Shown piece by piece: positions 1 through 64,000 of a DNA stretch of 64,000 bases. Position numbers and translations under genes: made by a program. This DNA is from Antedon mediterranea (lineage: Eukaryota; Animalia; Echinodermata), in NCBI RefSeq assembly GCF_964355755.1, contig NC_092670.1, forward strand, positions 9,538,201 through 9,602,200, given 5' to 3'. Under the pieces are notes generated by a model. That model was not told the origin of the DNA and searched no databases. It was given only the letters and a program-made list of their open reading frames with translations. Position 1 is the first letter of the stretch, and the number at the start of each line of letters is the position of its first letter.

Positions 1-1257
1 TTCATCATGTGATGAAATAAGTCGGTTAAACCTGTTTATCTTATAAATTATAGGCACTTGGTATACTAATACTTTTGTTTTTGATGAAACCCTGTTTTTA
101 TGATAGTAAAGCAAGGTTTAGGTTTATGACAAAGGTACAGTTAAACTGCCCATAACAAACATCTATCTAAAAAGTCATTTTTTTCTTCCTATCTAAAAAT
201 TACAACGTATATCTTGTAAGCAGAACCCCTTGTAGTACTTTTGACCACATAATTTGGACTTTGTATCTTTTCATACTAATTGACCATGTCAAGCAAACTA
301 CTGTACTGTAAGCAAACTTCTGTGAAATTGACAATTTCTTACCAATTTCTATACCATACTAAATAACTGAAACATACAATAGAACAAATTTAAAGGCCGA
401 AAAATTAACGTTGAAAATTGGCCCTCTTATGGCTAAACCTTTAATAAATGGATGCCTCTCTAATAAGCGGACAATTTTTCTGGAACGGAAGGGTGTTTTC
501 TTAAGGGTGCTTTAATTGATACTCCTAAGGAAACGTTTCAGAAAAACCTATAATATATTGTAAGTAATTATCACTGATCCCAATTTAAATATAAATTAAT
601 TCAACATAATTAAACAGAAATCTATCTGAAGTAAAATACTATAAAAGCGAAAAACAAAAGAGCCATTTCAAGCTTTTGGTAGCATGACATTCATTCATCA
701 GTTTATTGAGCACACAGACTAAATTATGTAAAAATTCATTCATATTGAAACATCAATTCCTAAACCATTTTCTTTGATAAATAAATCTCATATAAATTAT
801 TCATACTTTAGGACTTTATTCTGAGGTTATTTTTTATCAAATTAATCTAAAATGTAGACCTACCAACAAATATCATCGTCATATCATTAAACCTTGTAAA
901 AGTTCATGTAACAAAGAAATTGTAAAATTCTAGGCGATTTCATTTGTGCGAATTGTCAATAACCTTACAAGTTCTTACATAAAGCTTAGGAAGACTTAAT
1001 CCTGTATTTATTTCAGGGATCAATGAAACCACAGTTTAGTTTGGAGGTTTACATAGTGAATCCAGTTAATAACCGCAAATAATTTCCGATATACTTAAGA
1101 TTTTCACATTCAAAGTCTACCTGTTGATGGATCAGAATATATTGGCACAGACAACCATCTCATTCAAATCTCTAAAGCTTTTGTTGCAATCCAGAGTTTT
1201 AAATTTAATCAGCGGTTTTTGGTGTACAACGAGAAAACTAACCCTTATTTTCTTTGT

Positions 1258-1507
1258 AAAATATTTCTAAATCGGTTTATATTTATTATAGAAATATAAA
1301 GTATTACATTTAACTTCCTCTTGTAATGTACTGTATAGTTAACTAACTCTAATTAAGGACCCGTATTGATGAATGTCTTTGTCTGGTTTAGCGATGATCA
1401 TTAAATGTTTTAATATTAAATTTATCTCTTTTTTTTTTCATTAGATTTAAGCCACATGGATCAACTAACTATCTATAAATATGATGTTCTCTCTGAATGC
1501 ACTTTTA
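1258..1507 (+). repeat. Dispersed direct duplication of about 250 bp; other copy at 5901-6405
   Basis: AAATATTTCTAAATCGGTTTA...CATGGATCAACTA shared. Confidence 0.9.
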
Positions 1508-2582
1508 AAACCCTGACTTAAACAGACGAAATCATTTTTTTATCAGTTTTTTTGACAGCATACTGTATTTTTAATAATATTCATTTTAATCTTAAGAATT
1601 GGTATAGACCTTATTACTTGCATAAATGATAACATAAATTGGCTATAGAATTAGTAATATTTATATCATTGTTTAATTTTAAATTTTAACTGTCTTTGAT
1701 TTGATTTTTAATGACCCTAGTGACCGGATTGCGAAGATTCAGTAGTCATAAAAAAAATCGTTGGAAGACAAAAAAATGTTTGAGAGAAAAAATTGCTGTT
1801 CTAACATAGCCAGATGGCTAAGGTGCCCTAGCTTGATTTGTGCAGTTTTGCAGTTTAGGAGATACTGTAGAGGAACAAAGTTTTAGGTTAAAATAACTAG
1901 TTAACTGCATCTTTCTAATCAGCTGCATTATATCAAAGTCTACATGACCTGATTCTAGTTTACAACCCACTATATTTCTAGGTATAGTATGTTTAATGTT
2001 TGACTGTTAAAATTCCAGAACACAAGCAATGCGTGACATAATTTTTTTTTTTAAGTTATAAAATGTTCAAAAAACAATACTTGTAATAAATTTTGACATA
2101 TTGAAATTAGCTTGTTGGAGATGAAAGCATTTCTGTTGGTTTATTCGTAACGAAATCACTTAAGGATCTTGTACAGACTTATTTAAAATTAACAAGTCCC
2201 AAAAATGTTAGAAACAGGATGTCAGGATGGGCTACGTGCACCTTGGCGCCAATTTCTGCTTTAGTGCCATCCTTCCTTTAAAGTCTACAACCAACATTTT
2301 TAAAGCTTTAGTAATACTTAAAAGTACATTACATAATTATTATTTTATACATAGACATATTTTCCATTTGTTCTTGATCTCTTCAATTTAAAATTAGGTT
2401 ATAATTGCATTGCCATTACAAATGTTACACTTTACTCTAAAACTTTAGCATGAAATTACAAATTATTGTAGTTTCCTCGAAACATTCAAAAAGTATTAGG
2501 CCAATCATTATTGATCAGCAGTTAAACTTTTCAACTAATTTTGTTTAATGTAAACAATATTGTTTATAAATGAATTAATATT

Positions 2583-2770
2583 ATTTACCTCCGCCAAGGA
2601 GGTATATGTAATAGTATATGTGTTTGTTTGTTTGTTAGCAGGATTACTAAAAAAATAATTACAAGATCTTTACCAAAAAGAATATACAGATAGATATGTG
2701 GTCAAGAACCATTCCATAAAATTTGGGACCATTTGGGACCATGGTCCCATTCTGGACCCCTTTTTGAGTA
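2583..2770. mobile_element. Non-autonomous element with ACCTCCGCCAAGGAGGT hairpin and (GTTT)n (Helentron/DINE-like organisation)
   Basis: Terminal hairpin followed by a tetranucleotide microsatellite; class assignment is inference. Confidence 0.4.
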
Positions 2771-3672
2771 TACTTTTAGACCTGCTAGTGTTAAAAGATA
2801 GGACAGAATTTTTCAAAAGCCGGCGAGCAGTCTTAAAGTAACAAGTAAACTGAAATTGCATTTTCTCGAAAACTACTTGTCCAAAAAACTTCATTTTTGT
2901 ACAAGAGGCAAGAGTTATAATTTGTGATTTATAATTTTAAAACAAAATTTGATTTAATGTGCACGTTTTTTAATGCGAGTAGTTTAAAAAACCTATTTCT
3001 TTTCAAATTCACTCGTTTGATTTGTGCGTTGCTGTTCTTGTTAGTCAACTGAAGCTATTGTTAATTGAAAGGCTAGTTACATAACCATTACACCAAACTC
3101 GCATACACATGCTTATAGTAAAATTAGCCTAAATCACAAACAGCATTAAGACACACATGCAATATAAAATTTCCCATTGCAGTTTTATGTATTAATATAT
3201 TATTATTAATACAGTATCAATTATTAAAATGGTATGTAAGAAAAAGCCACAGAAAGGAACAATTTAAAACATCACAAGAATTGTTAATAATCACCAAAAA
3301 AGAATGTTACAATCTATGAATGAATTTGAATATCTAATGATGTTTGTAGCTAAAATGTTACTACTAACTATAGGAAGTGATCTGTTGGAACAGATACAGT
3401 AGAATGACTCTCTTAGTGATGATACATCAGTATGTGCTATAATAATACAAAAGTGATTTTACACTATGTAGGCAGACCAAGCACTCATGAATATGCATGA
3501 GTTAAAGTTAGTTAAATACTTAAATAAACATCAGGTAAAAGTAGTGTCATTCTGTAGGAAAGTCCACTAGCTGACCGTCATTGCGCAGGCTACTATCGTG
3601 AAAACCCAGCAAGTAGCAAATGACCTACTTGTACTAGATAAGGTAAGCCAAGTAATGCTTGAGGATTTATCC

Positions 3673-4000
3673 GCTTCATTATTATTAGCTCTACACGTAT
3701 AACAGCTTGCAGGTACATCGATATCATAGTAAGGTATCTATTCTTATTATGAATACCTTAATTTGTAATTTATTTAATTGTACAAATTATAAAAAATTTA
3801 TTTCTGTTTCCATTTAGTTGTACTGTATTTTTTTTTCATCTGCTTCATTATTATTACTATTAGTTCTTCACGTACAACTGCTTGCATTGATATCATAGTA
3901 AGGTATCTATTCTCATTTATGAATACCTTAATTTGTAATTTATTTAATTGTACAAATTATAAAAATACTAAATTCCATTTAGTAGTAACTGTATTTTTGT
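3673..4000 (+). repeat. Tandem duplication, about 168-bp unit x2
   Basis: GCTTCATTATTATT...GATATCATAGTAAGGTATCTATTC...TGTACAAATTATAAAAA twice. Confidence 0.92.
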
Positions 4001-4949
4001 TTTAGTTTATGTTTTTTTTATAGAATTATTGTATGAATAATTTGTTTAAAAGGTACAAATTGGGGAAAACCTAGTATTTTTGCTGAAAAGTTACAGTTCT
4101 TCCCTTTGTCTTGCTTTCATGATCGACCGTAAGTAAGTGAATCAATTTACACAGCGCATGTTGCTAGTATTTATAGCGACCACCTATTTAAAAATGACAT
4201 TTTCACATTTTAAAGACGAAAAAAATTATCGCAATAGGCTCACAAAGTGTTTTTAAGGAAAAACCTAGTAAGCTACTTATTGTAATTACATAACAATGTT
4301 ACACACAAGATCACGTTTAGGCTAGACTGCCATTTCATGGATAATAAGACTTTCAGTGTTTAAATGGCTTTCGGGGGGCTTTAAAGTGACCTTTAAAATC
4401 ACTGGATTGTGTGTGTTAATTAACAATAAAAGAAGTACATATGGTGTAATTGTAGTAATAACTATTGTGTTGTGATTAGTGGTAATATGTAATACAGTAT
4501 CGTAATAATAGGAGAAAAGTCCTGTATTAATAATAGGGACTTCACTTTACACATCAGAAATGGGTGAACGGAACTTATGTGTTTGTCGGAGTGTAAAATG
4601 CTAGCGCCGTATAACAATCATATTCAACCGATTTCTAATTTGTCTCATCTCATCTCATGTGTTTCACAAGTTATGCCTGCTCAAAGCATAACTCTTAACC
4701 TTACATTCCATGATACGGGAAAACATGTGATACACATGAGATGCTGTATTACAGAATTTGCCTACAATACTATGTTTACCCTCCATGCAACAGAGTGACA
4801 TTACTTTACCATATATACTGTACACAACATTACCACACTATACTCTTAATGTCACAAAATTCATATTTATAATTGTATTTACGGATAATGCATAACTTTT
4901 AGGGATTATTCTTGACGTTTTTAGTCAATGACAATATGCAAGTTATCGC

Positions 4950-5115
4950 TCCTGGATTGGTCGACAGAGGCATGCGCTGTTTGAAAGTAGGCGGGGTTAA
5001 TTCTTAATTACCGTCGTCAACTGCTTCCTGATGCGCGAAGTCCCTAGTAATTTACTACTGTACGTGTAAGTACCGCTTGTACCTACAAGGTCATCTAGGA
5101 ATAAGTTAAGAGTAA
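4950..5115. promoter_or_regulatory. Candidate housekeeping-type promoter
   Basis: ATTGG (CCAAT), GCATGCGC (NRF1-like), AGGCGGGG (GC box) and CTTCCT within about 80 bp, CpG-rich, followed by gtaagt donors. Confidence 0.45.
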
Positions 5116-6118
5116 GTAAGAAAAAAGGATGGAATTTATTTAAGATTGATTAATTTACATTATTTCAAATAGATTAGATAACAGACTGTAAAATAACATT
5201 ATTTTCGTACAGAAAGATAAGAAAAAAGTATTAAAAGAATGTGTGAAAAAAAAGCATGGATTTATTATTAGCATCAGAGTGAAGAAAAAAAGTAATGTAA
5301 GAAAAGATACTGTAATAGCCTTATTTTCTTAGAAAGTCTTTTTCTGTTGCCAAGATATTGGAAAATGGTCTAGACACATTTGTTTCACTGGACGTATTAT
5401 TACACTGAATGGAAATGACAAGAGGTCTGTTTTAAAAAACGATCACATATTTCTGCTCAAGTTTTGCTACTAAATAACCGTTTAAATCAGTGGGTGATGA
5501 TCAATGGAAATTTTAATTCAAAATAAGGTTGTTGTTTACACAATACACTTTTTTGAGTCCCAACGTGTCCCCTTAATAGAGGTTTCAGTCACTGTAATAA
5601 CATCCATGAACTTTTACATGTAGTCTTATTTAACTTAGGTAGCCTAAATATGATCTAGAGTAAATGGAATTATACTAGAGAAATTGGATTAAACTAGAGA
5701 CACTACAACAATACAAGGCGTATTCCCCACACATTACATAATCTTAGGTATTTAGTCCAAAAATCCATTGAATTCTTTGACTTAAAAATGGGACCAGAAG
5801 ATCAAAGTATTGAATAGAAAATCTTTAAATAGCACATGCTAATCGGACAATCCGCATAAACGTAAATTCAACTATAAGGAGGATGGCCTTGATTTTTGTC
5901 AAATATTTCTAAATCGGTTTAAATTTATTATAGAAATATACAGTATTACATTTAACTTCCTATTGTAATGTACTGTATAGTTGCTCTCTGTTACCTACCT
6001 CTAAATAAGGACTAGTTTCTACCTATTGATGAATGTCAGGTTTAGCGATTATCATTAAATGTTTTAATATTAAATTTATCATAACTTTCCAATTTTCTTT
6101 TTTTTTAATTACATTTAA

Positions 6119-6345
6119 TTATTTATTTATTACCATCTTTACTGAGGGTAGCCTATCCAGTTCCAAATAGAACTGATCATTCTGGGCCCTCGATAAAACA
6201 TACATACAGTACAACACATAAAATATTAAATATTCAAATGACATAAAATATATTAAAGGCTTATAAATTTACAATGATTATAAAATTCATATAAAGGTTA
6301 AAATCGTTGACAGAAAAAAAAATATATACATAGTACGAACAATAT
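6119..6345 (-). mobile_element. 3' tail of a CR1/L2-type LINE inserted into a duplicated segment
   Basis: Absent from the paralogous copy at about 1445; ends GAGGGCCC...ACCCTCAGTAAAG...(AATA)n on the - strand. Confidence 0.55.
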
Positions 6346-6861
6346 TAAGCAACATGGATCAACTATCTATAAATTTATATGATGTCCTGTTTAAATGCAC
6401 TTTTAATTTTATTTACTGTAAATACAAGATTCCCATTTTACCAAAGAAACAACTTTATGTCTAATTATATATTCAATAAGTAAAAGAATGAACAACTTTA
6501 TTTATTGATTTTTAATCAGATTGATAATTTTTCTCCTTCAACTTTTAGCATTTTTATTTAATGACAATGTAAAAATTAATGAGTGTACCAAGGTTTTTAC
6601 TAAAGGAACATACGTTTTATATGTTACATGAAATGCCATTCTAGGAATCAATGATCATGTTGATGCATTGGGTCATTCAACTGTTCAAAATAAGTGACCA
6701 GTGACTACTTAATTGTATAACATAACCTTTTAATGTAGGGCAAAACATGTGACTTGCTTAGCTCCCTGGCGCAAAGCTACTTTGTAATAATTATTATCAT
6801 GTTGATGGAGTACACACTGCTGCCTTGGGCTACAATCTAACTCTAGACATTAATGAATGAA

Positions 6862-6926
6862 AGCTCACTGGTCTAGGGGTACTGTATGAAGATCTACAGT
6901 AGGTTGTGGGTTCGAGCAATCTGAGG
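6862..6926 (+). mobile_element. Degenerate tRNA-derived head
   Basis: TGGTCTAGGGGTA A box and GGTTCGAG B box, interrupted by CTGTA and CAGTA pentamers. Confidence 0.5.
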
Positions 6927-7858
6927 ATTACTTGCAAATTTCTCACTGTAGTGAGAATTCAAAATGACTAACTAAACTAATAATCACGATTCATTACATC
7001 ATATGGATATTAAAAGACTTTTTGAAATGTTCCAAGGAAACCACCAGTACGTGTCCCACTGTGAACATTTTCTGTAAAATTGTATTATTAATATTATCGT
7101 TAAAAACCACAATGACTACATAGAATATTTTCGTTGTATTGTGAATTTAACAATAAATGGACATATACAGTACAGTAGAAAGAATCAAAAAGATTCAGAG
7201 AAATGCAATAAAAGGCAAGTTTTTATTGTCATTGACAATTTCATTTTGGTGATGAACATTATTTCCTTGCCTATTGAAATAGGCAAAATTTTACAAAAAG
7301 AACCAATCTCAAAAACAGTTTTAAAAATCCCTAATTACCTGTGGTTAAATTATGACATCATTACACAACCAATCAGGAATGAAAGTAAAGGAGAAACCAC
7401 CTTTATTGTGAAAATTAGGCACAATCCAATATTTGTTAATACACCAGTTTGTTTTTTTGTTTGTTTGGGGGATTTTTCAATCCAATCAGATCCTACGAAT
7501 AGCATTTTACTTATTTTCTTTTAAATCACTTTAAAAACTGTTAAAAAAATGGAATGTAAGTTAAATATTTGTAAACATCCCAAATCTATGTCAGTGTTAA
7601 TAATCATAGAAAATGTGTTGATGTTTACAATTGAATTTCATCAATAAATTTATTCAATAAAGTACAAGATGTCATTGGCCCTGTCACACCTTGATGATTT
7701 AGACTGGAGTACCTTATCCAATGACTTATCTTGTACTGTCCTTACCTAGTACTGTATAATGTACTTTAAAATCAAAACTAGTACTCCTACTGACCCCATT
7801 AATGCTTTTGTGAAATCGATAATTACTACAGTATTGAAAGGGGGTTTCCGGAAAAAAA

Positions 7859-8540
7859 ATTGTTTATCAATACATTTATTACACTTTTATCTACCAATAA
7901 AATTCACTGATCTTTGTACTATTTGACATAGTTAACTTTTGACAGATCATGAACAAACAGTATGTTACTCAAATGTAGGTCGTGCTAAATGTAAAGTCTT
8001 TAAGTTTATCAAAAGAGTAGATAGGAATTCCTCTGTATAAAATCAAACAAAACATATATTTTTTAATAAAGTAGTAATGCTTATTGAAAGGTCAGCATCA
8101 AGATTTAACAAAGTGTCTCCTTAATAAGGATGTCCCCTGAATAGAGGTGTCCCAAAGGAGGAGTTAGAATACTTTAGAAAAACTATATTTTGGTTGTATA
8201 CAGTAGAACTCCCCAAACAAATTTGTTTATCAATACATTTATTACACTTTTATCTACCAATAAAATTCACTGATCTTTGTACTATTTGACATAGTTAACT
8301 TATTGACAGATCATGAACAAACAGTATGTTACTCAAATGTAGGTCGTGCTAAATGTAAAGTCTATAAGTTTATCAAAAGAGTAGATAGGAATTCTACTGT
8401 ATAAAATTAAACAAAACATAGTTTTTCTCTGATACAGTACAATCCTTATAAAGAGGTCACCTTCAGAAGAAGTGTCCCTTGAATAGGTGTCCCAAAGGAG
8501 TAGGAGACTTTAAAAAAACTATATTTTGGATGTATATGGG
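7859..8540 (+). repeat. Tandem duplication, about 363-bp unit x2
   Basis: TTGTTTATCAATACATTTATTACAC... near-identical at 7860 and 8223. Confidence 0.95.
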
Positions 8541-9166
8541 TGTTCCTTTCAGTTTCATAGGGGTGACATAATATAAATAACATTTAATGTCACTCATTTG
8601 TTCATTTCAAAGAAGGAAAGTGTCACTTTAATAGGGGTATCCATTTAATATGGATGTCTTCTTAAAAAGGGATGCCAATATGGGTGTCCTTTTAATATGG
8701 TGTCCCTTTAATATGGGTATCCTTTTAATATGGTGTACCTTTAATATGGGTGTCCCTTTAATAGGGATGTCCCTTTAATATGGTTATCCCTTTAATATGG
8801 TTATCCCTTTAATAGGGATGTCCCTTCAGTAGGGGCGTCCCTTTAAATATGGGTATCCCTTTAATTTTTTTTTTCAATTCAACTTTTATTTCAGACAATT
8901 GTCCATATGGTATAATACATTAAAAAAAAAAAGATGAAGGAGAGAGGACCAAAACATTTATCTATTGGTATATAATGCCTCTCTCCATTTGTAGTACATG
9001 TTTGAATCCATCAAGAATAATGAGTGTGTGGGTGTGCCTTTAATAGGGGTGCCTCTTTAATTGAGGTTGGTCATAATGTTAACAAATATAATGCCCAATA
9101 TACAGTATGTTCTTCTCACAGGAATAACCCCTTTAATAGGGACGTCTCAAAGGAGGGATTCTATTG
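8435..9166. mobile_element. Degenerate or composite copy of the same MITE family with an 18-19 bp tandem array (8620-8865)
   Basis: TA|CAGTACAATCC...GGGATTCTATTG|TA; repeated GGTGTCCCTTTAATATG. Confidence 0.6.
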
Positions 9167-12100
9167 TACCTAGTAAAATAAATTTACTTTTAGTAATCAC
9201 AATTTATAAATGGAAAGAGAAATAAATTCTTTCAAGGAATGTGTTATTTAGAAATGAACTATGGACCATGTCCAATGCAATAATTGTGAAATGTTAAGTA
9301 GATGTTGATAGATGTGTATTTATGGTAAATAAATGTGGATGGATTAATGACATAAACAAACAGACCATAAACACATTGCACAAATTTCAAAGATTATGTC
9401 ATAATTGTATCCAACACCAACACAACATTTTTTGTTTTACTTTATCAAATACAGCTACAGTATATTACAAATTATAAATAGGCAAAGGTGGTTCTCAAGC
9501 TTAACTGAAAACTGAGGATATTCGGATTAGGCCCTCTACGGACCCACAGCAGCAGTGCAGCGCCTACCCTTGGTCTAGGAGTTGCATAGTAAAGAGAGAC
9601 AAACAAATATTAAATTATTTCTATTTGATAGATAAAGTAACATTTCAAGGTGTAATTTTTTTTGGCAAAATTATCTATCATTGATAGATAATTTTTTAGT
9701 CTATCATTGATAGATAATTTTTGCCAAAAAAATTAAATCAATAAAAAATAACTGACATAACTCTCTTTTTGCCAAAAATCTGTTTAAAGAAAATTAAATC
9801 AATGAAAAATAAAGCAAAAGTAAAAAAATATAAAACCAGTTTATAGAGTTTTTTAAGGGGAAAAAAACTATTAAAAACAATTACTATGTTCAAGGTTATA
9901 TTGTCAATTTTGACAGCAGAGCATTATAAAACCCCAAACTAGTGGGTGTAACTGGTGACCTATTTCTTATCTAGCGTACTTGATAACATGATCACCGTCC
10001 TAGTTTTCAACTACCTAATAGGGTACAGTTCACACTTTAATAGAAATGTATTCGTTCGAGTGACCGGAAAACTCTTTCAGAATCTGTTTGCTCTACAGTT
10101 TTGTTATTTTACTGCCGTTTCTTTTGTTCAAAAGTTTACACAACGTTTCATTGGTCAGCAAAGACCGTGAACCAATGGTCATGATCAACCAAGCAAATTT
10201 AATTTATATTTGTACCAGTGTTATCAATCAAATGCCACACAAATTAGCTCTTTCTCTCGTTGACGTCAAATTAAAATTCCGGATACTACGGATAAAAGCA
10301 GGAGTGCTCCCGGACAAATGAAATTATGACAACAGAAATTTCTTTTTATTGAAAAGGAACGTGAAATGGGCATTTGAAGTTATATATCCTTCAGAAATTA
10401 AAATTCATGACTTTGTATTTTTTCACCTTAAATTCAATGTCTTAAATTCAAATAAATGTCTGCATTTAATACAGCCTGTGCTCCTAAATTAGATTACCGT
10501 AAGTAATTCATTATTAAGGAATATTATATTTTAATAATTAATTATTTTTAAATATTTGTTTACATTAATAAACTACAGTACAGTAAATTCCTTTATTTGT
10601 TTAATCTATTAAATAAATAATAAAATTATGTACTTTTAATTAACCAAAAAATCATAATTTATTTAATCATAATTTAATTACAATAAAATATTTGATTGTT
10701 TTAATGACAAAATACTTACTATACCATAACAATCAACGGCATATACCATCTAGGTAATAAAAACTCACTTTATATGATTACAACATAGTATGATTGCAGA
10801 ACAATCACAGTGGTAGAAACAAAAGGTAGCAGGATAAGACCCCTCCTGGAGGCATGATTACAGTGAACTTGAAAAGCTATTGATGAAAAGGCACAATATT
10901 TGCCTACAATAAAATACACAATGTATCCCAACCTTGACTGAAGGTCATGTCCCAAATAAGGGATTATGACACAATAACAAATCTGGGTTAAGGTAAGGGT
11001 TGCTGCTTGATATGGTGTGTGGACTAAAACAGCCAGTAGGAAATAGGCATGGCATCATGATAAATAGGTGTCCACGTACTGATTGGGTGGTTGGCTGTGG
11101 TTACTAAGTAGGCTATGGCCCAGTTTGTGCACACGTTATGACAGGCTATAAGTTCGCTGAGATGTCAACCAGTCATCAGAAGGGTGTTAAGAAGGTTAGT
11201 GGAGAGTAGCCTAGGATCATCTGAGTGCTAAACACAACAGTTGCTCACAAGCAGTGTCATTATTCACTTAGACAGCTAAAGGTAGGGGTCGCCTTTACAT
11301 GCAAGAGCTCCATCACATTGGAAAGTGATTCAATTCCATTGGATTTTATATTTCATTTTGCTTTGTTGAATCAAATGTAAGTACTGTAAATTTCTTGACA
11401 ATACTAAACTAGTAAAAAATAAATATTTTTTTTTATAATATCAATATTTAATTTTTAAGTTTTCTACTACAGAACACAAATTATGTTGTTTGTTTATTTT
11501 AGTTTACAAACTGATAAAATTAAAATCTTTATTTTTTTAATTTTATTTATTTACTTTTTTTGCAACCACTGATTTTTAATATGAAGACATTTGGTGTACT
11601 AAAAAATAATATACCATGTTTTTAAAAAAAGTTTTTTAGATACATACAATTTCCCTGTCTCAATATATAGACCTTCTGTTGACCAAGAAAGGGTGATATT
11701 AATGGTTGTCACTTATCACTCATGGAAACTCTGGAAATTCTTACAGTTATCCCTACTTGAAGGAAATAAAAGATTATTTGAAATTTCCAATAACATATAC
11801 TATAACTTTTGTTTTATTTCCTGCATTTTTAAGCAGATTTCAGAGTTATTTCTAAAGTTTTTCACTCCTTTTAAAGTTCATGTATGAACAATATCAGAAA
11901 TGTTTTAAGGTATAAAACAACATTGCTAAGAGTAAGATTAATATTAATAACAGTAAGATATGGTTACATTTGTTTTAAAATTGGACACAATTGTAACCAA
12001 CCTGGAAAATTCCAATTCCATTTCTTGGCATGATTCTCAAATACCATTGCAGGGAACGAACACCTTAGTATGTATTGTGTTCATTTAAAATTATCTTTTT

Positions 12101-13328
12101 CATTTATTATTTAAATTTCAATACCATACACTTATTAATTTTTAATATAATAATTTATACTAAAACAAAGAGACCCACTTTAGGCATATTTATATTGCAT
12201 GCTGTAAAATAAATGTATACAGTATCAGTCAATTCCTGTTCACCGATGGACGGGAACCATTTAAATAGCGAGTGATGTGACGACCTCTCTATAACATGAT
12301 TGACGTAACAAATAAAGATTTATTGTATGAGGTGTTTGGCCGTGGAAAAAAAATTGTTATTTAAAAAAATAATTTTTTAACAAAAAAAAATGCCGTTCAA
12401 ACATAGGTTAAGTGATAAAGTTAGTTCTTCTGGTTATGCTGTAGGATATACAAATGTTTGGCTTAGTGCTATTATTTATAAGATTATTATTTTAAAATGA
12501 CTGATGAATGATTTTAGAATATCACAGAATCCTCTACAATGTGTGTAAAACATAGAACAACCATACATCAATATGTTTGTACAGTATATTGTGTTATTAG
12601 CTTTTTTTCCCGAGTCTGATCACGGACGGTCAGCCGCTCTCAAGCCGACTGGGTCGATAGAAAGAGATTGTGTTTACACTAGATAAGAAATTGATCAAAC
12701 TGCATTCGCGAACGATCTCGATGCGACCTGGAGGTTAGTATACCTCATAGTGAGAATAGAGTGGATCGTCGACACAACACTGCTAAAAAAAAATTATCTT
12801 TTTAATATATTTTGAATAAAAGAAATAGAATCAGACACAATGGAACAAGTTATTTACCTACTGTACATTTTTTCATTAATTACAAAATAAAATGTATTAT
12901 TTATTATTCATTAATATAATAAAATATGTACACATTTAATGTAAAAAAAAGATTATTATATTATTAAAAGTAAGAACAATTCTTAATAAATTTTAAACAT
13001 TCAATTAATGTTCAAAAACTGTTTAAAATTAAAAAGCAGAGGATCATATGCGATACACACTTAAAAGTGATTAATAAAGAGGAAGTAAAATGTAATATAC
13101 AGTAAAGTCATCCGTAAAATAATTAAAATCCTTTAAATTAACTTTAACATGATTAATAATAGCATTGGGTAATAGGTTATCTCATTGACAAGTTATTTTT
13201 TGTGGATTCGGTTACAGTAGATAATAATAATAGAGGTTAGACATAGTAAAAAAAAACAAATATTGTCACTTCGTTTGATAGGAAAGTTTCCTCATAAAAA
13301 ATTGTCCAGTGAATAGCGGTGTCGCAGC

Positions 13329-13605
13329 CAAAGAAGGTGTTTTTGAATTAACTGTATCAAAATTATTTGTAACAATGTAATGTAGATGAAAATGATTTAA
13401 CAGTTTAAAAAATATCCAAATAAATGTACAACAAATAAAATGTACATTGCATTGCAAAGAAGGTGTTTTTTAATTAACTGTATCAAAATTATTTGTGGAA
13501 CGAACTAATGTATATTTGTAATCTCGATAAAAATTATTTTTAACAGTTTAAAAAATGTCCAAATACGGTAAATGTATACAACAAATAAAATATGCATTGC
13601 ATTGC
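13329..13605 (+). repeat. Tandem duplication, about 126-bp unit x2
   Basis: CAAAGAAGGTGTTTTT-AATTAACTGTATCAAAATTATTTGT twice. Confidence 0.9.
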
Positions 13606-13964
13606 TAAATGGTTGTCAAAATATTAGCAGAACAATCTTAATGAAACTGACAGACTACATATTATATTTCATCCATAAAATATGCCTAATTAATTTAATT
13701 ATAATGATCCAATTACTATACCAATTTATAAGAAATGGCCGTTGGGTGTATTTAATAATAAACGAATGTGAAATGGTCACAATGGCATCAGATTTTGAAG
13801 AAGCTAGGACATAACTGCATCAATCATCAAAATGTTTTATACTGTCCGGTAAAATGTCAAGAAAGATAATTTCCTGATGACGGAAGATGGACACTTTGAT
13901 GAGAGACAGGGCATTATGTTAATTAGAGTCACGGTTGGGTGCATTCATAACACAGTAATACAAT

Positions 13965-14320
13965 AAATATGTATGTTTAATAATTTTTATACCTAAATGG
14001 GGCACATCATATTTAAAACAACTAGATGGTTGAATTTAGTTCTATCTACAGTACAGTATCAGACACTTTATATTAACAATACTACATTAAATATGTCATG
14101 TAATTTTTATATCCAAATGGGCCTTTCGTATTCAAAACAACTAGATGGTTGAATTTAGTTGTTTTCGACCACTTCTTTTTAACTATACCTATAATTTATT
14201 ATACAACAGTAAATATGTCTGTAATTGTTATGCCTTAATAGGCCCTTTAAACTCAAAACAACTAGATGGTTGAATTTACTTAGTCTACAGTAGAGTACTG
14301 TATCTGTTTTAGACCACTTC
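13965..14320 (+). repeat. Degenerate about 120-bp triplication with an invariant 24-bp core
   Basis: AAAACAACTAGATGGTTGAATTTA at about 14015, 14134 and 14255. Confidence 0.9.
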
Positions 14321-14639
14321 AAAGTTTTGTTATCTTTAATAAACCGAATAAACCAAATCAAAGTACTTTTGGTTATTCCACCTTCATTAAATTCAGTGTT
14401 ATATGGGCGGGAAAGTATGTTATTACCTAATAAAAATGATTAATTCAAATAAAGTTAGATCAACTCAACATAAATACAGTACCTCTTTTATCTATTGTAG
14501 TCTATAAAGCATGTTGCAGTGTTTTTTAAATACAATATTAATCATTACTTTAATTTAGCTGGTCAGAAGTTTTGCTCTACTCTGACATAGTTTATACTTT
14601 ATACTACATAATTACATTGAGAACACAAATTTAAGCAAT

Positions 14640-14714
14640 TCTCAGGTGGGACTCGGACCCACGACCTACAGATCACTAGCCTGGTGTTCAAACCTGTAGA
14701 CCACCGAGGTTGCT
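14640..14714 (-). mobile_element. tRNA-derived SINE head or tRNA pseudogene (Thr-AGT-like loop)
   Basis: A box-like GGTGGTCTACAGG and B box-like GGTCCGAGTCC; no acceptor-stem pairing. Confidence 0.55.
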
Positions 14715-14796
14715 AAACTCTGACGTACAATGAACACAATTACAAAACATTGTTAAGGAAGCAATAAGTTTACAAATTTCAACTTGCATTGTTATT

Positions 14797-15085
14797 TGAC
14801 GTCATCAATACCTAACTGTTTGTTTGTGTAGGTTGTTTACTAAATATCATACTTTTATTCAAATCTTATAAAGGAAACAAAAACATTTTACAACAAATAG
14901 CATTCAATTTCGTTCATTGACTTCACTGTTTGATTGATTGTCTGAATTGCCCAAATCCTTCTTGACCAGAAGTGTATCTGAAATTTCTAAAACTAATTCT
15001 AAGAATATTTAATGGGTAAAAATTCTTCCTATTATGACTGTAGTTTATATCCTTGTTGACTATTTTAAAGTATCTCAGAAGTAGG
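14797..15085 (+). promoter_or_regulatory. Candidate P450 promoter and non-coding first exon
   Basis: TGACGTCA at 14797, TGTTTAC near 14834, TATAAA at 14867, donor-like GAA|gtaggt at 15081; the acceptor at 16057 needs an upstream exon. Confidence 0.35.
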
Positions 15086-16102
15086 TCTGCGTGAGGCTAA
15101 AACCACCCAGGTCAACGACACAAAATGCAATGACCACCTATACAATCATACTTACTATTTTTAATAATTCTTGTTATATTATAGAAACATTAAATCATGC
15201 TATATAAATATGTTATCATTAATACGCAATTATATTTTTATTACTAAGGTAATGTACAGTAACAACTTACTATATTTAAAATACTCTTCAAAAGTTATTA
15301 CCAAGTTTTTTAAAACGTTTTTTAGTGACGCTTATGAAAAAAAAGACAATGTTTTAAATTATTATTATAAAAAAAAATGTGTTTTTTAATGATTGTAAAA
15401 TAAAACTAAATAACTTTATTGTTTTAAATATTTTGAAAATTATCATTAAGGCCTATCAAACAAATTTATTGTGAAAAATAAAGATAACACTAACAGCAAG
15501 AATGAATTACAATTTATATTTATTATTAATGTTGAATTTCATTTTAATTATTAATTAATTGTATTAGTTTATATTAAATATTATAATAATTGTGTTACTA
15601 TAATTTAGTCTAAATTTGAATGACCACAGTACAGTAGTTTTATATAGCAAAAAACTTTTTAAAGTTTTTAAGCAATAGAGGGCAGCAGACATGTTTTATT
15701 ATGTTTACATCACTATTATACCTTGGAGGAAAAAATCCTATCCTATACTGGTACTGGTTCAAATAACCGTCTCACAGAGACATCTGGTAGCCATTTATTT
15801 ATACCTTGTATAAAAAGTAATATTATTATAATATGAACAAGCATACAACTATAATAATATTTATTTGTTTTGCAAATACTTTATTATTATTTTATTGGTC
15901 TATTCTATTTAATTAAACTTGACTACAGTATACGTAATTCAATAACTAAATTTTTTTTGAAATGCACCTTCTTCCAAAATACCACTTGATGCATGTAAAG
16001 AGCTTCGGAAAGATGCTATAAATACTAATGATTTTTAATGTATTTAAATTCTTTCAGATTAAATTTGAATACTGAAGATTGTTACTCCTGTCAACCAGCT
16101 GC

Positions 16103-16994
16103 ATGATGATTCTTGCAGCGTCAGTGTGTGGGTCTGCTCTGTGCGCAATGTACTATTTAAAAGAACAGTATGATTACAACATCCGGAGGTTACCGCCAGG
16201 ACCGTCGTCTTTCCCCATTATTGGTAACGCATTAAGTATTAGTATGAAGAATCCGCATTTAAGTATGATTGAACTCGCAAAACGATATGGAGACATTTTC
16301 AGTTTTAAATTGGGATCGAAACGGGTAGTTGTTCTGAACAGTGCAGATGTGATTAAAGAGGCATACAGTGGTATTGAGATCTGTAATAGGCCGCAGATTT
16401 ACTCGTTAGAATTTCTTGTAAATGGCAAGGGGTTCATGACGTGCACGGATCACAGACAATGGAAACTGCACATGATGCTATGCAAGAACGCCATGAGGGT
16501 TATTAACAACACAAGCCTCGGAAACAAAATCACAATGGAAACGACGTCATTGGTAAAACAATTTGCAAGTCGCAATTCAAAACCGTTCAACCCTAAAGAG
16601 GACTTGCATTTAGCATCCTTGAACATTCTATGCAATCTCGTGTTTGGAGAGCGGTATGAGCGTGGCGACCCAGAACTGACCGAAATCTTGGACTACTCTG
16701 CAGAAATTATGAAAGTTATCTCGCCGATACATCCGGTAAACACGTTGCCATGGTTGCGACATTTCCCCAACAAATGGTTTGATGCGCTTTTTAAAGCAAA
16801 AGATAAACGCGATAAGATTCTCATGAAGAAATACATTCAGCATTTCGCAACATTTGACGAGGAGAACATACGTGATATGTTAGATGCGCTTTTAAGCGCG
16901 ACCAAGGAAGCAACTCGGAACAAGGACAATGAATCTCTTAGCCTCCTGACACCAGAACACGTCATTATTAACATGTGGCTTATATTCTTTGCAG
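16103..16994 (+). CDS. P450 first coding exon (anchor to I-helix FFAG)
   Basis: ORF 16079..17053 in the track; donor GCAG|gtaaca at 16995; upstream acceptor ctttcag| at 16057 with branch-like tactaat at 16023. Confidence 0.95.
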
Positions 16995-19722
16995 GTAACA
17001 TCATTAAAATTATGTTTCTATTTGAATCTAATTTTTATTTAAGAATGAGATGAACTTTACTTTACTACGCTAATAATTAGCGTACATTGCTTATGTGTAA
17101 AAAAAACTTTAAACTTTAAAATAGCGTGTGTTGATCAATGGTTACTGTACAAAGGACACAATGACAAACAGACTTGTACTTAGATTGACAAAACAGACTT
17201 AGATTGTACTGGGTCACCCCCTATAAACAAGAAATACATTTTTCTAAGTTACCTACTGAAAATTTAATATCAATATACTGTATAACTATAACTAAATACC
17301 AAATGCGGCCTTAAAAATGCAAAACTAATGAGTACATGATTATATTCTATAGGAACAGACACAACTGCTAACACTCTGCTATGGGCATTGCTGTACATGG
17401 CAGCGTTTCCAAAGAAACAGGCTCTCATACACGATGAACTGGATAGGGTTGTTGGACCAAATGGACAACTGAACTTAGAACATAGGCCAGATATGCCATA
17501 CCTAGGTAAGAATATCTAAAAGTATTGAATTCAATCAATATTGACTTAAATCGACATCATTTTAAAAATTAATTAATTAGATGATAGACAATGATAATCT
17601 AAATGCCAATTTTTGGTGACAATGACAACCTGAATAACAATGTTTGGTGACATTACCAGATTAAAAAATAGTTCCCATAAAAGGCAGCATAACATCAATT
17701 GAAACTTTTTTACTTCATTCTTCAAGCATGATCTCTCTAAGGCATGACGTACAATATAAGAATCTTTGCATGATATAGTAATTAGTATTAGTACTGTAAT
17801 TATTTGCATGTACAATGGTTTATCAATGAAATATTGGGAATTCTTTAACATTTTTATACATGTGTAGTATACTGTATATTTGATTGTATGCTTAAAGACT
17901 TGGAAGTAATTAATGGAATGTATAACAGTAATCTAAACTGTGTTGTAGAGGGCCGGCATAGTCAATAATGACACTATCACAACACTAATGCCTATGTAGG
18001 CATGTGCAATCAATTCTGAATTACCTAATCAAAATATTTCTAATGAAAATAATACAATGTATGTTTTTGTCTATACTATACTAAGCATAGTTTGCATGAT
18101 GGCATGTCTTGTAAAATCTGACATTCTTTCTATCTGATCATTTATCTCCTTCAAAAACTTTGCAGAAGCAACCGTCTATGAGATTCTTCGCTACAGTTCT
18201 CTTACTATATTGGGAGTTCCACACGCCGCAGCAAGAGACACTAACGTTCGAGGATTTCACATACCGAAAGGTGGGGAATTATCATTACACCACTAACAAC
18301 CATTGTTTACTAATTTTGTTATCCTACAGAGGCAGCGATACTGGAATGTTTCAGATCAACTATTGAGTTTGGTCTGCCGCACGCAGCATCGATGAACACA
18401 GAATTAAGAGGTTTTAACATACCCAAAGGTAGCAAAGGGCAAGCAGATCTCTTCCAACAAATTTGTCTATAGATCTATATATTTGTCATTCTCTGTAAAT
18501 GTCTGTATAACCTACAGTAGATAGATTGCTTTACAATATGTTAATAAATTCTTGTCCCGAATTTGCATATTTAAATTTGCATATTGTAATTTGCATATCC
18601 TAATTTCATGTTTATTTGTTGTATTTTTTAAAATTATATGGGTTTCTAAATTTAGCATTAATTGTAAAATTCTTATTCTTAGAATATACTGTTATTAGAG
18701 CATGAAGTATGTTATCTTTTTATGTCGTCAATGACGTTCAGTTAAAAAGTCATCTCCTAGATTTCTTTTGTATAAAACCAGTTTCTGTTTGTTACTGAAA
18801 TAAACATTTTACAGTCAATATTTAACTTATTTAACAATTTCTCCAACAGTAGAATACTAGATTAGAAATATTATGCATGAATGTTATTATAAGTCTGCAG
18901 TAGGTCTATTGTTCTATTATACAGTAATATTCTTGGTGTTAATATGTCATTTGAACTCTTAGTATGTCCTTAGTATGTAAATTCTAACTAATGCAGGCCT
19001 GCTAATGTACTGAACTAAATATTGTGTATGATTTTTAAATCCTAAATTCATACTTTAAAATTAAAAACAAAATTTACCAATTATTAGTAAAAATTATTAT
19101 AAAAATAGCCCCATAAAAAATTAAAATTACATTCTAATAGTTACAGTATAAAACAAAACCTGATTTAATATATAACTTTTTACATTTAATTTGATGTTTA
19201 ACATTCAATTATATAATATAAAAAATATCATCTACTGTAAAATATACTAAAGTTTATCTTACTGTATGGCAATATTACATTTTTTCAAATTACTTATTTA
19301 TATTTGAATATGTATTATGAATTCCAGGACCACACGCTAAATGCTAAATTGCTAATTTAATAATATATTGTCTTATTTTAGGAACACAAGTCCTGGCAAA
19401 CATTTGGGCTGTTCACCACGACGAGGAAGCTTGGGACAGGCCTCATGAATTCCTACCAGAACGATTCTTAAACAGCGAAGGAAAGATGAAAAAGCCGTCG
19501 GAATTCCCTCACTTTATGCCGTTTTCAACCGGTAGACGTATTTGTATTGGAAAGAACATCGCAAAGTGCGAGTTATTCTTGTTGATTGGAAACTTACTGC
19601 AAGAGTACACGTTCAGAATGCCAGACAATGTGGAGCCGGATTTGGAAGGAGAAGTAACATTTTCGTTAGTGCCAAAACCATATGAAATAGTGGCTGAACC
19701 GCGTATAAAACCAGAGCCATAA
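16103..19722 (+). CDS. Cytochrome P450, clan 2 (CYP1/CYP2/CYP17-like); join(16103..16994,17353..17505,[18166..18270 OR 18330..18428],19382..19722), 496 or 494 aa
   Basis: Hydrophobic N-terminal anchor, Pro hinge LPPGP, I-helix FFAGTDTT across intron 1, K-helix ExxR, PERF, heme motif FSTGRRICIG. All introns GT-AG and phase 1. In-frame TGA at 16073 makes ATG 16103 the start. Confidence 0.95.
17353..17505 (+). CDS. P450 coding exon 2 (GTDTTANTLLWALLYMAAFP...DMPYL)
   Basis: ttctatag| acceptor and |gtaag donor; I/J helix sequence continues the frame. Confidence 0.95.
18166..18270 (+). CDS. P450 coding exon 3a (EATVYEILRYSSLTILGVPHAAARDTNVRGFHIPKG)
   Basis: ctttgcag| acceptor, |gtgggg donor, 105 nt, phase 1-1, ExxR motif. 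Confidence 0.92.
18330..18428 (+). CDS. P450 coding exon 3b, paralogous alternative exon (EAAILECFRSTIEFGLPHAASMNTELRGFNIPKG)
   Basis: atcctacag| acceptor, |gtagca donor, 99 nt, phase 1-1, open frame, ExxR, PH and GFxIPKG motifs. Confidence 0.8.
19382..19722 (+). CDS. P450 last coding exon (GTQVLANIWAVHHD...PERF...FSTGRRICIG...stop)
   Basis: cttattttag| acceptor; heme-binding Cys motif; TAA at 19720; AATAAA at 19893. Confidence 0.95.
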
Positions 19723-19999
19723 ACAAGTTCGGTTAAATAAGTATTAACACAAAAACATGATACAGTAACCTCCCATGTAAAGAAATAACCTTGTTTACAT
19801 ATTAATAGTTTAATTTAAACAACAATATATATCAACATGTTCTAAAAGTAAATTTAATACTTTTTAGAATTTTCAATTATATTAAAAGTTGTAATAAACA
19901 AATTATTATATTATATAAATACTCAATTAAATAATCAAGTTTGTTTTTCTCTAAAAATGTATAGTATAGTAAATGAAATAATTTCAACAAAATGGCAGT

Positions 20000-20054
20000 A
20001 GCGCCCCCTACTGTACCTTGATTCAAACACCTTGTTTAGTTAGGTCAAAGGTCA
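20000..20054. promoter_or_regulatory. CTCF-like motif (- strand) plus a perfect DR1 nuclear-receptor element
   Basis: ACAGTAGGGGGCGCT on - at about 20000-20014; AGGTCAAAGGTCA at 20042-20054. Confidence 0.5.
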
Positions 20055-20814
20055 TCAATATAGCGAATAATTGCCACATCAAATGTCAGAGTGATTATAT
20101 CTTGTTTTAAATTCACAATTTTTGTTTATAAACTAATTATTTGAATATCATACTTTTTATGCTGATATAATTTTACACCCAAAACATAATATTATCTATA
20201 TTATAAAAAAGTGTTCAATCATAGAAACATAGTGTATAGTATACCAACATACCTTGGGGTTGGACTTATTTCCCCTTGTTTGTTTCACCTTAATAGATGT
20301 AATGTGTCACCACCTAAATAGGGGTGTCGTTTTCAGTATTCACGTTATAAAAGTGGCAAAAAATAACATTTAACCTTTGATTACATTTTGCTTATTTCAT
20401 AAAAATATTTAAGAATGATTTATGATCATCAGGTAACTATTTAGTACATTAATCATTATATTATAATATTAATATATTAACTTAATCAAAATCAAGAATA
20501 CTGTAAATTTTGCATTAAACATTAACAATTATGAATAGCAAACATTCAATATAGACTTTGATAAAAGCATGCAGACAGTCAAACGTTTACACTACACATA
20601 CAGTAGATAGTACGGTAGAAAATAATGAGCAACCTGACATGAAAGTACAATTGGAATCCATTAATCGATCCAGTACAAGTTGGCTGGACAATTTAGGCAG
20701 TCCCACAACAACCCATAACAGGCCTATACTATAAAACCTGCCATCAAATTCCTTTTACAGAAAGATACGAAGAAGATACTAATTAATTTTACAAACATTC
20801 AAAACTGGTAACTG

Positions 20815-20898
20815 GTAAAATTTGAATTCGGGACATTCAATTTGAATTCGGGCCAGTAAATTTGAATTCGGGCAAGTAAATTTGAATTCAGGCTAGTA
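20815..20898. repeat. 20-bp tandem repeat x4 (AAATTTGAATTCGGGCNAGT)
   Basis: Directly visible. Confidence 0.9.
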
Positions 20899-21299
20899 CA
20901 AAACTAATCTACTGGTCATTCAAATATAACCTTAAGTACAACCCCTAAGAATCAGTGTATTTTCATGTCATGTTGAGAACATTTTCTATCATACCAAACA
21001 CTCCTGTAAATTAAACACATCAAAATTAAGATATTCACTGGTTTAGTAACACATGCGACACTGCAGTTATTTGGCCTAGATTCAAACTTTCATTAAATGT
21101 TCAAAGAATTAAATTGTTATAATGTTAAACATCATGCATTGAAAAATATTTAATTAAACATTATGTAACGTAACAAAATGCATGAGCTTGTAAATGTTGA
21201 GAACACAGTTTTATGTAAAACTGCCAATAAAATAGTTTATACCTTAAGCATTGTTTTTGAGATATTAATAAGTAATGTCTAAAGCTCTGATATTAACAT

Positions 21300-21590
21300 A
21301 ATGGGAATGGATGAAGGGTGGAAGGGGATATAATGGGTGGGAAGAGTCTGAGATAGAAGGGATAGAGGGTGGGAGGGAGAGGGAGTGGCAGGGGATAGAG
21401 GGTGGGAGTATATAGAGGGTGGGAAGAGATACAAACAAGAAATAGAGGATGGCAGGGGATAGAGGGTGGGAGTATATAGAGGGTGGGAAGAGATACAAAC
21501 AAGGGATAGAGCATGGCAGGGGATAGTGGGAAGAGAAAAATTGGGTAGGAGGAGATAGAATAAGATGTAGGAGCAGGGAGAAGGAGGCCA
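21300..21590. repeat. Polypurine, G-rich degenerate tandem repeat (GGGATAGAGGGTGGGA)
   Basis: Directly visible; explains spurious ORFs 21265 and 21293. Confidence 0.9.
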
Positions 21591-23248
21591 TACTTATACT
21601 ATAGTATTCACAGTACAGTATGTACTTAAAAACAGGACTCTAAGAACAGGTGGGAGGTTATCCAAGATAAGGTTAATAATGATTGTCCCTTTTAAACTTT
21701 GAGACAATATTTATTATCTTCATTGTGAATGATTAATGCCAGATAAAAATAAATTATATATATATTTGATTTTATTACTGAAAACTTCAAAACATTCCAA
21801 TTTCTGTTTATAAGTAGAATAAGGCAGTATTTTAAAACTATTTAGTAATTAATAAATCTGTAAAATAAGAATAAGATACCTATATAATGGTTTTGGAAAA
21901 TTAATTTTACATTTGTATTCATTTTAAAATAGGTCATTGCTACCAATAAAATAATGAAACATAATTTGATATCAAGTGTTTGTTTATGATGGGTTTTAAA
22001 TTACTGTTTAAATAACAGTGGTTTATTCTTGTACAAAATTTGAAAGGTGTAATTATTTCTATAAAAAAAATAATAATACTACACAGAGAAAAACATATAT
22101 TATTAAATTTTGTATTATCTATTGTGTAAAAAGAATGTTTATTCAGATTAATTATAAATCAATTTTGTGAAAGTATTAATTAGTATTATTATTGCATTGT
22201 AAATACAATTTATTATAATAATTATTTCCCATTTTTATCTTAAAATATAATATAATCATGTATAGTTTTTAAAATTCTGGGCATATAATGTACAGTAAGG
22301 CAACAGTTTTAAAAAGAAATCAATATTAATAAGAATTTTTTTTTTATCAAGTCTTGATAAAGAAAGTTGTCTGAGAGCCAGATAAACTTAAGATCTTCTG
22401 GTCATTTTAGTAGGCCTATCAATGGTAATGTAATAATATAAATTTCATTATTATCTATCTACAGTATGTCTTTGTATAAATTCTATATTCTGTACTGTAT
22501 ATATACAAACCATTCATTTTGAATATACTGTACATTATAAATTGCCCAATTTAAAAAAAGATAAAAAACTTTCCTGATAGTAAACAACAATATAAAACAA
22601 AAAATATCACCTTTATCAAACCAAAAGAATTTGAAAAAAAAGAATTTTTTGGAGAATTTATTTTTTTTATTTTATTGAAGTGTATTTATACATAATAAAA
22701 GAAAAAGATAGAATGAAAACTTATGTATTATTATTTTATTAATTGTTGATAGGATACCAAGTGTGTGAGACATATTTGTTTATGTCAAGATAGTCAGGAA
22801 AGTGGGATAAAACTAACTGTAAATAATGCAATTTATTTTTGGCGGCCATGTTGAAAAAGTGAACACTTTGGCACAGACCATTAAGTAATAGGGGTGTTTC
22901 AGAAGGTGAAAAGCAAGGCTTGCTGGGATAATTAAACAATGCAAGTTATTACTGTACCTCTAATAAAAGACCACTTACAAGTAAAGACAATAGCAAAGTG
23001 GATTTTAAATGTTTTTACACCCGGAAATAAACATTTCAGAACAATAGAGAGTATAATATTTGGTATTAAACAAATTACCAATATTCATTGTAAGTAGTAA
23101 AAAAATTGATTAATGCAAGCCAGACATGCATGTTAAACTTAACTATTCTAATAGGGAAATATTGTACCTACTGTATTTGGTATACTGTAAAACAAACTGT
23201 ACGAGGTATAATAAAGGGAAAATAATTTTTAAAAATTAAAACAATTAC

Positions 23249-23281
23249 CTTTGGTCTCATTGTCTCACCAGTTGTCTTGAT
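23249..23281 (-). CDS. Candidate 33-nt exon (IKTTGETMRPK)
   Basis: ctttgcttctttaag| acceptor, AAG|gtaatt donor, phase 0-0. Confidence 0.3.
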
Positions 23282-23620
23282 CTTAAAGAAGCAAAGATTT
23301 TGAAAAAAAAAGTGTTTACTCGTGTGAGCTTCAGTAGGACATCTTTCGGCAGTCAACAAACTGTTTGAGTGTGCCAAAGAAGAGTTTATACTGCAGCGGT
23401 ATTGGCACAGAATCTCAAAGTAGCTGCAGCAATATGTGATTACTTACAGTACGTTATTTTCCCCCCAAGTATTATCAATAGTATTTTTTTTCAACACTGT
23501 CCTGATAAACAGATAGCAATCCATTCATAAGACAAACATACAAACAAGATACTGTACTGTACATAAACACAATTTTATAAAACCTTTTTTAGTGTGGAGT
23601 TCAGTCATCAAATCCTGACA

Positions 23621-23684
23621 CCTGACAGGATTTGAACCAATCAACCCAGGATCGGTAGGCGGAACACCCTAACCACAAAGATAC
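23621..23684 (-). mobile_element. Degenerate tRNA-derived head
   Basis: GGTTCAAATCC B box and TGTGGTTAGG A box remnant on the - strand. Confidence 0.4.
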
Positions 23685-25387
23685 AACTCTTAATCAATTA
23701 CAGTAGGCCTAGTATGTTTACACAATGAATGCAATTAGTTGAAATTAAATACAGTATTACAATGGGACAAGAATAAAAAGGTCTGTATTGTTGACGGAAC
23801 GAGATAGAAACATTGGATTTCTAGTTGAATAGAAAAAAAGGTGAAGTTTGTTCAACCTGACAAATGACAGAATTGTGACACTGAGAGAAAGTCGACCCCT
23901 TTGTAACTTTTAAAGTGACAAAGGCAGTCTTAAATGACATTAAATATCTGGCGTTATTTCTTAATAAATAACCTCAAACAATCAAACACCATGCTATGTT
24001 TTAATTAATTACAACAAACAAACATACAGGAGGTACAGTAATGTAAATCAAGAAAAACTTCCCCCAGTATAGAGTATCACGGTGTTGACGTCACGAGTAT
24101 AGAATTGATTTTGCATTTTTTGTTGTATATGACTACAGTAGAAAAACATACTGTATTGTACTGTATACTACAGTATGTCCTAATACTATAGCAAACTTTA
24201 CAGAATGTTACATAAATGGCTTTGGAGAGGAGGAAGTATAATGCAATATGATAAGACATTTAAAATTAAGTTTTAGTATTCAATTACAATGTTTAGGCCC
24301 TTGGCTCCCCCTATTACAAAATCCTTGATCGGCCACTGTGTTAAAGGCAATGTTTATACATCATGCTTTATTTACAAATATTGTTACAAATATGCCATTC
24401 ATAGAGCAAAATAATAATAAAGATAAATGGGTTAAGTATACAAAATTAATACTGAAATACAGTACAAAGAAATTCTTATTATTTTAAACATAAGATGCTA
24501 TTATTATGGTTAAAGCACATCATTAATGTTACTAGTAGAATCACAATACAATTTCAAAAGCATACTTTGTACAAAACTTGTTGCATATTCTTGATATGGT
24601 TTAATGTTTTATTATCCATGTTTTTCAAAAATTATATTAAGAAATAATAGATAAAAAATATTTTACAAAAAGTACACAACATGCTGGTATTTTATTAACA
24701 AATTTATTATAAAAAACAAATCATAAAGGATCATAAATCACATCACAAATTTTTCACTGCTTATTAAACATACCGTACAAGAACTATATAGAGGGCTCAC
24801 TTGCAAATAAAATGCATTGGTTTTATTCAGAACTGGACATGTATTTGCAAGTAAAGGTACAAAAGTGGTATAGAATAATTGTAGAGTATATATTAAAACA
24901 AGGGTCTTGATCTACAGGGACTGGGAAGGTTGAGTAAAAATATTTTCCAGAAACCCATTGATGATAGGAATCTGATTTTCTGACAGTTTTATCAGGTAAA
25001 TTATTATTTTCTGATCAAATTTTGGTCAAAAGTGAATAACTACCGTATACAATATTAAAATGGCATATTCACCAAAAAGTTTTTTTTTTCTTTTTTTATC
25101 TGGGGGAACAATAAGCTAGACAAAAGTTTGTAAAGGGAATTATTTTTAATTGATATCAAAATAATTAAACGGTAAACACTTCATAAAATAAATTATTTTA
25201 TCTTATAATACAGTATTAGTAATTTTTTAGGGTCAATTTGATAATGTACATTTAATAAACAGAAAGGATCAGAATAATAGTAGTACTAAATGCTGTTGTC
25301 TTTTACGTTTGGCATACAGACAAGCATTTTGTACATGCACATGCTCATAGACAACAACTGGCAGCGTCACATCAATCAATATAGTAC

Positions 25388-25450
25388 CTGCTTGCTAGTG
25401 GAAGTTGATGTAGAACTAGAATTTGTTGATGTGCTTGCTTTTGTTGACTC
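25388..25450 (-). CDS. Candidate Ser/Thr-rich exon 2 (ESTKASTSTNSSSTSTSTSKQ)
   Basis: ttcttctcaag| acceptor, CAG|gtacta donor, 63 nt, phase 0-0. Confidence 0.4.
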
Positions 25451-26356
25451 CTTGAGAAGAATAAACAGATTATAATAGTACAACTATCCTACAATGTACT
25501 CGGTGTATCCATTTCTTGCTTTCATTTTTTCCCTTTGAACTTCTTTAATAGATTGTTTGTTATGGTAACTTAAATCCTTTCTTTCATTTAAAAAAAATCA
25601 ATTATGTTATTTTTCATACAATATTTATTGAATGCTCACTGGTTAAACTCAGTGGGCTACAGAGCTTAAGGGGCCCTCTAGAATGTGTGCAGCCTAATGG
25701 AAATTACTCAGCGTTGGAGGGCCCCCCTAGCTTAGGAGTGCTAAACCACTGGGGGGGGGGGTGCCTTCACCCCCTGCGTTTATGCCTTGGCCTGTTGAAA
25801 ACTGGACTTCTCTTTTATTTGCGCTACTAAAGTAGAATCCTTTTATTTGATTGAGACAGCAATAAATATTACAATTACAATTACAGCCAGAAAATAGAAT
25901 GGCAATCATAATGATGACAATTTTATTGCCAAAGTTATATCAATTCAACCATGGAGGTATAAACCTCCATGATTCAACAAAGCAAAAACCAAATGATTAC
26001 TTTATTATTAATATTAATAATAGTAATACAGTTAACACAACATAAATAAATGGTTCGTCATTGTTTTATTATTTAATATAACTCATTGTATTATGAATCA
26101 AATGTAGGCTGGCAATATTTATGACAGAACGCAATAATTTAATTTCTAATCACGCTAGGCCCCAGTGAGTTCACAAACGATAGTACAATGCAGTTTATCA
26201 ACAATCCACCACGCGCCCTTTGTGAGGTCTAACCGACCTTTTGTTTAGCTAACCAACCGAGACAAAGAATGTCTAGGCCTAGGCCTAGAGATGAACCCGA
26301 TTTTGAAGCTCTCTGTACACAAAAATAGAAATGAAAAAACAGGTTATTTTTCTTAC

Positions 26357-26467
26357 CGGATATCCTCCTGGGAACTGCCTCATCGGGGAACCAGATGGAG
26401 GTTGTGGAGTTGGAAATCTTGGTTGTGGAATTGGACCATTTCCCGACATGAACGGATTGGCGGCCAT
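26357..26467 (-). CDS. Pro/Gly-rich first coding exon (MAANPFMSGNGPIPQPRFPTPQPPSGSPMRQFPGGYP), possibly a SMARCD/BAF60-like N-terminus
   Basis: AAAATGGCCGCC start context (Kozak/YY1-like), GC-rich codons, strong donor CCG|gtaaga. The family resemblance is from memory and unverified. Confidence 0.6.
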
Positions 26468-26777
26468 TTTGAAAAAGTGAACACTTTGGCCAAGACCATT
26501 AAGTTTTAGGGGTGTTTCATAAAACGAGGCAGACGATAGCCTCGTTTTCGTGTATTGCGTTTTCCTTTTTAAAGGTATCAGTACTGTATTAATATCATCC
26601 CCTCTCGGTCCCTCGCTTTTTGTGAATATACGGTACACATTGTTATATTATTGCAGTAATTGTCTGCCGTAGGCCTAAAATAATTTCAAACCATGTACTA
26701 TTTGACTGTGTTTGACCATGAATAAATGAATGATATGTAATTTTTACACAATTCGTCCCATATATTCTCTCAATGTT

Positions 26778-26835
26778 CTTATAAGATAAGATAAGATAAG
26801 ATAACTTTTATTGATCCTCAAAAAGGAAATTCATT
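26778..26835 (-). mobile_element. LINE 3' tail remnant with (TTATC)n
   Basis: AATTTCC...GGATCAATAAAAG followed by a pentanucleotide repeat on the - strand. Confidence 0.45.
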
Positions 26836-27626
26836 GCTCGTCATAATAACAAAGAAAACACTATAAAAACAAATATAGCATCTTCTTTTTTTCTTTCATA
26901 GTAAACAAAAACAGAAAAGACATTATTTTTATTGCTGTGTAGTTATTTTATTCAGAAAACTAAAAAACAAATGCTCTACAGGAATTGTTGACCCAAATCT
27001 AATAAGCTTTTCAAAAATTAGACGATGTACATTCTTAAGCATAATATATATATTTATACTAACTTCACCATAGATCCCTTGTAAAATAATATATATATAC
27101 AAAAATATGTCTTCTTGATATTATTTGCTTGATGAGTCAAACTATATTCGCACACACTCAACTTTATATTTGCTATATAAAAATTTGAGAATAAATTTAA
27201 TATACAATTTACTGCATTTTGTTGACATTTAAAATATCATTTTTGCTGCCTACATTACTATATTTAATTACAGGCATTAATAATTATATAATTTATGTAT
27301 GTCTACTCATATATCATGATTACCAAGCTTAAATCATTTATTGATTGGTAGGCCGAGAGTACCAAATGAATGAAGGAAAATGGTGAAGAGTCTTGAGGCG
27401 CAGGTAGCTTATGTTAGCAATATAGTACATTTCTTTTTTAAAGTAACAAAACAAAAAAATGTATTAGGCAGGAAAGGCCCTTTAGGCCGGATAAAAAAAA
27501 TTCATGCCTTATATGAAATGTAAAAGGGATGTGAAACTCATAATAAAATGATTTTCTTTATCTGACCTTAAATCCTCTATCCACAGTGACGTATATAGAG
27601 GTAAAAACTGTAAGCATATTCGTTAA

Positions 27627-27979
27627 AGATGTATTGTCCCCCAAAAACATGAAAGGTGAAGATTAATTAAGCAGACTTTGAATAAGTTATTTTGTATTTT
27701 TTAGTTATTCACTTTCGTAGAAGAAAAAAAAAATGTTTCACTTATAAAATGAAAAAATAAGTTAAATTCAACCACAAACCCATTGGCTGGCAGCCAATTT
27801 GACACCATTTTGTTTGGTTTTTCTTTTTGCTTTTAAAATTACAGTTTTTTTCAGGTAAATAATTTTATTTTCTTTTGATCCCATTTTTAGTCAAAGTGGA
27901 TAATTATCATGTGACATTAAAATGGCATATTCAACAAAAACAATTGTAAGAATAATTTTATGAGGTGGACAATACATCT
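27627..27979. mobile_element. Non-autonomous DNA transposon with TTAA target duplication (Kolobok-like); partial copies near 24990-25112 and 46700-46820
   Basis: TTAA|AGATGTATTGTCC...GGACAATACATCT|TTAA, perfect 13-bp terminal inverted repeat. Confidence 0.75.
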
Positions 27980-28367
27980 TTAAGATAATGACACTCATTG
28001 ACTATGACGATCATTAATATCGTCAATTGCATCAAACAATTATCAAAACAAATTATCATTATCCTACAAATATGTTTGGTTGCCCTTTAAATATATTTTA
28101 TATATTTATAATATATAATATTGATACTTAATTATTTCTCACTCTTGGTGTACAGTGTTACTGTACATTCATACATTTTCTGTTCATAAACATTCACCTG
28201 ATAGTTGCATACACATATTTAAAGGCTTGTCTGAACACATCCCTTTATCGTAACAAACACTATTGTATTCTCTACTAGTACCTGTTCATACCAGGGAGTT
28301 GTTAAGCTGTACATAGTATATAGTTGTATATGTTCACCTGATGTCAATTACATACAGTAAACCCAAC

Positions 28368-28460
28368 GGGAAACCCACCTGCCCTGGGAAACCCACCTGC
28401 CCTGGGAAACCCACCTGCCCTGGGAAACCCACCTGCCCTGGGAAACCCACCTGCCCTGGG
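28368..28460. repeat. Perfect 18-bp tandem repeat x5 (GGGAAACCCACCTGCCCT)
   Basis: Directly visible. Confidence 0.97.
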
Positions 28461-28893
28461 AGTTCACTTTCCCCAATGAGTCCACCCGGTCTAGGTCCTC
28501 CTAATTGAGAATATTAAGCTCATCATTTCACTTCACAATTTCTTACCAACATACAGCTAATGGAATTTTAAAAACTTAAATGATTTGTTATATAAAAGAA
28601 AGTTTATTTTATATTTGTAACTATAATGTACATATCTTTATGTTTAATTGATTTTTAGTTATTGCCTTAAATAATCAAACAATTAAAAAATAAATAAAAT
28701 TCCTTAAAAAAACTGGATCAGTAAAAAGAAATATTCTTTGCGGCTTTTGCACATATGGTACACAAGCTATAAATGTTATATATACACATAAGCTTCTCCT
28801 TCACAAACTAATATTAATAATATTATTGTATTTCTTTTTAATACATATACAATTCTGTCCAGAAATAGTATAAATTATGGTTGATACAAAATG

Positions 28894-29314
28894 CAGTAGA
28901 ATCCCTTCTTTGGGACACGCCTAATCAGGCGGGAACAATTACGTCCCCTAATCAAGGGACGCTCCTATTAAGAGGACTTAAAATAGGGGCAATATATGTT
29001 AACACTATGAATAACCTATAATCTGGGGACACCTCTATTAAGAGGACACGAAATAGGGGCAATATATGTTTAACACTATGAATAACCCATAATCTGGGGA
29101 CACCTCTATTAAGAGGACACGAAATAGGGGCAATATATGTTAACACTATGAATAACCTATAATCTGGGGACACCTCTATTAAGAGGACTTAAAATAGGGG
29201 CAATGTTAACACTATGAATAACCTATAATCTGGGGACACCTCGATTAAGAGGACACGAAATAGGGGCAATATATGTTGTGTTCTAAAGGTGTCCCCTTAA
29301 TAGAGGTTCTAATG
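28894..29314. mobile_element. Same MITE family with an internal about 70-bp tandem repeat (about 4.5 copies)
   Basis: CAGTAGAATCCC start, GGTGTCCCCTTAATAGAGGTTCTAATG end; units recur at about 28961, 29031, 29102, 29172 and 29238. Confidence 0.8.
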
Positions 29315-30599
29315 TAGTAACATTTACACTAGTAAGTACAAAGGAATAATTATCATATATACCATTATATCCCATACTTTTCACTAATGAGTTTTTTGTG
29401 CAAATACATTGACTCCTCAGTAGTAAAACGTACATCTAGATTTGAAAGACTTAACATTAAAAAAAAGACTGAAGTTACAAAAATGTACATAAATGGCAAA
29501 TGTATTCTAAAAGATAAAAATAAATTGAAAATGGTTTATAACAGAGATAATTAACAATACTATTCAAAAACCTTTGCATAATTAAATCATTATGGCAATT
29601 CATCTATATTTTGAATATGATCATCAAAATAAAACTTCCATTTACATACGTTAGATAAATTATCGTACCTTTGTTAATGACACTCACAAAATAGCACCCA
29701 ACAACAATAATGCCATACATAAATGGTTATGACAATAAACAATTAGAAGCCATTTTGTGTCAAGTATACAGTCTGCACCGATGCTCTACATCAGGTGCAT
29801 TCCACACCTAATTTAACATATTATTACTGTGCTTGCATTCACACTTAGTTCTCACTTGGATACATGGCAACAACATAGGCTCATTTCAAGTGAGTTGACC
29901 AATCACAAGCAATGGATTCGAACCATCTCTTGTCATTGGTCAACGCGATTACATTGCTCTTACATCTATGCATTACACCTCCCAGTGGGAACCAAGTTTA
30001 GGATTGGGCCCCACTTAGAACAAACACAATTCTGCAGACTCAATACAAGTGAGTTGACCAATCACAAGCCAGATTTTGAGTAATACTTGGATAGTGATTG
30101 GTCAAGTGGAAATAAACTTTTAACAAAGGGAGACACACCTAAACATTTAAATATTTGAATATTGAAATACTTTTTAAGGGAAATATGTCATTTTAAGTAT
30201 CAAATTGTGATTGGTGAATATGACAATGCAACCAGCTTGTGGTAATATGACTGGTCACTGATGATATTTGAAACGTTACCATAAATACTTAAAACAACCC
30301 ATCATGCATATCTTTAATAAATTCTTTTTTAAGTAACGATTATTAACAGATTAATTGATTTGGTGCAGCATTTGAAAAAATTTTTATGAGCCATTTAAAA
30401 CCATATTCTTGCTATTTATTTATACAGTAGGCTAGACACTCATTTAGTTTTCATACAACGTATAATATTTTCCTGTAATATGACTACAATTGACTGTGAT
30501 ATTTTATTGAGGGTTAATACATTTAATATTTGAGAATTTTTTATATTTACTGTTTGGTATTTTGAATACTTTAAGTATTACATTAAAAAATTCTAAATA

Positions 30600-30740
30600 C
30601 AGTAGAGTGAAGGGACACTTTCTTGTTAAACGAAAACGGAGTAATATATGTCTTATGCCAACACTAGAAAGGGAACAGCCCTATTAAGGGGACACTCTGG
30701 AAGGTCCTGAAGGTGTCCCCTTAATAGGGGTTCTATTTTA
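30600..30740. mobile_element. Short copy of the same MITE family (other fragments near 5566, 8110, 20250, 41497, 42557, 43975, 62625)
   Basis: TACAGTAGA...CTATTAAGGGGACAC...GGTGTCCCCTTAATAGGGGTTCTA. Confidence 0.6.
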
Positions 30741-32303
30741 CCCCCATTTACATTATTGTTCTATACAGTCTAGATACAAGCCCATTCCAGGACCATACAT
30801 TTGTTTTACCAAATATATGGGTTGTCTATACCCATATAGGGCATTTTCCATAAAACTGACCTCATATTTGGGAATGGGCTTTTATCACAGAATGTATAAA
30901 AGGTTTTATTTACAGTAAATAGTATATTAAAATTAGATGTTTTAATTAAAATTAACAGGCATCTAATTCTAGATTGCAAATTGAACTAAAAAATTGGATA
31001 ATAAATAAAAACAATAATGTTTCCCCAACAACTAAAGACCCTTTATTCAAGGACTCACTCAAAATCACTTTCCTGTGGCTTCCATTAAGTGATTCTAATT
31101 TGGGACCAATACTGCTATAAAACAACTACAACCCTCATTTTATAAACTGTGTTTAACTGAAGATATGTAGATAACAATAATACTAATCATTACAATAATA
31201 TACAATTATATAAAAGGCAATAAAATAAATGTTTGTAAATAATAATAATAATATAATATAATTAAATTATTTGCTATAGTAGATGTCAAAGGTGTTTTTA
31301 ATAAGACACAGTATCATTGGTTGATTAACTACATCACATATTGGAGGTAAAAAAATAAGACCACATTTATCAGGCCAGACCACACCTTCTCCCCACACCC
31401 GACCAAAGCTTTTAAATGATAAACAACAGAACAGAACCAACTCCTTCCCCGTTTACGACCCCGCATACAGGCTTGCCATAAGTACCATAGGATTGGTTTG
31501 TTTTTATCAGGGAGAAAAAATGTCTGAAATCTATCTTTACAATATTTTATTTCTATAACGAACTAAAGCATACATGTGACAAAGGGTAGACAGTTTTTAA
31601 TTTATTAAAGACCCAAGATTAATTCTTTGTTTAGCTCTCATTAAATAATCCAGATAACTATTTGTTTTTACTCTTTCTACATAACATAAAAAAGTATAAC
31701 AGGCGTGTACCAGTGGCGTAACACAGAGGCCCCTGGTTAAGGAATCCTAAGTGGCTCTCTAACACTGGAGACCTCGGGTGTTTTTGACATATTTTATTGC
31801 CTGTTTTTTTCTCTGGGCACTTCTCAGGGGCTCCCATAAACTGTGAATAACAAGCCCCAGACAATGTGTGCATAGTGTTTTGCAGAAAGAAAAGATAGGA
31901 CATTAGGTAAACTTACAATATTTAGGGTCCAACCCCCTATTTCGAAGCCCTGCCACTGCTTGCGTTAATAACAAATCTTGCAATTGAACACCACAGCAGA
32001 CACGCAATCAAAATCAAATTTATGCTATTTATTTGATCTTAATTGTAGTGGAAAATAATAATATCGCAATTTTTTTCCAAAACAATTAATTTTGCTTAGT
32101 GGAAGTTAGCCATTACAGGATTTGATGAAACTGATATAATAATAATAATTATTGTGAATTAATTATTTCTGAATATAAACTTGCAATTGACAAGCGCCAA
32201 GACTAGACTATTAAAACATTAGTACTTTGAAATACAAAAATAGTTTTTGTTAATTAAAAATAAAAATTTAATTATAAACATAGAATTCCTTATAGATGAA
32301 ATA

Positions 32304-32475
32304 CTAAAATACATTTTTCATTTCATTTAAAAGAATTTCTATGACTTGGTTCTGGTACATAAGATTTGCAGCAACATTTCCAATGGCGTCCTCTTGTGGC
32401 CACATCAATGTTGGTCCTAAAACTGTCGCCAGATTATGTACTGTCATATTGTTCACTTCTGCTTTTGCCGCCACT
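32304..32475 (-). CDS. ARHGAP12: RhoGAP last coding exon (NNMTVHNLATVLGPTLM...stop)
   Basis: NxMxxxNLAxVxGPTL motif; TAG at 32304. Confidence 0.95.
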
Positions 32476-35400
32476 CTACAATGTAGATAAATCAACACAT
32501 TTAAAATAAACAACAAATTAATTTCAAAACGCACAACATACTGCAGGTTTTAATCATTATCAATATTAGAGAGTTTTAATTTAAGTGGAGGTGCCGTCCG
32601 TCCGTCCGTAAATAGGTGGCAAATTCTAGCAGTATAATGGGAGACTTTATAAAATCATGGCTGTTGTATATCTTCTTACTATAAACTGTAACTGTATATA
32701 AAGATGCTAACACGTTAAATTATTCCATCTAATAGCAACTAAATTCAACATGAGGTTAACAGTATAACACTTGTATGGACTCTGTGTATCTGTTATTGCT
32801 GTCCTCAATATACTACAATGGCCAAACCTAGTGTTTAAAAAAGTCTTGGAAAACAAAATGTGTGCCAGGGTCTTTCTAAGCGTGGCATATCTCGATGTAA
32901 CATAACAATTACAATATGATGATCACCTGATCTGCTGGTTGTGATTAATCAACTCATTTGAGTTGTGGTTATGCATTGTTGTGTTGCATCCAAGTGGGTT
33001 TATTAAGGTGGAAAATGTGTTTTCTAATTTTGTTAAATAATAAATATTGGTATAATTACCTGACTAAATGTTCAAAGAATAACTTCATTGTAGCATAATT
33101 GCAAGGAGGCAGCCTTCTTACTAACTCGCGTATATTTCTGATACGAGATTTTCGGTCTGGCGCTTCTAAAAAAAAAAAAGAATATACAATTTTATTTTTA
33201 AAAATTCAGCAAAGCAGAGCAACTTTATTCAAAATTACATTTTTAGTTTTTATGGTAATTTTTTTCATTAATAATAATAGTGTATTTATTAAAATCATTT
33301 TCATAGAAAAAAACACAAACACAATAGATTTTTATATAAAAAAATTACTACAATGTACACAATGATTTACTTATGACATGTCATTAAGGAGGAGGGTAAT
33401 ATTTAAATTTTTTTTTATAATTAGAAATATCATACACAACAAGTTCCTCATTTAAATACACAAGTTTCCGAGTTAATCCATGACCTAAATTGGTATATTT
33501 TATTCTTTTGCCTTTTAGAGTTTAAAACTAATTTACTTTACGTTTTATTTATATCTCCTGCCCCAGTACCGTTTTGATTACGATCATGGAGGAAATTACC
33601 TCACGACTATTTAATCAACTGTAGTAGATTTGCACTAGACAGTTTTACAGGAAAAAAGAGAAGACTTACTGAGTGCAGTAATGAAACTGTTGTACATCTG
33701 ACATGGAATTAATGGATCTGGAAGTTCACGAAAGAACAACTTTAACGCACCAGAAATCACATGTATATCATCGAAAGGAGGATTATCCATGTTAACTTCG
33801 TGTTCTAAATTAAAATATGAAGAAAAAAAAATCAATAGCAGTAGAATCTTCTCTTTATTTTAAATAAATAATGCTAAATTGTGTACAAGTGGACAAGCCA
33901 AGACAACAATTTTCTTATCTACTCATGTGGGTCTTGTGATTTTTCATCAGTTGTTGAAAAAAACTGTGTCAATCAAGGAAGCAAATCACAAATTTACATT
34001 CCAAGATTTGTTCCACCACAAGAACTCTGGACAAGAACAGCCTTGAATGACAGGGCCGTAGCCATCAGTACAGTTGGTAAGGTTCCAACCTGACCACTTT
34101 TTCACAGAGGCATTTGACAATCCAGTGACTTGAACAGAGATCTTCCCTTGCGAAAATCAGACTACTTAATTTCTTGTGTCTAACATCATTGAATGGTGAT
34201 GTCTTAATAACCACTCAGGCACTTGACTTAAGACATTATATATCAATTAAAATTGCCTCTTACCATAATCAATCTCACATCGTAGTTTTTGTACCAATGA
34301 TAAGTTAGCGGACAATCTGTATATCCCTACGACGTTTAAACCTTTCCTGTCGATAGTTGAGATACACGCTTCAACAAACTTTGGAATTGTTGTGCCTTCT
34401 TTCTCGCATAATTTATCAAGTCTCTTACCAAAAACATTCTCCTCTGTTGGGAAAAAATACAAGATTATGTTGATGATAGTCAGGAGTAGAACTACTTCTA
34501 CATATCTATATTTAACAACACTATAGTATACAAATAATGAATGTTTATTAGTGTAATGGTACAAATAATGGCATGAGGTAAATGATGAAATTTTATACAC
34601 TATATCAACGAGGCAAAGCCGAGTTGATATTTAACCGTTCATCATTCACCAAATGCCATTTTTTTTACCATAACACGAACAAAAAAAACCATCATCATAA
34701 CATTCAAATAGCGGCGAAAGTACAAAATAGGTGGCACTGTTGTATTTCAAAAGCAATAGTATAAACGCGAAAGATTTTTTTCCCTACACGAAAAAAAGTA
34801 CTATTGAACGATCGTTTAAACGATCGTTTAATAGTGCATACTATTGCACACCATCAATCAAATGACAGGAATTTATTTAGGTGTTATACAATATATGTTA
34901 CCATTTCCCCAATTTAAAAATACTTGAACCGCCCCTGATAGTGTACACAAATATGTATGCTCTTTATTCAAGTAGGCACGAAGAAAATATACCAATAACA
35001 AGGACTTTGCTAGAATAATAATTACCACATATTTACCTTTAAGAATCCCTTTTTTCTCTAATTCAGTCTTAGTCGGCCTCCTTAAAATACTGAAATATAA
35101 TCTATTTTTAATTTTCTTCTTGTCAGTGGCTATAAAAAATAATACAAACATTATAAACCTTGATTAAAAATACTGTTTAATTGTCACTAACCTCTTGTGT
35201 ACATTGATCAGGTAAATCTATAATCAGGGCACCCTGGTAAAACTCACTCACAGTCTTAGCATCCAATATGCACCATCAAATACTGACAATCTTGGCATGG
35301 CACCCTCGATGACAACTGTCCCATGTCCTGTGTCAGGCTTAAACTCACAGGTTAGGTAAAACATGCAGAACTGGCAGTTATAATGGCTACCCAACCATGA

Positions 35401-38400
35401 AAGTGAGTACACTAACATGGCACACTGGGTGCACACAGAATACAGACTTGCCAACCCCTGGGTACACACAGAATGGCTCTTGGTCTTAACTACCCATATG
35501 AGTCCAGAGAATTTTTTGTAACATCTGAAAAACTTACTTTTTCTAGATTCTCTTCTGTTAAGTATGTGTGGTTGATCCTCAGATGGTTCTTCATCGAAAA
35601 TGGTGTGACCAGGAGGGGACTGGAAATGCAATTTAAAAAAAATGATATACAGCAAATCACAAGTGTAAGGAAAAAAAGTCATATACACATTGTTTATTGC
35701 AGTCCCTGCCTCATAACAAATATTTCGTTTTCACGGCGCTCCACAAGACTATGTGCCAACTGATTTGCATTGTCGTTCGACTTCATTTGTGGGCACCGGG
35801 GGACCGGAACAGGTGTGAAAGACCCTTAAATCAGGATGACATCCTACTAGTTCTATCATTTTGTTATGGAAACCACAAGAGTAGCCCTGTCCTAGTGATT
35901 TTTGTACAAAAGATTAGAGATTTTACTGTGTAATTTGAACTATCCCTATCTATTCAACAAGCTTGTGTAACACAAATAAAATCCAAACAATTACGAAACA
36001 TAGGGGAAACTATAGATCGATAATTATTGGAATGTATGATCAATAGAAATTGTTTGCCCGCACCTGGCCTTTAAATCCGGCTAATGACATCCTACTAGTT
36101 GGTAGTTGGTATGGAAACCACAAGAGTAGCCTTGTCCTAGTGATACAACAATATTTAGGGGGTATCTAGGTCAGGAAGTATCTAGGTCAGGTGGTATCTA
36201 GGTCAGGTGGTATCTAGGTAATGTGATTTTCTCATCTCCCCCCTCCCCCACTTAGATCTGCCTATGAAAGTCCCCTTCATATTATTAACTCACCAATTTG
36301 CTAATTTTTCTTTTGATGGTTTCATGCCATCCATCAGTTTCCTGTGATTTTTCAGAGTACAGGATAACTTCACTTCCAGTGTTAGATGTAAGCTAAAACA
36401 ACAGAAAATTTAATTACTGTAAAATTAGTACTTTTCTGATTTCATGTTTTCTGAGTCTTTATACAATACGTAAGCTACTGAAGAACTAGGTATAACAATT
36501 CAAGCATGATGTTTGTTACGAATAACGTTTCCCCATTTTATGAATATTGGAGGAGTCCCATTCATAGTTTTAAGAGCAGAGTTCATGACAGTTAGTCCAA
36601 TAGTCCAAAAAAACCATAGTTAATGTACTTCCACAATCCAACCTGCATTAGTGTTGATGGTCATATAGGATATTTTCGGTTGTTTTTGTGGAAGATGCTA
36701 TTGTTAATTTCCTGATGACATTTTTTCTCTTTTTGTTTTTTATGTATTGTATATGGATGTACTATTCGAAATAAAGGAAACAAATGAATCAATGAATACT
36801 GGTGAAAATGAAAACAAATTTAGGATTTAAACTATTTCTGACTCCGCAGTCAGTCAACTATACTTACATAAAAGGCATTCTTGCCTTTGGGTTTGAAGTC
36901 CTTATCCACTGGCTTTAATGTTGCCTCAACCAACGCAATGCTACTCTCAGGGCGACCCAGACTTCCACTTTTTCCCTGTAAAAAAATTCAGTCAGTAGAG
37001 TTTACGTTAGTTGTATTTTTTCAGCACCAGTAATTTTATATCTCAGAAGACATAGTCAATGCATAAACTGTTTTTATGCCAGTTTTTTTAAGTGGGTGCA
37101 TGTGTGACAATGTACTAGAAGGCAATTGGCCGAGTGAGTCATATGGCCGAGCGGTTAAGGCAGGGGCGCCGTTTACCGTACCTAAAGAGCCAACAACAAC
37201 ATCGGCAAGGGTTCGAGGCCGACTCGCTCCTAGTTCTGGTGGTGGAACAAGTCTTCTCGGATAAGGACTATAAACCGTAGGTCCAGTGTACACAGTTATA
37301 ACATGTGTGTATTTTAAAGAACCCAGTCCATTATTCGAAAAAGAGTAGGGGGTTACCCCGGTGAACTGGTTCACACAATAGCCCCTGTATCAGGGGGATT
37401 ACCACCTATCTGATAGGACAGTGATTAATTCACTATTGGTAATCCTTGGCCACATTGCCTAAAGACATAAAATAAAAAATAAATAAATAATAAGCTAGCC
37501 AGTGGCCGTATTCACCATTCACAGGAAGGGAACACCATATCCTATCTAAGTGATTACAATTTCTATTTAAAGGAAACTCTATTTATTGAGTTTAGTGAAA
37601 TACTTATTATTTAAATGAAATTTTTCACTTAATTGTGATTGGTGAATATGGCCACAGGTCTGCATGTGTCGCTAGCAGTTGTTTAAACGATTAAGGGGCG
37701 TAGACGAGTGAATGTCAACAGCAAGATTGTCCCATTCAAGTGTACCTTTATATGCAAGGCTACGTTTTTCATATTCAGTCTTAGGTAAAGGCAGAGCAAC
37801 ATTTTCAAGTTTAAGATAATTTACAATTTGCATTTCAGACAATAAAATTTATAGTTAATCAAGCCATGAATATAAAAGTTTATAAATCAAACCGGCCGTT
37901 ACCTCATACATTTGTTGATCTTTGTAAATAACAATTGAAGAGTGCGTAAGTACCACGTACACCTTCGACACTTTGTTTTTACTTTTTCGGTTAAAATCCT
38001 TCATCCTCAAACAAAACATGTAACCAGACTTTTCCACAAGTGTCGGCGGCGAGTCCTCTTCCACCCGACGATCAATATTATATGCGGAGACACTCTGAGG
38101 AAGCTGTCGAATACAAACATAATATTGTAATTGTGTCAATGTAAATGTAACATTGGCTCCCATGTTCCTTGTAAACGTAGGGAAATGAGCTGTCCATTTC
38201 ATTGCTAACTAGCTTATTCTCTATAGGCATTCATTTACAGCTGAGTGGACTATACTATGTTTACAAAATGGCATACAAATATTATGTGACTATTTAAGGT
38301 TATATTCAGACACAAAACTTTGGCAATTCCAGTCCTTAATACAATACAAGTATCCCGTCCGTTTCAGACCTCTTTGGGACTCTAGTGCTCGGTCATATAC

Positions 38401-41400
38401 AGTAATCAATTTTACATTGAATTACAATTTAAGGTTTTGTTTAATTCAAACCATTTTCAATTTCTGTTCAAACAATTTACCGGTTTAGATTTATTCTAAC
38501 ATTTGTAAACTTTATTAATTTACAGGTTTAAATTCTGCTGGGCATGCTAGGCCTGTCAGTAAAATACTACAGTGCAAAATGGAATAGAAAATGCTAAACA
38601 AATATTTAAATAATGTGAGGCAAGCAAATTGAAGAACAATATTTACTTCAAGGAGGAAGTAATTTTAAAATAATTAGGGTTACAAAGAATTGTTCTTAGT
38701 CATTGTGTAAGATAATATTATAGATTAAGCATATTGAATACTAAACTATGAATAGATTATGTAATAAAACTGTAAAATGACAGTTTACTATTATTAATTA
38801 TTAATTGATAAGCCCATAGTCAGGAGGGAGGATTCACGATCAGAAAGAACCTCCTATTTTTCTTATGGTAAACATGTTGCCATGCTTGTGGCAATTTTTT
38901 CATGTTTTTATGGAAACAAATGAACCCTTCTACACACATATTGGTTACAGGCTTTTGATACAAAGTCATAATTGAATTAGTAACAAGCAATATTGATTAC
39001 ATTTTAATAATTATTATTAACATTTATTCATGAAAAACATTAGGTTGAAAAATACATTAATGATTGTTAGATGACAATAATGTAGTATATAGAAATTTAA
39101 AAAACAAATAGCATTTTACTGTAAAAATCACACATGTATTGTGACGACCGACGATCAACGTATGTTAAGTTCATTGTGCACATGCGGGAATATTGGGACG
39201 TGCGTCCTTGCTCTCCAGTCAACAGGTTAGGATAGTTTCTTGACACATCAATTGACCTGACCTAGGCTGGTCATTGGTCCTTGGTCGTCGCAAATCAAAA
39301 GCTCCCTATTAAGCCTACCGTGGGACATCCATCCATCCATCCAAATCAGACAGACAGATTATAATTTGAAGTGTTATATCCAAATCAGTATGAGTATAAA
39401 ATAACATGAAAAGTTTTTATCGCTAAAACGTGTGAAATAAATTGTGACTGACCCGAACACACAAACTGACAGCTCACTAGTCATTTTGGACCGTATTCAT
39501 AACAAGGCAACTACCTTTACTCCTAGACTATCTCTGTAAGTTACTTTAAAATAATAAAATGAAACAAACTAAAACTAGACTTCACATTTCAGTATATTCA
39601 TTTCAGAATCAAACTATGCTATTAAGAAACAACAACAGACTGATGGACAGACAGGCAAACAGACAAAGAAACAACAGTACGTAAAAAAATAATCCAAATC
39701 ATACACAGACAAAAATGGTACCAGCAAAGCATTACAAGATAGAATTGAGATGACAAAACTATACAGTATACGCACATACAATTATAATTAATAATGTTTT
39801 TAACGATAAATAATTAAATATTTTCCTTAAACTTAGTTAAAAAACAGAAGTTTTATGAACAATAACTTACAAATTGTATCAAACAATATGGCTAATAAAG
39901 TAGGTAATTTTTATGCTATTTACATATAAACTTATTTTTATTAAAATTTCACATATCTTATCTGTTTACAGTAGTATATTTAAAACTGGCGCTAAATAAT
40001 GAGAGGGAAGCTTTCTTCTGTTGCAGTTGTTGAAAACAAATTTTTTTTGCTGTTAAATCTGAAAACTTGACACATAATGCAATGCATTGGAGGATTTTGA
40101 CAAAACTAGAAATGATAGAAATGTACAACAATACATACCAATAAGTCATCAATTGTTTCACCTATAGAACCTAAGTTATCATCAATTACGCTTAAAAAAC
40201 GTTGCCTAAATTCCTCTTGTTCACTAAAATCATCCTCTTCGTCCTCCTCATCATCCTCCTCTAATTTAGCTATATTTATGACACCTCTAGAGCCTACACT
40301 GGAGTCATCCCTAGCTCCGTTCATCTCCATTATTACTGTACAGTTATTACAGTAATACATATAATTCACATCCTGAATACTATTAAACTGTACCAGGAAA
40401 CAGGTTGATAATATATTACTAAAGTCCAGAAAACATATCTGCAGTTTCATTAATATGTAGCAACAAAAACAAACTTTTGGTTTCTGATTATGATAACTCG
40501 AAAGCACACTATTGCAAACAGATTTAGACATTACTTATGTGATATTGCTTTCGTTTACACTATTAAATAAATTATATAAAATTATTTGCTTTTGGAATCA
40601 ATTTGTTTATTTCATAGTTATGTCTGATAGTATGGCGTTTTGTTGGAGATCACACTACCATACATGCCCAATATTTAGTTGACAAAATAGGATGGTGTGT
40701 ATGGGTGTATATATTTGTAATGGATGTAAAATAAGGTCAAAAGAAAAAAGAAACATACAAATTGTGAGTACTGATTTAAAACATAATAAAAGAAACAGCT
40801 AATTTTTAATACATTTCTTAATATAAAGTAAATTTAAATGATAAATAGTCGTACTTTTACTATAACTTGCAATAAACATAAAATGTACGTTTGAAAAAAA
40901 TAAAAATAAAAATATAAAATTTGTAAAAGGAATGAATAAATGCGGGTGACCCCCACTAAAGAGAAAAAAAAAAGACAAAATAGGATGGTAGGGTGAGGAT
41001 TGTGTGAGACGGCATGCAGTGACCTTATGCTGTCGACCAGTTAAAACTTAAAGACGACTGCAAAACCCTTTTTTTTTTCAGTCAAATTATGGGAAATTAC
41101 TAAAATAACAGATGCACAATACTCTAGGCATTGTGATTGGAGCCAAATTTTCAGTCATTTTCCTTTGTAAACTATTATACTACTGTAATCACCTTTACAC
41201 AGGTAAATGTGAACAAGACTTTGGTTGTAATTGTAATAGCTCCCTCTATATTTCACTTGACATTGAGGAAAAAATGTATAATTTAAATGATTTGGAAACA
41301 ATCCTTCTGTACTTTAACGTCTCATCCGAAAAATAGGGCAAAAACAACAAACGCAACGAACATTGCACAGCAAAAAATACTAATCTACATTTTTACTATT

Positions 41401-44400
41401 TTTTATAAATAAAATAAAAACATTTTTTGTTAATACTCTTTAATGCTCTTACATATAATTATTTGAATAAATCAATGTTAAATAAGCATTTAGTATACAG
41501 TAGAACCGTCTATTGTTACACACCTATTTCCGATGAAATGAGGGGAAATGTGGAAACCTCTATTTAGGTTGACACATTGTTATTAGGTCCTGAGGTATGT
41601 ATAAATATTAGTTACTGAACAAAAAAATAAGCATTATATTTATAGACTAGTATTAGTATATTTAATGAAGATGATCACTACATTATTTAGCCATATAATA
41701 AAAAGATAAACAAATTATTATGCAAAAAAAAAACCAACAGGAAGAAAAACTGCTACAGAAATGAAGAGAAACCAATATGGAGAATTTTGTACTCTATTAT
41801 TTTTTCCAAAATAAAAGATGAAATGAATCTTATGTTCAGCCGATTCTTGGTACAATATCTATAATTTGTCTAGTGCCATAGAAAATTCTGTAATACAGTG
41901 TTATACATTGATCACATGCGATACCTTTATCATAGGCCATAAGCTTAACCTACAGCAGCACATGTGACATACCTGACACCGTATTACAGACTTTTCCAGT
42001 GATACTAGTCATGTAGATACAGTAAACAGAATCAGGTGAATGATCTACTGTACCAGTACCGGTATTTACCATAATTAGTATTCAAAAATGGAAATGAAAC
42101 TACTTTGAAATTTAGAAATAAAAGTAAAACATGAGTTTAAAGAAAACATTAAAGTAAAAAAAAACACTAAGCAAATATTTTAAAACATGAAATAGGATGG
42201 TGGTTAAGAAAGCAGAGCATGCAGACAGTTATAAAATACAAAGAGTAAAGACAACAAGTTCCACAGATTACAAGATCACCACGTAAATATTCATTTTCTT
42301 ACTTTAACTGCATAAGGAGTTGAAATATTAGCAAAGTCATTCTCTGGTATTCCACTGGGCAGAGTTCGACTTCGTCTCGAATTTCGTTCGACATACACAG
42401 ACTGTGTTTTGGCCACACGCTCAGATCGCTTGCGACTACGCCTTTGTCCGAAATCGTCCAGGTTTTCGGATAACCGTCTTGATGATAACTTGAAAAAAAT
42501 TTGAGGAAAAGTGGCGATTTACGAACTATAGAATAATTTAGGACAATATTATTACATTAGAATCCTCCTTTGGGACACACTTATTCACCAGAACCCACTA
42601 TCAAATGGACAATTTTCTATGAAATGGCACATGGCACTTTGTTAGGTCTGAAGGTGTTCCTTTAATTGAAATTCTACTGTACTATCATACATGATCAAAT
42701 AGACAGGAGAAAAGCACCTCAATCGAACATAGGTGCCACCATTGATTGCCTCAGTTGATGAAGAACATCCAGCAAATAAGCATCACATACTAATAAGAGT
42801 TGCAGTCAAATACTTCATTAAAGCTAATTGTAAAGCCAAAAGCAGGACTAAAAGAACTACAGCACTTTATTTGATTCTTAAACAATTTTTGATTTAGAAG
42901 AAAATATTTGCAAATAAATACAGTAGAACCTCTTATTTGGGGACACCATTAAGGGTACACCATTAAGGGTACACCATTAAGGGTACACCATTAAGGGGAC
43001 ACCATTAAGGGGACACCATTAAGGGTACACCATTAAGGGTACACCATTAAGGGTACACCATTAAGGGTACACCATTAAGGGTACACCATTAAGGGTACAC
43101 CATTAAGGGTACACCATTAAGGGGACACCATTAAGGGGACACCATTAAGGGTACACCATTAAGGGTACACCATTAAGGGTACACCATTAAGGGTACACCA
43201 TTAAGGGTACACCATTAAGGGGACACCATTAAGGGTACACCATTAAGGGTACACCATTAAGGGGACACCATTAAGGGGACACCATTAAGGGTACACCATT
43301 AAGGGTACACCATTAAGGGGACACCATTAAGGGGACACCATTAAGGGGACACCATTAAGGGGACACCATTAAGGGGACACCATTAAGGGGACACCATTAA
43401 GGGTACACCATTAAGGGGACACCATTAAGGGTACACCATTAAGGGTACACCATTAAGGGTACACCATTAAGGGTACACCATTAAGGGTACACCATTAAGG
43501 GTACACCATTAAGGGTACACCATTAAGGGGACACCATTAAGGGTACACCATTAAGGGTACACCATTAAGGGGACACCATTAAGGGGACACCATTAAGGGT
43601 ACACAATTAAGGGTACACAATTAAGGGGACACCATTAAGGGGACACCATTAAGGGGACACCATTAAGGGGACACCATTAAGGGTACACCATAAAGGGTAC
43701 ACCATAAAGGGGACACCATTAAGGGGACACCATTAAGGGGACACCATTAAGGGGACACCAAAGATGAACATGGGGCATTATATGTTTTAACACTTCTGCC
43801 AATCCCTATTGAGAGGACACTTCTCTATCAAATGACAACCCTATTAAGGGATTCTACTGTATTGTGTTAGTGCAATGCATCAACTAACAAGTTTATATTT
43901 ACCCCATCGTATATATTATACGGTAGGGGTTTCTCAACAGTTTTCTAACGTAAATCAGATTGTAATTTAAAATACAGTAGAGCTCGACTTAAAGGGGAAC
44001 ACCTTCAACATCCTACAAAGTGTTCTTAAGAATGTGTTGGCTGTAGTGTTAAAACCTACTGTATATATTACCCCTTGTTTCACAGAAAAGTTTTCAACAA
44101 TAGGTATGTCCTCTGAATATTGGTGTCCAAAAGCCCTGAATCCTATGGGCTTTAAGTAAAAATATATGAAATATGTTTGAGAGTCAAATATGGCTCATCT
44201 GTTGAGTACCCCTGCTGTTTGGAGTTATACAAGCTATTACAAACATTAACCGCTTTTTACTGAATGTTTTGATGCTAACTCTATATTTAATTTGCATTTA
44301 TTTCACTTTCTACTGATAATCTAATAAAATCTAAAATCTATTTTGTGTTTTGTTTCTACTTTCAACTACAAACAAAATAGACATGCAATTAATTTTTATC

Positions 44401-47400
44401 GAATAGGGTTTTTTTTTCTTAATCATTTTTAGGACGTGATTTTCATACAAAGGTATAAGTTTAACCGGTGGGTATACGATTTGTAAAAAAAACCCGATAT
44501 TTATAATGTGACGTCAATTGTAAAATATCTCTCTCCTTAGTTGCTATTTTCAGTCGAAAAAATGTGACAAAAATGTGATGTGCCCATATATGGACACGAT
44601 GATGTCATATCACTAACTTATTTAAGCATATTACTACCATATTTGGGCATATCACATTTTTTTTGTCAAACTAGTTTGATAATGTAAACAGGGTTTTATA
44701 TGATGAATGACCTGTGTGAATCAATAAGAAATAAATTTACATTATTTTATATTCAAATTCATCAAAATCAGATAAAAGATGAGGCACTTTATGTCAACCA
44801 TGACAGTTTAGTATGGCTTCTAACACTTTTCATCTAAAAAAAACATCGTCAGGCCTAATCAATTTTATTAATCTTTTATCCAAGATTAATAACTCGAAAT
44901 AAGATAAAAAATTATATTGCATATTTATACACACATAGTTCATTTTTGTAATGGTTTTGTTTATATATTAAAATATTTTTTAAATGTACAAATCATCATA
45001 TATTCTTATTTAAAAGAAATAAAAGATAAATGCGATAAAAACACTGTATCGCATATTTAAAAGCAACAAATATGAATTTAATTGGTTTGTTTGTATTTTA
45101 TAAGGCCAAAATTTAAATAAAAAACTGAAAAAGTAAGTATTTTAACTACTGTATATCCTTATTTAGAAGAATTAAATTAGAACCAAATGAGATAAAAACA
45201 ATATATTGCTTAAACACATAAATAAGAATAAAATATATAAGGAAAAAAAATTAATTACATTAAGTAAACAATCACTAGATATTCCTATTTTGAAAACTTA
45301 ATTGAGAAACGAAGTTCAAATTAGGTATTGAATACAACAGACAATGGCATACCAAAAAAAAATCCTGCTCTGAAAATTGCACAAACGTCTGCAACTGATG
45401 AATAACGTTGTTGGTATATAAAAGATATTTGAATTTAACTTCCTAAACAATAATAAGTTCCTTCAATCATAAAGCAACTATATAATAATATAACACAGAT
45501 GTTCCTTTATAAGTCAGAATCCGACTGATAATAGCTTAATAAAATCGACATCAACAATAAGGTGTTCCAATGAGTGTAAATATAGCTGATCACTTCCTTC
45601 TTCCTGGATGGTCTTTAGAATGGGAAACACCTGAGATAGACGGATTAGTTAATCAAGGAAACCATCTTTCCTAATATGGGCATACTGTACTGTGCGGGAA
45701 AATTAATAAACATTTATAATTAGGCCTACTGTATATGCCAGGGTTTTGGGAATTCTGATATTGATAGTCTACAATTGTCTCTTGGTTGGGTTTCTTTTTA
45801 AGATGGGTTTCTTTTTAAGATGGGTTTTTTTTAAGATGGGTTTCTTTTTAAGATGGGATTCTATTCAAAATGGGCTTCTTTTCAAGATGGGCTTCTTTTC
45901 AAGATGATCTGCTTTTGCAAACTAAAGAGGGGGGCTGTGTCACCTTGTTCTTTGTATTCAAATAGTGAAAAGAAGCACAGTGGGCTCGATTTTGAGATAG
46001 GCTTCTTTTCGAGAATACTTTTGCAGACCAAAGGAGGAGGCTTCTTTTTGAGATGTGCTTCTTTTCGAGATTGCTTTTGCAGACCAACGATGAGGACTTT
46101 TTTTCAAGGGTTTATGGTATACTCTAGAAATATTTAATATTGTTTTACAACCTACTAACAATACACCAGTTTGTAGGTCAGGTGTAACAAATCAGTTTAT
46201 TATAACAACAGTTCCTCTTCAACTTTTCCCACTCCAGAAACCGTACAGTACAATAGAGGGAAATGATGAACCGCAATGACGTCAGTGAAAACTGGCAAGT
46301 TTGATATATCATTATAAAGATAAGCGGAATTCCTATGGTGGTGTACTGTATGTGGTAAGAGTTAGGCAAAAACCATGTGCTAGTTCAAAACTTTATTTTT
46401 ACAATTGTAGTCCCTAATTTAGTCCCTATTTTAAAATCCTGAATAAGCCACTGCCCATATGACACAAATTCAATTTCCAAAACAAAATTTCAAGGAATTT
46501 GACTTCCATAAACTCTGTAATATTTGTACAATATTTATACAAAAATATACAGAGAACAAAAGTCAAATAATTAAACAAATAAAAAATAATAATACATAAA
46601 TGTTTTTTTAAAAATGGAAAATGTATTCTCGCCTGAAAAAATAAGTTTTAAATCTGTTATTATATTTTATTATATATTATTTAATATTTGATTTTCAGCA
46701 TTTTTTGCTATAAATTACATTTTTTTTATGTAAATAATTTTTTTTTTATTATGACATTAAAATGGCATATTCAACAAAAAAAATGTTAAATTGTTTTTCA
46801 GGGGGACAATATATCATTAAGGAGAACAAAAAAAAGAAAATATTTTAGTACTTACTTGCAATAAGTTTTAATAATTGTTATCGTATTTGCAGCATACGTT
46901 ACACATGCCATTATATGATAACGTTTTTTTTTTTTATCAGAGTAAATAATGCAAACTATTAAAAATAAAGTATATAAATAAAAGTATTTCTATAGAAATG
47001 AATACTTTTATTAAAATATTTACATTTGATAGATCTGGTAGTTCCCATTGAGATGTGTCTCTATTCTCACTGTAGAAGTATGCTTTGCCTGTATCATCTT
47101 TGCTCATTCGCCACTAAAAGATAACAAAACAATTCTCTGTGTTACAAAATACATTTCAGTAAAAAATAATAATAATCTTTATTGGAATAATGACAACTTT
47201 ATAACAGTGGCACACATGTCAAATTGTGCATCCAAAACATAAAAATAAAACTTACAAGACGACAATTAGTTATTTAATTATAATTAGAAGGATACTTCAT
47301 TATTCCTGTTTCTCTGCTCAATGCACTGCCCATCAAAATTCGTAACTCATCTTCATTTAATATTTTTAAATTTTGACTAAAAGAATATCTCACCCCTAAA

Positions 47401-50400
47401 TATGTTAAGACTAGGCACTGTCCCTGAGGGGCCATATACACTTTTTTTTCATATACATATCTTTGTTTTTTATATAAATCCAAAGGCAAATTACTGAAAA
47501 AAATGACAATGCTGTGGGTATCAGTGGCTGGATCTCAATGGAGATACAAAAAAAAAGCGAAAAGCTAAATCAAAACGATAAAGTAAACAGCCAGAAAAGT
47601 TAGCAGAGCTTTCGGGCAACACTAGCCCTTCATCATTCATATATATATATATATATATTTATATTTTTGTTGGTCACTCCTTTTGTTTTCCGTTTTCTCG
47701 TCTTTTTGTATTTGTCATCGTTCCCGTTTTTCAAGTGTTGAGGGCCTCATGCATGTCAGCCCCGGCTGTTTTAAGGAGTCACCCTCATTAAACAAAGTTT
47801 AATAAAAAATTTTAAAAAGGAATACGAGTGTCTTTAACTTTGCCGGCTTTAGGACATAAGTATAAGTAAGTTTGGGCAAGAGATTTAGGACAGAGGTGAT
47901 GTGGCTTAGGACAAAGGTGTTGTAGCAAAGACAAAGGCTTGCTACTAGATTAGATACAGTTGCTTAGATATTTGTATAGACAACATTGGAAGTTTTCAGA
48001 AATCACACAAATTCAATTTAGATTTGTAAACAAAATGTACTAACCCGTTCTGTTGTATTTTCATGAGTGTAGTACCATACACCTAAATCGTCTTTTACTT
48101 TTTGCCATCCAAGGGGAAGCAATTTGTCATTCAGCAATGTATTGCTCTATAAAATAAAAAATGTATTATAAACAAGTTGATTGAAGCAGGGAGTTACAAC
48201 TCCCTGATTGAAGCATGATAAATACCCACTCTATATTTCAAACTCTATTCCGAGTGCTTGGCTCATCGATGATACTGTCTTTGGAGGGGTGTACTGTATT
48301 ATTTATTACTTTTCGAGTTATATTCTCTCCTCGAAGGCAAAAGGTCCTATGTCGGTTTATCCTGGTAAGCTAGGCACGAAATAGACAATTCGTTGTTCTA
48401 AACAATTTGATTGACTAGCCTGACGCACACCCCCTCTATATTTTGAAAATAAACACTTCCTGCCATTACATAGGCTTATTTGACTGGCCTATCTTTGGAT
48501 TCCTCACTGTTTCTATATGAGTAGTATGAGTATGTTTTGCAACATAATAATCGACCAGTCAAATATGCCTACACGGATACCAAAGATGCTCTTTGCATAG
48601 ATATTTATTCACAGATAACAAACTATTAATATTTACCACCTGTGAAATCACAAAACAAATAATATAAAAATACCTGTATATACAGTAAAGTACGTATCAG
48701 TTTATATATAAAATCAATGGCATTTATAAACATAAATATATTATGCATAAACAACTTGAATCACCATACAAAGGGTGCTAAAAACAGACTTTACTATTAG
48801 TAGGAATTTTTAATGAATTAGAAACTTGATAAAATGCTCATTAATTCATCAGGCAAAAACATGAATCTGGTATCAATATTAGTAAAATAAAAATGTAGGC
48901 TATCATTCTAAAAGAAGAAAAAAGAAGTTAATCATAGAAATAACATCAGCAATATACTGAAAATTAATTAGTTTAGAAACGAAATAAATGAGAAAAAGCC
49001 ACCCAACCCGAGATTCAAACACGAAACCTTCTGCTTCACATGCAGATTCCTAACTCTTAGACCACTGAGGCTTTCACGGTATTGTTCAAACCCAATGGAT
49101 AGTGATCGTGTAATGGCGTGGTACAGCGGAACAGCACTAGTTAACAATTGTACGCATACGCAACATTAAATCAATACGCCCTCATACTTCAGTATACTAT
49201 TTCATGAAGCAGGATCTCCGAAGAGATACTCTTACTTATAAATTTATAGACAGAAGAAATTCTAAACCGACCGATGATATAAATACATACTGCACTTGAA
49301 GCTAATACAAATTGATAGCTGTTAATATAGACAGCGCAACTAGACAGAAACAGTCAATGGAATAGAGTCTTCAATCAACAAATCATACTGGCTTGTGGTA
49401 TGATTATATTAACGTCTGATTTGTGATTGCATTTAAATCTCTGATAAGTACTCAACTCAACTTAAACAGCTATTAAGCATTTGACCTATGTACTGATGAG
49501 TAGCTTACAAGTTTATTTCAAGTAGTTTAGCCAATTTAAAACTAAATTGAAGAGATGCCAGGTTGAAAGATTTGAGAAGGAATGAGAGAGGCGGTTGGAT
49601 GGGCAATCACAAAATTTACTTTTATGAAAAATATAATGCAAATTATATTATTATCTAAAGTGGTTGAAACATTTATTTAGTATCAGTATCAACTATTATG
49701 GATCTTTGTGTGTTGCATTGTTTAATCAATCTTCCAAAGTAGATATTAAAATATGGTCTACAGTATATATTTAAATAGCAATACTTGAAATTAACAGTTG
49801 ATCAAATAATAGAAGCCCGGGGGAATAATTATTAAGCTCTGTCTACACTATCAAACTTTATGTGACAAAAAATAATATATGGACATGATGATATCATATC
49901 AATACCATATTTGGGCACACTTTTTTTTTGTCAGACTAGTTTGTAGACAGGGCTTTAGTTTACTGATCAAGCAATCAATTATTGGTAGATGATGATTGAT
50001 AAAAAAAAAAAAACAGTAAGAATATAAAACAATAGTTTGTTTTGGTTTTTTATAGTAGGCATATTATTGGAATGGTTAATTGAATTTATAGCGTGGGTTG
50101 GATATTAATTCAAGGCTATAAAGTCGGGATAATAATAATACTATAATTTTTAGAATTTATTGCAAAGTGACCCAGACTCCCTCTAATTTAGGTGACACGC
50201 CCCCATAAAGTGACCCAGACTCTGCCTAATTCAGGTGACACGCCCCCATAAAGGGACATTACAGTATCAAATGAATACATTTTTGGATTGTACCAATTTT
50301 CTACATTCCAAAAATAGATGTTTATTTATTTCTGAAAAATGTACTAAATTAAAAAATAAAACTTAAATGAAATAAAACATGCATTAGAAAATGCAAATAA

Positions 50401-53400
50401 TCAATTAATAATAATCAATTAATAATAATCAATACCCAATTACAATAATCATCTAAGCCTTTTATTAAGTACAGTAATAGTTAAATGTTAAGCATGATAC
50501 TTTTATTTTTTGTCTCTATGGATAGTTATATAATATTCAGATATCAGTATTATTGAAACTACTCTATAAAATAAACATAAGCTATACACAACAATAAAAT
50601 ATAAATTTTCATTACAATAATGTATTATTGTATCTATACAATTTCCTTAATGTCTATAATATAAACAACTCTCCACAATACAGTATCCTATGTCTTGAAA
50701 GGACTATGGCGTTTTCAGTCTGGTTTAATTTCAATAAGTAATAACGCCATTTGTGCAAGGACGGTCTCAATCCTAATAAGACTATTTCATTGGTCAACGT
50801 AATATCCAGGGAAGTTTAATAATAACACATAGTGATATTCTTTCTACTGGTTAATCAGTAAAAGATGCTTGATTTTCAACATACAGTACAGTTATTAAAA
50901 TCTAATAACCATGGCTCAGAGATAAACTATCTCAATATTAAATCTACTTTCTATCTGTACCATCTGAAAATCCAACATTTTTAAATTTAATTAATTCTGG
51001 TTGACAAAACAGCCGACCATAACATTTTAGTTAATGTGTTTATACTGTAATACTAGCAAATTCTCTGTATTTTCTCAATAATTTTTCCAGGATCATAGGC
51101 AAACTTTGTAATATAGAGTCAGATGTGTATGTGATGCCTGTATCATATGCCATAAGCATAACAATAACATAATACAGGCAACATATGTGATCCATGTGAC
51201 ATACTGTAATAGGATTTGCCTACGATATTAGTGAGACTGGACAAATGCCATATGTGGAGATACAGTACTGAAAATCAAGTATTGTTAATTGTTGAGCCCT
51301 TAATACAGCCACCCCTTTTCCTCCTACAGTATAAAAATACAGCACAATGATGGACTCTTGCAGTAGATTACAAAGGGCATTGTACTTTACTGTATTGTTG
51401 ATGGTCAAATAATATCTATTATGGTCAAACCCAAAACTACCATATTATTACAATGGACTTCTTAGTAATGAATTTTGTGAGGTATTACAGTAAGGCTAAA
51501 AGAAGTTTATGTTGCTGTAAAGCCTAACTGACCCATGAAAAAAAATTAGGATCAGCTAGCTTTTTTCACATAGTATAAAATAATGCACAGCGTGTGATAG
51601 GAAATCAAATGACAAAGATACACATACAGTATGTGTGATATAATACTTATACTATTGACTGATAAAAATATAAATTCTACTAGTATATCTACTAGATTGA
51701 ACACAAAATGGAGGAATTAACATAATCAATGTTTACAATATTCCATGCAAAAATGTTAGCATCATCACAACATCGATCATGCAACGACGCAATCATTCAA
51801 ATTCATTCCAATAGTTTTCAAAGTGTTAAAAAAAACACACGAGTAAACTAAATAATTTATGCAATAGTAGAAGTTGCATAAATACTGAAATCAAACACTG
51901 GCAAAGATGTTAGTAAACAATGTTACAGTATTGATTCATTTGCATAATTTATTCAAACTGTCAGAGACCACATGCGTATTGATCTTTCTACCTCTAAATA
52001 TCTTTGCCTGAAGCTGTATGCTCGTCTACCATTGCCGTAGTACTCGCGACCTCGCTGAGGTCGTCGTGATGCAGCATGTCGATTGATTCTAGCCTGAAGA
52101 TTAAATGATAGCATTCTACGTAATCAATTACCATGCGAAAATATGCCAGCTCACCTGTATCAGTATGTAAAAATGATGTGAATATGCAAATTAATGATAA
52201 ATTATGCAAGTAGAATATACAGTATTAATAATAAAAAAAACCTGAATTAAATTATGAATGAATGATTGATACTATGAAGCGAAAGTGATAGAAATAATGT
52301 TATTATAACAATTTATATGAAATAAATAAGGAAGGAAATGTTTAATAATCCAAAAATTATTACCATTGTATTCATAATTAATGTATTCATTGCACTTTCA
52401 TGTTCTGGGTTAACTTAAAAACTTCAAATAATTATTTGGCAATTGGAAATCATAATAAAACAATAAATTAAAATACTTCCCAAAAATCATACTTCAAATT
52501 AATAACCTATTTACATAAAATTGATAGCTTTAGTAATAAAATATCACCAAAACTGATTAAGTGGATGTCACAGTAACTCTATTAATTTGATTGAAGGATT
52601 ATTTAATTAAAATGTACACAGGAAAATTTAAATATTGCCTTGATTGACTAAATTGTATTGTGTGAATTGTATGTGAAGTGTTGCACTAAAATGTACGCGA
52701 GGCGGGGTCCATTGTAGCCCAAGAGGGAATTGGGATCACTTTAGTTAAAATTAAAATAAAACAGTATTTCATGGTATAAACTTGGATATTGAGTCAACAA
52801 ATGTGATTCGTCAATGATGGTCATGTGACTTAATGTGATGGCTACAAGAACAGAAAGAGTAGTAGTGGATCTGTGCTTTAAGGCAAAAGTAGAATAAAAA
52901 TAGATTTTTTTGCAAGTATTCTCAGCGTAATTTAGTATAAAGTACAATTTACGTCAGAGTAGCGCAAACATCTGACTAAAAATAGATATTAAAACAACAT
53001 AGATGAGCAATATGATGGATGACAAACCAACAATGGAACCAACAACACAAACTCAACATGTTACATTTTGAAATTAATGTATTTGGTAACTACTACAAAT
53101 ATTGCCTTTTCCATATTCCAACAATTATACGTTCAAGTTACATAATAAAAAAATTGTAGATCTAAACAAAAATTGAATCAGAAACCAGTACATTTTGAAG
53201 AAGAATTTAACCAGTGTTCACATAAACAGCTATTAACCAGTATTCACATAAACAGGTTACTTAAACTAGTATTAACATAAACAGGTTATTTAAACTGGTA
53301 TTCATGTGACATAAACAGGTTATGTAAACCAGAGGTATTAAATCTGTATGTCTGAACCAGTATTCACATAAACAGGTTTATTTAAACTAGCACATTCTGA

Positions 53401-56400
53401 TAAGCAGGTTATTTAAAACAGTATTAACATAAACAGGTTATTTAAACCAGGTATTCATATCAACAGGTTATAAACCAATATATACTATAGATAAACAGGT
53501 TATGTAGTTCCTCTTGTATGATCTCACCAGTTTTCTATATAAACTAAAACGCTGAAAAGAATTAGAATTTTAGTGAAGGCAGACAAAATGAAAAATAAAT
53601 ACTACAGTATTTTGGAAAACACATACCACTGGCGGAACTGAGTGTTCATCAGGTGATCTGGCCGGACCCGGATGAAAGGTTGACAGCGAGTTTGTGTTTA
53701 AAGAGTCAGCTGGAAACTTTGGAGCAAAGCGCTAAAAAAAAGAAAAAAAAAACCAATGTATTTTATTTTAGCATTTACTGTACAGCATTTTCTCCATTTG
53801 TGTTTTCTTTAAGAACTTTATGGACTACTGTAAGACCACATATTTTATAATAAGTTTAATCAAATAATACATCCATATTTTACTTCGAAAAAAATAACCG
53901 TTATTTTGCATTTTAGCACAACCAGATAAATAAAATCAATCAAGAAATTGTGTTTGGTTTACTGTAATATGGAGCGAGTGTAGAATATTTTTGAGCTTTA
54001 TTTTTTTTAACACCATTTATAATCTCAGTAATTTGAAATGTGTCCCATTTCTGGAGACAAGCAAATAGATGTAACTTAAAATTTAAATATTAAATCAAAT
54101 ATTTCCTTGTAACAGTCTGTAGCAACAATAACAATGTATACAAGGTCTGCTAAACTATCTCAATTGCATATTAATTTGAGTATCTCTAGTTAAATTAGAA
54201 AGCAGTTGGTGATTTAATCAGAATTAATTGATCGACTTATTAATCACTCCATCCCAACATATGTCACCAATCAATGAGTATGACAACAGTGAGATCAGTG
54301 GTGAAGAAATCCTATTGGAAGTATCAAAATCAATATTTATCTGAATATGACTTTAATTTAGCGATTTGGTTGGTGCTTAAATGCTTTCCTAGCTATGTAG
54401 GCTTGCTATCAACATGAAAAGAAAGTATTAACAATACTTTTGGAAATTTAAAAAAATCAATATTTAGTTGAATATGACTTTAATTTGATAGAGCTTTTGC
54501 TTGGATGGTGTTTAAATGCATTGTCAAAGCCGGCAGCCAGGATTTTTACAGCGGTTCGTTTTCTACAAAAGATGGACTACTGTACGCTAGGCCTATTTAT
54601 CATAATTGATACTGATCTCAACACTTCAAATAAAAGAGGAGTTTAATCAAACCCTTGAATCTCTCTTAGTTATGTAGGCTTGGTATCAACATGTATAAAT
54701 TGATGTACCATGTCTGGAGAAGGAGCGTGGATGTTAATAAGTTTAAAGGATGGATAGAAAAAAAAGGACTTTTAGGCAACATTTTCTTACGAGCTTAAGT
54801 CTCTGTCTATATCAGCGTTCTGAAAACTTTTTATTCCGTGTCCCAAAGTCTGGTTCACAGGCCCAACTGCACCAATGTAATAAAACAGTCTTCTAACTCA
54901 GCCCCACCATGGTTGCGGCTGAGGTAAGAAAATATTTAAGAATATGGACCTGTAGGTCATCGAAATTTACATTGTAATTGATTTGGTTTGGAAAGTAAAC
55001 TTGTTCTACAGTAATGATCCATAAATTCAGGGCAGTTCGTGTTTCCCATTTGTAACGCACACTAGCCTGTTACTAAAAAGTTTAAGCCTGACAAAGGTGT
55101 TTATACTGTAGTCTACAAATATATTCACCTTATTCTAATAATAAATTACAAACTTACATCCAACTCCTCCTGTATCTTACTAAAACTGCTGCTAAATGGC
55201 ATATTAAACAGTACAGTATAGTGTTCCTACTGTATGTTTGAGCAAACAAGTGTACCACTACCAATGCTCTCTGTAGCACTGTCTCTCCATCACTTTAGTA
55301 ATAGCTTTATATTATATAGATGACAATATAACAACCATTGTAACATTATTTAAAAGGTTTTATTACTGTATTGTCACTAGTCTAAAAATGAGTTATACAG
55401 TACAGGCACTAAAAAAGGGACACCACCATACTGTAAAGCGTTCCAAATAAGGAAATTACACAATAGAAAAGATTACAAAGGTACTGATAACTGTATTTCT
55501 AAAAAATGCAAAGTCTATATAGGGAAGAATCGGTCAAATAAATCTTATTGTTTAGCATAAAAATGTTCAAAAAGTTAGTAATCAGCAGATTTCCAAAAAT
55601 GCCAGTTTATTTCACTGACATAATCAAAATATATACTATATAAAATATTCAAAAAGATAGTACTTAACAATAGATAAAGAAAACCGGCATGTTTCATTGA
55701 CTGTATGAATTAAAAATGCAATGAAAAATATCCCCATTGAATCTATGTCGTGATAATTCAGGGTTCTCAAGTACTGTACATAATACAGAACGTCAGTAAT
55801 TACTATATTTCATAGATTGAATCTGTACACTAATCTTTACAAACATAAAGTTCAACAAACAGGATGTTGTCATAGTGAATTCTGGGAAAGGGCATTCAAC
55901 ATGTGGTTTTGTCTTGACTCTTTCTGACCTGTCTGAACTAAGGTGAGGTCTCATCATCGTTATGATATAATGGATGTCCGTAGCAATATTCAATATTGAA
56001 CAACCCATAATACATTAAATAATCACTGTATGTCGTTCAATTTGATTAAGCTTCTGATCGGCCTAGTTGCACTTGGGCATGCCCAGGGGCTGATCAGCCA
56101 TTCTACAGTACATGCCTAAAGAACGGACAAATCCTCTATGTACAGAAACCTGTACATTATTCTTTTACCAACAGTCTCCATTTAAAGTAGACTACCATGA
56201 AGGTGACCCTTGACCTAATGCAAAGCAATGGATTTCAATTAATTGTATGGTACATAGATTCACAGAGAAATTCTCCATGGTAAAATACAGGAAGTTCATT
56301 AAAGACCACAATTTCAATGTTCAACAAACTGATACAGTTTTAGATAACAGTGCACAAATGAGGTGTATCTCTAAAGGGCTAGGCTGTTTATGGAAATGGG

Positions 56401-59400
56401 AACATAACAAATTTAATTTAAATACACAGACCGCTTTTCTGATAAATTGGTGCTGCTAAAAACCATTTACATAAATATTGTTGGTGATTGAAAACATCAT
56501 TATTTTCCAATATATGCACTCAGATATCAACAGGTCAAGACAAGGTCAATGGCAGCCATTAAGTAATAAGCATCATTTTGTGTTATAGCTAAACGTTGCA
56601 CAGTGATAATTATTGTATCAGTCATTCAACATTTGTAACAGATTAAGCGTTTTAAGATTTCCATATTATTTATTCGCTCCATATTTAAAGATAAACACTA
56701 ACAAAAAATTACAGTAGGCCTTCTCCTATTTTCAATTATGCTCCTTTGCTTACAGTATATTTACTTGTCTTTTGGCAGGATACTGTACATAAATATTACA
56801 ATTAAAAAATCATAATACAGTAGTATTAAACAGTATACTCTAGAATTCCATTTTTTTATTTGGTTTTTATTTGCTGATTCTGCATTCACAACACAATATT
56901 CTAATCTATTGTGTTACTGTATAATATTAGCATACAAAACAATGTACAAATCATGTGAAGGTTACAAGTACTTTCCTTTTGAATTTATTTAAAAATATCA
57001 TTATAAAAAGATCTTGATTCTAAATGCACCAAATTTACCTTTTTTTAAAACTTTTTGAAATATTTATGACCACAGACCAAAACTCTCTTACCTAATAAAA
57101 TTGGTCAATTTGATGTACTGTAAAACTACATAATCTTCCCAGTATCATAGGCAAATTCTGTACAATGTCACATAAGTATCACATGTTATAGTGTTATCAC
57201 CTAACCTAACACTACCTAACATTACATTATGATTAGCATTATGTAGTCGTCAAAGGTGATACAGTATATTGTGACACTGCAGAATTTTCCGAACACTGCT
57301 GATAATGCATGCAATCGAGAATAGCATGATGTTTACTCATGACTCAGAATTTAACTATTGCGTACCAACGAGCAACGTCACAAAAATCCTAAGAACCAAG
57401 ATCATGAACAATTTCTCCTATTCACAGGTTTGGTGTTTCCACTTCCTTATTTAAACTATTAATGAATAATAATACAAGAGGCACAAATTTCGGGGGCTTT
57501 TTTGGCTCACAAAGAGAAAAAAATTATAATGCAACGCATGTAACTTTTACTTTGTAAAAATATAAGGGCCTGAGGCCTATACATTTTAAAATAAAATCCC
57601 TGAATAGGAAATTTAATTTGGGTCCCAAAAGTGGCTGCTACAGTTAATACTGTGCTACAGTTAATACTGTATAGTATTATAAAATACAATATTTAACAAT
57701 TTAAAAGTTTAATTTACAAAAAAAATCTATTTCTAAATTGAATTTAGTCATTTAATAATGGTATATACTTTAACAATAGTCTGTTCAATTAACACCATTT
57801 TTGCTATCTATCCAAAAATATAATTTTTAAATGTTATAACAGATGGAAAACAAGTAAAATCGGAAGCAGATTTTAGGTGATGACGTACTATCTAGAATCT
57901 TAAACCACAACAGCTGATCATTAATGAAAGATGAAGACCTACTGTACATCATAAATTTATTTTCCAGAAAGGTTTCAAGCTACTACAATGTATACAGTAT
58001 TCATTCAATTTTTAAAAACTGTACTTTCAGTACAGCTCAGAGTTTACAACAAAACATTGACTTAGACTAGATAATAGTTTATATGCTGATTGAAATAATA
58101 ACTTTCATTTTGTATTCAATAACAGTACAGAAATAGCTTAGAAAAATATTAAACATCTACAACTTAGGTGAATTTACAGTACTGATAGAAACAGGGCTCG
58201 AAATTCACACTTAGCAAAGTAGAAATTACTTTATGCTACTAGACAATTGTTGTCAACTACAGTACTTTAAATTTTGGGACAAAACATCATTTTTGGAGGT
58301 TTGCAGGGTTTAGCAATACCCTAATAATATACTTGCTAGTAGATTTTATACAAAGGTTTTCCAGTCACAGATATTAAATTTATAGGCCTGATAAAGGTAC
58401 AATACTGTAGTTTAATGTTTGAAGTGCTGTAATAAGTATATTTGTAATCAAGATAAGGGTATATTAAGGTATCCACTATGTTAGATTTGTAACTGAGACC
58501 ATCTACAAAACTTTATATGTTATTCATACTGTATTTAAAAAAACATGTTTCTTTGTAAATAGTTAGGTTTTATTTGAGATACAGTAGTTCCTGCAGGTAT
58601 AATCTACTAAATGCAGTTTTCGTTTAAAATAAAAAATACTATACTGTATATAGGTCTTTCAATATAATATAATTATTAAAAATAAATTTCTGTACCATAA
58701 GTTCAAATGTTCATAATGTTATAAGTTATTATGTATAATAATAATTTCAATTGAATAACACTAGATATTCCTATTAAAGCTTGTTTGTGGTTACTTCCGG
58801 TCTAATAAATAGAAAAAACACTTCCTGAAACTATTTGTACTAGACTGGCCAATGATCATAACATGTTTTTGCATTGGACAGGGCTTGAAATTGAGGGAAT
58901 ACTGTATATTCTGTGTAAACGTTAATTATTAATCTGTAAATATTAATTAAATATTTTACAGTAAGAGACCAGTTCTTTAGACACGTTATAAATTATGTTT
59001 AAAATTGTTTAATTTAATTGAAAAGAGCACTTTAGGTAAAAGAAAGGTTCATTTGAACCTACCAAGGCAACAAACCACAAACAATGTTTCTCAATATAAT
59101 GCAGATAAATATTCATAGACACATAATTTACTGTTCATAAATTACCAATGCTATCAGCAAGGAAGTCTACTGTACTCTTCCTTTAAGGTAAAGTACTGCA
59201 CAAAAGCTAAACTTACCTTTCTTTTCAGCCAAAATAGTTGTTTCTTCACCAAAAAATTTTGCAGTATGATTATGGAAGATTTTCCACGATCATTTGCTTT
59301 TCATGGCGTACAATTTAGGGTATATTTCGTTACCAAGTGGAAGAAACTTGGCAACAATTATTTGGGCTCTCTATTCTGTAATGGACACAAATTATGCACT

Positions 59401-60082
59401 CTTTCCCTACTGTCGGAACCTGTCACACAGGTAATTATAAAATGATGCCAATTGTCTTCTGGGTGAATGCTATGTATGTGTAGTATGGATAGACAGGTTC
59501 CAGACCTGAGACTGAGTTATCATATTGTATAAGCTCCACTAATTGGTTTGTTGACTTTGGATAAACATAAAAACGATTGCTTACCGTTTTATTCCCGTTA
59601 ACAGGTGAATGAGGTGAGTGCGGTGAACGATCAGTATGCGATGATTCATCCCCTACTGAAGTGCTTCGTTTAAAGTTCATGTACTGAGGTTCGTTCTCCA
59701 CTTTTAAATTGTCAAATACAGGAATTACGTTATCATCATGATCATAGTTATTTCCCTGATTATAGTTACTTCTGTGATTAAAACTCCCTTGATTAAAACG
59801 TGTGTGATTCAAGCTATTTCCATGATTACGCGCATGCATGGGCACTTGATTCCCGAATGATGAAATTCGCTTTGCAATCTTGTCGCCATTACTGTTCGCC
59901 ACTTCCTCCAAGTACGTTGCGGGAAGGTAGACTCCGGATGTGTCGCCCTTTTGTTGTACAAACCACCAATCATCATTGGACTTCTTTATCAGAACAAATT
60001 GATCACCAGGTTGCATTTTCCTGGGTTCTCCATCGCTGGACTTGTATTCATACTCGTATTTGGCCTTCACGTAGTCCACCAT
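32304..60082 (-). CDS. ARHGAP12: Rho GTPase-activating protein, ARHGAP9/12/15/27 family (SH3-WW-PH-RPEL-RhoGAP), 15 coding exons, about 752 aa
   Basis: The exons listed below join in frame through GT-AG introns (2259 nt including stop). Domain order, the overlapped WW segment, the RPEL motif and the arginine finger GIYRLS match this family. Confidence 0.9.
33060..33165 (-). CDS. ARHGAP12: RhoGAP domain exon 3 (LPPCNYATMKLFFEHL)
   Basis: polyT ag| acceptor and |gtaatt donor; 106 nt, phase 1 to 2. Confidence 0.95.
33670..33804 (-). CDS. ARHGAP12: RhoGAP domain exon 2 (DIHVISGALKLFFRELPDPL)
   Basis: LKxFFRELPxPL motif; 135 nt. Confidence 0.95.
34059..34160 (+). repeat. Interspersed repeat; other copy at about 60517-60620
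   Basis: TAGCCATCAGTAC-GTTGGTAAGGTT-CAACCTGACCACTTTTTCACA shared. Confidence 0.85.
34264..34443 (-). CDS. ARHGAP12: RhoGAP domain exon 1 (VFGKRL...IPKFVEACI...GIYRLSAN)
   Basis: Arginine-finger motif; 180 nt, phase 1-1. Confidence 0.95.
35037..35129 (-). CDS. ARHGAP12: RhoGAP RPEL exon (KKKIKNRLYFSILRRPTKTELEKKGILK)
   Basis: RPxxxEL motif; tttatag| acceptor and |gtaaat donor; 93 nt, phase 1-1. Confidence 0.92.
35538..35619 (-). CDS. ARHGAP12: RhoGAP linker exon (SPPGHTIFDEEPSED...ESRK)
   Basis: tttccag| acceptor and |gtaagt donor; 82 nt, phase 0 to 1. Confidence 0.85.
36161..36220. repeat. 16-bp tandem repeat x3.5 (GGTATCTAGGTCAGGT)
   Basis: Directly visible. Confidence 0.9.
36294..36392 (-). 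CDS. ARHGAP12: RhoGAP PH exon 3 (LTSNTGSEVILYSEKSQETDGWHETIKRKISKL)
   Basis: PH C-terminal helix Trp; gttttag| acceptor and |gtgagt donor; 99 nt. Confidence 0.9.
36868..36975 (-). CDS. ARHGAP12: RhoGAP PH exon 2 (GKSGSLGRPESSIALVEATL...KNAFY)
   Basis: tttttacag| acceptor and |gtaagt donor; 108 nt. Confidence 0.9.
37129..37493 (+). mobile_element. Apparently full-length tRNA-derived SINE
   Basis: A box TGGCCGAGCGG near 37144, B box GGTTCGAGGCC near 37210, central GGATAAGGACTATAAACCGTAGG...TAAAGAACCC...AAGAGTAGGG domain, (AAAT)n tail. Confidence 0.8.
37903..38103 (-). CDS. ARHGAP12: RhoGAP PH exon 1 (VEKSGYMFCLRMKD...VYVVLTHSSIVIYKD)
   Basis: PH N-terminal strands; gacag| acceptor and |gtaacg donor; 201 nt. 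Confidence 0.9.
40139..40330 (-). CDS. Candidate alternative first coding exon of the RhoGAP (MEMNGARDD...EEDDEEDEEDD...DDLL)
   Basis: Acidic, protein-like 64-codon ORF ending at TTG|gtatgt in phase 0, compatible with exon 38103. Confidence 0.6.
42303..42488 (-). CDS. ARHGAP12: RhoGAP Ser/Arg-rich linker exon (LSSRRLSENLDD...YAVK)
   Basis: ttttttcaag| acceptor and |gtaaga donor; 186 nt, open, phase 0-0. Confidence 0.85.
42921..43859. mobile_element. Tc1/mariner-type MITE carrying an expanded 14-bp minisatellite
   Basis: TA|CAGTAGAA...TTCTACTG|TA terminal inverted repeats with TA duplication. Confidence 0.8.
42938..43760. repeat. Minisatellite, 14-bp unit GGG(G/T)ACACCATTAA, about 58 copies
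   Basis: Directly visible tandem array. Confidence 0.98.
45788..46120. repeat. Degenerate 17-bp tandem array (GGGYTTCTTTTYAAGAT), probably within a MITE
   Basis: Directly visible; explains overlapping spurious ORFs 45853-46161. Confidence 0.85.
47024..47113 (-). CDS. ARHGAP12: RhoGAP WW exon 2 (WRMSKDDTGKAYFYSENRDTSQWELP)
   Basis: W...YFY...WxxP signature; cttttag| acceptor and |gtaaat donor; 90 nt. Confidence 0.9.
47690..47810 (+). mobile_element. 3' tail of a CR1/L2-type LINE
   Basis: GAGGGCCTC...CACCCTCATTAAA...AATAAAAAA, same layout as the 6119 tail. Confidence 0.45.
48045..48146 (-). CDS. ARHGAP12: RhoGAP WW exon 1 (LLPLGWQKVKDDLGVWYYTHENTTER)
   Basis: LPxGW WW signature; ttttatag| acceptor and |gttagt donor; 102 nt. 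Confidence 0.9.
49000..49072 (-). mobile_element. tRNA-derived SINE head or pseudogene (His-GTG-like anticodon arm)
   Basis: AGTGGTCTAAG A box, TCTGC-ATGTGAA-GCAGA stem-loop, degenerate GTTTGAATC B box. Confidence 0.55.
49835..49955. mobile_element. MITE with AGCTCTGTCTACA termini (PIF/Harbinger-like); second copy at about 44560-44697
   Basis: TAA|GCTCTGTCTACAC...TGTAGACAGGGC|TTTA; shared ATATGGACA-GATGAT-TCATATCA-TACCATATTTGGGCA core. Confidence 0.6.
51992..52093 (-). CDS. ARHGAP12: RhoGAP Arg-rich linker exon (ARINRHAASRRPQRGREYY...RYLE), possibly a cassette
   Basis: tcttcag| acceptor, |gtagaa donor, 102 nt, phase 0-0, open, CpG-rich relative to flanks. Confidence 0.65.
53208..53505. repeat. 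Degenerate about 28-30 bp tandem array (CATAAACAGGTTATTTAAACCAGTATTCA), about 10 copies
   Basis: Directly visible. Confidence 0.9.
53627..53731 (-). CDS. ARHGAP12: RhoGAP linker exon (RFAPKFPADSL...SVPPV)
   Basis: Long polyT tract then ag| acceptor, |gtatgt donor, 105 nt, phase 0-0, open. Confidence 0.8.
56204..56548. promoter_or_regulatory. Intronic nuclear-receptor elements (DR1 and DR5)
   Basis: TGACCCtTGACCT at 56204-56216; AGGTCAagacaAGGTCA at 56532-56548. Confidence 0.4.
57878..57982 (+). repeat. Dispersed duplication of about 100 bp; other copy at 63901-64000
   Basis: GATGACGTACTATCTAGAATCTTAAACCACAACAGCTGATC... identical core. Confidence 0.95.
59585..60082 (-). CDS. ARHGAP12: RhoGAP exon: start plus SH3 domain (MVDYVKAKYEYEY...DDWWFVQ...YLPATYLEE)
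   Basis: SH3 signature; donor ACG|gtaagc, phase 0. Confidence 0.93.
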
Positions 60083-61806
60083 ATTTGCCCGTATTCCACT
60101 GGGTATTCTATTTATAACACTAGGAGTACGCTTTTATGTCATTATTTCACTCAAATACAAAAATCTATTTTTTAAACTATTATTCAACAACTACTGTAAC
60201 AATTGATAGCAAAATCAAACCAAAAAAGAATCAGTATTGTCCAGGGAAATCATTTTCTCAACCTGAAATGAAACAAAAGAAATCAATTTTTAAATATCAG
60301 ATTACTGTACACAAATCAACAGTGGTGTTTGTAGCCCGCAAGTGCGGCTTACCTGGTAAAACCAACAACAGCCCATGCTCTCTCATGGGAGAGCACTGTA
60401 CTGTATGATACAAAAATATAAAGTTCATTGAGCCCCCCTCTGCAACAATGGACTATTGCACCAACCACAACAAAATTACTTTTTAGGTACAGAACACACA
60501 GAAAATTAGTCAAAAATAGCCATCAGTACGGTTGGTAAGGTTTCAACCTGACCACTTTTTCACATGCCTTTGACAACCCAGTGGTTTGAACAGAGAATTT
60601 GTTCCCTTTTTTGCGACAACCACACCACTTCTTGTGGCGATATCGCTGTTGTTGGATAAAAAAAAAAAGAAATTTTCAAGCTCTACCTTAATAATACTCT
60701 ATATTTTAATTATTTCCTTGTGCAGTTTGAATACAAATTATTCAAAATTACAAGTTCATGATAATGTAAACATCACATAAACAATAAACAAACTGATTCG
60801 GTGTTTAATTTATGTAAAATACAATTGAGAAAGTCTATTGAGACAAACTGAATGAAACATGTATTAAAGCCAATAGCCTACAGGTATTATTATTAACTTG
60901 TACCTGGAAAATTGTTGTTTTCCCAGGTACGTATTAAAGATTAGTATTTCAACTCATTTACTATACATAAATTACTGTGCTTACAATACAGTACCATTGT
61001 GACGTGGAATGTTTTCATTTAAAAACTGCAGAATGTTTAATATTAAATAAAGTTACAAAATGTTTATTGACTCCTACTGTAAGGGGTCTGTTTCTGCTGA
61101 AAATAAAAAAAACAAAACATTTTATAAGAAAGCGGTTTTATAACAACGACCATGTTGCGGCTTATTTTTTCCTCAAAATATTGTTTTATCAGTTGTCTGG
61201 TTGGTTGTGTAATGACATCATTATTATCCATAGAAAGTAGTCAAATGTTTGCACCAGTCAATGACCTTCTATAATTAGGTCAAATTGAGACCACAATTTA
61301 AACAAACAAGCTAACAATTGCTCAACAGAAAATGTTTTTTCAAACTTTTTTTTACTAATTTTATGCTATGTGGTACATATCTTACCCTGTCATATAAAAA
61401 ATGTATGTAATGGGTGACATCAGTCTACTAATAGTTGTAACCGCAAAAAGAAGTCCAGTGTGTACAGTACAACCAACCAAAACCCAAAGTATACATGATT
61501 CAAATCACACAAAGGACTTCATATAATAACAATTGTTGTTTATTATATGAACTAAACAACCCATGTATAGTCATCTATTGTGTTTGTGAACATTCAAATG
61601 AGGAAATAGGAAATTATAATACTCCCCTTGCTGTACCCTTCTCTAGCATATTTTGGGGCCAAAAGCGCAAGTGTACAGGTCTGAATTTGCAGTGTCTACA
61701 GTAGTTCATCACACACAAAAATGAAAATGAGTACAGTACATCATTCATAGAGATATTACACTATAATATCTCTATGGTTAAATCATGAGTGTGAAAACAC
61801 CCTTAA

Positions 61807-62437
61807 AGACCCCTTCCTTGCAATTGTGGACGTTTTTTGGAAAATACTACATATATATCACTTTAAAAACATTAAACCATGTCATTCCTTGTCTTAAATG
61901 TACGTTTTATGGTAAATTACTGTATGATAAAAAGTGAGAAACAATGCACTACCTAAGTAGCTCGCGGCGATCGACCTCTCGTGGACGGTCTTAGGCCTAG
62001 CCTAGCTAGGCTTAGTTTTGTAGGCCTAGCTGGTAAACATCGATAACGTACGAACATCGTACGCTAGCTATATACCTAGCCTGACGTTGTATAGTTGCTG
62101 CATTAATTGTCTTTCTATTTTTGCCAGACTCCGTTGATACAAATTGGGGAAAACCCGGTATTTTCGCTGAAAAGTTAGGAGTCTTCCATTTGTTTTGGCT
62201 TCACAATCGATCGAAAAGTGGGCGAATTACAGGTGAAAAACAAAAATATCAATCCGCGTGCAATGCATTTTGGGATTTATAGCGGGCCGCTATAATTATT
62301 AGAATCGATTTATTTTTCACATTTTTAACCGTTTAAAGATGAAAAAAGTTATCGCAATAGGACCATATAGTATTATTTTTACATTAAATATAGTTTGTGA
62401 TCTTAAATTAGATCTAAAAAACGTAGGGAATGGGGCT
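61807..62437. mobile_element. Second TTAA-flanked (Kolobok-like) element; partial copy at about 4054-4384
   Basis: TTAA|AGACCCCTTCC...GGGAATGGGGCT|TTAA; internal TACAAATTGGGGAAAACC...GCTGAAAAGTTA shared with 4054. Confidence 0.6.
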
Positions 62438-64000
62438 TTAAATACCTTACAGGCTTTTTTAAATACTGATTTATTGTCATATGGATTAAGTTTATTCGTC
62501 ATAAATGAATCAATGTAAACATTTGCATAACTAAACATGGTCGTCCTGGAAAATATTTAAAATACTATATTATAACAAACATTATATAAACATACAAAAT
62601 ATTGCAATATCAAAATTACTTATTATGGGGACAAAGTGCCCATTAATAAGGGTGTTACCTGAATAGATAGGGGTGTCCCAAAGGAATGATTTCCCTGTAT
62701 ATTTGTTTTGGTCTGGGTAAAACCACAGATTATCCTTCCTCTCTTATTAGGTCTCTTTTTTATCTTTACAAAAACCCTGATGAAGATCATTTATTAAACT
62801 ACAGTTAATATTAATGTTGAATACAGACAAATTTGAAGATGGCGACGTAATTAATTTGTAAAACTAACAGACATTTAAAATGAAATTGCCAGTCAAATGT
62901 CAAGTAATAATAATTAACATTCAAATCACGTCTTATCCTTACCTCAAGCAGTTGAATACATTCGCAAGTAATTAGTCAAACTCGAAAGCATCCATGTATT
63001 AAAACCCAAAGATTAAACCTGTCGTGCCGTAATAAACTCGGCGTAGAATTTGTCTTACAAATTCTTGTATCAACATCCAAAGCATAGATTGAATGATATA
63101 ATTCAGTCAAGTCACTAATATTGTGTTATTATTAAAATTCAAAAGGCTTTTCAGCACCGACTAAAGCAAACCCAGTGACAACAGCACCTAACTGTGTACA
63201 AATCAGTGAAGCGTGACCAATTGAATAGAAGAGTTATTTTTAAAGCTTCTGCATGGTTTTGTCATTCAATTCAGACGGTTTTATGAATTCCATGGCCAAA
63301 CAGTGGTGAGGCGATGGTATTTTGATTATATTATAACTTAGCCTATTGACACTACTGTATAAGTACAGAAATGGAACTAAAATATGAGGGCTTGAAATTG
63401 CTTCAAAGGAAATGTTGATAGCCTACATATCGCATCACTGGTGGATAAAAGAATTCCTAACATTTTCACTTTTATTATCAATACAGTACAACAGGAGTTT
63501 AAGGTCTTTAATGGTATGGTAGTATATAAAGCCCACAAAGCACAACCTGGTTTAAATTGTTGCATAGGTGTATTACCAAAAGGACTATATGAGTGGGTAC
63601 ACATTTAAAGTGTACTGTGTGTACATAAACTTTACATCAAATAATAAATGGCGTTATAGGTTTGGTTGAATAAGGCCAATTAGGTTCATGGATATTATAT
63701 TAATTGCCTTTAATGAGTTATCAGAAAATGTATAAATATAGTTAGAGGTATGTTCTTATATGTCAGTAGAAATGCCATGTCAGTTTGCACAAAAGTAAAA
63801 AAGAGTCACAGACTGACAACCATAAACTGGAAGAAAGAAGGGGAAGACAAGAGAAGGTGGAGAGATGGAAGACAAGTAATATCATAAGCAGACTTCAGGC
63901 GATGACGTACTATCTAGAATCTTAAACCACAACAGCTGATCATTAATGAAAGATGAAGACCTACATAATAAATGTATTTTCCAGAAAGGTTTCAAGCTAA

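Follow-up and report, generated by a model that had tools for sequence, protein, structure and literature searches.

The closest described parallel is human CYP4F3, a cytochrome P450 gene in which mutually exclusive exons switch the substrate from LTB4 to arachidonic acid (CYP4F3A/B; PMC7434440, PMC4494069). It had been cited as a precedent in a different region of the protein in a first-pass annotation of the crinoid locus studied here, and this holds, since the exclusive exons of CYP4F3 lie near the start of the P450 domain and switch the substrate (PMC7434440). The locus, in Antedon mediterranea, resembles it in being a P450 gene with internal homologous exons, of which one or the other is apparently spliced. 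CYP4F3 belongs to clan 4 and its function is proven, whereas the Antedon gene belongs to clan 2, its exon pair (3a and 3b) encodes the K-helix and substrate recognition site 5 (SRS5), the exchange changes the length of the site itself, and its function is putative.

Two further systems share part of this arrangement. In coq-2, the exclusive internal exons 6a and 6e remodel the enzyme core, the ancestral form being universal and the derived one present in certain lineages, similar to 3a and 3b; coq-2, however, encodes a prenyltransferase, and its switch was shown experimentally and linked to oxygen (PMC7434440). Substrate switches in an enzyme core made by a single splice choice are called rare by the same authors (PMC7434440). 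In CYP6ER1 of the brown planthopper, deletion in SRS5 alters what the P450 handles while the ancestral form is kept, but the route was whole-gene duplication with one residue deleted and no splicing switch; in flies made transgenic for such single-residue deletions, imidacloprid resistance rose 4.5- to 20-fold (PMC5788746). An exon switch at SRS5 or the K-helix of a P450 was not found in the literature searched, which agrees with the first-pass annotation, to whose author none was known; subscription papers may hold a case. The main text of PMC7954323 contains no mention of CYP, P450 or cytochrome, and its supplements may list P450 cases.

The reading we consider probable is that a crinoid P450 carries a tandem SRS5 exon, retained in two families and likely spliced exclusively, which would yield a major ancestral 496-aa enzyme and a probably minor 494-aa one with altered substrate choice. 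A more specific version is offered tentatively: a steroid-type P450 in crinoids may swap its SRS5 exon by tissue or stage, the derived form being active, its loop short by two residues against every other segment examined here, and making a crinoid-specific product. If true, this would be the second P450 whose substrate is switched by a single splice choice, here at another site and with the length altered beside the heme. As the two proteins differ only within a stretch of 33-35 residues, they would amount to a natural controlled experiment on the role of SRS5. The isoform sequences already exist as RefSeq models; what is new is their meaning and conservation.

Gene structure and family placement

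The window analysed is a stretch of 64,000 nucleotides (contig NC_092670.1). Gene features were placed with the help of contigs from run X1, which was taken as RNA and whose contigs cross four introns.

11347..11376, + strand: 3' end of a non-coding 5' UTR exon, the loose end of a contig spliced to 16058; donor GT at 11377
16058..16994, + strand: first coding exon, starting its reading frame with the ATG at 16103 and encoding the membrane anchor through to the I-helix; run X1 contains the joint 16994>17353
17353..17505, + strand: second coding exon, from the I-helix Thr through the J' helix
18166..18270, + strand, 105 nt: exon 3a, K-helix/SRS5 of the ancestral type; joints 17505>18166 and 18270>19382; ExxR-to-Pro-His spacer of 9 residues
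18271..18329, + strand, 59 nt: intron between 3a and 3b; its sole AG is the acceptor; candidate branch adenines at 18296, 18309 and 18313
18330..18428, + strand, 99 nt: exon 3b, K-helix/SRS5 of the derived type; present in RefSeq X2 of Antedon and Anneissia and assessed by constraint tests; spacer of 7 residues
19382..19722, + strand: last coding exon, to the stop, with PERF and the heme-binding Cys; the 3' UTR extends beyond

The coding gene thus comprises 16103-16994, 17353-17505, either 3a or 3b, and 19382-19722, giving 496 or 494 aa. Both exons of the pair are open, flanked by AG/GT and of phase 1-1, confirming the two neighbouring homologous exons first described from the letters of the sequence. 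The predicted isoforms of 496 and 494 aa were likewise borne out, being identical to database proteins P0001 (isoform X1) and P0014 (isoform X2). In register, 3b matches 3a at 16/33 residues, and a tblastn search of the window with isoform A matched 3b at E 3e-6; the likeness of the exons, taken with their presence in a second species, is beyond chance by these alignments. Joining 3a to 3b would give 529 aa and skipping both 461 aa, each in frame and joined without a stop.

Several other features were noted in the window. The long 5' UTR intron contains about three diverged copies of a ~125-nt unit at 14000-14290, as judged by eye, and the intron 3' of 3b contains a 14-nt unit in three copies at 18560-18606. 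A repeated purine-rich stretch lies at 21300-21600, near the expected end of the 3' UTR contig. The minus strand carries a multi-exon gene at 26000-60200, in which Pfam identifies SH3 (exon at 59438-60133) and RhoGAP (exon at 34250-34630); it looks like the ARHGAP9/12/15/27 type. No other P450 was found in the 64-kb window.

Exon 1 is a 100% match to an Antedon mediterranea protein labelled steroid 17-alpha-hydroxylase-like, isoform X1. Both isoforms contain a full-length p450 domain (Pfam PF00067; 377 bits for isoform A and 358 bits for isoform B, against a cut-off of 22.8) and carry the I-helix acid-Thr pair, ExxR, PERF and the heme Cys motif. Among solved structures, the best match by sequence and fold is zebrafish CYP17A1 (CYP17A1/A2, PDB 6b82 and 4r20; E 4e-85, TM 0.81), yet the vertebrate CYP17A1/A2 enzymes are only about one third identical to the Antedon protein. 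In a tree of 28 sequences, few of them CYP1, the gene and its paralogue fall within an echinoderm-hemichordate clade (support 100/100), whose sister group consists of two CYP17A1 and three unnamed sequences with a support of only 93/90 and a long-branch warning. The gene is, on these comparisons, a clan-2 P450, and "CYP17-like" by resemblance, a label and not an enzyme activity. Orthologues at 58-67% identity occur in sea stars, urchins, sea cucumbers and acorn worms, and the source name of Anneissia X2 is 'cytochrome P450 1A5-like'. The exon pair also opens up an echinoderm-hemichordate P450 family whose members carry, in the records used here, automatic names alone.

The paralogue (~50%; P0011, P0018, P0046) is present in crinoids and sea stars and absent from the 64-kb window. 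It is fused with this gene in a Patiria model and has a neighbouring accession in Acanthaster, so it is probably tandem in those genomes.

Substrate recognition site 5 in the two isoforms

The stretch following ExxR is SRS5, which lies beside the heme. Of 67 proteins, 42 yielded K-helix segments to a pattern search, 45 segments in total; the other proteins were fragments, one non-P450 and five full P450s that the pattern missed. The spacer between ExxR and Pro-His/Arg/Phe is 9 residues in 43 of the 45 segments, and 7 in both 3b forms. By alignment, the two residues deleted from 3b belong to the linker that directly follows helix K. When anchored on Pro-His, 3b aligns without gaps to CYP2B4, with the Glu of 3b opposite a Pro of CYP2B4 and CYP1A; the acidic residue may therefore not face the substrate. 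Of the two differences first described in SRS5, a deletion and an acidic residue, the deletion is the larger change.

AlphaFold models (15 rows) keep the fold, and the SRS5 loop is below pLDDT 50 in both isoforms. The modelling of both isoforms that had been proposed is therefore not decisive. The deletion and the new residues past helix K would reshape the pocket by the heme, leaving helix K, Pro-His and the following strands intact.

Scored against the family profile, the two 3b copies reach 52 and 56 bits, below all 28 family segments (minimum 63), and an Asp found in 28/28 of these segments is lost from both. Such features would also be expected if 3b were spliced and selected but its product were a weak or inactive P450, acting as an off-switch that lowers activity or in a non-catalytic role, which we regard as unlikely. 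None of the 43 other segments has a spacer as short as 7 residues, and heme binding by the 3b form could be impaired; the loss of the invariant Asp, the profile score under the whole family and the faster change of 3b are further points in favour of this reading. However, a dead in-frame product is already obtainable by skipping both exons, the retained ExxR, Pro-His and downstream strand motif fit a folded enzyme better, and the 3b isoform still scores 358 bits against Pfam p450.

Conservation of the exon pair and selection on 3b

The protein cluster has four members, isoforms X1 and X2 of Antedon (Antedonidae) and X1 and X2 of Anneissia japonica (Comatulidae). The Anneissia proteins are 496 aa (X1) and 494 aa (X2) long, and in the X2 of both species 3b replaces 3a. 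Each crinoid X1 is represented by at least four accessions and each X2 by one. Between the two species, identity is 35/35 for 3a, 26/33 for 3b and 441/461 for the remaining protein. The 3b of both crinoids has the same 2-residue deletion and the same five-residue SRS5 core before Pro-His. An intact 3b is thus recorded in a relative, Anneissia, with frame, length and motif kept at the protein level. From this we infer that 3a was duplicated to give 3b before Antedon and Anneissia separated; a date for the split of the two families was not found in the accessible text of PMC13079724, PMC6409975 and PMC9793003. In the preferred reading, the new SRS5 exon would then have shed two codons and diverged while selection maintained the P450 scaffold.

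Outside crinoids, a 3a-type segment is present in all 17 listed orthologue proteins spanning this part, which represent 13 species. A 3b-type isoform was absent from these 17 annotated proteins, a list that does not contain Apostichopus isoform X2; 3b was likewise absent from new orthologues among the 34 matches of a profile search and from the 2 candidates of a region search. By this distribution, 3a is the ancestral and 3b the derived type, and the exons are not equals.

Several candidates were set aside. The 32-residue 3b query against 1.84 billion representatives gave two matches, of which one is an unremarkable P450 fusion and the other a repeat protein matched by chance. A metagenome scan gave three P450 loci, all distant (25-30%). 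The 528-aa protein of Apostichopus and the 531-aa protein of Holothuria were rejected as double-exon forms, as their N-termini are longer instead.

Selection on 3b was assessed over the 27 residues alignable with 3a (5 to 7 unalignable residues were dropped), with invariance judged on 11 family members. Exon 3b keeps 12/14 family-invariant columns and only 3/13 variable ones (Fisher p 0.002), and four-fold third positions differ between 3a and 3b at 7/10 sites, near saturation. The retention of invariant columns at such divergence indicates that 3b has been under purifying selection. Simulated neutral drift of a 3a copy equalled the 3b pattern with p 0.0005, 0.006, 0.04 and 0.18 at 12, 10, 8 and 6 differences, 12 being the number observed and 6 half of them, laid on the 3b side. 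Among the seven differences between the two 3b copies, five are residues present in the family column, and a neutral path of 7, 4 or 3 changes reached the profile score of Anneissia 3b with p 0.002, 0.012 and 0.02. A test of whether the 3b differences avoid conserved columns gave p 0.02 or 0.12, depending on gap placement. SNPs were uninformative, with 18 in 2030 nt of intron and 0 in 3b, where 0.9 were expected (p ~0.4). The earlier suggestion that both exons are under selection is thus supported at the protein level, for 3b by the invariant-column, drift and profile-score tests.

Exon 3b evolves at about five times the rate of the remaining protein (7/33 versus 20/461 residues, p 0.001). This rate would suit a slowly decaying copy, once useful or never so, that is now spliced as noise, with the X2 models reflecting rare reads or homology transfer. 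Its weak donor, the lack of a 3b junction in the contigs (not proof of absence) and the lack of a 3b-type isoform among the listed orthologues outside crinoids (17 proteins, 13 species) are also consistent with decay. Against this stand the frame, length and motif of 3b, kept in two families: drift as the source of the 3b likeness has p 0.24 at a neutral distance of at most 0.15, but p is at most 0.003 at 0.3 or more. The crinoid pair differs at 4.0% of residues in the orthologue and 9.8% in the paralogue (5.4% for Strongylocentrotus/Lytechinus), and these protein distances suggest a neutral distance beyond what drift needs. We therefore consider decay quite improbable.

It appears very improbable that 3b was acquired, through exon capture or conversion, from a different clan-2 gene of the CYP1/CYP2-like kind. 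Compared on its own with solved structures, 3b matches CYP1A1, 1A2 and 2B4 best (E 0.02-0.16), and the 1A5-like source name of Anneissia X2 might be read similarly, but these matches are weak and come from a structure library without a member of this family. The boundaries and phases of 3b equal those of 3a, and, of 29 segments scored against 3b, the top 8 all belong to this gene family.

Splicing and the probable basis of exclusion

Contigs of run X1 contain the joints of exon 1 to 2, 2 to 3a and 3a to 4, all GT..AG. At 3b there were 0/3 joints in one contig set and 0/2 in another, and one X1 contig is unspliced through 3b (18242-18649). No 3b junction was present in the contigs of 5/5 runs, X1 being the sole run with any joints; since contigs drop rare variants and a single run was spliced, the missing junction was not taken as absence. 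No 3a>3b joint was present in the spliced contigs of run X1, and the 529-aa form is found in 0/4 cluster members. Of the junctions predicted at the outset, 17505>18166 and 18270>19382 were thus seen and 18270>18330 was, as expected, not seen, but 17505>18330 and 18428>19382 were missing from the contigs of this one run.

RefSeq isoforms such as X2 generally require transcript support. Inclusion of 3b in mRNA is predicted by the two automated RefSeq X2 models, the later of which may have borrowed from the earlier. For mutually exclusive splicing as first proposed, splicing of 3a alone (18270>19382) and the geometry of the intron are favourable, but 3b alone is known from the RefSeq models only.

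The motif CACTAAC starts at 18291 and TACTAAT at 18308, with branch adenines 26 and 43 nt from the 3a donor; three branch-A candidates were predicted in all, at 26, 39 and 43 nt. The 3b acceptor has a full branch motif and an AG-free zone. The 3a and 3b donors are weak, with 5/9 matches to the U1 consensus, compared with 7/9 for the two upstream donors. In a human survey, a donor-branch distance below 50 nt was classed as steric interference and accounted for 9% of clusters (PMC5740500), and a branch point requires at least 8 nt ahead of the AG (PMC5378181). The first-pass claim of a short donor-to-branch distance was sustained by the 26-43 nt measured to predicted branch points, although the <50-nt criterion is human and the crinoid limit may differ; minimum intron size varies by clade, from ~76 nt in vertebrates to ~50 nt in C. 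elegans (PMC9438311).

Because the 529- and 461-aa products are both in frame, nonsense-mediated decay cannot enforce exclusivity. RNA structure around the exons does not stand out (z -0.1) and gives no hairpin signal. The 15 direct and 56 inverted AT-rich repeats look like chance. Exclusion is probably enforced by the donor-to-branch distance of less than 50 nt, the 59-nt intron probably being too short from donor to branch for 3a to be joined to 3b. In the proposed mechanism, two acceptors and two weak donors would compete, with 3a usually winning as the default, and 3b would be the minor choice, perhaps limited by tissue, leading to a 494-aa P450 with a different pocket.

It is hardly plausible that 3b is instead a non-exclusive cassette following 3a, so that the K-helix segment would be present twice in a 529-aa protein: although 3a and 3b join in frame and stop-free and some invertebrates splice 59-nt introns (the optimum in C. 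elegans is ~50 nt; PMC9438311), the cluster has no 529-aa form, the X1 contigs join 3a directly to exon 4, and 3b replaces 3a in both RefSeq X2 models.

At position 18276, +6 of the 3a donor, run X5 carries a G>A change, which could shift the choice between 3a and 3b between individuals.
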